DNA of 64,000 bases. Source: an uncultured archaeon (GTDB taxonomy: Archaea; Asgardarchaeota; Thorarchaeia; Thorarchaeales; Thorarchaeaceae). Location: assembly GCA_964610875.1 (NCBI GenBank), contig CAZSWP010000006.1, positions 1-64,000 of the forward strand, written 5' to 3'. Below, piece by piece: positions 1-64,000 of this stretch. The position numbers were made by a program, and so were the translations under genes. The notes beneath the pieces were generated by a model. It had not been told where the DNA came from, made no database searches, and saw only the letters and a list, made by a program, of their open reading frames with translations. Every line of letters starts with the position of its first letter. Positions within the stretch are counted from its first letter, which is position 1.

Positions 1-453
1 GCCTTGGTTCATGTCATCTTGGAACTCTTCAACAACATCATTGATAGCACCAATGTCCTCAATGATGACTGCGTCAAATTCGTAGACCTTGTCAAGTTCT
101 CTTTCGTTGATTTTCTCCTTAGAGCCCCAAGCTGCATAGCCATAGTCGGCATACCTGATTGATGATTCAATCTTATCTGTGAGTGCCAGCATTCTATCAA
201 AGGTTTCCCAGGTTTTGGTCAGGTTGTAGTCAACCACCATCATTTGGAGTTTTTCGAGGTCTTGCTTGACAAGTCGAAGCTGGTCTGCAAGAAATTCTCT
301 GAGGACCTTATCAGCTGAGCGGCGTTCCTCCTTCTCTTGGTAGCCATGCCATCCAGGGATGTAATGTGTTATCTTTCCAAATACGCCACCTTTGATGTCT
401 TTGGCTGCCTTCTTTCTAATACGCTTGGCAATAGGATCTGTGACCTTGCCCAT
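1..453 (-). CDS. Conserved hypothetical helical protein, 3'-truncated by the window edge (absent from the ORF track)
   Basis: ATG at 453 preceded by AGGAG. Frame is open for 151 codons to position 1: MGKVTDPIAKRIRKKAAKDIKGGVFGKITHYIPGWHGYQEKEERRSADKVLREFLADQL...IRYADYGYAAW...ELDKVYEFD. The IPGxxGYxEKExRRxADKxxR pattern is a recurring prokaryotic hypothetical family. Confidence 0.85.
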   Translation of the reverse strand, partial: MGKVTDPIAKRIRKKAAKDIKGGVFGKITHYIPGWHGYQEKEERRSADKVLREFLADQLRLVKQDLEKLQMMVVDYNLTKTWETFDRMLALTDKIESSIRYADYGYAAWGSKEKINERELDKVYEFDAVIIEDIGAINDVVEEFQDDMNQG

Positions 454-682
454 TGTGAATTCTCCTGATATCTTCAACCCTTTCTAGTGTAAGAAGCAGG
501 GTTGTTCTATACAGGCTCTGTACGTGAGTGCTTAAAAAATATGTTACAAAGTATCCCGTTACATATAGAAGCCTGAAACAGCGCTTTTTGACATCGCTTC
601 TTGAGATTCTCTCTCATCTTCGTTAAACTAAATCCTAGTATCGGTTTGAAGAACAATCGTAATGTTGATTGGGGGTAATTCA

Positions 683-946
683 ATGGCAGATGAATTCGAG
701 TATCAACATGAGAAAAAGAAATTATGGAAATATAATACACTTGTCATGCGTTCAGGATTGAAGGCATTGAGTGGTCTTTTCTTAGTAGGAGGTTTAGCTG
801 GAATGGTCTTCTATTTTCTATTGGGATATCATTTCACATATTCACAACCTGCTCTTCTCTCTCTGTTATTAGGAATTATCTGCTGGAGTATATTCTACAA
901 ATTACATTTGGATTATAGGGAGTTATATCCTAGTGGAGGTCTCTAA
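683..946 (+). CDS. Small two-TM membrane protein
   Basis: ORF 662-946. Likelier start is ATG 683 after GGGGT. Two hydrophobic segments. Confidence 0.6.
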   Translation: MADEFEYQHEKKKLWKYNTLVMRSGLKALSGLFLVGGLAGMVFYFLLGYHFTYSQPALLSLLLGIICWSIFYKLHLDYRELYPSGGL

Positions 947-1006
947 AGAACAGGATTGAATTTTATACAAGGTCCTCCTTCAAGAGTTACTTGATTTCGA
1001 TTAGAA

Positions 1007-2749
1007 TTAGACGGTAGTAGAATCAACTCTGATAGGTTTCTCAAGATGACTCCTATAGCGTGCTGGAACGGGATAATTACTGAATGAGTGTGAGTACCAT
1101 CTTTGCATCATACCTGCAATTTCAGATTCTGTTTGATCCCAGCGTTTTTTACTCAATTCGGGATGGACTGAAATTACTTTTGAACCGAGATGTTTTCCTA
1201 TTTTACCATTTTTACAAATCTGTACACCATTCTTGAAAGTGTATCTTGATTCACTGAAGTATTTGATAATCTTCTCCGGTCTACTTCTTAGATTGATTTT
1301 GACAGGGTTGAAGTCATAAACGGTTATGTCTGCATCTGCGCCAATTCCAAGATGTCCTTTCGATTTCTGTATTCCAAGTATCTTTGCAGGAGCAGATCTA
1401 GTAATTATCGCGATTTCATTTAGTGTGTATTCGCGGTCGATGTCTGGGAGATTTGATCTTTCTTTGACATAATTATGTGATTTGTCAATCCAGTCTGATC
1501 TTTGCTTCGCACTCATCAACCATGAAATAACAAGTGGATATTTTGAGAAAGGTCCACCATTTGGACTATCAGTACTCAGTGCGCAACGCCAGACATCTTT
1601 AGTGCTCAATGCAAATTCTAGAGGCGTTGCCCATTGTATAGCATTAGCTCCACTCGAAGATGAATAGTGATACGGCACAATTCCTGCTCCTCCTGGCAAT
1701 TCTACATCTATTGGGAGATTTGACCATTTTGCACTTCCATCAGACATCTTGTATAGAGCAAATTGAAATGGACCATCAGCTGTCATTGTCATTGCAGGTC
1801 CATAAGTTATCTGTCCAAGATCCAAACTGAAGTGGTTGTTTCTCTCAAAATATTCGGCAAATTCGGAACCTGCACATGCGATGTCCTTCCATTCAAACTT
1901 TCCACCATCCACCATCCCAATACAATCAAATGACATATGTGCGAGGTGAAGAACCTGCTTTCTTCCATTGTGACCCTTTATTTTTCTCAAAGCATCAAGC
2001 TGTTCGATAGTTGTTTTAATATTGCCAACTCTTCCTAAGTTATTGGGATGATAATGCAATGAATGAGGAAGTCCTAGGAGTTCAACCGCCTTGACCAAAC
2101 TTGTTGTTATTTGTCTGGGGGTTATTCCCCATTCTGGAACTTCAGTATCAAACAATCTTATGTTTCGTCCATTTGCCCAAACATAGGTGCCACCGGGATT
2201 CACAACTTTGACACCAAAACCCCCCACTTTTTGCAATGTCCAAGCGATATAGGCTGCAAGCCCAGGGATGTCCTTATCTCGAACATACTTGAAGGTAATC
2301 ATACTATTACAAAAGAGAGGTAGCATTCCGATATCCAGACCTGGGATATCTTCAATCTCTTCCCATGCACTGAGTGCTTTTACTGCAGGGAGAGCAGGTT
2401 CTATTACAGTTGTATAACCCATGATTGAGTATTGGTACCCCAATGCATAAGATGAAGGAAGAATTCCATTGACCCCTGACCTCGTCTTCTTTGTTACTGG
2501 AAATCCATGATGTCTATTTGATTCTGGAGAGGTAGCTCTTGCCGTGTTCATCTTTGACCCTAGAATATGAGAATGAAGATCAACACCACCTGGCATTACG
2601 ACCTTACCTTTGAGGTCTATCGACCTTGTGCTTTCAGGGACCTTTTCTACTATCTTACCCTTAGATATGCATATGTCAAGGATTTCTCCATCAATCTGAT
2701 TAAGTGGGTCATAGACCGTACCATTCCTCAGTATCAGATGGTTTTTCAC
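1007..2749 (-). CDS. fwdA: Formylmethanofuran dehydrogenase subunit A (amidohydrolase)
   Basis: Motifs VMPGGVDLHSH, GYTTVIEP, KVVNPGG, HYHPNNLG, MTADGP, STDSPNGGPF, GHLGIGADADI. Confidence 0.95.
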   Translation of the reverse strand: MKNHLILRNGTVYDPLNQIDGEILDICISKGKIVEKVPESTRSIDLKGKVVMPGGVDLHSHILGSKMNTARATSPESNRHHGFPVTKKTRSGVNGILPSSYALGYQYSIMGYTTVIEPALPAVKALSAWEEIEDIPGLDIGMLPLFCNSMITFKYVRDKDIPGLAAYIAWTLQKVGGFGVKVVNPGGTYVWANGRNIRLFDTEVPEWGITPRQITTSLVKAVELLGLPHSLHYHPNNLGRVGNIKTTIEQLDALRKIKGHNGRKQVLHLAHMSFDCIGMVDGGKFEWKDIACAGSEFAEYFERNNHFSLDLGQITYGPAMTMTADGPFQFALYKMSDGSAKWSNLPIDVELPGGAGIVPYHYSSSSGANAIQWATPLEFALSTKDVWRCALSTDSPNGGPFSKYPLVISWLMSAKQRSDWIDKSHNYVKERSNLPDIDREYTLNEIAIITRSAPAKILGIQKSKGHLGIGADADITVYDFNPVKINLRSRPEKIIKYFSESRYTFKNGVQICKNGKIGKHLGSKVISVHPELSKKRWDQTESEIAGMMQRWYSHSFSNYPVPARYRSHLEKPIRVDSTTV

Positions 2750-4041
2750 TCTATGTCCTCCCTTATTGATTTGTATAACATCTGTAAAATTTCTCGGTCT
2801 GGATATATTCCATCTCGTGGTTCTACTAACTTCTTCAAATAGAGTGGTAGACCATCCATCCTACTAGCGGATCCATCGCATTCAATTCCTGCAATTGCTG
2901 AAGGTATATTGACCTTAGCTATCTTTGAAGTCATGTTGACTTTGGGATCGATATTGATTATGGGAATTCGCATCAGGTGGTTGACTGCTGCTTTAGGAAA
3001 ATGTGCAACTGGATCCGAGGCAATATTAAGCAGTGCATCCACTTCTCCTCTTGCTAGAAGGTCTACCGCTGTATATTCTCCTGGTTGAAATCGCGGATAT
3101 CCTTTTGAGAAGTCTACTGCAAAAGGAAATCCTGTTTGCCATGTAGATGTCTTATTTGCTCCAGTAACATTGTAATGTCCTCTCATGGGCATCATGGTCC
3201 ATTTTGTGTATGAGTTCAAATCCTGAACAAGCCGAATTGCAGCATCTACATTGCGATGCCTACCTCTACTTTGTGAGAGACCCAGACCAAAGAAGAAAAC
3301 ACCATATTTTACATCCTTCAGTTTTGAAGCGATTTCTCGAAGTTCATCTATATGGATTCCACCAACTTCCTTTACATCTAGTTCATGTCCTCTTACCAAA
3401 GCTCGTAGACTGAGAAGAACTTCAAGGTCATCTCCTGGTTTGACTCTGATGAAACGGTCAACCATTCTTGCAGTAGTAGTCTTTCGAATATCCACAATCC
3501 ATATTTCACGCTTGGTTTTCGGGTCTGAAACATATTCACCTGGTTGACGAATATAACGAGGTATGTGTCTTGGATGAGCAGATGCAGGATTAGCCCCCCA
3601 ATAGATGACTAGATCTGCACGATGTCTTACTTCTGCCAACATAGCCGCAGACTCACCTGATTCTTGGGTGCCCATAATGGTTGGTCCATGGCAGACAGAG
3701 GAGGTATTATCCACTAATCCTCTAAGATACTCGGCTATTCTGTAAGCCTCACGATGAGCATCATTTTCAGTTGAACTCAAGCCATAAACAAGAAGCCTTC
3801 TTGCACTAGTTACTATCTCAGCAGCTTTTTTGATAGCTTGTTGTAACGGTACGCTTTCTCCATCTATAGTTGGGAATTCACATCTATTTTCTCGATGTCC
3901 CAAAAACTTTTCCTTTGAAATTGCACAACCATTTGTGTTTTTGACTATTCTTTCTCCGGATACTTCTATAATCAAATCGTCACAGAGACAGCCACAGAAT
4001 GTGCAAGGCACATCGTTAATTATCCGGGTCTTTTCAGTCAT
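2746..4041 (-). CDS. fwdB: Formylmethanofuran dehydrogenase subunit B (Mo/W-pterin)
   Basis: CTFCGCLCDD Fe-S motif, SSVCHGP metal-ligand Cys, WGANPxxAHPRH, MRGHYNVTG, RMDG. Start trimmed to ATG 4041 (MTEKT). Confidence 0.95.
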   Translation of the reverse strand: MTEKTRIINDVPCTFCGCLCDDLIIEVSGERIVKNTNGCAISKEKFLGHRENRCEFPTIDGESVPLQQAIKKAAEIVTSARRLLVYGLSSTENDAHREAYRIAEYLRGLVDNTSSVCHGPTIMGTQESGESAAMLAEVRHRADLVIYWGANPASAHPRHIPRYIRQPGEYVSDPKTKREIWIVDIRKTTTARMVDRFIRVKPGDDLEVLLSLRALVRGHELDVKEVGGIHIDELREIASKLKDVKYGVFFFGLGLSQSRGRHRNVDAAIRLVQDLNSYTKWTMMPMRGHYNVTGANKTSTWQTGFPFAVDFSKGYPRFQPGEYTAVDLLARGEVDALLNIASDPVAHFPKAAVNHLMRIPIINIDPKVNMTSKIAKVNIPSAIAGIECDGSASRMDGLPLYLKKLVEPRDGIYPDREILQMLYKSIREDIE

Positions 4042-4042
4042 T

Positions 4043-4441
4043 TCACTCACTCTTATGAACTTCCACGAAATCATCAATATCTCGAATCTTAGAACCTGGT
4101 GCAGGGATAACAATAGCGTCAATACTTTTGTACGAGGGCATGCCAGTCTGCTGAGTATCAGAACCAATTAATTCGTTAAAATATGGGCCACATGGTATGA
4201 ATGCAATTCCCGGCTCCATATCCTTACCCGTTTTTACTTTCACAACCGTTTCTCCTAGTAGTGATTCAACTCGAATAATGTCCCCGTCTTGCACACCAAT
4301 ACTATTCATGGATATGGCATCAATCTCACATATTGCTACAGCATCTATATACTGTTGACTGTTTTTCCCTTTCTCCATAGCTCGTCCTTGATTCAATGTT
4401 CTGCCTGATGTGACAATTACCTTAATGCCGACTCTACTCAT
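4043..4441 (-). CDS. fwdD: Formylmethanofuran dehydrogenase subunit D (molybdopterin dinucleotide-binding)
   Basis: SGRTLNQG, GIAFIPCGP, TGMPSYK. Start trimmed to MSRVG (4441). Confidence 0.92.
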   Translation of the reverse strand: MSRVGIKVIVTSGRTLNQGRAMEKGKNSQQYIDAVAICEIDAISMNSIGVQDGDIIRVESLLGETVVKVKTGKDMEPGIAFIPCGPYFNELIGSDTQQTGMPSYKSIDAIVIPAPGSKIRDIDDFVEVHKSE

Positions 4442-4475
4442 ACTCCTTTCTCCAGACCATTTTGTAACATGATTC

Positions 4476-5390
4476 TTATTTTTCAAACAGTCCTAGTTGA
4501 TACAAGTCTATCTTATACTTTCCAAGTTTTCCACCAAAATTGCCTGCAGTAACTTTGATGATTCCCTCGTGTTTACAGACTTCAGTTATGGCGACTCTCA
4601 TCGCTTCAGAGACTGCTTCGAGAGTCAATCCGTTTATCACAATCTCGACGACAAATTCACAATCATCTGGAACCAAGCTATTTGCAACCAGTGTACGAAT
4701 CGTAGGACAGTATCTTTCATTAGTTGAAGCAAGTAGTTTTTTGTATTCTGATGACGGTTTTGATCCGGAACCAACAATTCCTCCAGGGAATGGAGTATAA
4801 GCACCCTCTACATTCTCTATTGCTTTGACTGCTTTTTTTCCACTGTTCATTCCTGATTCTATATCGGTACTGAAATAGATGAAATTGCCCCCAGCAACAC
4901 CTTTCGTTCGACCGAAGTCTTCTTGCACAATAAATGTGCCGCTCATTCTGGGAACAAGCCAAAGAACTCTTCCTCCAACTGGTCCTTTCTTAACTTGATA
5001 CTTGTCACCAAACATTGCAATTTTCTTGCCGATATTATACCGTTCTCTTGAATTGGGTGTGTCATCAAAGGCACAGGCAGTAGGACTTGTTAACATACAT
5101 TGTCCAATCCGTGCCAGTAATTGTTCTTCTAGTGCGTTCTTCTTTGCAGTAGCAAAAATCACACGAACTCCAGGTCTTCCGTCGGGTGTTTCATCTGACT
5201 TCAATATAAGTTCAATTCCTGCTTCAGCAGGTGCCATAATTATTGAAGTAGCAAAACCTGTAGCTTCCAAAGCAGTTGTTCTAGCCCAATCCTCATCATA
5301 TGCAGTAATGATTGTTCTATTCATGTGCATACTGAAAGCTTCTGCAAAGGTATCATCAATTGGTACTCCATTGAGTTCCACTATTGTCAC
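4476..5390 (-). CDS. ftr: Formylmethanofuran:tetrahydromethanopterin formyltransferase
   Basis: IDDTFAEAF, TGFATSII, TPDGRPG, RIGQCMLT, GVAGGNF, PFPGGIVGSGSK, AGNFGGKLG. Confidence 0.96.
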   Translation of the reverse strand: MTIVELNGVPIDDTFAEAFSMHMNRTIITAYDEDWARTTALEATGFATSIIMAPAEAGIELILKSDETPDGRPGVRVIFATAKKNALEEQLLARIGQCMLTSPTACAFDDTPNSRERYNIGKKIAMFGDKYQVKKGPVGGRVLWLVPRMSGTFIVQEDFGRTKGVAGGNFIYFSTDIESGMNSGKKAVKAIENVEGAYTPFPGGIVGSGSKPSSEYKKLLASTNERYCPTIRTLVANSLVPDDCEFVVEIVINGLTLEAVSEAMRVAITEVCKHEGIIKVTAGNFGGKLGKYKIDLYQLGLFEK

Positions 5391-5405
5391 ACTCTTTTGG
5401 TACTT

Positions 5406-5430
5406 GAAAAGATACTTGTGCTATCTTTTC
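5406..5430. promoter_or_regulatory. Perfect 9-bp inverted repeat (GAAAAGATA-N7-TATCTTTTC) in the ftr/fwdC divergent region
   Basis: Seen directly, 15 bp upstream of the ftr start. Function inferred. Confidence 0.45.
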
Positions 5431-5505
5431 TTTCTTCCTGCTAATGTCAGTCAAAGCGCTTATCTGCTAGAATTTTATTAGACATGAATCAGGTCTGGGT
5501 GAAAG

Positions 5506-6363
5506 ATGGTAGTATATTTGACTCTCAAACAGCCACCTGTCTTACCAATTGAAGCAGACACGATCACACCAAATGAATTTGCAGGAAAAACTTCATACGA
5601 AATAGGAGAACTTGCAGTACAGCAAGGTAACGAGTCCAAGATACTCAGCGATTTTTTCGAAATAAAAGGTGAATCCAGTAGCAATCCTAACGAAACGGAG
5701 ATTGAGATAACTGGTGACTTACGAAAAATAAAAATGATTGGTAAAAGAACGAGCGGTGGAAAAATTGGGATTACTGGAAATGTAGGTATGTATTTGGGAG
5801 CAGAGATGATAGCTGGAAGAATTCATGTGAATGGTTCTGTTGGTGCATGGGCTGCAGCTGAGATGAAAGGTGGAAATATTCAAATTGAGGGTGATGCTGG
5901 CGATTGTCTTTGTGCTGGGTATAGAGGTAGTCCTGATGGCATGGAAGGTGGAAGAGTCTATGTTGCAGGCGATGTTGGTAGAGAGATGGCACTGCATATG
6001 AGAAGAGGATTCATTGCGGTAAAAGGAAATGTGTCTGAATTATGTGCTTCTAGGATGCGCGGAGGTAGTATCATTATTCAAGGTGATCTCGGTAGTAGAG
6101 CAGGTGTTGAGGCAACTAGAGGTATGATGTTTGTATTAGGAAAGATTGAATCTGTCTTGCCAACTTACAGATATACTGGAACTTCTGAGAGAGAAATAAC
6201 CGGTTATTATCTGAGATATTTGCAGTCACGTAGAAGTGATTTTCTACCTGAGTTCATTCAGCCATCTGAGAAATGGATGAAGTTCATTGGTGATTTTGCT
6301 GAGGGCAATCCACGGTTCGAGATATTTTCTAAGGCTTCCTCAAATTTCCATCTTCTTGATTAA
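5506..6363 (+). CDS. fwdC: Formylmethanofuran dehydrogenase subunit C (GXGXG beta-helix)
   Basis: PIEADTITP; repeated GxxMxGGxIxIxG units; GYRGSxxGMxGG. Confidence 0.93.
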   Translation: MVVYLTLKQPPVLPIEADTITPNEFAGKTSYEIGELAVQQGNESKILSDFFEIKGESSSNPNETEIEITGDLRKIKMIGKRTSGGKIGITGNVGMYLGAEMIAGRIHVNGSVGAWAAAEMKGGNIQIEGDAGDCLCAGYRGSPDGMEGGRVYVAGDVGREMALHMRRGFIAVKGNVSELCASRMRGGSIIIQGDLGSRAGVEATRGMMFVLGKIESVLPTYRYTGTSEREITGYYLRYLQSRRSDFLPEFIQPSEKWMKFIGDFAEGNPRFEIFSKASSNFHLLD

Positions 6364-6364
6364 C

Positions 6365-7711
6365 TCACAATTTTACCCATTTTGACAACTCATAGAAAAG
6401 ATGTACAAATCGTTTCATATCGAGAAAGAGATTCTTTAACGCAATGCTTTCATTTGGAGCATGCTGTCTTGCTTCTACATCTGCACATCCAATTGCAACC
6501 ATTGGTACTAAGTCTTTGAATAGGAATAAAGGTCCGGAAGCTGGAGATGTTGGATGTACTACCAGATCCCCAAAAACGGCTTCGTTGGCTTTTCTTACAA
6601 CTTCAACAAATGGATGGTCTATTGGCGTTTTAGCGGCCGGATACGCCTCGTACCATGGAATGTGGATTTTATCATATCCGAGCTTGGAAAAATGCTTCTT
6701 TAGGTTTTCAAGTATTTTTTCAGGGTCTTGATTTTCTACGAGTCTGAAATCTAGTTTCGCTGAAGCTTTTGCTGGAAGAATTGTCATCGACCCCTCTCCC
6801 TGATATCCACTTGTTAGTCCTGAAATTGTGCAAGTTGGACTATTGTAGTAGACCTGTTTCAACTCATCACCACTCAATCCATGGAGCAGTTGCTCAAGCT
6901 GGAAGTTTTCCTTGATATCATTCTCATGTAATTCTATTTTCTCAAGAGCTGTCAATTCTTTATCATCTAAAGGTTTGATATCATCATAGAATCCGTCAAT
7001 CTGTACTCTTCCATCCCTATCCTTCAAAGATGCAAGAGCTTGTATCAGCTGATCCGGAGCAGAAGGAAGGTGTGTGGCTTGACTTGAGTGCACATCTCTA
7101 TTAAGACACTGGATCTCAAGCTGAATATACAAATCGCCTTTAAGCCCCAACCAGGCTTGTTGTCTTCCATCATATCCTTCTCCACCGAATTCCCATACTC
7201 CAGCATCAGCCTTAAGGAAATCTTTGTTTTTCCTTACGAAATCCGGGAGATTGATACTGGCAATCTCTTCTTCTCCTTCGATACAAAATTTGATATTCAC
7301 TGGTGGATCGGTATTCGTTTCCTTGAAAGCTTTCAAAGTGAAGATTCGACTAATCGTATTTCCTTTATTATCAGATGTTCCTCTCCCGTAGATTCTACCA
7401 TTTCGAATATCGGCTTCAAATGGGGGTGAATCCCACAAATCTAAGGGCTCTGCAGGCTGTACATCATAATGGTCATAGAATAATAGTGTTCGTTCTGCTC
7501 CTACATCAAGATGTCCTGTGACTACCGGTGCACCACCTGTTGAATGAATCTCTGATTGCAGACCTGCCTCTTCTAACTGCATAGCAACAAATTCTGCACT
7601 TTCTTCAATGCCAATTTTTTGAGCAGCGATTGAAGGAATCACAATGAACTCTGAGAGTGTTTTCAAAACATTGTCTTGATTTTTATCGATATACTCTAAC
7701 ACAGCTTCCAA
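6365..7711 (-). CDS. M20/M25/M40 family metallo-dipeptidase (ArgE/DapE/Dug1-like)
   Basis: YDHYDVQP, GRGTSDNKG, EGEEE, HS, QHAPNE metal-binding motifs. Confidence 0.92.
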   Translation of the reverse strand: MEAVLEYIDKNQDNVLKTLSEFIVIPSIAAQKIGIEESAEFVAMQLEEAGLQSEIHSTGGAPVVTGHLDVGAERTLLFYDHYDVQPAEPLDLWDSPPFEADIRNGRIYGRGTSDNKGNTISRIFTLKAFKETNTDPPVNIKFCIEGEEEIASINLPDFVRKNKDFLKADAGVWEFGGEGYDGRQQAWLGLKGDLYIQLEIQCLNRDVHSSQATHLPSAPDQLIQALASLKDRDGRVQIDGFYDDIKPLDDKELTALEKIELHENDIKENFQLEQLLHGLSGDELKQVYYNSPTCTISGLTSGYQGEGSMTILPAKASAKLDFRLVENQDPEKILENLKKHFSKLGYDKIHIPWYEAYPAAKTPIDHPFVEVVRKANEAVFGDLVVHPTSPASGPLFLFKDLVPMVAIGCADVEARQHAPNESIALKNLFLDMKRFVHLFYELSKWVKL

Positions 7712-7804
7712 AGTAACACACCTGGATTGAGTAAGTAGGTACCACCTGAAATATTCTCTCTATAGCATTCTTTATGTGCTGTTTCATGTAAACTTCTAAC
7801 ATTC

Positions 7805-8584
7805 TTGGTGTATCTTGGAATGCATGTAATTCAAAGTGGAGAATTCTCAAATGAGGACGAATCCAAGTATTTGGTATCTCGTATGCAAACGAGAGGTATT
7901 CTTAGAAAAACGCATTTAGAAGAGCTAGAACGAGTTCAAACTTTTTTAAGACCACTGATGATTGTGTCATTTCTAGATGATGATGAGCAACTTATATCCA
8001 AATCCCTTCTTGACGCCAGTTTCGTTCAGTGCACCCAAGATCTTGACCTTCAGTTGCTTCTCTGGCGTCCAAAATATCTCTCTCTAGAAATAAAGGATGC
8101 TGATTTTCCTATCATACCAAAGATTGTTAGTGAGGACACATCATATCATGCAACTGGATATCTGAACTCCCTCCTTTCTAAATGGAATGAAGCACAGCAA
8201 CTAATGGATGATATGTCTGATGATGTTAGAAAGATACAGTTAGATAGACGATCACTGGTTGCATTCATACTGCCTAGGACTCCTAGTAATGTCAGAAAGG
8301 AGGATGAGATATATGGCATCCATAGCAAACTCAATGGTTATCTTCTTGCATATTCACTAGTGTTGAACTGTACAAAAGAATCAACGATTGCAAGATACAA
8401 AATCACTTCGAATATATATCTGAAAACCACAATTGCAAAATATCGTCATATTGAAACAAATGAAATCAATTATCGCGTTCTTGAACATGCTGGATGTAAA
8501 TCTATCCGGGATGCAGAAAAAAATGGTGCCGTGTTACAGAGGTTGCTAACATTACAACCAAACTGCTATTCTGTTTTTTCCTGA
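7805..8584 (+). CDS. Hypothetical protein
   Basis: 259-aa ORF filling the intergenic gap; no recognised motif. Confidence 0.6.
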   Translation: MVYLGMHVIQSGEFSNEDESKYLVSRMQTRGILRKTHLEELERVQTFLRPLMIVSFLDDDEQLISKSLLDASFVQCTQDLDLQLLLWRPKYLSLEIKDADFPIIPKIVSEDTSYHATGYLNSLLSKWNEAQQLMDDMSDDVRKIQLDRRSLVAFILPRTPSNVRKEDEIYGIHSKLNGYLLAYSLVLNCTKESTIARYKITSNIYLKTTIAKYRHIETNEINYRVLEHAGCKSIRDAEKNGAVLQRLLTLQPNCYSVFS

Positions 8585-8711
8585 TTTGAATGATGAAAAT
8601 CTCATTATAAGAAACGTTCTTTGTACGTAAATAACAATGTTTAAAGAGCGCCACAACGTAGTCATAAGCACTTAGGATTATATCCTATAAAATTCTCTTG
8701 GAGGAGAACTT

Positions 8712-10457
8712 TTGAAACGAAAGAGTAAGGTGTTATATGCCCTTTTAGCAACATTCTTGCTGTTTCCGTGGGGTGCTGTTCCGGCAGCTCACGCACAAAC
8801 AGATGTTAAACCTGAACTCGCTTATGACCTATGGGTTCTATCATGGGATGATATAAGCGTAGACACAGGTGGAGCAATCAAGACGTTGCTTGCAGAAGTT
8901 GGCATCGATATCAACGTCGTTATTCAAGACGATGGTCCGATGTATGAAGGAATCTATCAATTACCACGGCAATTCTCATTATATGAGATGAGTCATGGCT
9001 ATGGAAGTGTGCCAGACCACGTATGGTACAGAATGCACTCTGAGAATATTATCGATTGGGGTGACAATTGTTATGGAATTGATAACGCCACAATGGATGC
9101 AGCTCTTAATGATTTCCTTACGTCATCGCCAGCTGAAATAGAAGACAATGCAAGATTAGTACAGCTTTATGCAACTGAGAATGTTCCATATATTCCATTG
9201 TTCCTATCTGATGACACACATGCTATCAGAAAAGAGTGGGTTAATTACACAAAGAAACCTGGTGGTGTCTTCACTGCCTTTAATCCACAAACAATGATTT
9301 ACATGTATGATGAAGATCACACTACAGGCGACATGGAGTTCGTCATGGCGTACGGTTCTGACATCGGAGAGCTAAATCCGATGTTCTATAGAAGTGAAAG
9401 AAGTCACTGGTACGACATGCTTGTGTATGATACTCTTATATCATTTGATGAGAATCTTAACGCAATCCCATGGCTTGCCGAATCTTGGGATATCAGTACT
9501 GATGGGACTGAGATCACATTCACAATTCGAAGTGGTGCCAAGTGGCATGATGGTATAGATCTGACTGCTGAAGATGTTGCTTTCACCTTCCAGTACTATA
9601 AGGATGCTCCTGAGGATGCAGTGTACTGGTCATTCTTGCAACATATGGAATCCGTTGCTGTTGATGGCAATGATGTCACCGTTACAATGGACGATGCATG
9701 GACATTTGCTTTGGAATCCTTAGGGGACATTTACATTCTTCCAAAACATATCCATGAAGGCATTCCTGCCGATGATGACCGCTGGAATGATGCTACAAAT
9801 GTAACAGCTCACACTGGTTCTGGTCCATTCAAATACGATAGTAGAACTCCAGATGAGTTCACAAAGCTTCTTAGGAATCCAGACTGGTGGGGTCCTGAAC
9901 CAAGCATCGACATCGTAAGAATTGACGTTGTTAGAGGTCAAGATGCACGTATTCTTGCAATGAGAAGTGGTGATGCTGACTCAGAACGGTACGAGGTATT
10001 TGGTGCATATGTACAGACTATCCTCAATGCACCTGAACTAGATCTTGTAACTGGTGTAACAAGTCAATGGGACTATGTCCTTGGATTCAATATGACCATC
10101 CCTGGTTTTGATGATCTCAATGTGAGAAAGGCTATCTCTCTTGCAATGGATCGTGACTACCTAGTTAGTGTTGGTCGTCTTGGGTTTGGTACACCTACAA
10201 ACAATACAATTCCTGCAGAGTTCTTCCCAAGCCTCTATCATGAGGATGGAGTGTTTGAAGAGAGTGTCAATAAATCCAAAGCACTTCTTGATGCTGCTGG
10301 CTACATTGATGTAGACAATGATGGTATCAGAGAATTTCCAGGCGCAGTTGCTCCTGGTGGTGGTATTGACTTACTCTTAGTAGCAGGTATTGGTGCAGGT
10401 GCCTTAATCGTAGGCATTATCGTTACATTCTTCTACATGAAAAGAAAGGGTGCATAG
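8712..10457 (+). CDS. oppA: Peptide ABC transporter substrate-binding protein (family 5), circularly permuted, C-terminal TM anchor
   Basis: Signal peptide; LNP..VYDTLI..PWLAESW..TFTIRSGAKWHDGIDLTAEDVAFT; GSGPF; VRKAISLAMDR; C-terminal hydrophobic anchor plus KRK. GGAGG upstream of the TTG start. Confidence 0.9.
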   Translation: MKRKSKVLYALLATFLLFPWGAVPAAHAQTDVKPELAYDLWVLSWDDISVDTGGAIKTLLAEVGIDINVVIQDDGPMYEGIYQLPRQFSLYEMSHGYGSVPDHVWYRMHSENIIDWGDNCYGIDNATMDAALNDFLTSSPAEIEDNARLVQLYATENVPYIPLFLSDDTHAIRKEWVNYTKKPGGVFTAFNPQTMIYMYDEDHTTGDMEFVMAYGSDIGELNPMFYRSERSHWYDMLVYDTLISFDENLNAIPWLAESWDISTDGTEITFTIRSGAKWHDGIDLTAEDVAFTFQYYKDAPEDAVYWSFLQHMESVAVDGNDVTVTMDDAWTFALESLGDIYILPKHIHEGIPADDDRWNDATNVTAHTGSGPFKYDSRTPDEFTKLLRNPDWWGPEPSIDIVRIDVVRGQDARILAMRSGDADSERYEVFGAYVQTILNAPELDLVTGVTSQWDYVLGFNMTIPGFDDLNVRKAISLAMDRDYLVSVGRLGFGTPTNNTIPAEFFPSLYHEDGVFEESVNKSKALLDAAGYIDVDNDGIREFPGAVAPGGGIDLLLVAGIGAGALIVGIIVTFFYMKRKGA

Positions 10458-10481
10458 TATCCCTTTCTCCCCTCTTTTTTT
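10443..10481 (+). terminator. Hairpin plus T-tract after oppA
   Basis: AGAAAGGG-N10-CCCTTTCT followed by a T run. Confidence 0.55.
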
Positions 10482-10588
10482 ATTTTATTTTCAAGAGAAC
10501 ACTACGTATCCATGATACTCGATTCGATATGCTTTAATGTTACGTAATTCAGAGAATAGTAAACAAATGGGTAAATGGAGATGCAGAT

Positions 10589-11590
10589 GTGAACAGCCAA
10601 TCATCTATTGGAACAAAGCGATATATATTACAAAGAGTAACACAGACTCTGATAGTATGGTTTATCATCATTACTCTGAATTTCTTCATCTTCAGGATAA
10701 TGCCTGGTGATCCTAGAGGTGCGCTGATTGGAGAACATATGTCTCCAGAATTGCGTCAGGCTGTTATAGCAAGATTTGGACTAGATCGTCCTCTTGTAGA
10801 GCAATATTTTCTATATCTATTTAATCTGTTTAAGGGTGATATGGGATATTCCTTCTCCCACTTCGGGGAACCAGTTTGGGTCACCATATTCAGTCATCGA
10901 TTTAACAATACTATTCTCCTTATGGGTGCTTCACTGATCATCTCGATTGCCATTGGAATGGTTATGGGAGTTATTGCTGCTGCTAGACGAGATAGCAAAG
11001 TTGACACAGGGTCAACAGTCGTTTTTCTTGTTGCTTACAGTATTCCAGTATTTTGGGTTGGTCTTCTGCTGTTGCTATTCTTCGGATTTCATTTCGACCT
11101 AATACCAATTGCAGGAACAATCACTAGAGGTTATGACCATGCGAACTTCTTGGAATATGCTCTTGATTATGGATGGCATATGATTGGACCAACAATAGTT
11201 CTCACTTTGTCATTTATTGGTGGGTTCTTTCTTATAATGAGAGATTCCGTTCTTGATGTATTTACACAGGATTACATGCTTGCAGCACGAGCGAAAGGAC
11301 TCAAAGAAAAGACCATCCTGTTTAGGCATGCGATGAGAAATGCTATGCTTCCAATGGTGAGTGTGATTGCTATTAATCTACCCTATCTCATTAGTGGAGC
11401 TGTAATGACGGAATTTGTATTCAGTTGGGAGGGGTTAGGTCTCCTAACATATGATTCAGTTCTATCTAATGATTATCCCGTTTTGCAGGGTATCTTTCTA
11501 TTCTTGGCTACAATTACGGTCTTTGCTAACCTCGCTGCAGATCTAATTTACCTCTACCTTGACCCAAGAATTAGATATGGAGGTGAATAG
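10589..11590 (+). CDS. oppB: Peptide ABC transporter permease OppB/DppB
   Basis: MPGDP, GLDRPL, DYMLAARAKGL, HAMRNAM, DYPVLQG, LDPRI. Confidence 0.95.
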   Translation: MNSQSSIGTKRYILQRVTQTLIVWFIIITLNFFIFRIMPGDPRGALIGEHMSPELRQAVIARFGLDRPLVEQYFLYLFNLFKGDMGYSFSHFGEPVWVTIFSHRFNNTILLMGASLIISIAIGMVMGVIAAARRDSKVDTGSTVVFLVAYSIPVFWVGLLLLLFFGFHFDLIPIAGTITRGYDHANFLEYALDYGWHMIGPTIVLTLSFIGGFFLIMRDSVLDVFTQDYMLAARAKGLKEKTILFRHAMRNAMLPMVSVIAINLPYLISGAVMTEFVFSWEGLGLLTYDSVLSNDYPVLQGIFLFLATITVFANLAADLIYLYLDPRIRYGGE

Positions 11591-13144
11591 ATGACAGTTG
11601 CAGAATCTCAAACAACACAAGAAACTGTAACCTCCAAACCAACAATTAGAGAGCGACTGGAAATTGCCGGCAAACGTCCAGATGTAATTCTGGTATCTTT
11701 GGGCAGTTTTCTTCTATTGTCATTAATCACTCTGTTCGGAATCGATCTAGCTATTAGTACATCTATGACATGGCTTGCTCTATCAGTAGTAGGATATACC
11801 GAAATAAACGCCATTGGATTTGCATTTATTATCCGAATTTTGGGTTTTGTTGTTCTTGGAATGTCAATATGGATTGGACTACTAGGTGTACATCTTCATG
11901 AGAAAAGACCTGGTGAGATAATGGCTATTTTCCTAAAGGTCGGCATTGTCATCTTTGTGTTTATGGCGTTTAGTATTGGTATTGGAATTCTCACAACATT
12001 TCTATTCTTCTTTTGGGAACCAAAACAGATGCTAACATGGAGTAAGAAACGTGTTCAAGTCTACCACAGTTCAATCATTGGGATTATTGTTCTTTGGATG
12101 TTTCTTGAATTACTCCTGACTGAAGATAATATTGGAGTCAACATATTGAGACCATTCCTATCAGCTTCTGCTGGAGTCTTTTTATATGGAACCGGACTAG
12201 AGGTAATTGCACTTAGTGCTGCAATTATTGTTGTCCCTCTCTATATATTGTTCCCAAAACTAATGGGTATGTACTGGAAACAGAGAAGAGGAATTGAAGA
12301 GTTTTGGAAAGATTTCATCCATGATAGAATTGGAATTATTGGCTTTCTAATTATCGTGTTTATGGTATGTTTAGCTGTATTTGCGCCCTTTATTGCACCA
12401 TATCATTGGTCATACTTTACAACGGATCAAGCACAATGGTTCTTGCCTCCAAGCATTGAACATCCCTTCGGAACAAATCATGATGGTGGCGATATCTTCA
12501 GTCGCATCATCTGGGGTACCCAGATTTCGCTTCTTGTAGGATTTGTTGCAAGTATTGTTGCGGTTGTTATTGGGACTCTAGTTGGTTTAATTTCAGGATA
12601 CTACGGAGGATTGCTTGATACACTATTGATGAGGATAACTGATGTCTTTCTATGCTTACCGACATTACCACTAATGTTGATTTTCCTCCTACTTTTCGGT
12701 CAAGGATTACAGAATGTCATTATTGTTATTGCGATTCTCGGTTGGACTGGAACTGCAAGGATGGTAAGAAGTGAAGCCTTATCATTGAGGGAGCGCCCTC
12801 TAACAGAAGCTGCTCATGCAATTGGTGCATCAGACAATTACATTGTGTTTAAACATATACTACCTAATGTATTACCCCTGATTCTAGCCAATGTGATAAT
12901 TGGAGTCGTTTCAGCTATTCTCAGTGAAGCAGGAATATCTTTCCTAGGTTTCATGCCAATACATGGCCAACCAAGCTGGGGGATTGTTCTATATTGGGCT
13001 TCAAGAAAGGCTGCATTGAGTAATGAACAATGGTGGTGGATAGTACCACCAGGACTATTCATTATGCTAACAACTCTTGGGTTTGCTTTCGTCAGTCATG
13101 CTGCTGATAAAGTTGTGAATCCCCGTCTAAGAGGGAGGCTATGA
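11591..13144 (+). CDS. oppC: Peptide ABC transporter permease OppC/DppC with extra N-terminal membrane domain
   Basis: HPFGTNHDGGDIFSR, EAAHAIGAS, HILPN, SEAGISFLG, NPRLR in the C-terminal part; about 230 extra hydrophobic residues at the N-terminus. Confidence 0.92.
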   Translation: MTVAESQTTQETVTSKPTIRERLEIAGKRPDVILVSLGSFLLLSLITLFGIDLAISTSMTWLALSVVGYTEINAIGFAFIIRILGFVVLGMSIWIGLLGVHLHEKRPGEIMAIFLKVGIVIFVFMAFSIGIGILTTFLFFFWEPKQMLTWSKKRVQVYHSSIIGIIVLWMFLELLLTEDNIGVNILRPFLSASAGVFLYGTGLEVIALSAAIIVVPLYILFPKLMGMYWKQRRGIEEFWKDFIHDRIGIIGFLIIVFMVCLAVFAPFIAPYHWSYFTTDQAQWFLPPSIEHPFGTNHDGGDIFSRIIWGTQISLLVGFVASIVAVVIGTLVGLISGYYGGLLDTLLMRITDVFLCLPTLPLMLIFLLLFGQGLQNVIIVIAILGWTGTARMVRSEALSLRERPLTEAAHAIGASDNYIVFKHILPNVLPLILANVIIGVVSAILSEAGISFLGFMPIHGQPSWGIVLYWASRKAALSNEQWWWIVPPGLFIMLTTLGFAFVSHAADKVVNPRLRGRL

Positions 13145-13149
13145 TGTAG

Positions 13150-14124
13150 ATGCCTGTTTTAGAAGTGAATAATCTATCAACTTACTACTACCTAAGTGGA
13201 AAGCCTGTGAGAGCAGTTGAAGATGTATCATTTACAATTGACTATCGTGAAACGCTTGGTGTGGCTGGGGAATCGGGTTGTGGTAAAACTACTACAGCTT
13301 ACAGTATCATGCGGATTCTACCAGCAAATGGTGAGATTGTGAATGGCGAGATATTGTTGGATGACGATGACATGGTGAAGAAATCCGAGGAAGAGATGCG
13401 AAAACTTCGTTGGAAAAGTGCATCAATAGTCTTTCAGTATGCGATGAATGCATTTAATCCTGTTCTAAGAATCGGTAAGCAAATCATCGAAGTCATGTTG
13501 GAAAAGCATGATATGACGAAAAATGAGGCTGCTGAGAAATTAAAGGAGCTTTTCGATGAGGTTGGACTTGAGCCAAATCGTATGATGGATTTTCCACATG
13601 AATTCAGTGGCGGCATGCTTCAAAGAGCGATTATAGCGCAAGCTCTCTCTTGCGACCCAAAATTAATCATTGCTGATGAACCTGTTACTGCACTAGACGT
13701 TATTGTGCAAAACAAAATTCTAGATCTTCTTAGGAAGCTTCAGACGAAGTATGATCTTGGTGTTCTCTTCATTACACATGACCTTTCAGTTGTTGCTGAG
13801 AACTGTGATAAAACCGCAATAATGTATGCTGGAAATATCGTTGAAACGGGTGCTACGTCAGATGTCTTCAAGCGAAGCCTTCATCCTTACACGTACAAAC
13901 TCATAGGAGCGTTTCCAAGTGTAAGTGGAGATAAGAAGAGGTTGGAGTTTATTCCAGGAACTCCACCTAACTTATTGAATCCTCCATCAGGATGCAAGTT
14001 TCATCCAAGATGTCCCTTTGCAAAAGATATCTGTGTATCAGAAGTGCCTGAATTTAGAGAAATGAAACCAGATCATTGGGTGCGATGTCATTTTGCAGGA
14101 GAACTTCCATTGGAGGAGAGATAA
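13150..14124 (+). CDS. oppD: Peptide ABC transporter ATP-binding protein OppD
   Basis: GESGCGKT, FSGG, DEP, ITHDL, C-terminal GCKFHPRC...CH. Confidence 0.95.
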   Translation: MPVLEVNNLSTYYYLSGKPVRAVEDVSFTIDYRETLGVAGESGCGKTTTAYSIMRILPANGEIVNGEILLDDDDMVKKSEEEMRKLRWKSASIVFQYAMNAFNPVLRIGKQIIEVMLEKHDMTKNEAAEKLKELFDEVGLEPNRMMDFPHEFSGGMLQRAIIAQALSCDPKLIIADEPVTALDVIVQNKILDLLRKLQTKYDLGVLFITHDLSVVAENCDKTAIMYAGNIVETGATSDVFKRSLHPYTYKLIGAFPSVSGDKKRLEFIPGTPPNLLNPPSGCKFHPRCPFAKDICVSEVPEFREMKPDHWVRCHFAGELPLEER

Positions 14125-15104
14125 TGACTAATGATTACATTCTTGAAGTTGAGAATCTTCGAAAATGGTTCCCCGTCAGAACCAGTCTGTTTTCCTTCTT
14201 TGGTGAAAAGAAGTATGTGAAAGCAGTAGATGATGTTTCTTTTAATATTGAAAGGGGCGATTCTCTATGTATCGTTGGTGAGTCTGGTTGTGGAAAAACA
14301 ACCTTAGCAAGAACGATACTAAGATTGACTGAACCGACAAGTGGTGTAACTCGTTTTAATAGTGAGAATATCTACGAAATGAATAGATTGGAGTTAATTC
14401 AACTACGTCTCAAAATGCAACTCATCTTCCAGAATCCTTTCGAGGTCTTGGATCCGCGTCTTCGAGTGAGGAACCTCATTGGTGAAGGTCTGATGATTCA
14501 TGAGCTTGTTGAAGATGAAGAGGAACTTGAAAATAAGGTACTTGAAGCTCTGGAAGATGTTAGGCTTGTTCCAGCATATGATTTTGCAAATAGATTCACA
14601 CACGAGCTGAGTGGTGGTCAGTTACAGAGGATTTGTGTTGCACGGTCACTGATACTTGAACCAGAATTGATTATTGCAGATGAACCCGTTTCTATGCTTG
14701 ATGCAAGTATACGGACTGAGGTCATGAATCTCATGGAAGATTTGAAGGAAAGACACAATCTCACATATATATTCATCACGCATGACCTCGCACAAGCAAG
14801 ATACATTGGAAACAGAATTATCGTGATGTATCTTGGACGTATCGCCGAGATGGGACCGATGGAGGAAGTGATCCATAACCCAATCCATCCTTACACCAAA
14901 GCTTTGGTTTCAAATGTCCCTGTGCCTGATCCTGACTTAGAGCGAGATAGGATTGAACTGCCTGGAGAAACTCCCACACCTATTGATTTGCCTGAAGGTT
15001 GTCGATTCAAACCCAGATGCCAAGAATTCGGGGCAAAATGTAAGCCTGAAGAACCTCAACTCCGTGAAGTTAGTCCAGGACATTTTGTGGCATGTCATCT
15101 CTAG
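14124..15104 (+). CDS. oppF: Peptide ABC transporter ATP-binding protein OppF
   Basis: GESGCGKT, LSGGQ, DEP, ITHDL, GCRFKPRC...ACHL. ATG 14124 overlaps the oppD stop (TAATG). Confidence 0.95.
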   Translation: MTNDYILEVENLRKWFPVRTSLFSFFGEKKYVKAVDDVSFNIERGDSLCIVGESGCGKTTLARTILRLTEPTSGVTRFNSENIYEMNRLELIQLRLKMQLIFQNPFEVLDPRLRVRNLIGEGLMIHELVEDEEELENKVLEALEDVRLVPAYDFANRFTHELSGGQLQRICVARSLILEPELIIADEPVSMLDASIRTEVMNLMEDLKERHNLTYIFITHDLAQARYIGNRIIVMYLGRIAEMGPMEEVIHNPIHPYTKALVSNVPVPDPDLERDRIELPGETPTPIDLPEGCRFKPRCQEFGAKCKPEEPQLREVSPGHFVACHL

Positions 15105-15224
15105 AATCATAAAATCGTGGTCTGGATTTCACCAGACTAGTATCATTTTTCCATATCCTAACACTCATTACTGAAATTTCGATATTGTGTACATTTCAGA
15201 TTGCAAAATTGGGATGTGATTCAG

Positions 15225-16076
15225 ATGGCTAAGTTGAGAGGGATACACAGTACTTGGAAGAGCAAGCAAGCTATGGATGGTGCAGGTGTAAAACTTCGAA
15301 GAGTGTTTGGATTTAATGAAGTTCCAAAATTAGATCCTTTTCTTCTTCTAGATGCTTTTGGTTCTGATAATCCTGATGACTATTTGGCTGGGTTTCCATG
15401 GCACCCTCATAGGGGTATTGAAACAATAACGTATGTTCTTGAAGGTGAGCTTGAGCATGAAGACAGTCTTGGAAATGGTGGAATCATCAGACCGGGTGAA
15501 GTCCAATGGATGACTGCTGGAAGTGGTATTGTTCATCAGGAGATGCCTAAGAGAAGTGATGGGCGAATGGCAGGTTTTCAATTATGGTCTAATTTGCCTG
15601 CATCTCATAAGATGATGATTCCTAGATATCGAGATATTCGCTCTGGTGATATACCTGTCTTTGAAACAGATGCCGGTGTAATGATTCGAATTGTATCTGG
15701 TGAAATAGATGGTACCAAAGGTCCAGTTGAAGATATAGTTACTCAACCACAATATTATGACATCACAATGTCCAAAGCAACTAAATTTCAATTTGATTTC
15801 CCAGAAGAACACAACGTGTTTGCTTACATCTTTTCTGGGAGTGCTTCTTTTGATGATTCAAAAGATGAGGTCATTGAGCATACTCTGATTCATTATGGCC
15901 ATGGCGAAAGAATAGACATAACCACTACTAATAGAACAGCAAGATTTCTACTCGTGAGTGGCAAACCACTAAATGAACCAATTGCATGGCGAGGGCCAAT
16001 TGTTATGAACACACAAGAGGAACTAATGACTGCATTTCGAGAGTACCATGAGGGCACGTTTCTAAAACACAAATGA
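15225..16076 (+). CDS. Pirin family protein
   Basis: LDPFLLLD, GFPWHPHRGIETITY, MTAGSGIVHQE, GPIVMNT. Confidence 0.95.
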   Translation: MAKLRGIHSTWKSKQAMDGAGVKLRRVFGFNEVPKLDPFLLLDAFGSDNPDDYLAGFPWHPHRGIETITYVLEGELEHEDSLGNGGIIRPGEVQWMTAGSGIVHQEMPKRSDGRMAGFQLWSNLPASHKMMIPRYRDIRSGDIPVFETDAGVMIRIVSGEIDGTKGPVEDIVTQPQYYDITMSKATKFQFDFPEEHNVFAYIFSGSASFDDSKDEVIEHTLIHYGHGERIDITTTNRTARFLLVSGKPLNEPIAWRGPIVMNTQEELMTAFREYHEGTFLKHK

Positions 16077-16148
16077 TGATGATTTTACTGTATATTAATA
16101 TGATAATGGTAACTTCTGTTGGCGCAATCTGAAAAACAAGTATTCTGT

Positions 16149-16200
16149 TTATCAAATGGTTTTTGATAACTCGTCGGTCTTGAGATAAAGTGTTATCAAT
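16149..16200. promoter_or_regulatory. Clustered TTATC/GATAA inverted repeats upstream of the radical SAM gene
   Basis: TTATCAAA-N5-TTTGATAA (16149-16169) plus GATAA-AGTG-TTATC just downstream. Confidence 0.4.
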
Positions 16201-16243
16201 CAGTGCAACTGGAAGGATGATGATAGATATTTGAGGGATCACC

Positions 16244-17500
16244 ATGCGATACGAATCAGTGAAAGCAAGAACTCTTCTATCTAAGAAGATGGTAGCTGAT
16301 TCGTGGTTCCATGTCAACCGTACTCTTAATGCATATCGTGGGTGTGAGCATGGTTGTGTGTATTGTGATGGCATGTCTGAATACTACCATGTCGAAAATT
16401 TCACAACCCACATACGAGCTAAGGAAAATGCTCCTGAAATACTCGATAGGGAACTGAAGAAGGATGGATTCACATCTCGATCCACTCTTGAAACCGAAAC
16501 ACTCTGGTCTTTTCTTGATGACGATGATGCCAAGAGAATTGCACTAAGAGTCCCTCGAAGAATCGTTATTGGTGTGTGTGGTGGTGTGTCGGATGGTTAT
16601 CAACCAGCTGAAAAAGAATACGAAATCACACGAAGAATCTTGAAGGTCCTATATGACTATGGTATACCTGTGTTCATTCTTACCAAGTCTGACCTTGTGT
16701 TGAGAGACCTCGATTTATTGAAAGACATCCACAAACGAGCATATGTCAATGTAATGTTCACAATCACTCTACATGATGAAACGATTCAGAAAATATTCGA
16801 ACCAAAAGCTCCGACTACACAAGAAAGGTTTGATGCTCTTACGGAGATACGCAAAGCTGGTATTCATGGTGGTGTTATGAGTACGCCTATTATTCCCACT
16901 ATCGGTGATTCGGTAGAAAACATGGAAGGTCTTGCAAAAGAAGCAAAGAGTGCAAATGCGGAGTTCATTCAATTTGGTGGTATGACTCTCAAACCTGGGC
17001 GACAGAAAGACTACTTCCTAAGTGTCGTTCAAAAGAGGTTTCCAGATAGTCTGGAAGCAATAGAGAGAATTTACTCGAACAACGACCGTTATGGGTCTCC
17101 GCAGTACAAGTACATGCCTGTTTCTCCAATGTTGTTAGGATATCAAGTATGTAAAAAAATAGGGATTCGTGATCGTTCGATTAGACATGGTCTTCCATAT
17201 GACCCTGAGGCAAATATACGTGTTTTGAACGTGCTTCTTGATATCATCTTTCGTCAATCATATTATCTCGGTTATTCTAGGGGAAAGAACAAACCTTACT
17301 GTTCATTGGCAACAAGGATAGAGAACGGTCTTCCAGACCTTCTGAAATTAAGGGAGGAAGCGACTTTACGTGACCATTTGCTAACAAACGATAGGATGGT
17401 TTCCATTGTTGAGGAGATACTTGAAACGGACAATTGTCATGTTCTTGAAGATCTGGAAAAGAAAATCGACTTGTTTTCGAAGGATAAATTTATCCTGTAA
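16244..17500 (+). CDS. Radical SAM protein, SplB/Rv2578c-like DNA repair family
   Basis: NAYRGCEHGCVYC (CxxxCxxC), SDGYQPAE, LTKSDLVLRDLDLL, FEP, PIIP. Confidence 0.88.
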   Translation: MRYESVKARTLLSKKMVADSWFHVNRTLNAYRGCEHGCVYCDGMSEYYHVENFTTHIRAKENAPEILDRELKKDGFTSRSTLETETLWSFLDDDDAKRIALRVPRRIVIGVCGGVSDGYQPAEKEYEITRRILKVLYDYGIPVFILTKSDLVLRDLDLLKDIHKRAYVNVMFTITLHDETIQKIFEPKAPTTQERFDALTEIRKAGIHGGVMSTPIIPTIGDSVENMEGLAKEAKSANAEFIQFGGMTLKPGRQKDYFLSVVQKRFPDSLEAIERIYSNNDRYGSPQYKYMPVSPMLLGYQVCKKIGIRDRSIRHGLPYDPEANIRVLNVLLDIIFRQSYYLGYSRGKNKPYCSLATRIENGLPDLLKLREEATLRDHLLTNDRMVSIVEEILETDNCHVLEDLEKKIDLFSKDKFIL

Positions 17501-17546
17501 TTCTAGAAAGACATAATTGTAGTTCTGAATTGTTTTGTATTAACTG

Positions 17547-19151
17547 TTGGTGATTTGTGTGGTTAGACAACTTGCTATAGAATCTTTGTATAAGAAGACC
17601 GGAAATGAATATTCTCCAGAGGATGCAAATATTGCTACAACGATGGCATTGATATGGGCATATTCAAAGTTTGGTAGTACTGATATTGTGAGTCTTTCGA
17701 AGATATCACTTCCCTTTTGGATTGTTCAGATATCTCCTGAAAATTCAGTTCTCTTATCATCATCGTCATCAATATCACACGAATTTACTTTCAAATATGA
17801 ATCGCGATTAGCAGAAATCAGGCGAATAATCAGTAATGATGTTAGTGAACCGAAGGATGTTCCAATTGCTGTGGAAAAGGGATTGGAGTTGATAAAGACC
17901 CTGAGTGATTCTACCAACAACATTGCTAACATGGTCTCACCCAGTGCATTACAAAATGCCAGCAAACTAATCATCGAAGTGGATCCAAATGCAAGACCAA
18001 ATAGAATAGAAGAGACTCTTCACTCACAGAAAGCCCTCGATATAAGTGAGAATATTCAAGAAATAAGAGATAACCTACTCTCAAGAATTGACAGGTTGGA
18101 AGAATTAAAGGGCCTATCAAAAGACCAACTCAGAAGCCAACTTAATGTGATTGAGAACATTCTGGCTATGGAGAAGAAGAGGTGGCAACAGAGACTAGCC
18201 GCAATGGAAGAGAGTACAGAGGTCGCAGTTCATGACGTTGAACTTGAAAAGCAAGATGAAATCTACAAGTTGAAAGAAGACTACAAAATGCGTCTAAGGG
18301 CAAGTACCACTGATTTTGCACGAGCAAGCAGTGATATTGAGGATTATTTCTCAGGGTTACTCGAACATGTTAGAGAAACAAGAATAAAGATTGCACAGCA
18401 GAAGGATGATGTTGAGAGCGCTGTTGAGGAATATCAGAAATTGTCAAAATATCTCACTGATGCACTTCCTTCGTTTACAGATATACTAGACCGACTATCT
18501 ACAAAATCTGCAGAAGTTCTGAAAGATGCTGACAGGTATAATGAAGAATTTGCAAAGGGGACCAGCGAAACTGAAGCTGGTGCAGAGAATAGAATAGAAC
18601 AACAGAGAAGAAAATTGGCATCTCTTGAAAATGAACGGGATGAGATGCTAACAAATCTTGAAGAGTTACGTGCCTCAGTGAGTAATGCAATTGACCGTTT
18701 GGAAGGGAGAATAAACTATCGTCTGCTTGATCTCCAAGGCAATGTATTGAAACTCAATGAGATGTTACTTACAAATGCATCCATTCAAAATCTTGCACCT
18801 TTGACTCATTTGGATATATCACTATTTGTTTCAAAAGATGCCAAAGATAAAATCACTGTATTTGCACCAAGTCTCACTCCAATGGAGAGATTTAATTTAC
18901 CAGTACAGTCCCAGTCGATAGATACAGAACTTGAGGACTTCATTCTGGATATTATTACTGAATCCAGAAATTCTGATATCTCTTTTATCAAGAGATATGA
19001 TACTGCAATCTCAGAGGGGAATCTATTTCAAGATCCTGATTTTTTCAAGTCGGTTGAATCTGGACTAAGAGAGTTACAATACAGACAGCTTCTCGAAGAA
19101 GGTGTTAGTGAGAGAGTCTTAGAGATTGCAGGCAAATACAGTTCGATGTGA
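17547..19151 (+). CDS. Hypothetical protein with long central coiled coil
   Basis: 534 aa; E/K/L/Q-rich helical middle flanked by globular ends. Confidence 0.75.
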   Translation: MVICVVRQLAIESLYKKTGNEYSPEDANIATTMALIWAYSKFGSTDIVSLSKISLPFWIVQISPENSVLLSSSSSISHEFTFKYESRLAEIRRIISNDVSEPKDVPIAVEKGLELIKTLSDSTNNIANMVSPSALQNASKLIIEVDPNARPNRIEETLHSQKALDISENIQEIRDNLLSRIDRLEELKGLSKDQLRSQLNVIENILAMEKKRWQQRLAAMEESTEVAVHDVELEKQDEIYKLKEDYKMRLRASTTDFARASSDIEDYFSGLLEHVRETRIKIAQQKDDVESAVEEYQKLSKYLTDALPSFTDILDRLSTKSAEVLKDADRYNEEFAKGTSETEAGAENRIEQQRRKLASLENERDEMLTNLEELRASVSNAIDRLEGRINYRLLDLQGNVLKLNEMLLTNASIQNLAPLTHLDISLFVSKDAKDKITVFAPSLTPMERFNLPVQSQSIDTELEDFILDIITESRNSDISFIKRYDTAISEGNLFQDPDFFKSVESGLRELQYRQLLEEGVSERVLEIAGKYSSM

Positions 19152-19173
19152 TTCGTGAAATGGTGACATTCAG

Positions 19174-20247
19174 ATGGAATCTGAAACCCAGCATTCGAAT
19201 AATCCAAACAAATCAAGAAACCTTCCAATCCTTCTTATTGGGATTCTCTCTGTCACTTTTGCTGAGGTTTTCTCGGGCTCAGCTCCGCTCTGGTTTATTG
19301 ATCCTTGGGGCATTTTCGTTGTTCTCCCGTTATACTGGTTTCACACTCTAATTCTTCTTAATCTTGCTTATCGTTTCAATAGAACAACTCTACCACAACT
19401 CTACTTATGGGGTGTTATCTTTGGTCTGTATGAATCATGGATGACCAAGGTGATTTGGGGCGGATACATGGATAGCACACCACAATTCGGAACGGTTCTT
19501 GGATTTGCTATCGGAGAGTTCATGATTATTGCATTATTCTGGCATGCAATATTCTCCTTTATTGTCCCGATTTTGATATACGAGATTCTGGTACTAGACT
19601 CTGTGAGTAACGAACCTACACGAATAATCCCTTCACACTATTCATTTCTTAGAAAGACTTCTGGCAATCGTGCTTGGATGTTATTTGTTTTTGTAGTTGG
19701 TGCAGGATTTCTCTCAATGAGCTTCACACTTGAAATTACTGGAGTCCTGATATCACTTGGGTTAAGTTTCATTATGGTAGCTGGTTTCCATCAAATCATC
19801 AATGCCAAGGGTGTCCATATCTCAATCCAATCGCTTATTTTAAGCAAGAAATCGTTGTCGATTGTCACAGTGCTACTATTACTACTCTATATCTTTCTCT
19901 TAGTTATTGTATTGCCTGAAAGGATTCCAGGCTTATTGACACTATTACTTACGATAGGATTCTATGGATTCATCATCATGCTGATTTGGATCAGTCCAGT
20001 TGATTATATCAAGCCAAGTCCTTCGATTCTCCCAGGTGAAGCTTTATCATTTAGGACTGTTTACATAGGTTTCATTATATCTCTTCTACTATCAGTGATT
20101 TTCGGGATATTCATTGAGATATCTTTACTCATATTCACGCTTGTCTATCTCGGGATGATGATTGGTGGTCCTATTCTTCTCATTTTGACGATTATTTGGA
20201 TAATTCGTAGAAGGATTGCAGAGAATGTGATGGAACCAGATGCCTGA
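19174..20247 (+). CDS. Polytopic membrane protein, unknown function
   Basis: About 9-10 hydrophobic segments; FAEVFSGS, GLYESWMTKVIW, FWH motifs. Confidence 0.8.
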   Translation: MESETQHSNNPNKSRNLPILLIGILSVTFAEVFSGSAPLWFIDPWGIFVVLPLYWFHTLILLNLAYRFNRTTLPQLYLWGVIFGLYESWMTKVIWGGYMDSTPQFGTVLGFAIGEFMIIALFWHAIFSFIVPILIYEILVLDSVSNEPTRIIPSHYSFLRKTSGNRAWMLFVFVVGAGFLSMSFTLEITGVLISLGLSFIMVAGFHQIINAKGVHISIQSLILSKKSLSIVTVLLLLLYIFLLVIVLPERIPGLLTLLLTIGFYGFIIMLIWISPVDYIKPSPSILPGEALSFRTVYIGFIISLLLSVIFGIFIEISLLIFTLVYLGMMIGGPILLILTIIWIIRRRIAENVMEPDA

Positions 20248-20280
20248 TTGCTTAAGTATCGGTTTGAGTCTTAAGTGACC

Positions 20281-21531
20281 ATGTCAACTGAAATTCCTTC
20301 ACAATACTCTGTTTGGCGTGACGGATATCTGGGAATCCAAGGTCTCTTCTACTTTGCTCAAGGTGTTGCAATGGGTGCATTATTTTTCCTAACTGCATTT
20401 CTTGATTATCTGTTATTGTCACCATTCGAAAGAATCGTGGTTCAGGCAATCATATGGTTCCCATGGTATGTGAAAATTATCTTTGGAATTCTTTCTGATA
20501 ACTTTCCAATCAAAAAGTATGGAAGAAGAAAACCATACATCTTTGCAGCTGGTGTTCTAGGTTTGATTGGTTGGATAACACTACCCTTACATACCATATA
20601 CTCCGCTGTACTTCTTGTATCAGGAATTCTTGCATCTCTGGGAACATCGATGAGTGATGCTACAATTGACGCACTTGCGGTCGATATCACTCCACCCAAC
20701 AGAAGAGGGGCAATGCAAGGTGTGTCTTGGGGATCAAGGGGGCTGGGTGTAGGTGTTTCGGCAATTGCTGTTGGTGTTCTTGCTGATCAGAATGCTTGGT
20801 TCATGATATTCGCTATTCCTGGAGCTCTTGTCAGCTTAGCCACACTACTTGTTCTGCTTTTCAAAGAGAATCCATTACCAGTCGACTTCCAACGTGTGAA
20901 GTTGAGAATCTATGGTGCTGTTTTCAAGAAACGGAACGTTCAGGTCTGCATAATATTCCAGCTGCTTTCAGGAGCCGCCATTGCAATCCTTTCAATAATG
21001 CAGACATTCTTGGACGAGAGTCTAGGCTTCGATAATACGACAATTGGAATTGTATTTGCGATTTTCTCAGTTGGGATGTTTGCAGGAGCACTAACCTTTG
21101 GATTGCTAGGTGATAGGATATCAATAAAGTATACTCTGCCAGTGACAACTACTGTCTACGCAATTCTTGTAATGTCAGTCCTAGTAATTAATATCTCAAT
21201 GGCTTCTATTGCTATGGTATTCTTCTTTGGGGTTGGTATTGCCAATGGAGGATATGAAGCTACACAGATGCGCATCAGTATGGACAATTCTCCTGCAATT
21301 GCTGCCGGAACGATGTATAATTTTTACAATAGCCTCTCAAATGTAGGACAAATTGCTCTTGGTGCCATTATCATAGCTGCTTTCGTGGAGTTCTTCGGTA
21401 GCTTTGCACTAGGCTGGCAAATCGCTTGGGTCTTTCTATTACTATCTCTCATTCCAGGATATCTATTGGCTACTAAATATCGGAGTGAAGTGGAAGGGGT
21501 CAGTGAAGAAATATTGGTGACACCAGAATAA
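20281..21531 (+). CDS. MFS transporter (AmpG/BT1-like)
   Basis: YFAQG, PWYVKIIFGILSD..GRRKPY, SDATIDALAVD, GLLGDRI; 12 TMs. Confidence 0.88.
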   Translation: MSTEIPSQYSVWRDGYLGIQGLFYFAQGVAMGALFFLTAFLDYLLLSPFERIVVQAIIWFPWYVKIIFGILSDNFPIKKYGRRKPYIFAAGVLGLIGWITLPLHTIYSAVLLVSGILASLGTSMSDATIDALAVDITPPNRRGAMQGVSWGSRGLGVGVSAIAVGVLADQNAWFMIFAIPGALVSLATLLVLLFKENPLPVDFQRVKLRIYGAVFKKRNVQVCIIFQLLSGAAIAILSIMQTFLDESLGFDNTTIGIVFAIFSVGMFAGALTFGLLGDRISIKYTLPVTTTVYAILVMSVLVINISMASIAMVFFFGVGIANGGYEATQMRISMDNSPAIAAGTMYNFYNSLSNVGQIALGAIIIAAFVEFFGSFALGWQIAWVFLLLSLIPGYLLATKYRSEVEGVSEEILVTPE

Positions 21532-21603
21532 ATTTGTCAAGGACATCTGAATTCTCGGATGCCCTCAAATTTTATATTCTGGCAAGCTAAGAGATGAATC
21601 AAG

Positions 21604-22041
21604 ATGAGTCAAAGTACTGGCGGCAAAGTCGTTGGGTTCTGTTTCATGGTCATATGGGTAACTATAGCTCTTAGCATAGGATTCTCTGCGCTGAGTTTTG
21701 GTGCTCCAACTATCTTTGGAATAGTTCCCTTTTTGATGGCTGGATTTGGAGTTATCTTCTGTTTGGCAATGATGACTGATAAACTGGGTTCTTCTGGCTT
21801 TAAAGGTAGAGTTAGAGTTCAACCAAGTGCACAATGGGAGAGCACTGGAGACTCGTGGAGCTCTAGTAGCGACCGTTGGAGTAGTTTTAGGGATGAGAGT
21901 AGTACTATCTATGACCTTCCGGATAAATGCCCTGAATGTGGCGCGTCAATAAACATGGAGAATGTTGATTGGGTAGGACCACTTCAAGCAAAGTGTCCCT
22001 ATTGCATGGCAACAATCCGTGCTAATAGACGACGGTTATAG
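21604..22041 (+). CDS. Two-TM protein with C-terminal zinc ribbon
   Basis: Two hydrophobic helices, Ser/Trp-rich linker, CPECG...CPYC. Confidence 0.8.
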   Translation: MSQSTGGKVVGFCFMVIWVTIALSIGFSALSFGAPTIFGIVPFLMAGFGVIFCLAMMTDKLGSSGFKGRVRVQPSAQWESTGDSWSSSSDRWSSFRDESSTIYDLPDKCPECGASINMENVDWVGPLQAKCPYCMATIRANRRRL

Positions 22042-22062
22042 TTTCCCAGAATTACTCTCCTT

Positions 22063-23129
22063 TCAGAACCTCTTGGGTTTCTTTGGATAGGATTGATACC
22101 GCAGAGGCATCATATTACTCAACCATTCAGTATCTCGGTCTATCTTCGATAGTGAACGCAGAATATCAAAAGTGATCCATCTTGATACTTCTGGACGAGG
22201 TTCATATTCCCATAGACCAAACTTTCCTTTTTGTTGTGTTATCCACTCGATTAGTTCTCTGACCCGTCTATCACTTTTATCCACGCCAATTCTCCAACAG
22301 AGATTCAAAATGAGTACCAGGTCGAACCTTGCATGGTAAGTGAGTAATCCTCGTTGAGACTCATATCCTATGACTTTTGCTACATTGAGTCCGAGATTCT
22401 GTTTCTCTCGTGTTTCTCTAGCTAATAGCATATCGAGTGGTCTCTTAGCTATCGTGCTCTTCCTTCTGGTAGGAGGATACTCAAAACAGGACAACGTAAG
22501 AGTCGTATTTGTCCTGCATCCCCAATCAGAATTGGGCATCTTTCTGTATCCTGCTTGATATCCAAACACCTTTCCGATTTGTCCTGTGGGCCAAGCTCCA
22601 TCATCCAATCGTTCTTCAATCAACCACTCGTAAGCTGTTTCAGCTCTCTTATCCATAGCATGTCCCGAATTGCTCCACAAGTAGATTCAGGAGTGTCTTG
22701 TGCCCTCCATATGCATTCTTTACTAAATGCGTCTTAAGGACAGCTGATTCTCTGTTTGTAGCTTTACCTATCAGTTCTACAATCTCATCTTCTGTATGTA
22801 CTTCAAAACGCGACCTGCATTTCGGGCACAGTCGTTCACCAAATTTCGCGAAGAGTAATCCGAGGAAAGGGTGAATGCCTGATAATGTCGCAAGTGTTGA
22901 AAGTGGATTTCTATTCAATGTATTCTGGGATAAAGCAATCGTTGGGCCTTCTCCACTGACTTCTTTTACTTGTGCTGGGGCAAGCTTTGGTACAGAACCC
23001 CCTGAATTGAAGATCTCTGCAAAGCGTCTTCGTGCTTCATGGTAAATTGTATCAAATATCAATGAGGACTTTATCTACTGACACATCTTTCAGGTTATTC
23101 TCAGATGCCTCTCGTATCCTAATCTCCAT
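22063..23129 (-). pseudogene. Remnant of a UvrA-like ABC ATPase N-terminus joined out of frame to a prenyltransferase/squalene-cyclase-repeat-like C-terminal fragment
   Basis: ATG 23129 reads MEIRIREASENNLKDVSVD, then shifts frame into KSSLIFDTIYHEARRRF (the TGVSGSG Walker A segment is missing). It continues NPLSTLAT..CPKC, then shifts frame again near 22665 into a fragment with WLIEERLDDGAWP and WITQQKGKFGLW repeats. Confidence 0.8.
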
Positions 23130-23284
23130 GGAATCTACACTCTATTGTCTGTAACTTCTTCTGCCAGGGAACTGACATAAGTTTACTTCACTCAATGATG
23201 CCGAGAAGTATTTTGGATATCACCAGAAAATTAAACACTAAAAGAATCTCCGATTGGAGTATTACACACTATCTATTTATTGCT

Positions 23285-23307
23285 AAAAAAGGGTGAGGGT
23301 ATCACCC
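23285..23307 (-). terminator. Hairpin plus U-tract downstream of the AT-rich two-gene cassette
   Basis: Minus strand GGGTGA-N5-TCACCC followed by TTTTTT. Confidence 0.55.
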
Positions 23308-23342
23308 CTCAAATTGATTCTTCTCTATCTGTGTAGTCATCG

Positions 23343-23894
23343 TCATTTACTCAGTGTATATGAGATAATTGAACATCCCTCATCTTCATTTACTTTTTTA
23401 TTTGGAGTAAACGACCAATGACGAGAATTCAGAAGAAAGAAAAAAACTCGAGCTAATAGTAATCCTGAACCAAAACCATATAGTAATAGAAGAAATTGTA
23501 TGAAGGAAGTTTCAATTACCATCAAGCTCATCAGAAATGCACTTACTACCGCAAAAAGCGAAAAAGGTGGATTGAGTATAATAAGTGTCGGGATGAGCGA
23601 CAAAGTAACAGAACCTCGTGCGTCTAGCTTGGTTTTAAGTTGATTCGATGACCACAGACTAATTGCACTACCTGATAAACTTCCAACTAAATATATCATT
23701 GAAACATACGAATTGGAAAACGGAATACCCCAGTCAAATCCAAGAGGTTTGATTGCTAGGAAATATAGTATAGTGAACACACTAATTAGTGAAATTCCTG
23801 CCTCGACAATCGTTAGTAGGATAAACCTGCCTGAAATCAGATAATTATCAAAGCTTTCGTCATATTTCTTACTATCTTTCAAATTATTCACCAT
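23343..23894 (-). CDS. Small 4-5 TM membrane protein (candidate immunity protein)
   Basis: ATG 23894 overlaps the stop of the upstream gene (TAATG); hydrophobic segments; AT-rich codons. Confidence 0.65.
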   Translation of the reverse strand: MVNNLKDSKKYDESFDNYLISGRFILLTIVEAGISLISVFTILYFLAIKPLGFDWGIPFSNSYVSMIYLVGSLSGSAISLWSSNQLKTKLDARGSVTLSLIPTLIILNPPFSLFAVVSAFLMSLMVIETSFIQFLLLLYGFGSGLLLARVFFFLLNSRHWSFTPNKKVNEDEGCSIISYTLSK

Positions 23895-24757
23895 TACCAC
23901 GATATTATCCAATAATCCTTCCATCCACCATATGATGCCTGCAAGTACCATCCGTTCCAATAAGTATATGCCCAGCCGTCCCCCTGTTCCGCTTGTAAAA
24001 CATGATTTGCCCAAAGGCTAAACGCAACACTGTAAATTGCGAGGAATGCCATAAGTCCTGCAACAATCCATAAAGCCAATGTCATGGATGTAATAGTCAA
24101 CATGTATAAAGTAACTGCTACATCTGCGATCACAAGAGCAACAGCACCGATATCCGCTGTTAAAATCGTATTAGCAACTTCACTTTGTGATAAATGTATC
24201 ATTGCGTAGTCGGTCTGCATCTCTCTGTACCAATTTAGATTCCATTCTTGTGGATGATAATATTGATAATAATAATTATCTGGATGATCATACGCAATCC
24301 TTTGTTGCGTACTACCAGAAATACTTACCATCTTAGCACAATACCACCAGTAATATTCAAATTCGCCATAATCATCTAAAGCTAGAGCTTTGTCACATGC
24401 ATGGCCATTTTTCTCCAAGGTTATTTCTGAAGGAATCTCCTGAGTGAAATTTTTCGTTGACTCAATTTCCACTCCGTCATCACTTTCGGTGGTTATTAGA
24501 GTGTTATATTTTGCAATATTTTTCCCGTGCTTTTCAAATACTATACCCTTTATTAACAGACGATATTTTGTTTCATTAAACTCTAAAGATTTTTCTTTCG
24601 CAAAACATCCTTTTTGTAGTCTGAATTTCTCTGTCTTAATTTGATTTACATGTTTTGCTTCTTGTATGATTTTTGCTGCTGGAATTGGTGCAACAAAAGC
24701 AAGAAAGAGCAGCGTTACTATCATAGATATTGAAATCTTATATCTTGTACATGCCAT
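23894..24757 (-). CDS. Secreted protein with C-terminal hydrophobic hairpin (candidate archaeocin/pore-former)
   Basis: Signal peptide ending APIPAA, Lys-rich middle, about 50-aa uncharged stretch, Trp/Tyr-rich tail. The gene is well supported; the function is speculative. Confidence 0.7.
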   Translation of the reverse strand: MACTRYKISISMIVTLLFLAFVAPIPAAKIIQEAKHVNQIKTEKFRLQKGCFAKEKSLEFNETKYRLLIKGIVFEKHGKNIAKYNTLITTESDDGVEIESTKNFTQEIPSEITLEKNGHACDKALALDDYGEFEYYWWYCAKMVSISGSTQQRIAYDHPDNYYYQYYHPQEWNLNWYREMQTDYAMIHLSQSEVANTILTADIGAVALVIADVAVTLYMLTITSMTLALWIVAGLMAFLAIYSVAFSLWANHVLQAEQGDGWAYTYWNGWYLQASYGGWKDYWIISW

Positions 24758-24994
24758 TACGAAACCTCAAAAAGTACAGTGATGGTCTTTCTAATATTTT
24801 TTTTTGGTTTGCGTAATTATGTGTGTTTACTGTCTTGTAAAATTCATCAGAAATCTATATTATGTCTTAAAAATACCCACCAATGCGATTTGGACTAATC
24901 ATTTGTATTTTATGAGAACTCAACGATTGTAATTGAGAATATTGAATTGTTTGCAATTCAATGTAGAATTTGTTGGATGCTGGAACCTTTCCTC

Positions 24995-25849
24995 CTATTC
25001 TTCCCAATCTAGAGATTCTAATTCTCTAGCTTCCCGCGTGCCTAGGAAATAAGCAATTGCAAAGAAAGCTACGAATGATATGAAGAAGACTGCAAAGTTC
25101 TGATATACATTGAACGGCTCACCAAAGAACCAGAACCAAATGAATAGTACAATAAGCCATCCGTAGAATATGCCAATTCCTTTGACTTCTACTTTTCGAT
25201 CTCCCATCTTCCAGAAGATACCTATTTCGATTGCACCAACTATCATGAGTGACAGGATCCCGATTGCTAGATTCTGTTCCCAAGGATATGATTCAGCTTG
25301 GAACCATAACCAATAATCGAGAAAGGCAAGCCAAAGAATCAATACAGTTATTCCGGCAGCTGGTCTTCTTCCTAGTTGGGTTTGCATCAGATCAGGCGCT
25401 GCTCCAATCCATGTTGCTCCAGCGACTAGTATGAAAATTATAAATGAAAGCAGTATGACTGCCATATTTTGATATCCTGTGTAATACTCCCAGAAGAAGG
25501 GGATCCACAGAATTATGAATGCTATCTCTGTGAGAATGATGAAGATGGATAATCTTATTCTTTTGGCAGATCCTACAGGACCGGCTTCTATAGGAGCATA
25601 GATCATCCCTACTATTCCCAATGCAAACAAAAGTGATGCAATAGCTACAGCTATGTTCTCGAATATTCCAAAATCAACCGCAAAGAAGAACAACCATATT
25701 GCAATGAAAGCACTCCATCCAATGAAGGTAAGGATTGTCGAGTTCTGATTCCTTCGACGTTGCACTTTTCTGCTTCTTGCTTTTGTTGGAGGAAAATCTT
25801 CTAGATCTTCCATTCCATCCGGGTCCACTGGCGATTCTCCGACACCCAT
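24995..25849 (-). CDS. Eight-TM membrane protein made of four helical-hairpin repeats
   Basis: Four copies of W/E..F...W..F......(E/Q)N.A....S. Confidence 0.8.
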   Translation of the reverse strand: MGVGESPVDPDGMEDLEDFPPTKARSRKVQRRRNQNSTILTFIGWSAFIAIWLFFFAVDFGIFENIAVAIASLLFALGIVGMIYAPIEAGPVGSAKRIRLSIFIILTEIAFIILWIPFFWEYYTGYQNMAVILLSFIIFILVAGATWIGAAPDLMQTQLGRRPAAGITVLILWLAFLDYWLWFQAESYPWEQNLAIGILSLMIVGAIEIGIFWKMGDRKVEVKGIGIFYGWLIVLFIWFWFFGEPFNVYQNFAVFFISFVAFFAIAYFLGTREARELESLDWEE

Positions 25850-26055
25850 TTCTTTCCTCTCAGTAAATAATTACATAAACAGGGAACTAGTCACTCTTAA
25901 ATCCAATCTTTACTGCTATATTTGCTAACTCACATATTTTGAGAAATATTGTCATATGCTTGATATCTTGGGTATGACCTATAATGGCTTGACGCTTGGT
26001 GTTCATAATGTCATCTTGGAATATTTAGCTTAGGAATTTTGTAAAGAATTGGATA

Positions 26056-26430
26056 ATGGCCCTTGGAAAAGGATTGAGAACTTTTAGTGATAAGACAAGA
26101 GAATATATTGTCAATAATATCATGTCAATAGAGACTGATGAAGACTTGGAGGTATTGAAGCAGGCTTGGAGTGTCATTGCTGATGAAGAAAAACATGATG
26201 AACAAGCAACTGATGGTTTTTCTATTCTTGATGAGTTCAGTGATTCTATTCGAGATTATCTCAGATCTGTCTATAACGTAATGTTGAGTGACTTAGACTC
26301 TATTGAGAGTATAGTTGCAAAAAGTATTCTTAGGATAATACGTATTTCGATGTTGTCTTATGGTATGAGATGTTTGATTCGACTCTATGTGTCTAATGTT
26401 CATGGAACACTGAACATTTCACACTCTTGA
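26056..26430 (+). CDS. Hypothetical protein
   Basis: 124-aa acidic helical ORF with ATG start; may be a fragment. Confidence 0.45.
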   Translation: MALGKGLRTFSDKTREYIVNNIMSIETDEDLEVLKQAWSVIADEEKHDEQATDGFSILDEFSDSIRDYLRSVYNVMLSDLDSIESIVAKSILRIIRISMLSYGMRCLIRLYVSNVHGTLNISHS

Positions 26431-26521
26431 ATGGATTCACTACTTGGCATGAAATAGGTCGTAGAATTCCTATACATTATTAACCCAAAACCTATTTTCC
26501 AAATTGGTTCAATATTTATCC

Positions 26522-26881
26522 ATGACGCGAATTTACAGAGCTTCTGAAGTTGAGTTGATTGAAGGTGGTGGTTACTCTAGAAGATATATAGCTGATGTCC
26601 ACTTCAGATTTGCTATTAAATCTGCAGGACTCATTAACGTTCACATTCCTGGAGGGATAAAGACACAGCCTCATGCTCATACGCAATTGGAGGAGATATT
26701 CATAATTATGGGAAAAACAAGAATGGGGGTTGGAGATCAAATCTATGAGCTTACAAAAGGTGATATAGTTGTTGCTGACCCTGGTGAAGCGCATTGGTTT
26801 GAAACATATCCAGATCAACCCATCGAGATATTTGCAATCAAATGTCCCAATATCAAAGACGACAAAGTAATGCCTGAATAG
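26522..26881 (+). CDS. Cupin domain protein
   Basis: PHAHTQLEEIF ... PGEAHWF metal-binding cupin motifs. Confidence 0.9.
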   Translation: MTRIYRASEVELIEGGGYSRRYIADVHFRFAIKSAGLINVHIPGGIKTQPHAHTQLEEIFIIMGKTRMGVGDQIYELTKGDIVVADPGEAHWFETYPDQPIEIFAIKCPNIKDDKVMPE

Positions 26882-26939
26882 AATAAGAAGATGGTGAAGA
26901 GGGTCCCTCCAAAGAGAGACTTACTCTTCTGCTATATAT

Positions 26940-28139
26940 TTACCAGAGTTGATATTCGCGTTTAACAAAGCCCTTCCACACATCGGGGAGTTTTGCGATT
27001 ACTTCCTCTGCGATGCTTTGAACGGACTTCTCGATTTTTGAAACATCACAATTACCATAGAGTTCAACATTGACTGCCCTTGGTTCAGTGATAGGTGCAC
27101 CAATCTGACTCACCATATAGCAGTAAACCTGTTCGATATCTGGATGTTCTTCAACAACACGATCGACAATCTCATGAGCTGCGACATTGTAGGTCTTTCC
27201 AACATGACTCACAGGATTCTTTCCCGCAGCGGCTTCTAATGTCATTGGTCTGTATGGTGTGATGAGACCATTTGCTCTATTACCGCGTCCGACCTGTCCG
27301 TCATCACCGTGTTCAGCAGATGTACCTGTCACTGTTAAGTAGTAGAGGTTGTCCTTTGGACTATCAGCTGTATTAACACTTACCTCTATAGGTAGTTCTG
27401 TGATCTTTGCTGCTTCATCAAGAACATAATCTTTGATTGCTTCCATAACATTAGCATATTCATTTGCATCTGTGGTTTCTGTAGAAATAATGGCTGCAGC
27501 CACTTGAATATGGATAATGTCACCTACACGAGTTCCCATGATTTTTATGTCTTCACCTATCTGTGGCCATTTCTTTTTGACCTTCGGTTCGTTCAAGAGA
27601 ATCTCTGAATCAAGCACAAGTTGTTCTGTTGCGGTCATTGGTCCGTACGCGACACCAAAGCTAGTGTCGTTCGCTCTAGGTACATCTTGGTCCCCCTCGA
27701 AGTTCCCTACCAAGTCGGTACTCCCAGCTCGAATTTTGTAATCGATGATTATATCCGAATTGGCATCCAAATGAGGGAGGTCATTATGCAACCAGTGACG
27801 CGTGTGCTCAACAGCAAACTTACCAACTGGTACTTGACGTTCGTAGTCTTTGTCAACAACATCAACTGCACGACCACTCATGAGTAGGTAGATGGGTTCA
27901 ATGACATCGCCTCCACCAAATCGGGCATTTGACTGCCCTCCTACAAGCAGGACCTTGTCTACATTGTGATGCTGGACTCTTCCAAAAGCTTCCAGATAAT
28001 ATTCACTAAGACGAACTGAGAGTTCTTCAGCGGCTTTATCACACAATGTGTCCGGGTGACCTTTTCCTTTTCTTTCCACAATTTCTATCTCACGCTTGGA
28101 CAGTGGGGGTCCCGCGCCTCGAGTTACTTTCAAATCCAT
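26940..28139 (-). CDS. mat: Archaeal-type S-adenosylmethionine synthetase
   Basis: [74 protein letters not shown]. Confidence 0.97.
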
Positions 28140-28203
28140 AGTAATCAACTCGTCTTCTAATCAATGCGGCCGGATGTAACAACTTATATAATTTCCCCTG
28201 TGC

Positions 28204-28240
28204 TATTACTCTCAGTAATAAAATAGTATCTGCAGTAATA
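28204..28240. promoter_or_regulatory. Palindrome TATTACT-N3-AGTAATA with a second CAGTAATA half-site 20 bp downstream, between divergent mat and HTH-CBS genes
   Basis: Seen directly; operator role inferred. Confidence 0.5.
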
Positions 28241-28274
28241 TATTTACATAGCTGATTGGGATAGTTGGATAGAA

Positions 28275-28838
28275 ATGATAGTCACAAGAGAAGACCTTCG
28301 AAGGATGCGTATGGAGGCAGGATATAGTCAGTCAGATTTGGCAGATGTGGTGGGGGTTTCTCAAGCATATATCGCACGAATGGAACGAGGTGATCTGGAT
28401 CCCAAACTCAGTATAGTCCATGCAATCGTAGAAACACTGACAGGTCTGAGAAAATTATTGTGTTCTGAAATCATGACTGAGAATCCAGTAACCGTTGACT
28501 CACGTCAGACGATTCATGATGCTATTGAGCGGATGAAGGAGGGACACTTTTCACAATTGCCGGTTGTTAGAGGAAATAGAGTTATTGGTTGTGTGACAGA
28601 TGAGGATGTCTTTATGGCGAGGGGTTTAGACAAGAGAAGGGTTTCCGTTGAAGCTATCATGAATCCATTGGGAATTCCGACTGTCGAAGAAGAGACTCCT
28701 ATTTCAGTCATCCTTCCGTTATTCCAGACTTTTCAAGCAGTAGTGGTACAGAATCAGGGTCGGATTAGTGGAATCATCTCCAGAACTGACTTGTTGAAAT
28801 TAGGAAAACAAGGAATCCGTGTACGAGTATCCGTTTAG
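28275..28838 (+). CDS. XRE-type HTH transcription regulator with tandem CBS domains
   Basis: LRRMRMEAGYSQSDLADVVGVSQAYIARMERGDLDPKLS followed by FSQLPVV and GIISRTDLL. Confidence 0.92.
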   Translation: MIVTREDLRRMRMEAGYSQSDLADVVGVSQAYIARMERGDLDPKLSIVHAIVETLTGLRKLLCSEIMTENPVTVDSRQTIHDAIERMKEGHFSQLPVVRGNRVIGCVTDEDVFMARGLDKRRVSVEAIMNPLGIPTVEEETPISVILPLFQTFQAVVVQNQGRISGIISRTDLLKLGKQGIRVRVSV

Positions 28839-29038
28839 GAGTTGCGACATCAGGATATGAGCTTGCAAGAGAAGCATCTGATCGAACTGGGCGTGTAGAT
28901 ATCTCAGGTCTTGCCTAATCGACTTGATTACAAAGGATGCACATTATTAAAATGAATATCAATATTACATGCATTAATGTCAGATGAGAATCTCTTAAAA
29001 GGGCTCAAAACAACAGAAGACCGGAGTAGATTAACACG

Positions 29039-29695
29039 TTGGCACGCGAATTAGATATCATCGAGGACATCCGCGATGGGATCGATACCTTCGTGGAACG
29101 TTGGCAAAAGATCCAACGAAATTCAGTGAAATCTATTCAAGCAGTGACTAACACTCTTGTACAGATTGAACATCTCGATGGCCCACTAGGCAAACTTGAT
29201 GGCTATCAAAATATTCGTGAGAACACACGTGGAAAACTTCTTGTCCAGCTCTTTGACAATCTAGTACCATCTCTTGAGAATTCCATAAAGGATTTTACCA
29301 AGCTCATGAAAATGTTCGAAACACTCAGACAGAGAGCATCAACTATTCAAACATTTACTGAAAGCCTACGTGGCAATCTTGAAGAATGGCCAGAGCTAGA
29401 AGATTTGGTAGGCTTTCTAGATTTGATTATTTTGAGTGTTCAGGATATCTTGAACATGTTTGAAGCAGAATTCCTTGTCAAAATCACTATCTTCAGAGAC
29501 CTAGAGGAGAGTGGCGTTGAACTGGGTGTAGTGAGTAACTACCTCACTATTTGGACTGCCGAACCTAATATCGAACCACATGCACTTGAGAAGTTGATGA
29601 AGGACCTTGATGAACACTTCGACCTTTTACGAGATGTCTTCAGTGGTAAAACTGGCATCCGTATCCCGGATGTCTACAAGAAGGTTTCATTCTAA
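29039..29695 (+). CDS. Helical-bundle protein resembling eukaryotic CINP/C1orf109
   Basis: N-terminal ERWQKIQ helix and C-terminal ILNMFEAEFLVKITIFRDL...SNYLTIWTAEPNIE match the CINP-family pattern as I recall it. Confidence 0.65.
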   Translation: MARELDIIEDIRDGIDTFVERWQKIQRNSVKSIQAVTNTLVQIEHLDGPLGKLDGYQNIRENTRGKLLVQLFDNLVPSLENSIKDFTKLMKMFETLRQRASTIQTFTESLRGNLEEWPELEDLVGFLDLIILSVQDILNMFEAEFLVKITIFRDLEESGVELGVVSNYLTIWTAEPNIEPHALEKLMKDLDEHFDLLRDVFSGKTGIRIPDVYKKVSF

Positions 29696-29715
29696 TTTGC
29701 TTGAGATAACAGTTT

Positions 29716-32484
29716 TTATTTCATAATTCTCTTTCTCAATTCTTCGATGATTAGTACTAATGGTGAGATTGCTAATACTATTCCAATGTCATAGATTGTA
29801 AGGCTTGCTAATTGGAAGGCTGCAGTCAATGGGGGCAAGAGGAATAGAATGGCAACAAGAAAGATGTCTATAAGATAGACTAGTAATATCACCTTATTCT
29901 TTAGCAATCCAACTTCCAGTACCGATTTTTCTTGTGACCTACAATTCTGGATGCTAAACCACTGCATTACAATAAGACCGAGGAATATCATAGTGCGAGT
30001 TTTAATTTCTGGTTCTCCAATATAAATCAGATAAATTACAAGTGTTAGGGACATCATCAACAAGCCATAGAAGATTGCTAGAGCTGCATTCTTTCTAGAG
30101 AGAATTCTGTCTTTGAGTGAATTTGGTGGCCTGTCAAGTAGGCCTTCTCCCTTTGATTCCAGTGATAATGCCATGTCCAACATACCATCTGTGACCAAGT
30201 TTACCCATAGAATCTGCAATGGTAATAGAAGAACTGGATTTGTAAATAGCAAGAGTGTAGATAATATGAGGAAACTCTCGGAAAAGTTTGTCGACAATAA
30301 GAACAATACTACTCTCTTTAGACTATCAAGGATATGTCGTCCTTCTTCTACACCATCGACTACAGCTTGGAATCTCTCATCCTGAAGAATGATATCTGCA
30401 GCTTCTTTTGCAATATCCGTCCCTGTGATGCCCATAGCAATTCCAACATTGGCTTGCCGAAGTGCTGGGCTATCGTTCACGCCATCTCCATTCATTGAAA
30501 CAATATTCTCTCTACTTTGTAGCGCCTTAACGACGCGGAGTTTATGAATTGGACTTGTTCTAGATAGAATTGTGATATTCGAATTCACTGCTTCTGCAAG
30601 TTCTTCATCATTCATATTATCAATGTCATCGCCTATTATAGCTCGGTCTCCTCTCGTTTCGTTGTATATACCCACTTCTTTGCCTATCGCCTTTGCAGTG
30701 AACTCATTATCTCCGGTTATCATCATGACTGAAATACCTGCATTCTCTGCTTTCTGGATATATTCTGAAACTCCTGCACGAGGTGGATCATTAATTCCAC
30801 AAAAGCCTACAAATTGCATTCCAGACAGATCTTTCTCTGAAATATCATTTTGAGTTTCAGGAACCCACTTTATTGCACATGCAAGTATACGTAATCCTTG
30901 AGAAGCAAAGTCATTGGCAATCTCTTCTGATCTGGAGGGGTTTTCCAAAAATGTTTCAATGATTTCAGGAGCTCCTTTCACAATGATGAGGTTTGAATAG
31001 ATGTCATCTTCGACTCCTTGATGTCTGTGAAGTGTAGCCATGTATTTTCTTTCACTAGAGAATGGTATCTCAGAAATTCTTGGCCATGATTCATCTAAAA
31101 CATATCTATGTAAACCTGCCTTCTCCAATGCAACAAGTAATGCTCCTTCAGTAGGTGAACCTCTAATTTTCCAGATTCCCTCTCCTTGAAGACATCTTGT
31201 TCTAGGGTCTTTCTCATCTAAGCATTCATAATATAAATCCGAATCGTTACATAGAGCAAAAAATGAGAGGATGTCTTCTAAATCGGGAAAATCTCCCAAC
31301 AAATTTCCTTTGATTGGATTATCATTGTCAGCTGATGTCACAGGTTCTGAAAATTTTTCTGACCTCAGACACCCTTCTGGTCCACATCCTGCCAGATAGA
31401 TATCGCCTGAATTCACATCAAAGCCGGAACCGCTTACTTCATAGAAATGACGCGATGTGAAAATACGTCTGACAGTCATCTGGTTTTGTGTCAGAGTTCC
31501 TGTCTTATCAGTACAAATTACATTGACAATTCCTAAGGTTTCTACAACTCCTAGATTCCTGACAATCACGTTCTGTTTTGAAAGTCTGTACACACCCACA
31601 GAGAGGACGATTGTAATGATTGCAATGAGGCCTTCAGGAATTGCAGATACTAAGGCAGATAGCGAGAAGAGTAATAGTTCGATTAGGTCAATACCTCTGA
31701 ATAATCCCAGCAATACTGTTGAGATTAGAAAACCGAATGACAGTATCAAAAAGAAAATGCTGAGTCTCTTTGTTCTTACCACGATCGATGAGGGTTCTTT
31801 TTCAATACCCGTAATCTCTTTATTGATTTCACCTAATACAGTATAATTTCCTGTCTTCTCAACTAGAACTCGACCCCTTCCCTGGGTAACAAAGGAGCCT
31901 GCAAAGACCTTATTTGACTCCTCATAATAGTGAGGATTTTCTATCAGACAAATTACTTTCTTATTAATCGGGAGGCTTTCTCCCGTGAGTAGACTTTCAT
32001 CGACTGTAAGATTACGCTCAAATAATACTCTACCATCTGCAGGTACTTTTTCACCAGCTCTAAGTAGAAGAATATCCCCGGGAACAATCTGCTCAGAGAG
32101 AATTTCCATTTCCTCTCCATTCCTGATTACAAGTGATTTCTGTTCTATGAGTTGTTGTATTGATTCAATTGTTCTTTCTGCCTTGTATTCTTGAACAAAA
32201 CCAATTATGGCATTGATTATGAGAATGATGAAGATAACAATGGCATCGACAGCATGGTTTGCGAGAATTGATACAATTGCAGCAAGAATGAGAACATATA
32301 CTAATGGTGATCTGAATTGATTCACAAATAGTAATAGAGGATTGATACGTTGTGCTTCAGTCAATCTATTGAGCCCGTGAATTTGTAATTTTTCAACAGC
32401 TTCCTCACGATTCAATCCTTCAGGGTTTGACCCGATACTCAGTACACATTCATTGTATTCTATGTGTTGTTCTCCACCATCCAC
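29716..32484 (-). CDS. P2A-type cation (Ca2+) transporting ATPase
   Basis: VDESLLTGES, IPEGL, DKTGTLT, KGAPE, DPPR, MITGD, GDGVNDSPAL, STNFSE, WVNLVTDG. Likely GTG start at 32484. Confidence 0.95.
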   Translation of the reverse strand: MDGGEQHIEYNECVLSIGSNPEGLNREEAVEKLQIHGLNRLTEAQRINPLLLFVNQFRSPLVYVLILAAIVSILANHAVDAIVIFIILIINAIIGFVQEYKAERTIESIQQLIEQKSLVIRNGEEMEILSEQIVPGDILLLRAGEKVPADGRVLFERNLTVDESLLTGESLPINKKVICLIENPHYYEESNKVFAGSFVTQGRGRVLVEKTGNYTVLGEINKEITGIEKEPSSIVVRTKRLSIFFLILSFGFLISTVLLGLFRGIDLIELLLFSLSALVSAIPEGLIAIITIVLSVGVYRLSKQNVIVRNLGVVETLGIVNVICTDKTGTLTQNQMTVRRIFTSRHFYEVSGSGFDVNSGDIYLAGCGPEGCLRSEKFSEPVTSADNDNPIKGNLLGDFPDLEDILSFFALCNDSDLYYECLDEKDPRTRCLQGEGIWKIRGSPTEGALLVALEKAGLHRYVLDESWPRISEIPFSSERKYMATLHRHQGVEDDIYSNLIIVKGAPEIIETFLENPSRSEEIANDFASQGLRILACAIKWVPETQNDISEKDLSGMQFVGFCGINDPPRAGVSEYIQKAENAGISVMMITGDNEFTAKAIGKEVGIYNETRGDRAIIGDDIDNMNDEELAEAVNSNITILSRTSPIHKLRVVKALQSRENIVSMNGDGVNDSPALRQANVGIAMGITGTDIAKEAADIILQDERFQAVVDGVEEGRHILDSLKRVVLFLLSTNFSESFLILSTLLLFTNPVLLLPLQILWVNLVTDGMLDMALSLESKGEGLLDRPPNSLKDRILSRKNAALAIFYGLLMMSLTLVIYLIYIGEPEIKTRTMIFLGLIVMQWFSIQNCRSQEKSVLEVGLLKNKVILLVYLIDIFLVAILFLLPPLTAAFQLASLTIYDIGIVLAISPLVLIIEELRKRIMK

Positions 32485-32636
32485 TCTATCTCTCTCCCTT
32501 TTGCTATAGGAATTGTATTGCTTGTATTTCATTGTATGATAAAAAAACTCTCGAAATGGCATAAATTAGCGGCAGTCATCGATTTTTGATTGACTTGCTG
32601 AGATATGCATTGAAGTGTGGATAGCTAATGATTATT

Positions 32637-34298
32637 TCAAGAAGAATGAGTTGCTTGTTTCTCAGAGGATGCTCTTCTAGAAATTCCTGCCATTCTTTTT
32701 CTTGAACATAACTCCTCCAACTCCGACTCAATCTCACTTTTACATTCTTCATATGCGACTTCTGAAATTCCACCTTTTTCATATTCCGTATCATAGTATT
32801 CTAGTTTCTTTCTGAGAAGTTCCTCTCTTATCTCCAACTCTCTTAGTCGTGCACGTCTTTCTGCAACAATTTTTCTAAGCTCACGTTCAATTTCAAAGAT
32901 TTGCTCTTCAAGTTCCATCTTTAAACGTGAATATATTTTGGAATCGACCTTACCTTCAGTATATTGATCAACCAAATGAAGGAGTGCTTGTCGGATAGCA
33001 TTTCTTTCCGTAGTTATCTCTTGTGGCCTATCTTGCTCTTCAAGTAAATCCAATTTTTTAGCAATAAATGGTGTCGTCAAGCCTTGAATTATTAGACTCA
33101 TCATTATAACAATAAAAACAATAGAATTGATTATGAATCCAATTCGAGTGGCACTGATTCCTAAGAAATTCTCAACTTCTATCCCATACTCAAGAATAAC
33201 TGATACTGCGATTGCCGCAAGTGCAGCACTAGCTACACCTTTTACTCCTGCCCAACTGATTAGAAATCTGTCTTTCCAATCTACTGTTCTATCATGTAAT
33301 GTTACCAGAAATACCGATGCTGGTCTTGCGATAAAGATGACAAGTAATCCTACAATAATTCCTGTAAGCACAAGTGTGGGGTCTGCTGCAAGTGCAACAA
33401 TATCAAGTGTAAAACCAAGAAGAATGAAAATAGCTATTTCGAATACAAAGGAAACATTCTTTGTTACTCCCCGCATTGACTTTTGCGGCATCACATCAAG
33501 ACCAATCAAATTTGCGTTAGCCAAGAATATTCCCGCAAAAACACAAGCTAAAGCTCCTGGATGTACTCCTAAGAGAATCTGTGCTACCCATTCACCTATT
33601 CCATAGGCAAGTATTGGTGTTGTTGCAGTTAGTATCGCAATATTCGTGTCTTCTACGGTCTTATATACTAATCTTCCGATTCCCCATGCAACACCATATC
33701 CAATTACTACACCAAGTCCCATGCTCAAAACGAAATCAAGTAGAATGATGTACCATTCTTGATATAGAGGTGGAACAATCAATGGTTCATACACGGTTGT
33801 CACAAGAATGACGGCTGTTGCATCATTGAATACAGCTTCACCTTCTAACAGAGTGAAGAGTTTCCTTTTAACTCGGACACCCCCACTTTCGAGTACCGAA
33901 AACAGTGCTGCAGGATCTGTAGCAGACAATATCGCACCAATGAGTAAAGTGAGTCCTAGGACTGGTAATGCAAGAGTGAAATAAATGGTAACACCAGCAA
34001 TGACTGAAGTCAGTAGAACTCCTAGAGTCGCCAGCAAGACTATCGACGTCTGAGCCTTCTTTGTTTCCTTGAGATTCATTGTCAATCCTGCATAAAACAA
34101 GACTGCAGCCAGTGCTAACTGTGCAATGAAATCTATTCCAAATTCTGTTGGCAGAAACGAACCAGTGAATGTCTGTCCAAGGATTATCCCTGCAATAATC
34201 AGAGGTATCGGATAGGGGAATCGATACTCTTCTGCGAGTTTTGCTAATGCTGCTCCTGTTATTAATATGCCCGCAATCAGGTACAATTCAACTGCCAC
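32637..34298 (-). CDS. nhaP: CPA1/NhaP-type Na+(K+)/H+ antiporter with C-terminal coiled-coil tail
   Basis: ATDPAAL, EGEAVFNDA, ARP, WAGVKGVAS, IQGLT. Confidence 0.9.
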   Translation of the reverse strand: MAVELYLIAGILITGAALAKLAEEYRFPYPIPLIIAGIILGQTFTGSFLPTEFGIDFIAQLALAAVLFYAGLTMNLKETKKAQTSIVLLATLGVLLTSVIAGVTIYFTLALPVLGLTLLIGAILSATDPAALFSVLESGGVRVKRKLFTLLEGEAVFNDATAVILVTTVYEPLIVPPLYQEWYIILLDFVLSMGLGVVIGYGVAWGIGRLVYKTVEDTNIAILTATTPILAYGIGEWVAQILLGVHPGALACVFAGIFLANANLIGLDVMPQKSMRGVTKNVSFVFEIAIFILLGFTLDIVALAADPTLVLTGIIVGLLVIFIARPASVFLVTLHDRTVDWKDRFLISWAGVKGVASAALAAIAVSVILEYGIEVENFLGISATRIGFIINSIVFIVIMMSLIIQGLTTPFIAKKLDLLEEQDRPQEITTERNAIRQALLHLVDQYTEGKVDSKIYSRLKMELEEQIFEIERELRKIVAERRARLRELEIREELLRKKLEYYDTEYEKGGISEVAYEECKSEIESELEELCSRKRMAGISRRASSEKQATHSS

Positions 34299-34308
34299 TT
34301 ATTGCACC

Positions 34309-34938
34309 TCAGACACCAAATATGATCTCTGCACTCTCCTTCAAATAATCTGAAACATGTTCCAACTCTCTGACAATCTTCCGCATTATGTAGCAGATAA
34401 AATCCGACTCCCTTTGACCTATTGCTACAGATATTTGTCTACAAATCACTATATTGTCTTCATCGATTTCGCGTTCGAGTCTCATAATAATTTCTATTGT
34501 ATCACGAGCACCATCTGGATTTTCAATCATATCTCTCACAAGTTTTTTTGTGGATGATAGCATTTGCTTTACCTTGGATGTGATTGTTGATAACGAGTCT
34601 AGGTAGACTTCATCAAAATGCTCATCTCTAACCATATCGAGCATAATTAATACATGTGCCAATGTATTTTGTATCTTTAATAAATAAGAGAGAATAGCTT
34701 GGATAGCAATCCCCAGTTCATCTTTCGGGATTCTTTGAGAAATAGAGTATTTTGGGGTTAAATCCTGAAGGTGTATCGTCATTTTCTCTCTTTGTGTTTT
34801 CCATTCTTCAAATGCTTCTTCTGAATCACGGGATTCACAGAGTTTGTTTGAGATGAACCCAAAAATCTCTTCTTCTAGTTCAAGAATACTGATTAATTTC
34901 TCTAGGGTTTCATTTCTCGACAGAGTTTCTTCACTCAC
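34309..34938 (-). CDS. DUF47/PhoU-like helical protein
   Basis: RLEREIDE...RELEHVSDYLKESAE C-terminal pattern; GTG start at 34938 overlaps the upstream stop. Confidence 0.65.
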   Translation of the reverse strand: MSEETLSRNETLEKLISILELEEEIFGFISNKLCESRDSEEAFEEWKTQREKMTIHLQDLTPKYSISQRIPKDELGIAIQAILSYLLKIQNTLAHVLIMLDMVRDEHFDEVYLDSLSTITSKVKQMLSSTKKLVRDMIENPDGARDTIEIIMRLEREIDEDNIVICRQISVAIGQRESDFICYIMRKIVRELEHVSDYLKESAEIIFGV

Positions 34939-35197
34939 TCTTCTCATCCTCCGTAGAAGGCATTTGCCACGATAGGTCAAGAAGCACATGTATGAAATGT
35001 TTTCTAAGATTTACTTCAATTCCAGTTTCTATTGGTTCTCCAATTGGAACACTTATGAAGCCCTCTCGTAGACTTGGCATAGGAAGTTTTAGCTTATTAC
35101 CTTCTCTAATCTGCTCTGCTATATCTGCAAGCAGGTCTGCAAGTCTTGAAAGCGTCTTTTCTTCTTCAAACTCATAATCTTCTATCTGCATCTTCAT
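34931..35197 (-). CDS. Amphi-Trp domain protein
   Basis: Amphipathic helix LADLLADIAEQIREG, beta strands, and a terminal LDLSW. Confidence 0.7.
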   Translation of the reverse strand: MKMQIEDYEFEEEKTLSRLADLLADIAEQIREGNKLKLPMPSLREGFISVPIGEPIETGIEVNLRKHFIHVLLDLSWQMPSTEDEKSE

Positions 35198-35308
35198 TTC
35201 TCCGAGTGCAGTAGCTAGTAGTCAAAAAGAACAAACAATCCCTTTTTAGAGTACCCCTTTGATATAAAATTAGATGAATGTTTTAACAAAGAGTCATTCT
35301 TCCCAATT

Positions 35309-36500
35309 TCAAGTCATTCGCTTTCTTCGATATAGCTCTATGAGTACAAGACTGTAAATTACAACAGATATGGTCCCTGCAGTAATGATTAGACTGGTAG
35401 AATCAGCAGGTTCAGTAATTGATAGCATCAATGATTCACTCACCTCATTCTCAACCATGTCTGTAAAGATGAGAGTAATATTGTGGCTCCCTATCTCTAA
35501 AGCTCCAGTCCTGACACTGATTCTCCCCCCAACTGTTTCTTCTTCTTCGACAACAGAAGCATCATCAATTATCAAGGAATAGGAAAGTGGAAAGTCATCT
35601 TCAATGTACCATATTAGGAATTCTTCATCAATACCTCTCTCAATCAATGAATTTTGTGGAAGGAAGACTTCAGGTTCTATAGTATCTTCAAGTAATGATG
35701 GTGTATTATCAACACTGTGAGCAGAACCTTCAATCTCATAAACTCCTGTGCCCGAATAGTCTGACCATTCATTATTCTCCCACAGATTATTACTCCCATG
35801 GTCTTCAGCTTGATGAATGCCTAAATCCTCTAGAAACTGGGAATTCCATCCAAACTGATTTGATGCTATTGTGTTGTTCTCACAATATTCATTGAACTCC
35901 AATGCAGAACCATAATTATTATAGATACAATTCTTAGTGATTTCTAGATTGCTGCAACCACCAAAATAGAGTCCATAACTAGAATGAGCAAATGTATTTC
36001 CATCAAAGGATGCATTGTGGCATTGCTGGATGTATGCTGCATAATCATCAGCACCATAGAATCGATTTTCTTTTAGTACAAAATTATCTGAATGGTGAAT
36101 CCTGAGTGAGTTATATCCACCTTTCACATAACAGTTCTCAATTCTTCCATTCGTCAAATTGTAGAAACTGACTCCATCTCCTTCAATCATTGAAGTTCCA
36201 TTTATCAAACAATCCCTCACTACGAAATGAGAGGTAGTATTCTCGATCCTTATCGAGGTTTCTTCACAGATTATATGAAGTTCTTCAATAATATATGGGT
36301 GACTCTCATTTCCATGCCCTGAAAATCCCAATAGCGAAAATGCAGAGTCATTGCCAATTATGATTGAATCATGATTTGTATATGCCACTTCTACTTCATT
36401 CTTTTTGTTTTTCTTCATGTACTGTTGACAAATCAGGTAGTGCTAAAGAACCTATCAGAGTTAGTAAAACCAGAATTGTCTGTATTCTCCTCTCTCTCAT
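35309..36500 (-). pseudogene. NosD/right-handed beta-helix surface protein with C-terminal TM anchor; signal peptide separated by a +1 frameshift
   Basis: ATG 36500 (GGTGG upstream) encodes MRERRIQTILVLLTLIGSLALPDLSTVHEEKQKE* and stops at 36396. The body (GxGxExxPYIIE, PbH1 repeats, N.W..N.WSDY.G.G.Y.I.G) is in another frame. Removing one A from the AAAAACAAAAAG tract restores a continuous ORF. Confidence 0.7.
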
Positions 36501-36671
36501 CTATCCACCACGAATATTTTATATGTTAACCAGTAACAGGTTAATACAATATTCTACGAATTTAAACTTTCGTCTTCATATTTCCATTCCTCAAATGAAC
36601 CATTAGGCTTAATTGTGAAGCAAAGAACGCAGGTCTTGCCGCTACTTAGTAAACATCTAGAGGAAACTGAA

Positions 36672-37820
36672 ATGTCACATGATGAAGAAGAGATGGTTGT
36701 CACTCCTTGGGAAGTACGGGGGAAAATTGACTATGACCGTCTCATCGAAATGTTCGGTACTCAAAAGATCACCGAGGCTCTCAAGAAGGATATCTATAGT
36801 ATAACCAAGGAACACCACTTTATGTTGGACCGAGGTTTAGTCTATGCTCACAGAGACCTCGATTGGATTCTAAAAGAGTACAAGAAGGGAAACAAATTCG
36901 TAATATACACTGGGCGTGGTCCTAGTGGAGATGTTCATCTCGGACATCTAGTACCTTGGATGTTTACCCGATGGTGGCAGGAGAAGTTTAACACACGCCT
37001 CTACTTCCAACTCACCAATGATGAGAAGTACTGGTTAAAACAGGACCTAACAATTGAAGATGTGCACAAGTATACATTCAGTAATGCCCTTGATATCATC
37101 GCACTGGGTTTTGAACCTGAAAATACTTACCTGATAGATGACATCAAGCATATGGATCTGCTCTACGAACTGGCTGTTAGAGTTGCTAAGCGTATAACTT
37201 TCTCAACTGCTCGAGCGGTCTATGGATTTGATAATAGTATGAATATTGGGTTCATTTTCTATCCATCTATTCAAGCTGTACCGGCATTCTTGCATTCTTG
37301 GATATATGGTGAGAAGACCCCTTGTATCATACCCTGTGCAATTGATCAAGATCCATTTTGGAGGGTGACAAGAGATATCGCTGAGAAGATTGGTTACTAT
37401 AAACCTGCATCAATTCAGAATAAGTTTGTGCCTGGTCTGGGTGAAGGCGGCAAAATGTCTGCATCTGATCCCATGTCAGCGATTTTTACTACTGATACTC
37501 CAAAGAAAGCGAAAAAGAAAGTGATGGCTGCTTTCACTGGTGGTAGAACGACTGCTGAAGAACAAAGAGAACTTGGAGCAAATCCTGACATCTGTTCAGT
37601 CTTCATGTATTATCAATATATATTCATGCCTGATGACAAGGAACTCGCAGACATCGAGAAGAAATGCCGTTCAGGTGAGATTCTCTGCGGCGAATGCAAG
37701 CAGATTCTTGCACCACGTGTTATGGAATTTCTTGAGAAGCATCAAGCAGCACGTGAGGAAGCGAAGGAACGGGTTCATGAATTTTCAGCAGCTCGATTGC
37801 GTGATGAAATACGAAGGTGA
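36672..37820 (+). CDS. trpS: Tryptophanyl-tRNA synthetase (archaeal/eukaryotic type)
   Basis: VTPWEV, YTGRGPSG.VHLGH, AIDQDPF, KMSAS, AFTGGR, CGECK. Confidence 0.97.
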   Translation: MSHDEEEMVVTPWEVRGKIDYDRLIEMFGTQKITEALKKDIYSITKEHHFMLDRGLVYAHRDLDWILKEYKKGNKFVIYTGRGPSGDVHLGHLVPWMFTRWWQEKFNTRLYFQLTNDEKYWLKQDLTIEDVHKYTFSNALDIIALGFEPENTYLIDDIKHMDLLYELAVRVAKRITFSTARAVYGFDNSMNIGFIFYPSIQAVPAFLHSWIYGEKTPCIIPCAIDQDPFWRVTRDIAEKIGYYKPASIQNKFVPGLGEGGKMSASDPMSAIFTTDTPKKAKKKVMAAFTGGRTTAEEQRELGANPDICSVFMYYQYIFMPDDKELADIEKKCRSGEILCGECKQILAPRVMEFLEKHQAAREEAKERVHEFSAARLRDEIRR

Positions 37821-37843
37821 GAAGATTTCTCATCTTCTTTTTT
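37818..37843 (+). terminator. Short hairpin plus T-tract after trpS
   Basis: TGAGAA-GAT-TTCTCA then a T run. Confidence 0.45.
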
Positions 37844-37887
37844 GTCATATACTATCTTTGTGAACTAGAAACTGATCCTATGTTTGG

Positions 37888-39210
37888 TCATACAGTAGGT
37901 GTATCTGAATTATCATGAATGAGGTTAATTCGATTTGAATATTTGAAAGACTGAAGAAGAATAACTACTCCAATTAGGACTAATATTATAGCTGCAATAA
38001 AGCTACCTCGATATGCATCAGCGTTCGTAAATCCCTGCAAAATTAGCAAATCTGCAACTGGTCCTGTAACAAGTGTAGCTGCGATTCCCCAGCTTAGGAA
38101 AAATGTTGCATTATAATATGCAAAAAGACGCCCTCTATATTCTTCTGGTGCCATTTTGGCAACTATAGAATAACTGGTTGACTCTATAATAATATGGGAT
38201 GCTCCAATAAGAAATGATGAGATTATTGATAACAGAAAGGTGGGTGCAATTATCAACCAAGCTATGCCAAATATGGAAAGAATGACTCCGAACATTAGGA
38301 ACCTATTATCGTCTGCTTTTGACACAACAGAACCTATCAGAAATCCTGTGAGCATTGATGCTATACTACCAACATTCCTATAAACTGCAATCATCTCTCC
38401 ACTTGCGCCAAACGCAGAGGGTTCAGCGAGGAAAATACTCGTGATGATAGCAATGGAGTTCCTTCCGAAATTGAGAAAGACCAAAGCTACTATGAATATG
38501 ATGTAACTATTCCTCAATTGTACAGGTAAATTCTTTAGATAATATCTCTCATTTGGCTCATCTTCTTCCTCCTCCCTACACTCGAGTTCTGCTTTTGATC
38601 TGATTGTGAAATAGACAATGAAGCTAGAGAATATCATAACAACAGCGGCAATATAGAATATACTCCCGTTACTGAAACCTGTCCCAAAATCATAAAGAAA
38701 TCCACCAAGAGTGGCACCAGCTATTCCCCCAAATCCACCAACGATTGATAGTTGTCCCATGACCTTCTTTCTTTCATTGTAATCGGTCAATTCAGAAATT
38801 AACGCAGACCAGCCTACATTAGACATGCTCCAGAAGACTTCAATTCCTCCCAGACTAAAGATAATGACATATCCAGCGACAACTAGTAGATTGAGGTTCA
38901 GAAAGTACTGATATCCTAAAACCATGAAAATATGGCCTAATCCTGCTAAGAATTCTCCAAACATCACAAAAGCTCTTGGTCTCTTGAACTTGTCCAAAGC
39001 ATTTCCCCAAAGGAATGATTGTGTTCCTGCATTTGCTATCATGCCCACCGTTGCCATTAGGGTCACTTCAGTGGTTGAGAGACCTAAGGACCGCAGATAG
39101 ATCGAAAGAAACGTGTACACAATTGACCGACGAAAGAGTGCCAAAAATTGGAAGGTAGAAAGTCCTGTGAATTCTCTTCCTCTGAGTCGAGAGTAATTCA
39201 AGGATCTCAA
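37888..39210 (-). CDS. MFS transporter
   Basis: 12 hydrophobic segments; WGNALDKFKR, APEEYRGRLF. Confidence 0.85.
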   Translation of the reverse strand: MRSLNYSRLRGREFTGLSTFQFLALFRRSIVYTFLSIYLRSLGLSTTEVTLMATVGMIANAGTQSFLWGNALDKFKRPRAFVMFGEFLAGLGHIFMVLGYQYFLNLNLLVVAGYVIIFSLGGIEVFWSMSNVGWSALISELTDYNERKKVMGQLSIVGGFGGIAGATLGGFLYDFGTGFSNGSIFYIAAVVMIFSSFIVYFTIRSKAELECREEEEDEPNERYYLKNLPVQLRNSYIIFIVALVFLNFGRNSIAIITSIFLAEPSAFGASGEMIAVYRNVGSIASMLTGFLIGSVVSKADDNRFLMFGVILSIFGIAWLIIAPTFLLSIISSFLIGASHIIIESTSYSIVAKMAPEEYRGRLFAYYNATFFLSWGIAATLVTGPVADLLILQGFTNADAYRGSFIAAIILVLIGVVILLQSFKYSNRINLIHDNSDTPTV

Positions 39211-39377
39211 TTTAGTCGCTCAACCCTCATGTTCTTAAAACGGTTATCCACTGACTATTAACCTGAACGATACGATTTTGAAATTGTTACAAAACCTTCC
39301 ATTCTCTCACGCCATGGATATAGCATGCTTTATTACAAAGTCCAACAAAACATTCCAGGTTACATTTGATTGGATAA

Positions 39378-39725
39378 GTGAACAATTTGGCATGTCGCGA
39401 AGAACAGATATCTGAACTTCTCATAGAACTTGATTCTGCTGATAAATCAAGAGTTGCTGAGATAATTGATTGTTTAGGAAGAAATATCGCACCAGATGAA
39501 TCTGAGAAATTTCGGACCGTGATTGTCAGATTTCTGAAGCCAATGACACTTGATGTTAGTGATTGGACTCGTCCTGCTATTAAGATAACACTTGAAGAGG
39601 CAGCAAAACGAAATATCAATCTCACCCTGAAACGAGGTCCGAAAACCTTCTCTTCGATAAGGCTCCCTACCGATAGTAGACTACTTGAGATGTTTGTAGA
39701 TGGTGTCTACTCTGGAGAATGGTAA
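39378..39725 (+). CDS. Hypothetical protein
   Basis: 115-aa ORF filling the gap. Confidence 0.55.
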   Translation: MNNLACREEQISELLIELDSADKSRVAEIIDCLGRNIAPDESEKFRTVIVRFLKPMTLDVSDWTRPAIKITLEEAAKRNINLTLKRGPKTFSSIRLPTDSRLLEMFVDGVYSGEW

Positions 39726-39747
39726 CACCTCAAGCGATGAAGATGTT

Positions 39748-41466
39748 TCATTTTCGCATTTCATAAATTCCCTTATAGGAATAGACTTCATTCCAAACCT
39801 CATTGAATCTATCGGCATCCACATATGGTTTTTTGATGCACCTTAGAAGTATCTCCTGCTGCTTTTCTGTACTACTAGGTTTTGAGTATAGTTGTAAAGC
39901 ATATTTGGAGAAGTCTCGAACCATGAAATCAAATATCTGATCCAGCAGAGCGTCATCAAGATTATGTGTTTTGGCGTTCTCAATTATGAGCTGACCGTAT
40001 ACTACCAAGCTAAAGAGTTCCCCTGCATTTAAGATGAAATCCAGGTCCTGTCCTTGTTTATCATCTGGTGTCGCTTGTGTCATAAAATCATTGAAGGTCT
40101 TGATTTGTTCCTTGAAGATATCCAAATTTGGTAGGTTTATACTATCGTAGGTTTTTCTATAGTCGTGAAATCGAATCAGGCTTGCACCTTTTGTTGGTCC
40201 CTGATTAAACATAAATTCATCATGAACTGGATCTTTTACTGTTGGTATCTTTGATTGATTTTCCGCCATAAAGAAGTAAGCTGGCATGAATTTGATGATT
40301 TGTGCCATATTTACGTGAACGGTCCCCTCCAGTTTTGGTAATGCTCTGATATCTCTTGTTGCTGCTGAAAAATAGGTTTCACCTTCAAAGCCTCGTGCTG
40401 CAATAATATCCCAGAGACCATCAATTACCTTCTCTCCTTCACTAGTAACCTTCATCTTCACAAGGCTATTGTAGAGAATGTATCTCCTATCTTCTAGCGA
40501 TGCCGCTCTCATATAATCCCCTGCACGCATTGCAAACAATTTCATTGCCACTAAACGTGCATACGAATCAACAAAGAGCTGACGAATATGTGAGAAATCG
40601 GTCACCCACTTCCCATAGAGATTCCTATTTGCTGCATGATTAATGGCTTCGTAGAATGCATGAGTACATATCCCAATTGAAGCCCAACCCAGATTATACT
40701 TGCATAGATTTACGGTGTTCAATGTTGAGTCCCAAGCATCACGTCCTGTTGAAAGAATATCCTCATCAGTTATTGGATAGTTGTTCACTCTATATTCTGC
40801 TACATATGATTGCACGGCAACAAGGTCTCTGACACATTCGTATTTCTCATGTTGAGAATCAGCAACAAAGAAAACATAGTTGCCGTATTTCTCATCATCA
40901 GGATGAATCGATGGTTCAGTCTTTCCAAATATTGACACTAAGCTAGCTATATTTCCGTTTCCAATGTAGTACTTACTCCCTGATGCTTCATATGCCCCAT
41001 CATCAATTTTCTTTAGTAGCATCTCACTGGAATAGATATCTGCTCCATGCTCTTTCTCGCTCAGTCCAAATGCAAAAACTCCTCCTTCCTTGAGAAGCTG
41101 AGCAGTTTTGCGTTTGACAATCTCATTATCACTCATCCAAATAGGACCTAATCCAAGTGCTGATACCTGCCATGTGTACCAGTAATGTAATCCATAAAAA
41201 GCAAGAATCTCATTGAACTCCATGTTTCTATAAGTATCCCATCGGCAATCTTTCTCGCCATAACTTGGTGGAGTCAGAAGTTTGTAGAAAATTTTTTCTC
41301 CCTCTACGAAATCAAGAAAATCTTGATACCATACCATTGCATGGTCATCGTTCTTCAGTTTGATTTTGCCTTTCTGTTCAAAGAATTGTACTGTCTTTTT
41401 CATGATTTCTTCTGTTGTATCATCTGAGTAACTTCTTGTCAGATTATTCGGATTTAGTAATATCAT
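39748..41466 (-). CDS. Acyl-CoA dehydrogenase family protein
   Basis: AFGLSEKEHGADI, GSKYYIGNG, R.LYG, ARGFE, KLEGTVHVN. Confidence 0.92.
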   Translation of the reverse strand: MILLNPNNLTRSYSDDTTEEIMKKTVQFFEQKGKIKLKNDDHAMVWYQDFLDFVEGEKIFYKLLTPPSYGEKDCRWDTYRNMEFNEILAFYGLHYWYTWQVSALGLGPIWMSDNEIVKRKTAQLLKEGGVFAFGLSEKEHGADIYSSEMLLKKIDDGAYEASGSKYYIGNGNIASLVSIFGKTEPSIHPDDEKYGNYVFFVADSQHEKYECVRDLVAVQSYVAEYRVNNYPITDEDILSTGRDAWDSTLNTVNLCKYNLGWASIGICTHAFYEAINHAANRNLYGKWVTDFSHIRQLFVDSYARLVAMKLFAMRAGDYMRAASLEDRRYILYNSLVKMKVTSEGEKVIDGLWDIIAARGFEGETYFSAATRDIRALPKLEGTVHVNMAQIIKFMPAYFFMAENQSKIPTVKDPVHDEFMFNQGPTKGASLIRFHDYRKTYDSINLPNLDIFKEQIKTFNDFMTQATPDDKQGQDLDFILNAGELFSLVVYGQLIIENAKTHNLDDALLDQIFDFMVRDFSKYALQLYSKPSSTEKQQEILLRCIKKPYVDADRFNEVWNEVYSYKGIYEMRK

Positions 41467-41635
41467 GTGCCGCCGACTCCAGAATTATTACACAGTAATT
41501 GGTCCGTAAAATGTCTTCTTGTTGAAGTATGTAGAAAATTCTGCACTCTAATTTGCTTGAATACACATAGCTATGTCACCACAATCCTAAATAGAACTCA
41601 GAGTAACACTCGTAAACAGTCAGACGAAGGAGACT

Positions 41636-42670
41636 ATGATAATGGCTTCCGATGCACAAGCAGCGGACATGTACAAATGTCCTGTCTGTAATGGAAATGT
41701 GCGTGTCGGGCCGGATGACGTTGTGATTACCTGTACCTATTGTGGTAGCACTACTACCATAGATGGCAAGGAGATTGGAGAACACCTGATGGTCGTTGGT
41801 GTTGACACTGATGAACGACTGAAGTTCTTCAGGGAATTCCTTGACAAGAACAAAGGGATGAATAAATCGCTACTGACGAATTTTCAGGTCGTCGAGAACA
41901 GGATCATCTTCGTTCCGGTTTGGACCGCCAAGGTAAAAGCTGATAGCTGGTATAAGGGCTACAAGACTGTCCAAGTACCGGTGCAGCGCCAAGAGAGTTA
42001 TACTGACAGTGAAGGTAATAGAAGAACCCGCACTGTCACAGAATACGAGACTGGATATGTACCTGTCCAGGATGAGATTCATACTGACACTGATGAACGC
42101 CTTCTCGCTAGGAAAGGTGCAAGGTTCTATGGTCTTGAAGAGTATTTGGCTGAAATCAGCCTCAAGAATGCAGAAACCTACAATTTTGAAAGAATCAAGG
42201 ACCTTGAACCTGCAATCCTTAATGCAGAAATTGATTCTGAGGAGTTTGAGAAGACTGTACATGGACGTGTTGCAGATAGACATCGTAGTCAGGCAAAGAG
42301 CGGTCTAGCAGAGCTCTTTGATTGTCGAACAACTACAAATGTTAGAGGTACAACATACCTTCAAGCACCCTTCTCTCTAATACGTTATAAATTTCAAGGT
42401 GACCTTTACAAGTGTGCTCTTGATGGACATTCTGGTAAAGTGGTTCTTGGTGAGATTCCAATCACAATGGCACAGAGAGCAATATGGACATTGGTTGGAA
42501 TAATAGGTACAATACTCTCAGGTGTAGGTGCAGAGCTTGCATTATTGGGATTTGGTACCGATTCTCTCGCATTCATGGGAGGCGGGATTGGTGCAGTGAT
42601 TGTAGGAATAATTCTTGCATTCTTTGGATTCAAGACATTGCTGATGACTCAGCGGGAGAAGAAGGGGTGA
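41636..42670 (+). CDS. Zinc-ribbon protein with C-terminal TM hairpin
   Basis: CPVCNG...CTYCG, FVPVW, Y.F....Y...LDGHSG, two TMs. Confidence 0.85.
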   Translation: MIMASDAQAADMYKCPVCNGNVRVGPDDVVITCTYCGSTTTIDGKEIGEHLMVVGVDTDERLKFFREFLDKNKGMNKSLLTNFQVVENRIIFVPVWTAKVKADSWYKGYKTVQVPVQRQESYTDSEGNRRTRTVTEYETGYVPVQDEIHTDTDERLLARKGARFYGLEEYLAEISLKNAETYNFERIKDLEPAILNAEIDSEEFEKTVHGRVADRHRSQAKSGLAELFDCRTTTNVRGTTYLQAPFSLIRYKFQGDLYKCALDGHSGKVVLGEIPITMAQRAIWTLVGIIGTILSGVGAELALLGFGTDSLAFMGGGIGAVIVGIILAFFGFKTLLMTQREKKG

Positions 42671-42674
42671 TCAT

Positions 42675-43643
42675 ATGGCAAGATGTAACTTTTGTGATGC
42701 CGACTTTGAAACAGGACCTGGAGATGTTCTTCTAGTATGTCCGTACTGTGGAACTGCTCAGACTACTGAGGGTGCAAAGTTTAAGGATCACTACATGATT
42801 CGTGTGCATTTCGACCAGCATGAAGCACAGACAGTATTGCTTGATTGGGTTTCTAAGCAACTCGGAGCACCACAAGATCTCCCCGTCAGAGCTCAATTTG
42901 TGCAATACAAACAGATATGGTATCCGTTCTGGATCAGTCGCGTGGACTCGCATTCTACTTACCAAGGACTCGGTAAAGATGCCAATTTCTACGGTGAGTG
43001 GCCTCAGAGAAGAGGTGCTTACAAGAGGATTGACTTCTTCTGGAAACCTGAATCTGGACAATTTACTCGTCGCCATGAGATTAAGATATCTGCAGTAGAA
43101 AGTGTTGATGAAGACATAAAGGCTCATCCTATTCCTACTCGCTCGAAAGAGTACTTCAGTCATGCACATGCTGAGGAATTTGATGGTAAGGTCCTTCATA
43201 GTGAGATGTCTGAAGACGACGCAAAAGCTCTAGCAAAGAAAAGAGCTTTTGAAAAACAGACTGCCCTCATAATGGATGAAGTTGATAAGATTGAATCTAG
43301 AAATGACCAACTCGATGTTGGAGAAACATTCCTAATTCATATTCCTGTTTGGGAGTTGACCTACCGTTATGGCAACAGAAAATACAAAGCTTCAGTAGCA
43401 GCATCAACAGGCTACGTTATTGAGAGCAAGTATCCTCGCTCCATGGCTTTCAGAGCAATGGGTGTAGGATTCGGCTTGATAATGCTCTTGGTCGGAGTGG
43501 GTTTGATTGCGTTAGCCGCTGGTGTACTTGGATTCACAATATTTCCTGCGGGTGGATTCGTATCAGGTGGCATTCTAGCGGTACTTGGTTTGATGCTATT
43601 GTATAAAGGAGTTTCACGAAAAGAAGCCAAAGAGGAGATTTAG
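42675..43643 (+). CDS. Zinc-ribbon protein with C-terminal TM hairpin (paralog of the upstream gene)
   Basis: CNFCD...CPYCG, WYPFW, HIPVW..Y.Y....Y, two TMs. Confidence 0.85.
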   Translation: MARCNFCDADFETGPGDVLLVCPYCGTAQTTEGAKFKDHYMIRVHFDQHEAQTVLLDWVSKQLGAPQDLPVRAQFVQYKQIWYPFWISRVDSHSTYQGLGKDANFYGEWPQRRGAYKRIDFFWKPESGQFTRRHEIKISAVESVDEDIKAHPIPTRSKEYFSHAHAEEFDGKVLHSEMSEDDAKALAKKRAFEKQTALIMDEVDKIESRNDQLDVGETFLIHIPVWELTYRYGNRKYKASVAASTGYVIESKYPRSMAFRAMGVGFGLIMLLVGVGLIALAAGVLGFTIFPAGGFVSGGILAVLGLMLLYKGVSRKEAKEEI

Positions 43644-43676
43644 AGGAACTATCCTCTCCTCCTTCTTTCTTTTTAT
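43642..43676 (+). terminator. Hairpin plus pyrimidine tract
   Basis: AGAGGA-ACTA-TCCTCT followed by a T/C-rich run. Confidence 0.45.
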
Positions 43677-44852
43677 TTATTTAATGCGTCCAGTGATTGG
43701 ACTTTCTTCAAAACCAATTCTCTCCAAAAGGGGAATTCCTTCTGACCAGAATGCCAATGGAGGTTGTAAGATATTTTCCATGATGACTGAGAGATTAGTC
43801 ATAGTATCTAACTCCATCTTTTCCTGCGAAAGCGCTTTACTCACACCACTTCTAGCAACCCAAGGTCCTAGGATGTTGTTCTTATTTGAGGGCGAGAAAT
43901 GGAGTATTACTTTATGTGAACTGGAATTGCTTTCTATCATGCTCCTGTATGCTGAAAATCTAGAATGAGCTGCATACATTGCTGTTCGAGCATCTGATGT
44001 CATCTTTGATAGAGATTCGAAGCTATATCCCTTACGATAACCATTGTCATCTTTTGTTACATTCACATAGTCTACTCGTGATTCTCCCGGTTTAGATATT
44101 ACAACAAATGTATCTCCGAGGACATTTGCTGTCTGAAAACTGATCGAGTCAACCGTGCTTTTCTCACTTAGTTCCATTAGTGCCATGTCGATGTATGTAT
44201 CAATCGCAATTTTAAGCGAGCTTCTCATAGGCACCATTCTACGATTCTTGTGTTTTCCAAGAAGACCAACACAGATCAAACGTGCAGTCTGCTCAAGGGA
44301 ATAATCATAGCCAATCAGTTGCCAGATTGCTTCAGCTGCATGTACATCCTTCTCTGTTATTCTCTGTGCAACAAGGCTGATTTCAGGTTCTGTTAGGAGT
44401 GTGATTTCTCTTACTGGAACCAAAGGTCCAGCAGGCAGCTGTCCTCCAAGTGTTGTAAGGTGGCGTGGAGGCAGGGTGGGACCTTCCACGCCGATTGCGA
44501 CTGGACTTACTGAGAGAGCTATTTTTTGCAGGGTTTCCACAACATCTTTCGGTGTTCGTGATCGTGCATCTACCGGGAGCTGGAATTGATACAATGACCT
44601 ACGCATAGAGAGTATGGCATCTCTACCAATGCCCTCCCATGTATCTGGGTGGTCGAAAATTGAAAGATGTTCTGAAGGTTGAGTTGTTCCAAGAACTCCA
44701 GCGTGCATGATGGGATATTTAGCGGCATTCATACAAATGCCCGGTGGAGTAAAGATTGTGAAGCTTTGAGAATGTGTAGTTTGTTTCGTCAGGCGTATCT
44801 GCCTAGACACAATATGACCTGTTGACACTGCCGCCACCTTAGCTTGAGTCAT
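43677..44852 (-). CDS. Divergent Nre (DUF650/DUF651) DNA-repair family protein
   Basis: TPPGI....KYP...G, D.P..W.G.....I...R, VGLLG...R.MVP.R.S..A.D, and LGPWVARSGV match the Nre core pattern. Confidence 0.7.
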   Translation of the reverse strand: MTQAKVAAVSTGHIVSRQIRLTKQTTHSQSFTIFTPPGICMNAAKYPIMHAGVLGTTQPSEHLSIFDHPDTWEGIGRDAILSMRRSLYQFQLPVDARSRTPKDVVETLQKIALSVSPVAIGVEGPTLPPRHLTTLGGQLPAGPLVPVREITLLTEPEISLVAQRITEKDVHAAEAIWQLIGYDYSLEQTARLICVGLLGKHKNRRMVPMRSSLKIAIDTYIDMALMELSEKSTVDSISFQTANVLGDTFVVISKPGESRVDYVNVTKDDNGYRKGYSFESLSKMTSDARTAMYAAHSRFSAYRSMIESNSSSHKVILHFSPSNKNNILGPWVARSGVSKALSQEKMELDTMTNLSVIMENILQPPLAFWSEGIPLLERIGFEESPITGRIK

Positions 44853-45005
44853 GTACCTTACTCTCTGAGTTGCTAAGGAGATTCCTGCCAACAAGTGTTC
44901 ATTAGAACGTATACGGATGGTCTGGAGGGAGATGCCCGAAAGTACTCTCTCTTCTATTTCGCTCTAATATCTCGAAATAGCAATATAGAGGGCGAATGGC
45001 AGCTA

Positions 45006-46214
45006 CTACAAACACCCTATGTTTTCCTTAAGTTTTGCTACAATTTGATGGAACTTTTCCCTATATTCATCAGTCGTTGGAAAACCTCCTGTAAACACTT
45101 CTTTACTTCCTCCGCCCTTACCTCCCATCTCCAATATAATATCCTTAATGTAATCTGATGCGTCTTGTTCCATTTCATTCGTCCAAAAAACAAAATTGCA
45201 TTTTTCTGATACTCCCATATAGAATATAGCTAAAGGACCTTCGAGTTTCATTGACAGGATCATGTTTCTGATGATTCCTGCATCGAATCCTGGAAGAATC
45301 TGATACATGAATTTGACATCATTCAGTTCTTCTACTCTCGGTCCATTTTCTAGAAGACTAGAAATGGTTTCTACCATCGCTTCTTTCTCTTCGATATTTT
45401 TCTTTGCTTTATCAAGAACGGGTCCAATCTGGTTCATCTCATACGGATATTCTATCTTTCTTGAGAGGACCTTATTGTATAAATTAACGACCTGATCAAT
45501 GGCTTTTGGTCCTGTCATGAATTCGATACGGGTCTTATCCGGCAGTATCTTGTAATCGGTTATTTTGAAAAATTGAATTTCACTTGAATTTTCGACATGG
45601 AGTCCAGAACATGCTGAGGAGTCATAGTTTCCAACACTCACAATTCTGATAGGTCCTTCCTTTGATTGTACTCCTTCACGTGCTCGGACGCTTTCATCAA
45701 GTTCTTCACCTTTTACTATTTTCGTCTTTATTGGTAGTTCTTGATTTATGATATCTTGGACAGCTCTCTCCGCATTGAATAGATCATCAGTAGTGATTGC
45801 TTCACCATGTACATCAACTGTTCCTCTCTCACCATCAATCCAGATGTATCCAAGAGACCTAGACGGATTTTGTCTTATCATGCTGGCAACAAAGAGATGC
45901 TCAGCGGTATGATTTCGTCTTGATGCGTTTCTCCATTCCTTGTCGATGATTAGTTTGACCTTCTTTCCACTAGATATTTCAGAATCGATAAGGAGGGCTA
46001 TCACTCCATCGTCCATTAGAGTATCATAGAAAGGGACTCTTTTGTCGTCAACAACTATCCATCCTTTTTCCCCTGCCTGACATCCCCCTTCAGGTCTTAC
46101 TACATTTTTATTTATCTGCACCACAAATTTGCCATCCCTTGATTTGCAAGAGAGTACACTCACTGAAAACTCGCCTTTCTGTGTATCTTCCCAGTATGGA
46201 TATTGCATTTGCAA
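45006..46214 (-). CDS. alaX: Free-standing alanyl-tRNA editing protein (AlaX, large form with DHHA1)
   Basis: PEGGCQAGEKG, HTAEH, CSGLH Zn motifs, GGKGGGS. Confidence 0.9.
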   Translation of the reverse strand: MQMQYPYWEDTQKGEFSVSVLSCKSRDGKFVVQINKNVVRPEGGCQAGEKGWIVVDDKRVPFYDTLMDDGVIALLIDSEISSGKKVKLIIDKEWRNASRRNHTAEHLFVASMIRQNPSRSLGYIWIDGERGTVDVHGEAITTDDLFNAERAVQDIINQELPIKTKIVKGEELDESVRAREGVQSKEGPIRIVSVGNYDSSACSGLHVENSSEIQFFKITDYKILPDKTRIEFMTGPKAIDQVVNLYNKVLSRKIEYPYEMNQIGPVLDKAKKNIEEKEAMVETISSLLENGPRVEELNDVKFMYQILPGFDAGIIRNMILSMKLEGPLAIFYMGVSEKCNFVFWTNEMEQDASDYIKDIILEMGGKGGGSKEVFTGGFPTTDEYREKFHQIVAKLKENIGCL

Positions 46215-46295
46215 CTACCACCTAATAGCCGAAAGCAATAATACATGTATATCTTGCTCTTAGTTCGTCGAGAGAATAAGGAGTGCTACAGGCAA

Positions 46296-47546
46296 ATGTT
46301 TGGATTCCTAAAAAGAGACCCTGTTGAACGTGCGAAGAAACATGTTGAGAAAGCATTGAAAGAAATCGAAGATGACTATTACGATTATGCCAGCGATGAA
46401 TATGAAAAAGCGGCTCGTTTGTTCTTTGAAGCAGGTCGTAATGATTTTGCAGTCAAGTACTTCAGAGAAGCTGCATATTGTGCACTCGCGATGGAGAATC
46501 ATAATAGAGCAGGGGAGATGAAAATAATTGCTGCAGAAACTGTCGTTGGAGATGCGATGTTCAATGAGGGTGGTTCATTATATGCTGAGTCTTCAGACCA
46601 CTATCATAGGACCAAAAGAATGAAGGAATCTATTAATTCATTATCAATGGCGATAATTTGTTATCTGGCTGCTAGGAATTTTGACACCGCTGTGAATATG
46701 ATACGCAAAGCTGACAAACGCTTAGGTAAGAAGAAAACCACTACTCCTCTTTACGATCTAGCGAAATTGGGAGTTAGCGTTCTAGTTGAGGGTGAAAGCA
46801 CTTCTCCCGATATTTTAGAAAAGACAATCTCAAAAGCAAAACCAAAAGAGACCAATGTGGGTCTTTTCAATTTCATTGGCGATTCATTGAAAATCGCTCA
46901 AGAAACTGAAGTTGTCATTGAGTGGGCAGGGAAGGTTCATGAAGAAGTCAATGCAAAGACACCAATTGAATTCGAATTGAGATACAAATGTCCTGCTGAT
47001 GTCAGAGTCACGGAATACAAGTTTTCGCTATCAAATAGTGTTGTATTTGAGAAAGAGCCCGGGATTGATAAAACCGTACGTTCCAAGGATGGTTCATGGC
47101 TGATGGTCATAAAACCCGTTCTTAGTGGTGAAGGTACAGTCGGACCATTTAGATTGACACTTGATGGTGATGAAGTGTTAGTTCATAAACACAGCAATAA
47201 AATCGATTTTCGAATTGCTAGAGCTCCGTCCAACCTAGTTATGCATGTGACACCAAAGAAGCTCTCCTGTGATTTGGGTGAAGAGTTGGTTTTAGATGTC
47301 ACAATCAAAAATGAAGGGGACGGTCCTGCAGACAACATTCGTGTTGGTACCGAGCTAACTGATGGCTTGGAACTTTCAATTGGTCTACCAGAAAAACAGA
47401 TACAATTCATCGGCCCTGGTGAGAAGATGGTGTTTCAGGTTTATGTGAAAGGGATTGGGTTCGGTGAAGGTACTGCAAAGATATGCTTGACAGATGAGAA
47501 GGATGGCTCTGAAATAACTGAATCTGTCAGTATAACTGTGGGTTAG
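46296..47546 (+). CDS. SNAP-like TPR solenoid fused to two Ig-like (DUF11/CARDB-like) domains
   Basis: ASDEYEKAARLF..AVKYFREAA..GGSLYAESSDHY repeats; C-terminal GEE....VTIKNEGDGPA.NI and IGPGE. Confidence 0.75.
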   Translation: MFGFLKRDPVERAKKHVEKALKEIEDDYYDYASDEYEKAARLFFEAGRNDFAVKYFREAAYCALAMENHNRAGEMKIIAAETVVGDAMFNEGGSLYAESSDHYHRTKRMKESINSLSMAIICYLAARNFDTAVNMIRKADKRLGKKKTTTPLYDLAKLGVSVLVEGESTSPDILEKTISKAKPKETNVGLFNFIGDSLKIAQETEVVIEWAGKVHEEVNAKTPIEFELRYKCPADVRVTEYKFSLSNSVVFEKEPGIDKTVRSKDGSWLMVIKPVLSGEGTVGPFRLTLDGDEVLVHKHSNKIDFRIARAPSNLVMHVTPKKLSCDLGEELVLDVTIKNEGDGPADNIRVGTELTDGLELSIGLPEKQIQFIGPGEKMVFQVYVKGIGFGEGTAKICLTDEKDGSEITESVSITVG

Positions 47547-47548
47547 CG

Positions 47549-48292
47549 CTATTCCATATCTTTCAGACGCCTCTTTCGCTGTACATCTTCACGGATATCT
47601 AGACAAGCACCCATGACTTGTTGGATGGTGTCTTCTTCCTTGAAAATTGCAAGCATATCTGAGGCTTTTTCTAAGTCATCCTCAGTGAGAGCTTCACTGA
47701 AAGCAAGTAATGTTTTCAACCAATCCCATCTAGTCTTTTCAATTACTCTATTCGCTTTCTCAATCAGTTCTTTTGCTTTGTCTGTTTCTTCAATTGTTGC
47801 ATACCCCATCGCACCAAGAGAAAGGTCGATTACCGCACGTTCAGCTTTCCCATCATCAAGTGCTTTGTCTGATGCTTTATTGTACAGACGTGCCATATTC
47901 TTCGCTGCTGTCAAGAAATACTCCTTGTTATTCAGTTTGTGACACATGAATGCTGCCCATAGATATGACTGAGCTGCGGTTTCAGTCATTCTCTCTAGAA
48001 GTGCTTCATTTGCGGCATTCTCATATAGTGACAGAGCTGTGGCAAAATCGTTTGCATTACGATATTGTGTTGCAGCTTCAAAATAGGCAGTGGCAGCTTT
48101 TCTGTGTTCATCTCTTTCTACACTTGTCTCTGCATAGATGTGATAAAACTCGGCTGCTTTTCTTGTCATTTCTATTACGCTTTCCAAGTAACAACTAGCA
48201 GCCTGTTTGTATCTATTTGCTGCTTCATAGTATTTCTCTGCTTCAGCATACTCTCCAGCAAGCCTCTCCCATTGGATGCATTCTTCTTCCAT
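47549..48292 (-). CDS. SNAP-like TPR protein
   Basis: YYEAANRYKQAASCY, AATAYFEAATQY, ALSLYENAA, AAQSYLWAA repeats. Confidence 0.75.
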   Translation of the reverse strand: MEEECIQWERLAGEYAEAEKYYEAANRYKQAASCYLESVIEMTRKAAEFYHIYAETSVERDEHRKAATAYFEAATQYRNANDFATALSLYENAANEALLERMTETAAQSYLWAAFMCHKLNNKEYFLTAAKNMARLYNKASDKALDDGKAERAVIDLSLGAMGYATIEETDKAKELIEKANRVIEKTRWDWLKTLLAFSEALTEDDLEKASDMLAIFKEEDTIQQVMGACLDIREDVQRKRRLKDME

Positions 48293-48414
48293 TGATGCCT
48301 CGGCTCCATCATGTATTCTCACTAGTAACTAAGCTAGTCACGTGGGAATTACAGTAAATGACTCATGTATAAATATGATATTCGGATAGATGTTTGACGA
48401 TTTTTCGGTGTTCT

Positions 48415-49677
48415 TTACCCTTCCATTTCCTCAAGAAGTTCTTTAGCACGCTCCACTTTAATCGTTTTCTCCGCAATCATCTTCTTTGCTATCTTATCAA
48501 CCAGCTCTCCTCGAGCTCCGGCTGTTGCAGCAACATTTCTTGCATGGAGTGACATGTGACCCTTCTGTATTCCTTCTGCAGCCAGTGCACGAAGTGCTGC
48601 AAGATTTTGTGCAAGTCCGACGCTGGCTATTACATGTCCTAACTCTTGTGCTGTCTTTACACCGAGAATACTTACTGCAATTCTTGCAACAGGATGAACT
48701 TTTGTTGCCCCTCCAACAAGACCTACTGCCATAGGTATCTCGATTGATCCCACAAGGTTGCCAAATTGATCCTTTTCATACTTGGTGAGTGACCCATAAC
48801 CTCCAACAGATGCATATGAATGTGCGCCAGCTTCAATTGCTCTAAAATCGTTTCCAGTAGCTACTATTACAGCATCAATTCCGTTCATTATTCCCTTGTT
48901 ATGTGTAGCGCAACGATATGGGTCTGATTCCGCAAAAGCCCAAGCTGCAATGATTCCATCAACAACTTCGTTACCACCTAGTAGCTCTTTGTCAAAAACT
49001 GCTCTGACGCGTGTTAATCGTTTATCAGCAAGATTTGACAGAATCCGAAGGAGTACCTTCCCACCAGATATTTTCTCGATCTCTGGTGCTAATGCCTCTG
49101 CCATAGTATTAACTGCATTTGCACCCATAGCATCTTTTGTGTCGACGATTATCTCTGTAATGACCATTGATCCAATCTCTGAATCAATCACACGTACACG
49201 TAGGTCTCTTGCCCCTCCACCGAATTTAACAAGGATGGGGTCTTGTTCATTAGCAAGCTTTAGTAAACGGTCCTTATTTTCAATAATCATGAGTTTTGCT
49301 TTAAATGGTGTAGGCACCTCAATTGCTTGGATTTGTGCTATCATGTGAGAACCGGTATCGGTAGCGAAGAATCCACCATTCTTCCTAGCGATTCGTGCAG
49401 CATTACTTGCTGCAGCTACAACAGATGGCTCCTCAATTGCCATAGGAATGAGGTAATCTTTCTCGTTGATTCTGAAATTGGTAGCAATCCCAACCGGAAT
49501 CGTCATTGCGCCTACTACGTTCTCAATCATATGATCCAGTATCTCTAAGTCGACTTCTCCAGGATTTGTGAGTGGTTTCAGTTCTTCCTCTGATATGCCT
49601 GTTAACTTTGAGAGTTCTCTTACTCTTTCTTCACGTGTGAGTTTGTAAAAGCCTGATACTCTTGAATCCTCAACCAT
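48415..49677 (-). CDS. mvaA: Hydroxymethylglutaryl-CoA reductase, class II
   Basis: MIENVVG, EEPSVVAA, DAMGAN, ILSNL, THNKGIMNG, GNDFRAIEAG, EGIQKGHMSLH. Confidence 0.95.
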   Translation of the reverse strand: MVEDSRVSGFYKLTREERVRELSKLTGISEEELKPLTNPGEVDLEILDHMIENVVGAMTIPVGIATNFRINEKDYLIPMAIEEPSVVAAASNAARIARKNGGFFATDTGSHMIAQIQAIEVPTPFKAKLMIIENKDRLLKLANEQDPILVKFGGGARDLRVRVIDSEIGSMVITEIIVDTKDAMGANAVNTMAEALAPEIEKISGGKVLLRILSNLADKRLTRVRAVFDKELLGGNEVVDGIIAAWAFAESDPYRCATHNKGIMNGIDAVIVATGNDFRAIEAGAHSYASVGGYGSLTKYEKDQFGNLVGSIEIPMAVGLVGGATKVHPVARIAVSILGVKTAQELGHVIASVGLAQNLAALRALAAEGIQKGHMSLHARNVAATAGARGELVDKIAKKMIAEKTIKVERAKELLEEMEG

Positions 49678-49793
49678 GACAGCACCTTGCTATTTAGTCG
49701 GAATTCAATTTCTAATAAGACTAGCGCCCTAATGTATGGTTGCGACCATAGCTTTAAGAAAGATATACTACTGCTTCGGAGCGGTTCTCTACT

Positions 49794-51299
49794 ATGACAT
49801 CCGAAAAAGACTTCCATGAGATAATTAATGGTTTAGCAAAAAATAGAGGGTTCTATTGGGGGCCTTCTCCTGAAATCTATGGGGGCAGTGCTGGATTCTA
49901 TGATTTAGGACCTTTAGGAAAGCTACTCAAAAACCGACTAGAAAACAGAATTCGTGCATCATTTGTGAAGGCTGGATTCTGGGAGGTTTCGTGTCCAACT
50001 GTATCCCCAGAAATTGTCTGGAAAGCATCTGGTCATCTTGATGGCTTCATAGATCCCATAGTGAAGTGTACTAAATGCGACCAAGTTTTTCGAGCTGATG
50101 ATTTGATTGTGGAAGCGACTGAAGGAACTGTAAGGGGACTATCTTTGGAAGAGATGTCTGAAAAGATCAAAGAGTTAGATATCCGATGTGGTTCTTGTGA
50201 TGGTGAACTCGGAGAGGTTGAACAATACAATCTCATGCTAAAAACTACATTGGGATTGGACCAAGAGGCATACATGCGACCTGAAACTGCTACATCAACA
50301 TATTTGCTTTTCAAGAGGATTCTGAATTTTTTTAGAAACAAGTTACCCGCTATGGTCTTTCAGATAGGGACAGCATATCGAAATGAGATATCTCCTCGTC
50401 AAGGGATGTTGCGACTGAGAGAGTTCACACAGGTAGAAGGTCAGATTTTCATACTTGAAGAGGATGAAATGAAGTGGGAACCGTTCGATGAAATCAAGCA
50501 TGATGAATTACCTATTCTCCCTCATCAAATTCAAGAGAAGGGTTCACAAGATGTTGAAATGGTAAAGATGTCTGAAGCCTTGAAGAGAGGCTATTTTCAG
50601 AAACCTGCTTATGCTTGGTGCGTTCATTTAGCTTACTCTATCTATCGTAATATGGGCTTCAATCCAGAGAACATCCGTCTTAGACAGCATCTCCTCAATG
50701 AACGGGCACACTATGCAAGAGACGCATGGGATGTGGAAATCCTTACTAGAAGTTTCGGATGGGTTGAGTGTTGCGGTGTTCATGATAGAGGGAATTATGA
50801 TCTCACACAGCATCAGCAGTTCTCCAAAGAAAAACTTCATGTAAAAGTGGATAAGAAGCCGGTGGTACCCAATGTCCTCGAAATTGCTTTTGGAGTTGAG
50901 AGACCACTCTTTGCTTTAATTGACAATGCCTATGATGAGGATGAAGAGCGGAACTGGTTACGAATTCCACCAGAAGTTGCTCCAGTGCAAGTAGGTGTAT
51001 TTCCACTTATGGGTAAAGATGAACTCATGGAGCCTGCGCTTGAGATATTTGATGCTATAATGGAGAGCGGGCTTGTGGCTTATTTTGATAAGGGTGGGTC
51101 AATAGGTCGTCGTTACCGTAGGCAAGATGAAATTGGTACACCTTTCTGTATCACGATTGATTACGACTCTCTTGAGGACAATACAGTTACAATTCGTGAG
51201 AGAGACAGTATGGATCAAGTCCGAGTGAATAGAGATATCTTAGTAAAGACTCTGAATGACCTAGTAAAAGCACGAATCACATTTGATTCCCTAAAATGA
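49794..51299 (+). CDS. glyS: Glycyl-tRNA synthetase (alpha2, archaeal/eukaryotic type)
   Basis: EIYGG..GFYD.GPLG, ASGH, RPETA, RNEISPRQG.LRLREF, E.AHYA, GSIGRRYRRQDEIGTP. Confidence 0.97.
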   Translation: MTSEKDFHEIINGLAKNRGFYWGPSPEIYGGSAGFYDLGPLGKLLKNRLENRIRASFVKAGFWEVSCPTVSPEIVWKASGHLDGFIDPIVKCTKCDQVFRADDLIVEATEGTVRGLSLEEMSEKIKELDIRCGSCDGELGEVEQYNLMLKTTLGLDQEAYMRPETATSTYLLFKRILNFFRNKLPAMVFQIGTAYRNEISPRQGMLRLREFTQVEGQIFILEEDEMKWEPFDEIKHDELPILPHQIQEKGSQDVEMVKMSEALKRGYFQKPAYAWCVHLAYSIYRNMGFNPENIRLRQHLLNERAHYARDAWDVEILTRSFGWVECCGVHDRGNYDLTQHQQFSKEKLHVKVDKKPVVPNVLEIAFGVERPLFALIDNAYDEDEERNWLRIPPEVAPVQVGVFPLMGKDELMEPALEIFDAIMESGLVAYFDKGGSIGRRYRRQDEIGTPFCITIDYDSLEDNTVTIRERDSMDQVRVNRDILVKTLNDLVKARITFDSLK

Positions 51300-51366
51300 T
51301 AACAGATTGTCTTTGCAGAAAAGGACATAAGGCTGATAGCTATTAGGTGCTTAGAGAGGGTGCATC

Positions 51367-51810
51367 TTGAGCGAAGAAGAAAAGCCAGTGCAGGTAAAGA
51401 CAATCCTAGTAGCTGTTGATGGTTCAGAATACTCAGATAAAGCAGTGCAATATGCTTGTGCCATGGGTCCATTATTAAATGCAGAAGTCATTCTGCTACA
51501 TGTTGTGCCAATGTTGGTTTCAGCTACACCTTATCATGATACTCAGTCGGACCAACCATTTCTTGCTCTTCAGAAGGTTGGAGAAGATATTCTAGATAGA
51601 GCGAAAAAGATTGCAGATACATGTCCAGTGACTGATCTGATTGATCATGGTGATCCAGCTGCACGAATCATCGAAATCGCGAAAGAGAGAGATGTGGACC
51701 TCATTATAATGGGATCAAGGGGCCTCAGTGGAATTAAGCGGTTATTCGTGGGTTCCATCAGCGATAAGGTTGCAAATAGTGCTGAATGTCCTGTAATGAT
51801 AGTGAGGTAG
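51367..51810 (+). CDS. Universal stress protein
   Basis: ILVAVDGS, GDPA, DLIIMGSRG, GSISDKV, PVMIV. Confidence 0.95.
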   Translation: MSEEEKPVQVKTILVAVDGSEYSDKAVQYACAMGPLLNAEVILLHVVPMLVSATPYHDTQSDQPFLALQKVGEDILDRAKKIADTCPVTDLIDHGDPAARIIEIAKERDVDLIIMGSRGLSGIKRLFVGSISDKVANSAECPVMIVR

Positions 51811-51843
51811 TATTCCATCTAACTCCGGGGGTAGCAGTAGTAG

Positions 51844-53112
51844 ATGTCCCCTTATGGTATTGCTGTCGATCTTGGCACATCAAAAATTTCTATGGCACTA
51901 TATGAGATTGAAAGTGAAAACGCATTGGGAAAAATTAGATTTCTTAATCCGCAATCTACTGCTGGAGAAGATGTTGTTTCACGAATCAAATATGCTGTAT
52001 CTTCTTCAAAGAAAAAACAAGAACTGGTTGATGCTTTGAGAGAAATCGTCTGTAAACAGGTTGTATCTCTACTTGATACCCATGAAATAGACACGAATGA
52101 GTCCATTGAACTTGTGATTGTTGGCAACACTCCCATGCATCACTTCTTCTTTGATTTAGAATTGAATGACCTGCTGGAACCTCCTTTTCTGACAAAAAAT
52201 AGAGATTCCATAAACGTAAGTATTGATGACATCTATCCGAGTATATCACTTGATGGAACCATCTACTCTCCCCCATTAGTTGGATCGTTCATAGGCAATG
52301 ATCTTATTGCATCGTCATTAGTTGCCTTTTCAGTTTGTGATAACTATCCTATGATTGTAATAGATGTTGGTACGAACACTGAGATTCTTGTTTCTAATGG
52401 TAGTAAGCATTGGGCCGTTTCTGCCGCATCAGGCCCTGCCTTTGAAGGGATGAGTATTCAATCAGGTATGTCTGCTGAAAGGGGTGCAATCCATTCGGTA
52501 GACATTGACATTGAGTCTCTCAAAGCTGTAGTAAGAACAATAGGCGATGAGCCTCCTAAGGGGTTCTGTGGCAGTGGAGTTGTGTCAGCACTAGCAGCTA
52601 TGTTCAAGTCAGGAATAATAAATAGAAATGGGTCTATTGAAAGAAGGATTTCAAATCGTTGGATTCACTCATCAGACGGTCTATTGTCTTATGTGGTCGT
52701 TCCTCATACAGAGTCTGGAACCAGTAACACAATTCAAATTACTCAACCCGAGATCAGAATGCTACAACAATCAAAAGCATCAATACGTGCAGCTATTGAA
52801 ACCCTATTTACTTCTGCGTCGATTAATCATAATGAGATTCTATGTGCATATATTACCGGAGCATTTGGATCTGAACTGGTTATTGATGATGCTTTTGCTA
52901 TTGGATTATTCCCAGATGTTTCTAAAGGAGCGATAATACAGGAAAATAATGGAGCATTGAGTGGTGCAATTAAAATGTTGCATAGTAGTGGCAGAAAAAT
53001 GGCTGAAGACCTTGCTCAGGAAACAAAGTATGTTGATTTGATGGAATCAGATGCATACTCAAATTTTCATGTTAAAGCACAATTCTTTGGTTCGGACTTT
53101 TTTAGTAAATGA
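51844..53112 (+). CDS. ASKHA-fold reductive activator of corrinoid proteins (RACo/DUF4445 family)
   Basis: GIAVDLGT, NPQ...GEDVVSRI, VGNTPMHH, IDVGTNTE, ASGPAFEG, GFCGSG, GAFG. Confidence 0.88.
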   Translation: MSPYGIAVDLGTSKISMALYEIESENALGKIRFLNPQSTAGEDVVSRIKYAVSSSKKKQELVDALREIVCKQVVSLLDTHEIDTNESIELVIVGNTPMHHFFFDLELNDLLEPPFLTKNRDSINVSIDDIYPSISLDGTIYSPPLVGSFIGNDLIASSLVAFSVCDNYPMIVIDVGTNTEILVSNGSKHWAVSAASGPAFEGMSIQSGMSAERGAIHSVDIDIESLKAVVRTIGDEPPKGFCGSGVVSALAAMFKSGIINRNGSIERRISNRWIHSSDGLLSYVVVPHTESGTSNTIQITQPEIRMLQQSKASIRAAIETLFTSASINHNEILCAYITGAFGSELVIDDAFAIGLFPDVSKGAIIQENNGALSGAIKMLHSSGRKMAEDLAQETKYVDLMESDAYSNFHVKAQFFGSDFFSK

Positions 53113-53584
53113 GCTCGCTATCATCGATCTCTTCTCCTGCACGGATACGTGATGATGAAACCGGTCTTCCATCTTTGGTTCTTACAAGAGGAACCACAAT
53201 TATGTGAAACCGTTTTAACCCATTTATTATTCTGAGTTCATTGATCTCGAAAGCAGTGTCAACTACATTCAATTCATCAGAAACAACTAATGCCTCAAGA
53301 TCCCTCATCTTATCAGCTCCTCCCTCCTTTGTTTCGATGGGGAAGATTTCACTCCGATTAACCGCTCCTTCTTCTCTAAGGAAATTCTCAAGATTTTTGT
53401 ATCTCGTTTCATATGATTGAATCATTTTTGGATAGGATTTTCCTTCTAGCATTGTGTCTGTAGTAAGGCCAACTGCAACTTTTTCACCAAGTTGCAATGC
53501 CGTTCTGAGAACGTGCTTGTGTCCGATGTGAAGGTGGTCAAAGGTTCCGGCAAATACAACTTTTCCATACTGCCTAGAGCCCAT
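53102..53584 (-). CDS. coaD: Phosphopantetheine adenylyltransferase (archaeal type)
   Basis: GTFDHLHIGH, VGLT.D, LVVS.E, IN..R...GL, SSSRIR.GE. Confidence 0.9.
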   Translation of the reverse strand: MGSRQYGKVVFAGTFDHLHIGHKHVLRTALQLGEKVAVGLTTDTMLEGKSYPKMIQSYETRYKNLENFLREEGAVNRSEIFPIETKEGGADKMRDLEALVVSDELNVVDTAFEINELRIINGLKRFHIIVVPLVRTKDGRPVSSSRIRAGEEIDDSELIY

Positions 53585-53588
53585 TTAC

Positions 53589-55580
53589 TCACCCTTTTCG
53601 AGTTTCAATCACATCAGCTTGTTTCAGGTCTTCAGTTATGTCCTCTAGAGTACTCAGACTGAATTTACCAAACTGGAAACAGAGTCGGTCGTGGATCTCA
53701 TCAAGTGATATCCAATCCGTTGACATATTCAGAAGTTCATCAATATAGTAGAAAATCTTCTTATCTTTCTCATACAGTTCGGAGTATTTGATTGCTAATT
53801 CTGTACTCATGTCGCCAAGATGTCCAGGCGGCATTGCATATTCCAGTTTCCTCTTGACTTCAATCTCTGATTCAAATGAGTCCAAATCAAAGTGTTCTTC
53901 TTCTTTGGCTTCTAATCCAACTTCCGCACATGCACCAAGGTATGCCTTTCGTGCGACAACCATCTCTGTTGCATATGCCATCTCAATACTAGCTTTCAAA
54001 GCATCTCTGAGTTCTTTTTGTTCGGAGATAAGATGCCATTCATCACCTGTTTTATCTAAGGTGTCACATGCGATGTCCTTTGCATATCCGAGCCATCTCA
54101 TAGTTCTTGGATATACTTTCTCTGGATTCTCCAAACATCTTCCAAGAATGTTGACGGCATCGACAGATACCCTCTGCATTATTTTCGTACCCTCGTTTCT
54201 GATTAATGTGAGCAATTTCTCTTTACATACGAATCTGGGATGAGCCAGTGAGAGTACGGATAATACAATCACTCGTGATGCCCATGCCATTTGTGACTCA
54301 TCGATTTTGTCAATTGTGTCACTGGATGTGTGGTAGAAATTGTCAATGGATTGATTCAACATAATCCCTGGTATGCCTATTGTACTATCAGTGAACATGA
54401 AATGGTCGCTACCCGCTCCATAGTGATGAAGATTCCATGGGTGTGGTGTCGGTGCTTCTCCTAATGATGGATTGGGTTTTCGATCTGCTTCAGCTTGTAA
54501 CCAATATCCAACAACATCGTTTAATGAGCTTGGGAGTGAATATGGTGTACGGTATAGAGTTAATATCGAACCTGCTTTAGCTGGATCTGCACCCACCATA
54601 TCTGCGTTAATCATGAACTTGCATTTAGAAAGCAGGTCTTTGTTAGAATCAATATAGTGAATCATTCCATACCATTCACCCATCCAAATAAATCGAATTG
54701 AATACTCTGGGAGCTCAATCTTTCCTTCGTTTAGAAGAGACGCAATCGTTCGATATGTTTCCAACAAAGCACCACTTCCTGATGCATTATCGTTGGCACC
54801 TGGATTTGGGTGGCATATGTGTGATGTCAACCATACTTCTTTGTCCGTTTCTTTACCTGGAATGACTGCGGAAAGTACGCCTTGAGTCCCTGGTTTCAAT
54901 TCTGCTTTTATTTCAGCTTTGACCCTGATAGTTTTTCCTTCATCAAGCCAATTCTTTATTCGAATGCCATCGGCTTGTGTGAGAGCAAAACCAAATTTCG
55001 TCTTTCCTTCTTCTCCTTGTTTTGGCCAAATTCCTTCATACCTTCTCATAGCCGCAATTTCATCTTTTCCGGATGGTGGAATGTAAGTGAGGAGACCTAT
55101 TGCTCCATGCTCTATACAAGCTATTTTGTGAACCTTTGAAGCACGTGATGTGGTTAACACTACCTTTCCTTTCACGTCTTTTCCTTCATAGTCTTCGGGC
55201 TTCATACCTTTGCCGATAAAGACCACTTCCGCTTCACTATCAGTAGTTGTAGAAAACGCGGCTAAGGAGATGGGTTCTGCAGAAAAATCACAAACTAGAG
55301 CTTCCTCGGGCTCTATTATTCTTAGAGTACCACGAATAGGATACCATCCCATTAGATTTTCCCATAGGCCAATGCTTCCCTTTCCATCAGCCTTGTACTC
55401 ATGCATGATTGCTGAACCATGACCAATTCGATCAATTTCATTCTTCACATATTCAAGTGCATTAATCAGTCCCTCTGTCGCCTGGATTCTGTGATGTTGT
55501 GCAATTCCTGCAACATAGTATTTTGCTCTGATTCCAGATACCATTTGGACGACTGATTTGACCATATCTTCAGGTAGCAT
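53589..55580 (-). CDS. M28-family aminopeptidase-like protein with PA domain (DUF4910-like)
   Basis: DYEGKDVKGK PA domain, SHICHP..GANDNASG, E, NADMVG, GSDH, YHTSSDT. Confidence 0.88.
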   Translation of the reverse strand: MLPEDMVKSVVQMVSGIRAKYYVAGIAQHHRIQATEGLINALEYVKNEIDRIGHGSAIMHEYKADGKGSIGLWENLMGWYPIRGTLRIIEPEEALVCDFSAEPISLAAFSTTTDSEAEVVFIGKGMKPEDYEGKDVKGKVVLTTSRASKVHKIACIEHGAIGLLTYIPPSGKDEIAAMRRYEGIWPKQGEEGKTKFGFALTQADGIRIKNWLDEGKTIRVKAEIKAELKPGTQGVLSAVIPGKETDKEVWLTSHICHPNPGANDNASGSGALLETYRTIASLLNEGKIELPEYSIRFIWMGEWYGMIHYIDSNKDLLSKCKFMINADMVGADPAKAGSILTLYRTPYSLPSSLNDVVGYWLQAEADRKPNPSLGEAPTPHPWNLHHYGAGSDHFMFTDSTIGIPGIMLNQSIDNFYHTSSDTIDKIDESQMAWASRVIVLSVLSLAHPRFVCKEKLLTLIRNEGTKIMQRVSVDAVNILGRCLENPEKVYPRTMRWLGYAKDIACDTLDKTGDEWHLISEQKELRDALKASIEMAYATEMVVARKAYLGACAEVGLEAKEEEHFDLDSFESEIEVKRKLEYAMPPGHLGDMSTELAIKYSELYEKDKKIFYYIDELLNMSTDWISLDEIHDRLCFQFGKFSLSTLEDITEDLKQADVIETRKG

Positions 55581-55663
55581 TCGAAATCACAAGTAAATGA
55601 GAACTAATTTCTCACATAAGTACCCTACGACTTGGTCATTTTATTGCAAGAAAAGGAAAAATG

Positions 55664-55687
55664 TAGGAATGGGCGTTCCCATTCCTA
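55664..55687 (-). terminator. 10-bp perfect hairpin downstream of ferritin
   Basis: TAGGAATGGG-N4-CCCATTCCTA, followed on the minus strand by CATTTTTCCTTTTC. Confidence 0.7.
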
Positions 55688-55700
55688 AGAATAATCGGGT

Positions 55701-56228
55701 TTATGGATCGGTTGATTCTGCTGGAGGGCCAGCTGCAGGAGCCCTGCTACCTAGTTTGGAGTCCAACATGAAGAGTGCGTTGACTGAATCTCCAATCTTC
55801 TTTAACATATCACGGATTTCCATTGTGGTGGCTTCTTCTTCCACTTGTTCGTCATAGAACCAGTTCAAGAATGACATTGTTCCCCTGTCACCATGTTTCT
55901 CAGCCAATTCACCAATCTTGTAGATTCTCTCGGTGACATGTGCCTCATGATTGTATGCTTCCTCAAAGACATCTAGTGGTGATGACCACTCTGTCTTTGG
56001 TGCATCAATCGCCTTCAACTCAACACGAGCTCCGCGTTCAGTGAGGTGACGATAGAACCTCATTGCGTGATTGAATTCTTCTTGATATTGGAATTCCATC
56101 CAACGAGCGAACCCTGGTAAGTTCTCTTCTTCAAACCATGTCGCCATTGACAAGTAGATATATCCACTATAAATCTCGAAGTTTATTTGGTCGTTAATTG
56201 CGTCTATTAGTTCTTGATTGATCTCCAT
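55701..56228 (-). CDS. ftnA: Ferritin (non-heme)
   Basis: QINFE..S..IYLSM, EEFNHA, HE..VT..I, FL.WF..EQVEEE ferroxidase residues. Confidence 0.95.
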   Translation of the reverse strand: MEINQELIDAINDQINFEIYSGYIYLSMATWFEEENLPGFARWMEFQYQEEFNHAMRFYRHLTERGARVELKAIDAPKTEWSSPLDVFEEAYNHEAHVTERIYKIGELAEKHGDRGTMSFLNWFYDEQVEEEATTMEIRDMLKKIGDSVNALFMLDSKLGSRAPAAGPPAESTDP

Positions 56229-56403
56229 ATTATGAACCTCGACTTCCTACACGAGTTAGTGCTTAACTTCACTATAGCTAAGTAGCATCTATTAAACTTT
56301 CGGTACAGCATTTTTCCATTTAATACATATGAGTCTGACCAACGAACCTTTTTTACTCGCCATGGTCCATAAAATTCTCTAAGGATTAGAGGAGCTAGCG
56401 CTT

Positions 56404-59061
56404 ATGGCTGATTTAACGCTCATGACAATATTAGTACAGTTTATTCCGTCAATTATTGTGATACTGGGATACCTCATTCTCTTTGGCAAGAGAAGGAATC
56501 GCTTTATTGAAGCCTTCATTTTGGTAATGGTTGTCCAAGCCGTCACCTTTTTCATCTACAACATTTTTGTAATTCCTTCGATAGTACCGAACTACTTCAG
56601 TGAAACAGTAGATACTGACGTGTTTATTGGTGTTCTATTTACTGATTTCATGTTCCAGTTTGGATATGCACTTCAAGGATTCTTCACATGGATAATGGTT
56701 TCATTCATAGCTGTTCTTTTTGGACAACTTGTCCTTTTGTTGAAACTTGCTTTGCAAGATCCACTGAAAATGAAATTCTCAAATCTGACCAAGAGAATTG
56801 TTGGGAAGGAACCTGAATCTGATGGTTACAGTGGTCTGGGAGATCGACTTCAAAACATCCGCTTTGAAGGTGTAGAACCTCATCCACTTGATCCTGAGGT
56901 TGTTAAGAAAGCATATAGTGAATCTTGGAAGGATTACCTTATCATTGGATTGGCAACACTACTTCCATCAATTGGTATCTATATGGGTAATTATGCTAAC
57001 TTGTACATATATGCAGTAGTCGTATTTGTTACATGGATTTACCGTTTTGGTTATCCTGCATCAAATCGTATTGCTAAAGGTGCTGGAATTACTCTTGGAG
57101 ATCGTGATCTTGGTAGTGAGATGATGCGTGGAGTTCTCGGATGGTTCTTCCGTCTTAACCTACTACTATCTCTTGTAACAATCGTATTTGATGTTATCAA
57201 TGCCATAGGAACAGGTACTCTCGCATCTTTGGGTGCCTACTACTTGGAAGGATTAGCACTTGCGTTTCCGCCAATTCTTCTGGTTATCATAGTATTTCCA
57301 ATAGCTGAGGACTTTTCAGTAATTTTATACAAGAGAGTCTTTGATGCAATTGCATCTGCTCGTTCAAAAATATCATTAACAGACTGGTCTGCAGTTTTAA
57401 CAAATGCGGTATCCGGAGTGTTAGTTGGTGGCATTGCATTAGCTGCTTTTCTAGGAGCAGTATTTGGAGCCACAGTTCATTATGCAAGGATGCACGGGCT
57501 TGGATTTCTATTTTATCCCAGTGAGATTGATGCTTTTGTGACAGGTGCCATAGTTTCTGCACCTACAAACTTTGAAATCATATCTCCGGTCATTTGGGAA
57601 TTATTGATGTTGATGATTCCGTTTGGAATGATGATACTACTAGGACTTCTAGGACATCTCATTCTAGATAGGACTAACGCTCGTCCACTTGGATTTGCTT
57701 TCTTCTCAGGTCTATTCCTTTCAGTTGTATCTTACTTCCTAATGCCTGGATTGGATTACACACTTGGTGGAAGGATTATTCCAGCAGAATACATGGGAAA
57801 TGTCTTCTACCGTATAGTACCACTTGTGATAGCTCCAACTGAACTCGACCTTTTGTTCCGATTGGCTGCTGAATTCATCATAAATGTGCCACTCAATATC
57901 TCAGTCGTCCTCTTCATACTCTATTACCTTAGATATAGAGATAGATGGCGAGAATCAACAGGTGAAGAGAAAGGACCACTGCTGAGTGTTCAATTCCGTG
58001 ATATCAAAGATGCAGTATTGCTCTTTGTTGGTGGTATCATCGCATCAATAGCTGGAATCCTGATCATTTCAGTAGTGCTGGATCCAGGATATCTATTCTC
58101 TTTGATATCTTCACTAATAATTGAGATTGGTGAGCCTAATGGACTTGAGTTGGTCTTCGCATATCAGGTGTCAATCTTTACAATCGTAGTTGAGCATAAT
58201 ATTATACGCACCTTATTGATGTTGATAGCTGGACCGCTGTTCTGGACGGTAGTTTTGTGGATGGTTGGTGTGAGGTCAAAAGAAGAAGCTAATGGAAATG
58301 TCGGTTGGTTCACGTTATTTCTCATTGTTGTAACAGGCATTGCGTCATATCTATGGACAATCAATGATATTGCCGCTGGTTTGATTGTGCCATCAACAAA
58401 TCCTTGGGCTGACCCATGGACTTTTTCAGCACATCTCGGGTACCGTGCAGCTATTCTCTATGGAATTTTATTTGGTGTGTACTTTTTGGCTATAATTGTT
58501 AACTATGTTAGCAAAGGTAGTGTGGGAGTATGGTGGTTACCACCAATTGCCACACTATTTGCCATCGAGTACTTTGTATATGATGACCAATTCACACTAA
58601 TTGCGCTAATCATTTTGCCAATGATTCTGGCTCTTGTATACTATCCTTTCAAAAAACCAGAAGAACAAGGTGATTTGCTTATCACATACATCAGATTCAG
58701 TCTGTTGTCTCTAGCGATAGCTGAAATCCTTTCAACAGCTCTCTGGGTTGCTGGAATTGCTACACTTGAATTCCTCTTTACTGGAAATATTATTCCATAT
58801 CTTGCACAGATTCTCCCTCATGCAATAATAGAAATACCTGCATTTCTGTTTGCTGCAGCCGCATCCTTCAGGATTGCAAGAGACCTCGAACCTACCATAA
58901 TTGCAGAAGATTGGAGTGAGGTGCCAAACAAAACGAAAGAGATTCTAACAGACTCACGAATGTGGCGAACATATTTACTGGTGATGTTCTTCCTAGTGAT
59001 AGCAGCACTTATTGAAGAAAACATTTCCTGGATAATATTCCAATATGTAACGCAACCATAG
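56404..59061 (+). CDS. Very large polytopic membrane protein with C-terminal SpoIIM/DUF95 domain
   Basis: Roughly 20 hydrophobic segments; ILPHAIIEIPA and IAALIEE at the C-terminus. Confidence 0.8.
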   Translation: MADLTLMTILVQFIPSIIVILGYLILFGKRRNRFIEAFILVMVVQAVTFFIYNIFVIPSIVPNYFSETVDTDVFIGVLFTDFMFQFGYALQGFFTWIMVSFIAVLFGQLVLLLKLALQDPLKMKFSNLTKRIVGKEPESDGYSGLGDRLQNIRFEGVEPHPLDPEVVKKAYSESWKDYLIIGLATLLPSIGIYMGNYANLYIYAVVVFVTWIYRFGYPASNRIAKGAGITLGDRDLGSEMMRGVLGWFFRLNLLLSLVTIVFDVINAIGTGTLASLGAYYLEGLALAFPPILLVIIVFPIAEDFSVILYKRVFDAIASARSKISLTDWSAVLTNAVSGVLVGGIALAAFLGAVFGATVHYARMHGLGFLFYPSEIDAFVTGAIVSAPTNFEIISPVIWELLMLMIPFGMMILLGLLGHLILDRTNARPLGFAFFSGLFLSVVSYFLMPGLDYTLGGRIIPAEYMGNVFYRIVPLVIAPTELDLLFRLAAEFIINVPLNISVVLFILYYLRYRDRWRESTGEEKGPLLSVQFRDIKDAVLLFVGGIIASIAGILIISVVLDPGYLFSLISSLIIEIGEPNGLELVFAYQVSIFTIVVEHNIIRTLLMLIAGPLFWTVVLWMVGVRSKEEANGNVGWFTLFLIVVTGIASYLWTINDIAAGLIVPSTNPWADPWTFSAHLGYRAAILYGILFGVYFLAIIVNYVSKGSVGVWWLPPIATLFAIEYFVYDDQFTLIALIILPMILALVYYPFKKPEEQGDLLITYIRFSLLSLAIAEILSTALWVAGIATLEFLFTGNIIPYLAQILPHAIIEIPAFLFAAAASFRIARDLEPTIIAEDWSEVPNKTKEILTDSRMWRTYLLVMFFLVIAALIEENISWIIFQYVTQP

Positions 59062-59073
59062 ACGTATACTTCT

Positions 59074-59097
59074 AAGCGACGCATCCAAGCGTCGCTT
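59074..59097. terminator. 9-bp perfect GC-rich hairpin between convergent genes
   Basis: AAGCGACGC-ATCCAA-GCGTCGCTT followed by a T-rich tract on +. Confidence 0.7.
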
Positions 59098-59148
59098 CCT
59101 TTCTATTTTTGTACCTGTTCTAATACATCTTGTTTCAAATATGGATAC

Positions 59149-62100
59149 TTATTCTTCTGTTATTTTATCTTCATGATGATTTTCTTTTATCGTTGCGCCC
59201 TCTTCTGACAACAGTTTTGATTTTTCAGTGTCAATTTCATCATGAGTACTTACTCTCATTGCCGAAAATTTCCTCACAATTCGTGAAGACGCGAATGGTA
59301 TCAGTACAAGAAAAACAACAGGTATCAGAACAATTGCGGCCATTGAGTAGTTCTTGAGAAACTCAAGTTGCATGATTGTAGTAGCTCCAAGGATGAGTAA
59401 GAACATTAAGAACTTGATTCGAATTGAAGAACCAGTTCTACCTATCAAGAGTGCCTGCTCCTCATCAACAACATGTTTCGGCGTACCAGCTGCTATCATA
59501 TCATCGATTCTTCCCAATCCTTTCCTAATCTCTCGATAGAAGCTGACTACAACCACCACTATACTAGTGAAATATGTGGCTAGAACGGTAGCAAGTATTG
59601 GCGGGAAGCTTAGTTCACCAACGACTACGTGTGGGATCTCAATGATCCATCGTTGAAACATCTCATGAAAACCACCATAGAAGAATATGATGTAAACAAT
59701 GAATGGTACTAATATAAGATGCCACACACCAAGTACAATCCTTCGTTTACTTAACTGACCTTGGAGAAGGATTGAAGAGTAAGCATCTCGATAAAGCCAA
59801 AGCCCATAGAGAAGAACAGAGCATCCAAGCAGAATGATGCCCTCGATTAACGCAAATCCTATCTCTCCTACTGTAAATAACCACCAAGAGTGGAGGAACA
59901 ACAACCCCGTGCTAGCAACTATTACAGCATAGATTCTATCCAATTGAGTGATACTACTAGTGACTTCCTCTGTCTTTCTAGATGAAGTTGTGACAACGGA
60001 TGACACTTTGACAAAAAGTATCATTCCAATTATACTCAAGAGGAGTGCGAAACTGGCAGCTAGTGATAGTTGACTAACAGATAGTGCTTCCATTCCTGGT
60101 ACGAATACTTCCACAAATACCACTTCACTACTATACCTTGGTACAGAAAGCATCCCATCTATACTGACCAAGAGGTTATAGTACCCATGGTGAGTGTTTC
60201 CTACTTGAAATGTGACAGAATAAGTTCCTCTGACTGAGGTTTCTTCTGCTTTCTTATTCATATATACGAATTCGATCATTACCAACAGGTCTGTCACAGG
60301 ATTTTCATATAGGTCAGTAACTTCAACAATGACAACCAAGTCTGAATATTGCTCTGGCACAACAGGTGAGGTTCTGATAATGATAACCGGGTCTGCTATT
60401 ACTGCAAGATTACCATCTTGTTTTGTTTCATGTAGAAATTCGTGATTGATTGTGATGTAGTAAGGATGAAATCCATATGGCCAACCAATAGTAGAGATAT
60501 TCGTACGATACAGGCTACCGGTAATATATTCAAGTGTATAGGTTGACCCTCGTATCAATACAGAAACAGATGCAGCCATAATATCTGTACTCAACCAATC
60601 TTTTACATGGACCTCCAAAGTAGTTTCATTCCCCTGCCCTACACTCCATTCCTCCGATGGAATTACAGCTAGTATTGGTGCTGACATAACCTTAATGTCA
60701 CAAACCATTTTTCCTGAATAGCTGTAATCGGACCCATAATAGACTATGAAGTTCCATTCACCTACGCAATAGGTTGCATTTAGTACGGCCGTATATCTTC
60801 CAATAGTTGATTGACTTGCGGTTATATTCTTACCATCGATTTCTAGAATGATCCAAGTGTCAGCTGGGGCTGAGCCATAATTATCACTTATGTATACAGT
60901 TACTGCGAACTCCTCCCCACCACCAACAGGGGGTAATTCTGGGACTTCAGAAAGAAGATTCCCCTTGGTCACGATTTGAACTTCTCCAAAGTCAAATCCT
61001 CGGATAAATTCATGTTCTACTGATATATCGAATGTATGGTTACCTATCTTGAAATTCGCGATAGTATCCAGCAAGTAGCATCCAGGGGATGACTCAGTCA
61101 GTGTGAGCTCGTAAATTCCACTGACCATCATAACCTGCGCGTTCTCAATCGGATTTCCAAATATGTCCGTGATGTTCAACCAACCATAGAACTGCTCATC
61201 TTGTTCAGTCAATGAAGGGATGTTTCTATCGAAACGGAGCTCATCTGTTTCAACTCTCAATTCTGTCGATTCAGAGGCTACAACGGAAGCGAAATCATGA
61301 ATCACAGTTGAGTTCACCAAGTATTCTCCGGGAATTAAGTCTATATTCGGAACCAATAGTCTATACTGCGTATTCACATATGTAGTAGCAAAATTGACAC
61401 CATTCATTGACACATTCACAATAGCATCTGGAACTCTGGTACCAAGGCTATCGGTGACTGTTACATTTACAGAGAGAGTACTATTCTGAAGAACAACATC
61501 TCTTGTATAGACTTCTACATCCAAGGGACTTCTAATAGTTAGTGCATTGTGATAATATTCTTCCCATGTGTCGTATAGGATGTGATTGACCTGTAGACTT
61601 AGATTGACAACTCCAATTGGCCAATTAACCGCGACCAGTGTTGAATAATTGTTCGCTTCGAAAATGAGGGCCTTGGTTTGGTTGATAATGGAGGTTCCTG
61701 AGAGATAATGTACTGTAAGATAGACCTTAGCATCACTAATGATTTCTGAGTAGATATTTGTAACATCAACATCAATCTCAAGTGAATCTCCCTGCAAAAG
61801 ATTCTCAGATGGCAAAGTCAAAGATGCATTCAGTCGACGAATCAGGTTGATATCACGAATGACTCCTATCTTTGTTATATCATTTTGAATAAGAGGATAG
61901 ACTACAATTTCCTCTCCATATCCAAGATCGACGTTGCCTAATTTTAGCGACCCATATCCTTTTCCTATTATCATTGTTCGTTCAATAGCCCCATCCAACG
62001 AGAATATTCTAAGAGTTTCATCTTCTTTAGTGAAAACAGCGAATTCATCTTCACTATCGCCATCGAAATCAACAATTACTGAGCTTAGGAACTCGGAATC

Positions 62101-64000
62101 ACTGATAGTGACCTCCCATTCAACAATAATCGGATTTGCAAGTGTGATACGAATAAGATTTCCTGTGAAATAATCGGGACTAATTATGTCATCTGTTCCA
62201 TCAGAATCAAAATCTTTGATTGTAGGCTGTACGAAAAATCTCCCAGGACAATAGAATAGTGTAGTTTCGTTAATTCTAGAAGTAGTTGCATCAAAAACAT
62301 GAAATCCACTTGAAACATTGTTGGGGGGATTCATGAAGTAAAAATAAAGTAAGAAATTCCGCGTCGATTCTGATTCATTACTGAAAGGATATACCGCCAC
62401 TGGAACAGTGAAGGCATACTCTGGTAAGGTTACACTATGAGTCGAAATAAGGGTCATTGATGTAACATTAATGATATCTATAGGTCCAGAGCTTGCGGAA
62501 ACACACGCTTCAGTTGACCTGCTATTCACTGTGTGCCCTAAACTCAACGAATAGAATTCTGCATTCTGCCCAGTCACATTTAAGCTTGACCAAGAGCCAT
62601 CTGCACTTAGTTTCAACATCTTTGCATAATTCTCAAATCGATGTTTGGATACGTACAAGAATTCGTCTATCCCATCATTATCACAGTCGAAGATTTGGAA
62701 AGACTCAGGTTTTGAGAAGTTTTCATAGGGACATTGTGATGAAAACCAAAAACTACCAGTAGAACCATGATACATTGAAACATTGGTCGTCAATGTAGTA
62801 GCATTATACAATACAATGATAGGATCAAGAATACTGTCTCCATCCATCATTCCTGTATAGATCCAGAAATCACTGAACGTACGATTTGCAACCAACCCCA
62901 AACACTGTTTTTCACCTCTAGCTGCGTATCTTTCCAACCAGATTTCATGTGGTGTTGAATCAAGTGTATAGATTACTTCACTTCCATCAGAAGCATTGCC
63001 AATGTCCATCAAATGGTGTTCGAACTGTGAATCTTGATTCTTTGAGTCTGACCAAATGAGATGTCCTGCAATCGTAAAGTTCAACGGATGTGTTTCGTTT
63101 CCTAAAGAACCAACATTCAGATAGGTGTCTTGAAAAACAAGATAATAGTCGTAGTATCCTTCTGACAACCCTACCAAGAATGCAAAATATTGTGTCCCTG
63201 CATTCTGAAGCTCATCAGTTGGTTGTACCCAATACTCACCTTCATGACGAAGATATATATCTGCTAGGATTATCGTTGTATTATCTTCCACTCCGACCTC
63301 GATTTCTATGAAGGGATCATGTATTGTCGGATGTGGTGGAGATAGAGGTTCTGGGCTGAGGACTGGAGCCTGAATATCACTAAGAATTATGTAAATGGTC
63401 TGGGATTGTACGACAATAATGTCATCTCTACCATTACCATTGACATCAAAAGTGCAGAGCTGTTCTAATTTGCTTGAAATTGTAGGTTCGTAGAAACCAA
63501 CTTCACCATCAACTCCTCTAAGGAAACCCGGGTTGTTACCGACAGCTGTCATCAGGGCAAAGTCAGTGAGATTGTCTGCATCTAAGAAGCCTGAATCACA
63601 CAGAAGTGTTGATGGGTCTGAGCCCATAGAACCTGCTGGAGAACCATAAACAACTTCTGATTGGCGGATAATGGAACCATTGGACCCATCTATAAAAACA
63701 GTATAATTGTCCATTTCAGGTATTACGAAAAGATCCTCCTGATTATCATGATTAAGGATTCCAGTTAGTACTTGGCTTCTTTCTGGAAGTCCTGTTGTAT
63801 TGAAAATAGCATTCATTGTATCTGGTAAAATAGTAGTGAGGTTCCCATCGAACATTAGTACAGCTAAGTCGTCCAATCCTGTTCCATAATCAAAAGTAGC
63901 TAGACCATATATCTCAGTGTGCATCATCTTGGTTCTCATTAGCGTTCCATTGCCTGCAACGATACTCAAATTTCCATCTTTTACGTTATTATAGATTCCC
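59149..64000 (-). CDS. Giant surface protein (5' end outside window): FG-GAP/VCBS repeats + Ig-like repeats + 7-TM C-terminal domain
   Basis: Frame is open to the window edge. DxDxDGxxD motifs, six VxVxDxxGxxIxxAxV-type repeats, seven C-terminal hydrophobic helices. Confidence 0.85.
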   Translation of the reverse strand, partial: GIYNNVKDGNLSIVAGNGTLMRTKMMHTEIYGLATFDYGTGLDDLAVLMFDGNLTTILPDTMNAIFNTTGLPERSQVLTGILNHDNQEDLFVIPEMDNYTVFIDGSNGSIIRQSEVVYGSPAGSMGSDPSTLLCDSGFLDADNLTDFALMTAVGNNPGFLRGVDGEVGFYEPTISSKLEQLCTFDVNGNGRDDIIVVQSQTIYIILSDIQAPVLSPEPLSPPHPTIHDPFIEIEVGVEDNTTIILADIYLRHEGEYWVQPTDELQNAGTQYFAFLVGLSEGYYDYYLVFQDTYLNVGSLGNETHPLNFTIAGHLIWSDSKNQDSQFEHHLMDIGNASDGSEVIYTLDSTPHEIWLERYAARGEKQCLGLVANRTFSDFWIYTGMMDGDSILDPIIVLYNATTLTTNVSMYHGSTGSFWFSSQCPYENFSKPESFQIFDCDNDGIDEFLYVSKHRFENYAKMLKLSADGSWSSLNVTGQNAEFYSLSLGHTVNSRSTEACVSASSGPIDIINVTSMTLISTHSVTLPEYAFTVPVAVYPFSNESESTRNFLLYFYFMNPPNNVSSGFHVFDATTSRINETTLFYCPGRFFVQPTIKDFDSDGTDDIISPDYFTGNLIRITLANPIIVEWEVTISDSEFLSSVIVDFDGDSEDEFAVFTKEDETLRIFSLDGAIERTMIIGKGYGSLKLGNVDLGYGEEIVVYPLIQNDITKIGVIRDINLIRRLNASLTLPSENLLQGDSLEIDVDVTNIYSEIISDAKVYLTVHYLSGTSIINQTKALIFEANNYSTLVAVNWPIGVVNLSLQVNHILYDTWEEYYHNALTIRSPLDVEVYTRDVVLQNSTLSVNVTVTDSLGTRVPDAIVNVSMNGVNFATTYVNTQYRLLVPNIDLIPGEYLVNSTVIHDFASVVASESTELRVETDELRFDRNIPSLTEQDEQFYGWLNITDIFGNPIENAQVMMVSGIYELTLTESSPGCYLLDTIANFKIGNHTFDISVEHEFIRGFDFGEVQIVTKGNLLSEVPELPPVGGGEEFAVTVYISDNYGSAPADTWIILEIDGKNITASQSTIGRYTAVLNATYCVGEWNFIVYYGSDYSYSGKMVCDIKVMSAPILAVIPSEEWSVGQGNETTLEVHVKDWLSTDIMAASVSVLIRGSTYTLEYITGSLYRTNISTIGWPYGFHPYYITINHEFLHETKQDGNLAVIADPVIIIRTSPVVPEQYSDLVVIVEVTDLYENPVTDLLVMIEFVYMNKKAEETSVRGTYSVTFQVGNTHHGYYNLLVSIDGMLSVPRYSSEVVFVEVFVPGMEALSVSQLSLAASFALLLSIIGMILFVKVSSVVTTSSRKTEEVTSSITQLDRIYAVIVASTGLLFLHSWWLFTVGEIGFALIEGIILLGCSVLLYGLWLYRDAYSSILLQGQLSKRRIVLGVWHLILVPFIVYIIFFYGGFHEMFQRWIIEIPHVVVGELSFPPILATVLATYFTSIVVVVVSFYREIRKGLGRIDDMIAAGTPKHVVDEEQALLIGRTGSSIRIKFLMFLLILGATTIMQLEFLKNYSMAAIVLIPVVFLVLIPFASSRIVRKFSAMRVSTHDEIDTEKSKLLSEEGATIKENHHEDKITEE

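Follow-up and report, generated by a model that had tools for sequence, protein, structure and literature searches.

Background

The SPATA5-SPATA5L1 unfoldase (55LCC) acts in the maturation of the 60S ribosome and the turnover of the replisome, and mutations in it are found in neurodevelopmental disease; CINP and C1orf109 are cofactors essential to it. Human CINP is a subunit of the SPATA5-SPATA5L1-C1orf109-CINP complex, in which the N-domains of the ATPase and two T-shaped C1orf109-CINP heterodimers build a funnel-like lid on top of the SPATA5-SPATA5L1 hexamer, and in which the loop between helices 1 and 2 of C1orf109 inserts into CINP (PMC12019325). Mutation of C1orf109 L63, L69 and L73, or of CINP L162, S181 and S184, breaks complex assembly, and the N-terminal extension of CINP that carries the PRKP and RKIK motifs is conserved and dispensable for complex formation (PMC11055677). 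The Arabidopsis OPENER complex likewise contains a C1orf109-like protein (OPNR) and a CINP-like protein (OAP1), together with CIP111 and CDC48D (PMC12332008). By this description, a CINP/C1orf109 pair on a Cdc48-family ATPase is common to plants and animals, and the pairing is therefore ancient in eukaryotes.

Koestlbacher et al. described homologues of CINP, named 'CINPL', from five major clades of Asgard archaea and from no other prokaryotic group (bioRxiv 10.1101/2024.07.03.601958; PMC12962969, Fig. 4h) and placed eukaryotes as sister to Hodarchaeales (July 2024 preprint; Nat Microbiol March 2026, PMC12962969). In the searchable text of the paper and preprint, only CINP is discussed, with C1orf109 appearing just in a cited title; the same text search returns neither a single-copy state, nor a link to the Pfam family PF15011, nor the retention of both halves of the interface.

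In the following sections, we describe a member of this family from a Thorarchaeota-type Asgard genome (3.75 Mb in 124 contigs, 95% complete) and compare it with these systems. As references we use human CINP (PDB 8CIH, 9GWJ_B, 8RHN_C and 9LGO_J) and human C1orf109/AIRIM (PF15011; PDB 9GWJ_A, 8RHN_A and 9LGO_H). "The window" denotes the whole stretch of DNA that was analysed, 64,000 nucleotides in length.

The gene and its start codon

The gene is an open reading frame of 218 codons and a stop, identified from the ORF list and its translation. A first-pass annotation, made from the sequence alone, had described a 218-residue all-helical protein at this place; the reading frame is exact, and the structural model given below is all-helical. 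The coding sequence and its start are as follows.

29039..29695, + strand: CINP-like (CINPL) coding sequence, 218 amino acids and stop (ORF list, 147 homologues, human CINP profile match, PF15011 at 26.3 bits)
29039..29041, + strand: TTG start codon (sequence; in the alignment, homologues begin here too, with 'MAR...')

An in-frame TAG at 29027-29029 lies four codons upstream of the TTG, and a GGAG is present about 12 nt upstream of it. The public collection calls the same reading frame as a protein of 200 residues (P0002) that begins at a GTG at codon 19. That call drops the first 18 residues (window 29039-29095), which are conserved in the 218-residue homologues beginning 'MARELE...' and which form the beginning of helix 1 in the AlphaFold2 model. 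Since these residues are both conserved and helical in the model, the alignments and the prediction support the TTG at 29039 as the better start. Homologues with at least 67% identity number 147, mostly of 218 residues. NCBIfam gives no relevant match to the protein, and a scan for bacterial-type promoters and terminators around the gene gives signals at the level of shuffled sequence only.

Sequence homology to CINP

When the single sequence is used as an HMMER query, the four best matches in the PDB are all human CINP chains, with an E-value of about 0.25 (0.24), and residues 133-182 align to human CINP 'LLEMYRKELLLKRTVAKEL...SYLSMWLHQPYVE'. A profile built from 30 homologues, all from Thorarchaeota (A1), again places CINP chains first in the PDB, at E 0.003. 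Searched against 1.84 billion representative proteins, this profile finds only 28, mostly fragments or full-length proteins of about 190-245 residues. Those that are named carry the depositor labels Asgardarchaeia, Hodarchaeota or Promethearchaeota, and one further match is eukaryotic, so that the labelled relatives among these 28 representatives are Asgard or eukaryotic only. The eukaryotic match, P0146, is retrieved at E 1e-4 and is itself a CINP orthologue (E 2.6e-24 to human CINP). Used as a query for further eukaryotic CINPs, P0146 returned itself alone.

The decisive comparison uses a profile of archaeal family sequences without P0146 (A3). This profile matches human CINP colinearly, positions 5-180 against 4-180 of 196, at E 1.3e-9 and 41 bits; with P0146 added, the values become E 1.6e-13 for CINP and 7e-4 for C1orf109. 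Identity to human CINP is only about 15-19%. Because the profile matches are colinear over the full length, the similarity reflects homology rather than chance. On this sequence evidence, the Thorarchaeota protein is very probably (about 0.9) homologous over its whole length to eukaryotic CINP and a member of the Asgard CINPL family; as a full-length CINP homologue with only Asgard and eukaryotic relatives in our searches, it belongs with the proteins of Koestlbacher et al.

The first-pass annotation had proposed a CINP/C1orf109-like eukaryotic signature protein, pointing to a C-terminal parallel to human CINP and an N-terminal Trp in common. HMMER reproduces the former over residues 133-182, and in the profile alignments W22 falls on the Trp of CINP 'LILKWETL'. 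The annotation would have been undone by a lack of significant profile or structure matches; the A3 profile match to CINP is highly significant, and sequence profiles, Pfam and structure all support the proposal. Its warning that such proteins might already be included in surveys of Asgard archaea is borne out by the published CINPL family (PMC12962969).

Relationship to C1orf109

The Pfam family of C1orf109-like proteins, PF15011, matches the window protein at 26.3 bits (E 7.9e-6) over residues 19-102 only, 0.7 bits below its gathering cut-off of 27 bits, and in the precomputed list of the collection the product of the window carries the label PF15011.13. Within the family as a whole, 22 of 24 members are matched, and several relatives pass the cut-off, at 36.7-54.5 bits, with nearly the full profile covered. 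Across 301 Asgard genomes PF15011 matches one place per genome, always the gene that is found by the CINPL profile, while 14 control genomes give no matches. The eukaryotic CINP orthologue P0146 also scores on this model (26.4 bits). Because PF15011 matches both the archaeal members and P0146, CINP and C1orf109 look like distant paralogs, with the archaeal family related to both.

In direct comparison, profile A3 matches C1orf109 next after CINP, at E 0.007 and 19 bits against 41 bits for CINP, which is no better than its matches to unrelated coiled coils. Judged by these scores, the archaeal family is clearly nearer to CINP than to C1orf109.

Conserved motifs and the two halves of the interface

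In the human complex, the assembly interface is made from a loop of C1orf109 and a receiving surface of CINP. The corresponding segments of the window protein are as follows.

29102..29104, + strand: codon of W22, the Trp aligned with CINP 'LILKWETL' and C1orf109 'LWQS'
29180..29215, + strand: residues 48-59, 'GPLGKLDGYQNI', the helix 1-helix 2 loop together with the start of the second helix (C1orf109 alignment)
29447..29482, + strand: residues 137-148, 'ILNMFEAEFLVK', the counterpart of CINP 'LLEMYRKELLLK' with its L162 (pairwise and profile alignments)
29537..29575, + strand: residues 167-179, 'NYLTIWTAEPNIE', the counterpart of CINP 'SYLSMWLHQPYVE' with its S181 and S184

Human residue numbers were inferred from the alignments by subtracting 2 from the chain index of 8CIH_A and adding 1 to that of 9GWJ_A; each of the human residues named here then falls on the right amino acid.

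W22 is invariant in the family (alignments A2 and A3), and it is the sole invariant residue once a eukaryotic CINP is included. The C-terminal signature of CINP, 'MYxxELLxK ... YLxxWxxxPYxE', aligns to M140-K148 and N167-E179. In the first of these segments I137, M140, E142, V/L147 and K/R148 are conserved, and in the second Y168, W172, E175 and P176 are conserved family-wide. The human residues L162, S181 and S184 correspond to V147, N167 and T170, and thus lie within the two most conserved motifs of the family. The window protein therefore resembles human CINP in the Trp of helix 1, in 'MYxxELLxK' and 'YLxxWxxxPYxE', and in the positions of L162, S181 and S184. It differs at residue 177, where Thorarchaeota have N and most family members have Y, so that human Y191 is replaced by N.

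A further difference concerns the N-terminus. The window protein starts directly at helix 1, and the alignments begin at about residue 20 of CINP; the N-terminal extension of about 20 residues with the PRKP and RKIK motifs is absent. We treat this extension as a eukaryotic addition and not as a core feature.

The C1orf109 half is assigned by an alignment that is only marginally significant, in which residues 48-59 are the equivalent of the C1orf109 loop whose L63, L69 and L73 bind CINP. In this same marginal alignment C1orf109 L63, F66 and L69 correspond to L53, Y56 and I59, and these positions (L53, Y/F56, I/L59) are kept as hydrophobic or aromatic residues in 22-23 of the 23 family members. 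The loop is the stretch of lowest pLDDT in the helical body (68-74). The likeness to C1orf109 would comprise the PF15011 match, just below the cut-off in this protein, and the loop hydrophobics at L63, F66 and L69, but does not extend to the position of L73, which is non-hydrophobic in Thorarchaeota (T, A or C) and is L, I or V in most other clades.

Predicted structure

The AlphaFold2 model, built on 30 homologues, is all-helical, with a pLDDT of 84.6, a pTM of 0.78 and five main helices (residues 2-47, 57-112, 118-157, 162-173 and 180-201). Foldseek, named in the first-pass annotation as a check, lists CINP and C1orf109 as its top matches at a probability of at least 0.97 (chains from 8CIH, 9GWJ, 8RHN and 9LGO; CINP at 1.0). 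TM-scores by target are 0.63-0.69 for CINP and lower for C1orf109, at 0.42-0.49, although the latter too is among the top matches. VIA-align, which is independent of Foldseek, also puts CINP at the head of its list, at Z 13.5, with 168 of 174 residues aligned at an rmsd of 3.4; C1orf109 comes third (Z 12.9). In overall form, the window protein thus shares with human CINP a similar length and five helices, and CINP is the best match by both profile and Foldseek.

Note that designed helical bundles reach nearly equal VIA-align scores (Z 13.2 for 8gl3_A, and 12.5), and that a shape search of the ESM Atlas with the model returned generic helical proteins only. As designed bundles score just as high, the fold is consistent with the CINP assignment but does not discriminate by itself; the sequence profiles carry the proof. 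It could accordingly be argued that the ORF encodes an unrelated, lineage-specific helical protein, and that its likeness to CINP arises by chance or convergence among generic bundles of long helices. The designed bundles and the ESM Atlas result are what this explanation would lead one to expect, as is the weak single-sequence E-value to CINP. It does not account for the full-length colinear profile matches at E 1.3e-9 and 1.6e-13, for the reciprocal detection through the eukaryotic orthologue P0146, for an independently curated Pfam model that matches only the CINPL gene across the 301 genomes and has no match in the control genomes, or for the specific motifs in common (W22, MYxxE...K, YLxxW...P). 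Profile matches, reciprocity, PF15011 specificity and motifs essentially refute it, and we regard it as very improbable.

Distribution, copy number and phylogeny

The family profile was used to survey the 301 sampled Asgard genomes. The CINPL gene is present in 119 of them, which belong to 8 of 30 families, and it is near-universal within these eight: 71/76 in the source genome's own family, then 17/19, 5/5, 20/21, 2/2 and three families at 1/1. The same profile did not find it in two large families, f9 (0/68) and f5 (0/28).

No second CINPL paralog was found in any of the 301 genomes, the rare double matches being fragments on two contigs or a short partial match. The source genome has no second copy detectable with the CINPL profile or PF15011.

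In a tree of 24 sequences, the window protein falls in a well-supported Thorarchaeota clade (99/98) that adjoins Asgardarchaeia sequences. The eukaryotic sequence has a branch of 3.2 substitutions joined to another long branch, which is too long to place. Whereas the published tree groups eukaryotes with Hodarchaeales, the window protein is in a separate Thorarchaeota clade.

A local irregularity was seen in one genus (g32, family f16), where three of the five CINPL matches carry a single in-frame TAA or TAG (G020:C203:119-844, G041:C5:51113-51820 and G058:C27:24873-25592). All five matches in this genus lie within open frames of 254-279 codons, which are longer than those elsewhere. The in-frame stops could reflect an insertion, a sequencing error, a pseudogene or another cause.

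Genomic setting

The neighbours of the CINPL gene are, on one side, a minus-strand SAM synthetase of archaeal type and an HTH_3 and CBS regulator (28275-28838, plus strand), which is followed by a gap of 200 bp (28839-29038) and then by the CINPL gene itself. Beyond it come a P-type cation ATPase in convergent orientation and then a Na/H exchanger. A complete Thorarchaeota chromosome of 3.16 Mb (L009) has the same gene order, except that a GNAT acetyltransferase occupies the gap and the P-type ATPase is absent; in the window, tblastn detects nothing left of the GNAT gene within the 200 bp ahead of the CINPL gene.

None of the Thorarchaeota neighbours is present on the Asgardarchaeia and Hodarchaeota contigs, and in Asgardarchaeia the gene is preceded by a TrmB regulator. 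In all three lineages, no AAA+, ribosomal or replication gene was found near the CINPL gene on the contigs.

The setting bears on the origin of the gene. Since the relatives outside Asgard archaea are eukaryotic only, one might suspect that eukaryotic DNA has contaminated the assembly, or that the gene was recently acquired from a eukaryote. The gene is flanked, however, by archaeal neighbours (SAM synthetase, HTH-CBS regulator, Na/H exchanger) whose order is kept in the complete Thorarchaeota chromosome; GC is uniform at about 0.40; 71 of the 76 genomes of the same family carry the gene, within a well-supported Thorarchaeota clade; and identity to human CINP is as low as about 15-19%. Synteny, uniform GC and distribution refute a foreign origin of either kind, and its probability is negligible.

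Several other features of the locus were observed. The P-type cation ATPase between the CINPL gene and the Na/H exchanger is a protein of 948 residues (window 29716-32562). The Na/H exchanger (32637-34298, minus strand) has a charged, coiled-coil-like C-terminal tail of about 130 residues, and its L009 orthologue carries on this tail a weak precomputed match to CdvA (PF18822), which is probably coiled-coil similarity only. Window positions 1-452 are 79-80% identical in nucleotide sequence to L009:1719-2166 and L009:2792-3236, which are adjacent paralogous genes of about 185 residues with no Pfam family; this looks like a local duplication.

The question of an AAA+ partner

The archaeal CINPL protein is here taken, as above, to be a true homologue of CINP, and the question is whether it works on an AAA+ ATPase. 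The source genome encodes two AAA+ proteins of the double-ring type that have the domains CDC48_N and CDC48_2, one of 734 residues (C15) and one whose N-terminus is cut by a contig end (C83). Both paralogs are nearest to Thermoplasma VAT, then to p97/Cdc48, and then to AFG2A/SPATA5. Both are thus generic VAT/Cdc48 proteins, and no dedicated AFG2-type ATPase was found among the AAA+ candidates of this genome. Human CINP differs in that it forms a heterodimer with a separate C1orf109; in the source genome, neither a gene for a C1orf109 partner nor an AFG2-type ATPase was found.

There is no co-occurrence signal between CINPL and Cdc48 across the 301 genomes. A C15-type Cdc48 N-domain, at about 55% identity, is found in 298 of them, in lineages with and without CINPL, and the comparison is uninformative because a near-universal domain is set against a patchy gene (119 of 301). 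In two Thorarchaeota genomes, the N-domain match contains a single in-frame TAA within an otherwise intact VAT/Cdc48 orthologue (G128:C2:157203-157766 and G143:C2:206322-206885).

The plant system differs in its other components. OPENER has a third cofactor, OAP2, and acts on RPL24C, the Rlp24 orthologue (PMC12332008), whereas the source genome has one short L24e gene only and no Rlp24-like paralog. With no counterpart of Rlp24, any archaeal client must differ.

These observations can be read in two ways. The protein may be a true CINP/C1orf109 homologue that has no AAA+ partner, in other words a helical scaffold or regulator that acts alone and has its own archaeal role, the AAA+ partnership having arisen only in eukaryotes. 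This would fit the lack of synteny with AAA+ genes in three Asgard lineages and of co-occurrence with a particular Cdc48 paralog, as well as the finding of neither an AFG2-type ATPase nor an Rlp24 paralog. It would also fit the position of the gene behind a same-strand HTH-CBS regulator in Thorarchaeota (and a GNAT gene in the complete genome) and behind a TrmB regulator in Asgardarchaeia. Against this, cofactors of archaeal housekeeping machines are often unlinked. Moreover, the most conserved residues of the family are those that mediate assembly of the human ATPase complex, and the human and plant homologues are obligate members of a Cdc48-family ATPase complex, which suggests that the partnership is old (PMC12019325, PMC12332008). 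We consider a role apart from any ATPase a serious possibility, though short of a probable one.

Alternatively, since the human and plant homologues work on Cdc48-family ATPases, the CINPL protein could by homology sit on the N-domain ring of one of the VAT/Cdc48 unfoldases as a lid or adaptor without catalytic activity, where it would help to select or present substrates. The first-pass annotation had suggested an adaptor for a Cdc48-like ATPase. Two candidate VAT/Cdc48 partners are indeed encoded, but no gene linkage, no co-occurrence signal and no AFG2-like paralog was found. We therefore hold the adaptor role to be possible rather than probable.

How such a protein might assemble is suggested by its motifs. 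It is a predicted soluble five-helix bundle and the product of the sole gene of its kind in the genome, and this one protein appears to keep both the C1orf109-type loop (L53, Y56, I59) and the CINP-type receiving surface (M140, V147, K148, N167-W172). Because a single-copy protein appears to carry both loop and groove, the alignments hint that CINPL may self-associate where eukaryotes use the CINP-C1orf109 heterodimer; we advance this tentatively, at a little under even odds. The most far-reaching form of the proposal is that the single Asgard gene is the undivided form of the later CINP and C1orf109, self-assembling loop into groove and already capping a VAT/Cdc48 unfoldase. Taken as a whole, this would be an unlikely outcome.

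Implications

The family is already published, and the window extends it by one Thorarchaeota protein without bringing in a new principle. The existence of an archaeal homologue means that the cofactor originated before eukaryotes, as has been published for CINP. The remaining interest lies in the single-copy state, in the conservation of both interface halves and in any archaeal partner. With a single gene, the archaeal protein is also a simpler system in which to study the function of the helical cap, and if an undivided form does cap VAT/Cdc48, a 55LCC-like 'lidded' AAA+ machine would be older than eukaryotes.

Follow-up and report, generated by a model that had tools for sequence, protein, structure and literature searches.

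In adhesion GPCRs (class B2, e.g. latrophilins and GPR56), a large adhesive ectodomain built from repeats stands directly ahead of seven transmembrane (TM) helices in an N-out/C-in orientation, and the inside segment between TM5 and TM6 is long and helical. In integrin alpha and in prokaryotic FG-GAP/Ig surface proteins, a seven-blade propeller with calcium-binding loops is carried on a stalk of Ig-like beta-sandwiches. Polycystin-1 (PKD1) combines an ectodomain of Ig-like repeats with a polytopic membrane domain, and in the bacterial 7TMR-DISM receptors, likewise prokaryotic, an extracellular binding domain is followed by seven TM helices. The Thorarchaeota protein described here shares these traits and departs from each of the systems. 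In comparison with the adhesion GPCRs, no kinship in sequence or fold was detected, the protein is without a GAIN/GPS autoproteolysis domain, its helices are predicted to extend into a cytoplasmic crown and no link to G-proteins is known. In comparison with integrin alpha, it has two propellers, a stalk of the Big_1/invasin-D3 type rather than thigh and calf domains, and seven TM helices instead of a single one with a GFFKR tail. PKD1 has 11 helices as opposed to seven here, and neither a PKD-channel nor a GPS match was obtained. From the 7TMR-DISM receptors, the protein differs in that it gives no 7TMR-DISM_7TM Pfam match, carries no cytoplasmic enzymatic output module and has an ectodomain that is about ten times larger.

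Asgard archaea in culture have no S-layer and rely on contacts with partner cells; to our knowledge, few of the proteins that form their surface are known. In the cultured Ca. L. ossiferum, there is no ordered S-layer and complex surface proteins protrude from the single membrane (PMC9834061).

The window, i.e. the whole stretch of 64,000 nucleotides that was analysed, ends inside the gene under study. Recovery of the full gene, as proposed in a preliminary description of the window, gave an ORF of 1847 amino acids with an ATG start at 59149-64692 on the minus strand of contig C6; the part inside the window (59149-64000) encodes residues 232-1847 and includes the stop codon (59149-59151). The 231 residues beyond the window add further propeller blades, with motifs at residues 126, 174 and 267, and, at the N-terminus, a hydrophobic stretch with a basic n-region, which we read as a signal peptide. 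The order of domains is putative signal peptide, propeller 1, beta-sandwich, propeller 2, six Ig-like repeats, seven TM helices and an acidic tail of 43 residues (Table 1).

Table 1. Features of the Thorarchaeota gene and its product; positions are those of the window.
Feature	Position	Strand	Basis
Part of the gene in the window	59149..64000	-	ORF; product at 100% identity among homologue-search matches
FG-GAP propeller 1, residues ~100-450	63343..64000, blades 1-3 past window edge to ~64395	-	Pfam, motif spacing
Putative beta-sandwich spacer, residues ~451-560	63013..63342	-	domain type inferred from sequence
FG-GAP propeller 2, residues ~561-945	61858..63012	-	motifs; FG-GAP_3 below cut-off
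Six tandem Ig-like (Big_1/invasin-D3 type) repeats, residues ~946-1532	60097..61857	-	period, mutual alignment
Orphan seven-helix membrane module, residues 1533-1804	59281..60096	-	hydropathy, AF2, conservation, profile match
TM1	60010-60078	-	hydropathy
TM2	59869-59937	-	hydropathy
TM3	59791-59862	-	hydropathy
TM4	59674-59745	-	hydropathy
TM5	59536-59604	-	hydropathy
TM5-TM6 cytoplasmic helical hairpin, residues 1720-1759	59416..59535	-	AF2 helices, column conservation
TM6	59356-59415	-	hydropathy
TM7	59281-59343	-	hydropathy
Acidic tail on the cytoplasmic side, poorly conserved, residues 1805-1847	59152..59280	-	17.5% identity, pLDDT ~50

The integrin-alpha-like layout of FG-GAP propellers on an Ig-like stalk that had been proposed for the ectodomain is borne out by the motif and Pfam data. 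Every motif of the two FG-GAP clusters is present in the minus-strand frame 59149-63999, and the protein matches Pfam FG-GAP (26.1 bits, cut-off 22.1) and FG-GAP_3 (42.5 bits, cut-off 26.9), with the FG-GAP_3 matches in propeller 2 falling below the cut-off. The calcium-loop motifs of propeller 1 are located at residues 126, 174, 267, 311, 368 and 415 with a spacing of 44-57 amino acids and one double gap of 93 amino acids; because this spacing includes motifs outside the window, the first of the two clusters would represent a complete seven-blade propeller. In propeller 2, motifs are located at residues 614, 668, 827, 875 and 919 and the middle blades are degenerate, and altogether the motif spacing implies 7 + 7 blades. 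The beta-sandwich spacer gave no Pfam match. The six Ig-like motifs of the preliminary description were all found; they recur every 94-102 amino acids and the repeats align mutually. Pfam matches these repeats weakly (Big_1 at 28.5 bits, under the cut-off of 34.9; Invasin_D3 marginal; CarboxypepD_reg weak), and the precomputed Pfam lists of the homologues include both Big_1 and Invasin_D3. Integrin_alpha2, which covers the thigh and calf leg domains, has no Pfam match in the protein, and the GFFKR motif is absent from the full translation; integrin beta (PF00362) has no match in the genome that carries the gene (95% complete), but none was found in the control genomes either. The ectodomain of ~1490 amino acids is acidic (201 D+E vs 64 K+R) and contains 39 N-glycosylation sequons where 15.6 are expected from its composition (a 2.5-fold excess), and we count both properties in favor of an extracellular location of the N-terminal part; the module has only one sequon, in a loop that is predicted to face outward. 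In total, these data point to a giant surface protein that is probably heavily glycosylated and that holds two propellers of the calcium type as well as seven Ig-like domains, if the sandwich between the propellers is counted along with the six repeats.

Seven hydrophobic helices had been placed at 59285-60070; hydropathy and seven long AF2 helices locate them at 59281-60078. AF2 modeling of the module from the single sequence was too poor (pLDDT 53.9) and was repeated with alignment A2, which consists of the 88 sequences that define the module family. With this alignment, the last 328 amino acids gave a confident model with seven long helices (pLDDT 86.6, pTM 0.79). A homodimer prediction with two copies of the module scored 0.07 against a mark of 0.42, a score that speaks neither for nor against a dimer. 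The loops after TM1, TM3, TM5 and TM7 carry about +4, +4, +8 and +4 K/R and the other three loops 0, 1 and 1, a distribution that fits N-out/C-in. This is the topology predicted for the module here as in the preliminary description, and the sequons are confined to the N-terminal part and the one outer loop. The long inside loop between TM5 and TM6, which had been described as helical, is modeled as helices at module residues 179-215 and 220-256. On the outside, the last Ig-like repeat ends at a conserved Pro about seven residues before TM1; on the inside, TM7 leads into the 43-residue tail.

Searches with the module returned no known family or fold. In Pfam, the query and all 88 module sequences gave only sub-threshold noise: NicO (E 0.01, 15.6 bits vs a cut-off of 27.7) as well as DUF2178 (nine of the 88 sequences), HlyIII/PAQR (two) and DUF2207_C (two), all of them far below cut-off, were rejected as hydrophobic noise, and PAQR proteins have the opposite topology. 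No match was found in NCBIfam or among PDB sequences. When the module model was searched against the PDB with Foldseek, E was 0.11 at best and TM-scores did not exceed 0.29. VIA-align ranked highest a generic bundle of four helices that covers TM3-TM6; its Z of 10.5 is below the ~13 that the tool describes as common among helical bundles. In the ESM-Atlas, the fold search gave TM-scores by query of at most 0.36 and the feature search gave no usable match. A match to a known transporter or enzyme fold, which the preliminary description had named as grounds for refutation, was found neither by sequence nor by structure. The module is an undescribed fold-level family that is restricted to Asgard archaea and has no known relative. 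In the literature that we searched for Asgard proteins of the FG-GAP, integrin, seven-transmembrane or surface type, the family is not described. Two papers credit Liu et al. 2021 with having noted integrin repeats among the Asgard archaea; the preprint text of that work does not mention integrin.

A homologue search of 1.84 billion proteins yielded 71 module representatives, and all matches with a named source are from Asgard archaea, in agreement with the origin that had been proposed from the sequence. The module profile matches in 73 of the 301 genomes of the phylum and in 50 of the 76 genomes of the same family, usually with one or two copies per genome. In its own genome, the gene is single-copy (profile E 5.9e-109 over positions 3-297 of 303); the query is itself a row of alignment A2, and its relatedness to the family therefore rests on the homologue searches and not on this profile match. 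Two DNA sequencing runs, both from one microbial-mat study, are listed as containing this sequence, and no RNA run is listed. The module is always at the C-terminal end of giant proteins, and the ectodomains vary, a point that the preliminary description had suggested checking: the module carries FG-GAP/Ig ectodomains of ~1850 amino acids, an FG-GAP/invasin-D3/Big_1 ectodomain of ~2500 amino acids and an invasin-D3/Big_1 ectodomain of ~1640 amino acids, and a Lokiarchaeota form has a BNR ectodomain ahead of the module and a double zinc ribbon behind it in the cytoplasm. The Thorarchaeota form, by comparison, is without a recognizable output domain and has only its poorly conserved tail of 43 residues. 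Stand-alone forms of the module were considered and rejected: the 30 short module matches are, where this can be judged, fragments on short contigs or records marked as partial.

The gene neighborhood is conserved among six close genomes only, in which the flanking genes encode a bitopic protein of ~510 amino acids, a response regulator and a Pyr_redox enzyme. In the genome studied here, the homologues of these flanking genes are located away from the gene on contigs C19 and C20, and linkage to a conserved operon partner was therefore rejected. The small GTPase or arrestin-like neighbors for which the preliminary description had suggested to look were not found consistently adjacent to the gene, the flanks being unconserved beyond close relatives. 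A neighboring SpoIIM-domain protein is a separate polytopic protein.

The architecture as a whole is collinear and moderately conserved among 23 full-length orthologues, and conservation is highest in the membrane. Mean identity to these orthologues is 51% for the module and 49.5% for the beta-sandwich spacer, which ranks next; the propellers and stalk reach 36-39% and the cytoplasmic tail 17.5%. Conservation of the TM module and of its cytoplasmic loops, on which the preliminary description had made its proposal depend, was thus found across the homologues. In alignment A2, column entropy is lowest in TM3-TM7, and eight residues (P13, Y69, D117, Y200, E226, K241, F245 and P272), all of them present in the query, are conserved at 90% or more even when relatives of 16-25% identity are included. 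Most of the invariant polar residues are at the cytoplasmic membrane interface; in full-protein numbering, the conserved cytoplasmic residues are D1636, Y1719, E1745 and K1760, and the TM5-TM6 hairpin has a conserved turn at T1737/P1738 followed by conserved E1745, R1758 and K1760. Conservation of a polytopic domain could, however, also reflect constraints of helix packing alone. A polar cluster (S106, Y110, H139, S191 and N198) is conserved inside the helix bundle, where contacts between residues are assigned from position in the sequence and not from model coordinates; such membrane-embedded Ser, Thr, His and Asn residues would be just as compatible with a conduit or with the active site of an enzyme. 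An internal duplication, suggested by the Y-R-D and Y-R-E ends of TM3 and TM5, was rejected because hhalign of the sub-alignments gave a probability of at most 18%.

We suggest, at what we judge to be an even chance, that the gene encodes an adhesion-type surface binding protein in which the seven-helix base is more than a passive anchor, the latter because conservation peaks in the module and its most invariant polar residues are at the cytoplasmic face. In this model, (i) the propellers would bind an external ligand, for example a glycan, a component of the matrix or a second cell, in line with the known behavior of FG-GAP and Ig-like domains, (ii) a rigid Ig stalk would be joined to TM1 by the almost invariant proline with hardly any linker, (iii) TM1/2, TM5/6 and TM7 would reach beyond the membrane on the cytoplasmic side and form a helical crown in which Y, D, E, R and K residues are nearly invariant, and (iv) this crown would function as a docking or switching surface for a cytoplasmic partner. 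The protein would then act like an adhesion receptor by convergence and not by descent from GPCRs. That the module constitutes a new Asgard-specific receptor class, convergent with adhesion GPCRs, which relays binding or mechanical load on the ectodomain via the crown to the cytoskeleton or the membrane-remodeling machinery, is a more far-reaching idea that we regard as unlikely.

Alternatively, the helices may only hold a large load-bearing ectodomain in a single membrane that has no wall, and the protein would be a structural coat or adhesin of an envelope without S-layer that neither signals nor has a partner. The Asgard envelope bears many protruding surface proteins (PMC9834061), and the lack of an output domain, the short and unconserved tail, the lack of a conserved operon partner and a collinear, moderately conserved architecture as expected of a structural protein all fit with such a passive role. 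However, a surface protein is normally conserved least in its anchor whereas conservation here peaks in the module, the invariant charged and aromatic residues of the module are found at the cytoplasmic face and in the outer loop and not only at lipid-facing positions, and in the Lokiarchaeal relatives a double zinc ribbon is added on the cytoplasmic side; we consider it somewhat unlikely that anchoring is all that the module does. A function as a channel, transporter or intramembrane enzyme, with an ectodomain that captures or detects a substrate and a bundle that conducts ions or solutes or catalyses a reaction inside the membrane, would agree with the conserved Ser/Thr-rich helix faces, the membrane histidine H139, N198 and the acidic position D/E258 near the outer end of TM6 (65% conserved), and the TM3-TM6 bundle matches the TM domains of pentameric ligand-gated channels middlingly in VIA-align, although the Z of 8.4-8.7 is within the range in which, according to the tool, helical bundles commonly match, and higher scores were obtained with designed bundles. 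Such a function appears improbable given that no transporter or enzyme family was found by sequence or fold, that no catalytic motif was recognized, that S106 (77% conserved) is not kept in the most distant relatives and that roughly one sequence in eight has another residue in place of H139 (88% conserved).

Seven helices in an N-out/C-in orientation with the longest inside loop between TM5 and TM6, a conserved Y-R-D at the end of TM3, a conserved basic residue that opens TM6 and the occurrence of GPCR chains among the weak Foldseek rows could point to a diverged true homologue of GPCRs, adhesion GPCRs or microbial rhodopsins, i.e. an Asgard precursor of the eukaryotic 7TM receptors. Yet, for the predicted model of the module, the GPCR rows in Foldseek have an E of at least 0.16, TM-scores of 0.16-0.25 and an rmsd of 17-25 A, and in VIA-align both GPCRs (Z 6.6-7.7, rmsd 10-16 A) and bacteriorhodopsin (Z 6.9, rmsd 10.8 A) score below the generic bundles. 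An hmmscan of the query, run with E limits of 1 and of 0.1, listed none of the GPCR families (7tm_1, 7tm_2, 7tm_3, Frizzled and others), and GPCR and rhodopsin families are absent among the 25 Pfam families listed for the 88 module sequences with E up to 0.1. Pfam detected no GAIN/GPS domain before TM1 and, with respect to a retinal lysine, TM7 of the query contains no Lys and the family has no conserved Lys column in TM7 before its cytoplasmic end. The preliminary description was right to caution that homology to GPCRs was not shown, and we consider such homology highly improbable.

The module family represents a conserved surface protein in which constraint is stronger on the membrane base than on the ectodomain. 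If this base only serves as an anchor, the family remains useful as a marker and as a candidate for a building block of the Asgard envelope. If, as we suggest, the base couples binding on the outside to a partner on the inside, the principle of the adhesion receptor would have been invented independently in the lineage leading to eukaryotes. Either way, the data provide no support for an archaeal origin of GPCRs. Should the far-reaching idea of a new receptor class be true, the family would offer a molecular handle on the cell-cell contacts that are invoked in models of eukaryogenesis.

The P0003 gene is a single minus-strand open frame extending past the window edge (the window spans C6:1-64000), and in the contig continuation it starts with an ATG at C6:64692; the 1847-aa product is identical to that given for the same contig in a public collection, and a TTG five codons 5' of the ATG is the longest possible start. 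The source genome (3.75 Mb, 124 contigs) is 95% complete. At the N-terminus, a basic n-region followed by a hydrophobic core of 19 residues (peak hydropathy 2.32) can be read as a putative signal peptide. The FG-GAP and Ig-like motifs quoted in the preliminary description, which proposed an integrin-alpha-like ectodomain on a seven-helix domain, were all recovered by motif search, and Pfam FG-GAP and FG-GAP_3 both score above their curated cut-offs. With extra motifs at residues 126, 174 and 267, in part outside the window, the spacing of the first set (126, 174, 267, 311, 368, 415) matches that predicted for a full seven-blade propeller. The second set (614, 668, 827, 875, 919), in which the middle blades appear degenerate, fits a second propeller, and the ~110-residue segment between the two has no Pfam match. 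The six Ig-like motifs recur with a period of 94-102 aa and are mutually alignable; their Pfam signals (Big_1, Invasin_D3, CarboxypepD_reg) are weak, and Big_1 and Invasin_D3 are present in the precomputed Pfam lists of homologues. The excess of N-x-S/T sequons in the ectodomain (39 observed versus 15.6 expected from composition) and its strong acidity (D+E 201 versus K+R 64) fit a glycosylated archaeal surface domain.

The C-terminal module (residues 1533-1804) contains seven hydrophobic segments and, in the AF2 model, seven helices, in agreement with the seven TM segments originally proposed. The proposed N-out/C-in orientation likewise agrees with hydropathy, with Lys/Arg residues concentrated after TM1, TM3, TM5 and TM7 and almost absent from the remaining loops, and with the position of the sole sequon in the TM6-TM7 loop. 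AF2 on the single sequence was unusable; rerun with A2, our 88-sequence module alignment, it gave a model (pLDDT 86.6, pTM 0.79) with helices of 25-48 residues and a short helix together with a beta-hairpin in the outer loop between TM4 and TM5. Because these helices exceed the thickness of a bilayer, TM1/2, TM5/6 and TM7 are predicted to reach into the cytoplasm and, judging from helix lengths and sequence position, may form a cytoplasmic helical crown.

An exhaustive phmmer search for the family among 1.84 billion representatives returned only 71 proteins, and word-indexed searches recovered close relatives. All source-named matches belong to Thorarchaeota, Sifarchaeia or Lokiarchaeota/Promethearchaeota and are annotated as hypothetical or as membrane proteins of unknown function; in the literature on Asgard surface proteins we found no description of the family. 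In the phylum, a match occurs in 73 of the 301 GTDB genomes, among them 50 of the 76 from the same family, almost always at the end of an open frame of 1500-2500 aa. Short stand-alone forms were rejected, the short matches being, where checkable, contig fragments or records marked partial. The module is combined with an FG-GAP/Ig ectodomain in Thorarchaeota relatives of ~1850 aa, with FG-GAP, invasin-D3 and Big_1 domains in a relative of ~2500 aa, with invasin-D3 and Big_1 domains in one of ~1640 aa, and in Lokiarchaeal relatives of ~1500 aa with an extracellular BNR (sialidase-like) domain plus a double zinc ribbon that follows TM7. Many Thorarchaeota genomes also encode a second paralogue, in which the same module has a longer stalk; the P0003 genome has a single module copy, the 1847-aa form. 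In some members from other Asgard genomes, one TAG or TGA codon stands in frame within or close to the module; these cases may be pseudogenes or sequencing errors.

Coordinates of the P0003 gene, its surroundings and related loci
Feature	Location	Strand	Product	Remarks
P0003 gene	C6:59149-64692	-	1847 aa	
SpoIIM-domain gene	window 56404-59061	+	885 aa	PF01944, E 1.9e-11
Ferritin-like gene	window 55701-56228	-	175 aa	PF00210, E 3.4e-40
Divergent ORF beyond the window	C6:65547-72464 = L002:10548-17465	+	2305 aa	CBM_56, DUF7743
Following ORF	L002:17707-18999	+		CBM_56, weaker, sub-threshold
Flanking gene, six related genomes	L023:5292-6938; also L022, L024, L025, L027, L031	+ (L023)	~510 aa	
Its homologue, own genome	C20:9759-11117			
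Second paralogue	L018:1114-8634	-	~2500 aa	Invasin_D3, Big_1, Big_7, Wzt_C-like, Filamin-like
Member with in-frame stop	G021:C5:73039-73896			
Member with in-frame stop	G021:C27:540-1406			
Member with in-frame stop	G100:C191:1494-2372			

Genes flanking module loci vary from locus to locus. Homologues of a block common to six close genomes lie on contigs C19 and C20 in the P0003 genome; given this and the variability of the other neighbours, an operon partner was rejected. The ~510-aa protein, encoded 3' of and convergent with the orthologue, has N- and C-terminal hydrophobic segments, a CPNC...CKKC zinc-ribbon-like motif and a long acidic tail; its L016 counterpart has no Pfam family on record and adjoins a response-regulator gene. 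In the window, the polytopic SpoIIM-domain protein has many hydrophobic segments, with the domain at its C-terminus, and its gene is convergent with that of P0003 (stop codons ~90 nt apart); on the other side, ~850 nt of intergenic DNA separate the P0003 start codon from the divergent ORF.

Against 23 full-length orthologues, mean identity is 51% in the module versus 36-39% in propellers and stalk; it is likewise high in the inter-propeller sandwich (49.5%), and is 27% in the signal peptide and 17.5% in the tail. In A2, which takes in relatives at 16-25% identity, P13 (shortly before TM1), Y69, D117, G154, F160, P178, Y200, E226, K241, F245, L246 and P272 are at least 90% conserved, and R239 reaches 89%. 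By position, Y69, D117, Y200, E226, R239 and K241 would lie at the cytoplasmic interface and G154, F160 and P178 at the outer loop; a polar cluster (S106, Y110, H139, S191, N198) occupies the cytoplasmic half of TM3-TM5. Internal duplication behind Y-R-D at the TM3 end and Y-R-E at the TM5 end was rejected by hhalign comparison of sub-alignments.

The analysis establishes the architecture of P0003, its predicted topology, and the module's orphan status, strong conservation and confinement to Asgard lineages among source-named matches. We infer, at even odds, that the propellers bind outside the cell and that the seven-helix base has a role beyond anchoring. That this conserved base is a passive anchor is possible but doubtful. 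A channel, transporter or enzyme module is improbable. Pfam gave sub-threshold noise for the query and each of the 88 module sequences, NCBIfam no match and PDB sequences no relevant one, Foldseek of the model against PDB returned nothing at E < 0.1, and in ESM-Atlas the shape search stayed at a TM-score by query of at most 0.36 and the feature search found no match. Exhaustive VIA-align placed a designed four-helix bundle over TM3-TM6 at the top (Z 10.5 over 152 residues, rmsd 3.4 A), followed at Z 8-10 by four-helix bundles of sensors and TM domains of pentameric channels, all within the range that the tool terms common for helical bundles.

A true GPCR or rhodopsin homologue is very improbable. 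The module has its topology in common with GPCRs, but GPCR rows in Foldseek reach TM-scores of only 0.16-0.25 (rmsd 17-25 A), VIA-align places GPCRs and bacteriorhodopsin at Z 6.6-7.7 (rmsd 10-16 A), P0003 lacks a GAIN/GPS domain, and TM7 lacks the lysine of microbial rhodopsins. The module is thus an orphan with GPCR topology and no kinship to GPCRs or rhodopsins detectable by Pfam, Foldseek or VIA-align, and the preliminary description was right to be cautious on GPCR homology.

The source DNA is present in two runs from one microbial-mat study, and the runs listed include no RNA. Ca. L. ossiferum, an Asgard archaeon in culture, lacks an ordered S-layer, and its single membrane bears complex surface proteins (PMC9834061); such a surface is the setting in which a P0003-like protein would act.
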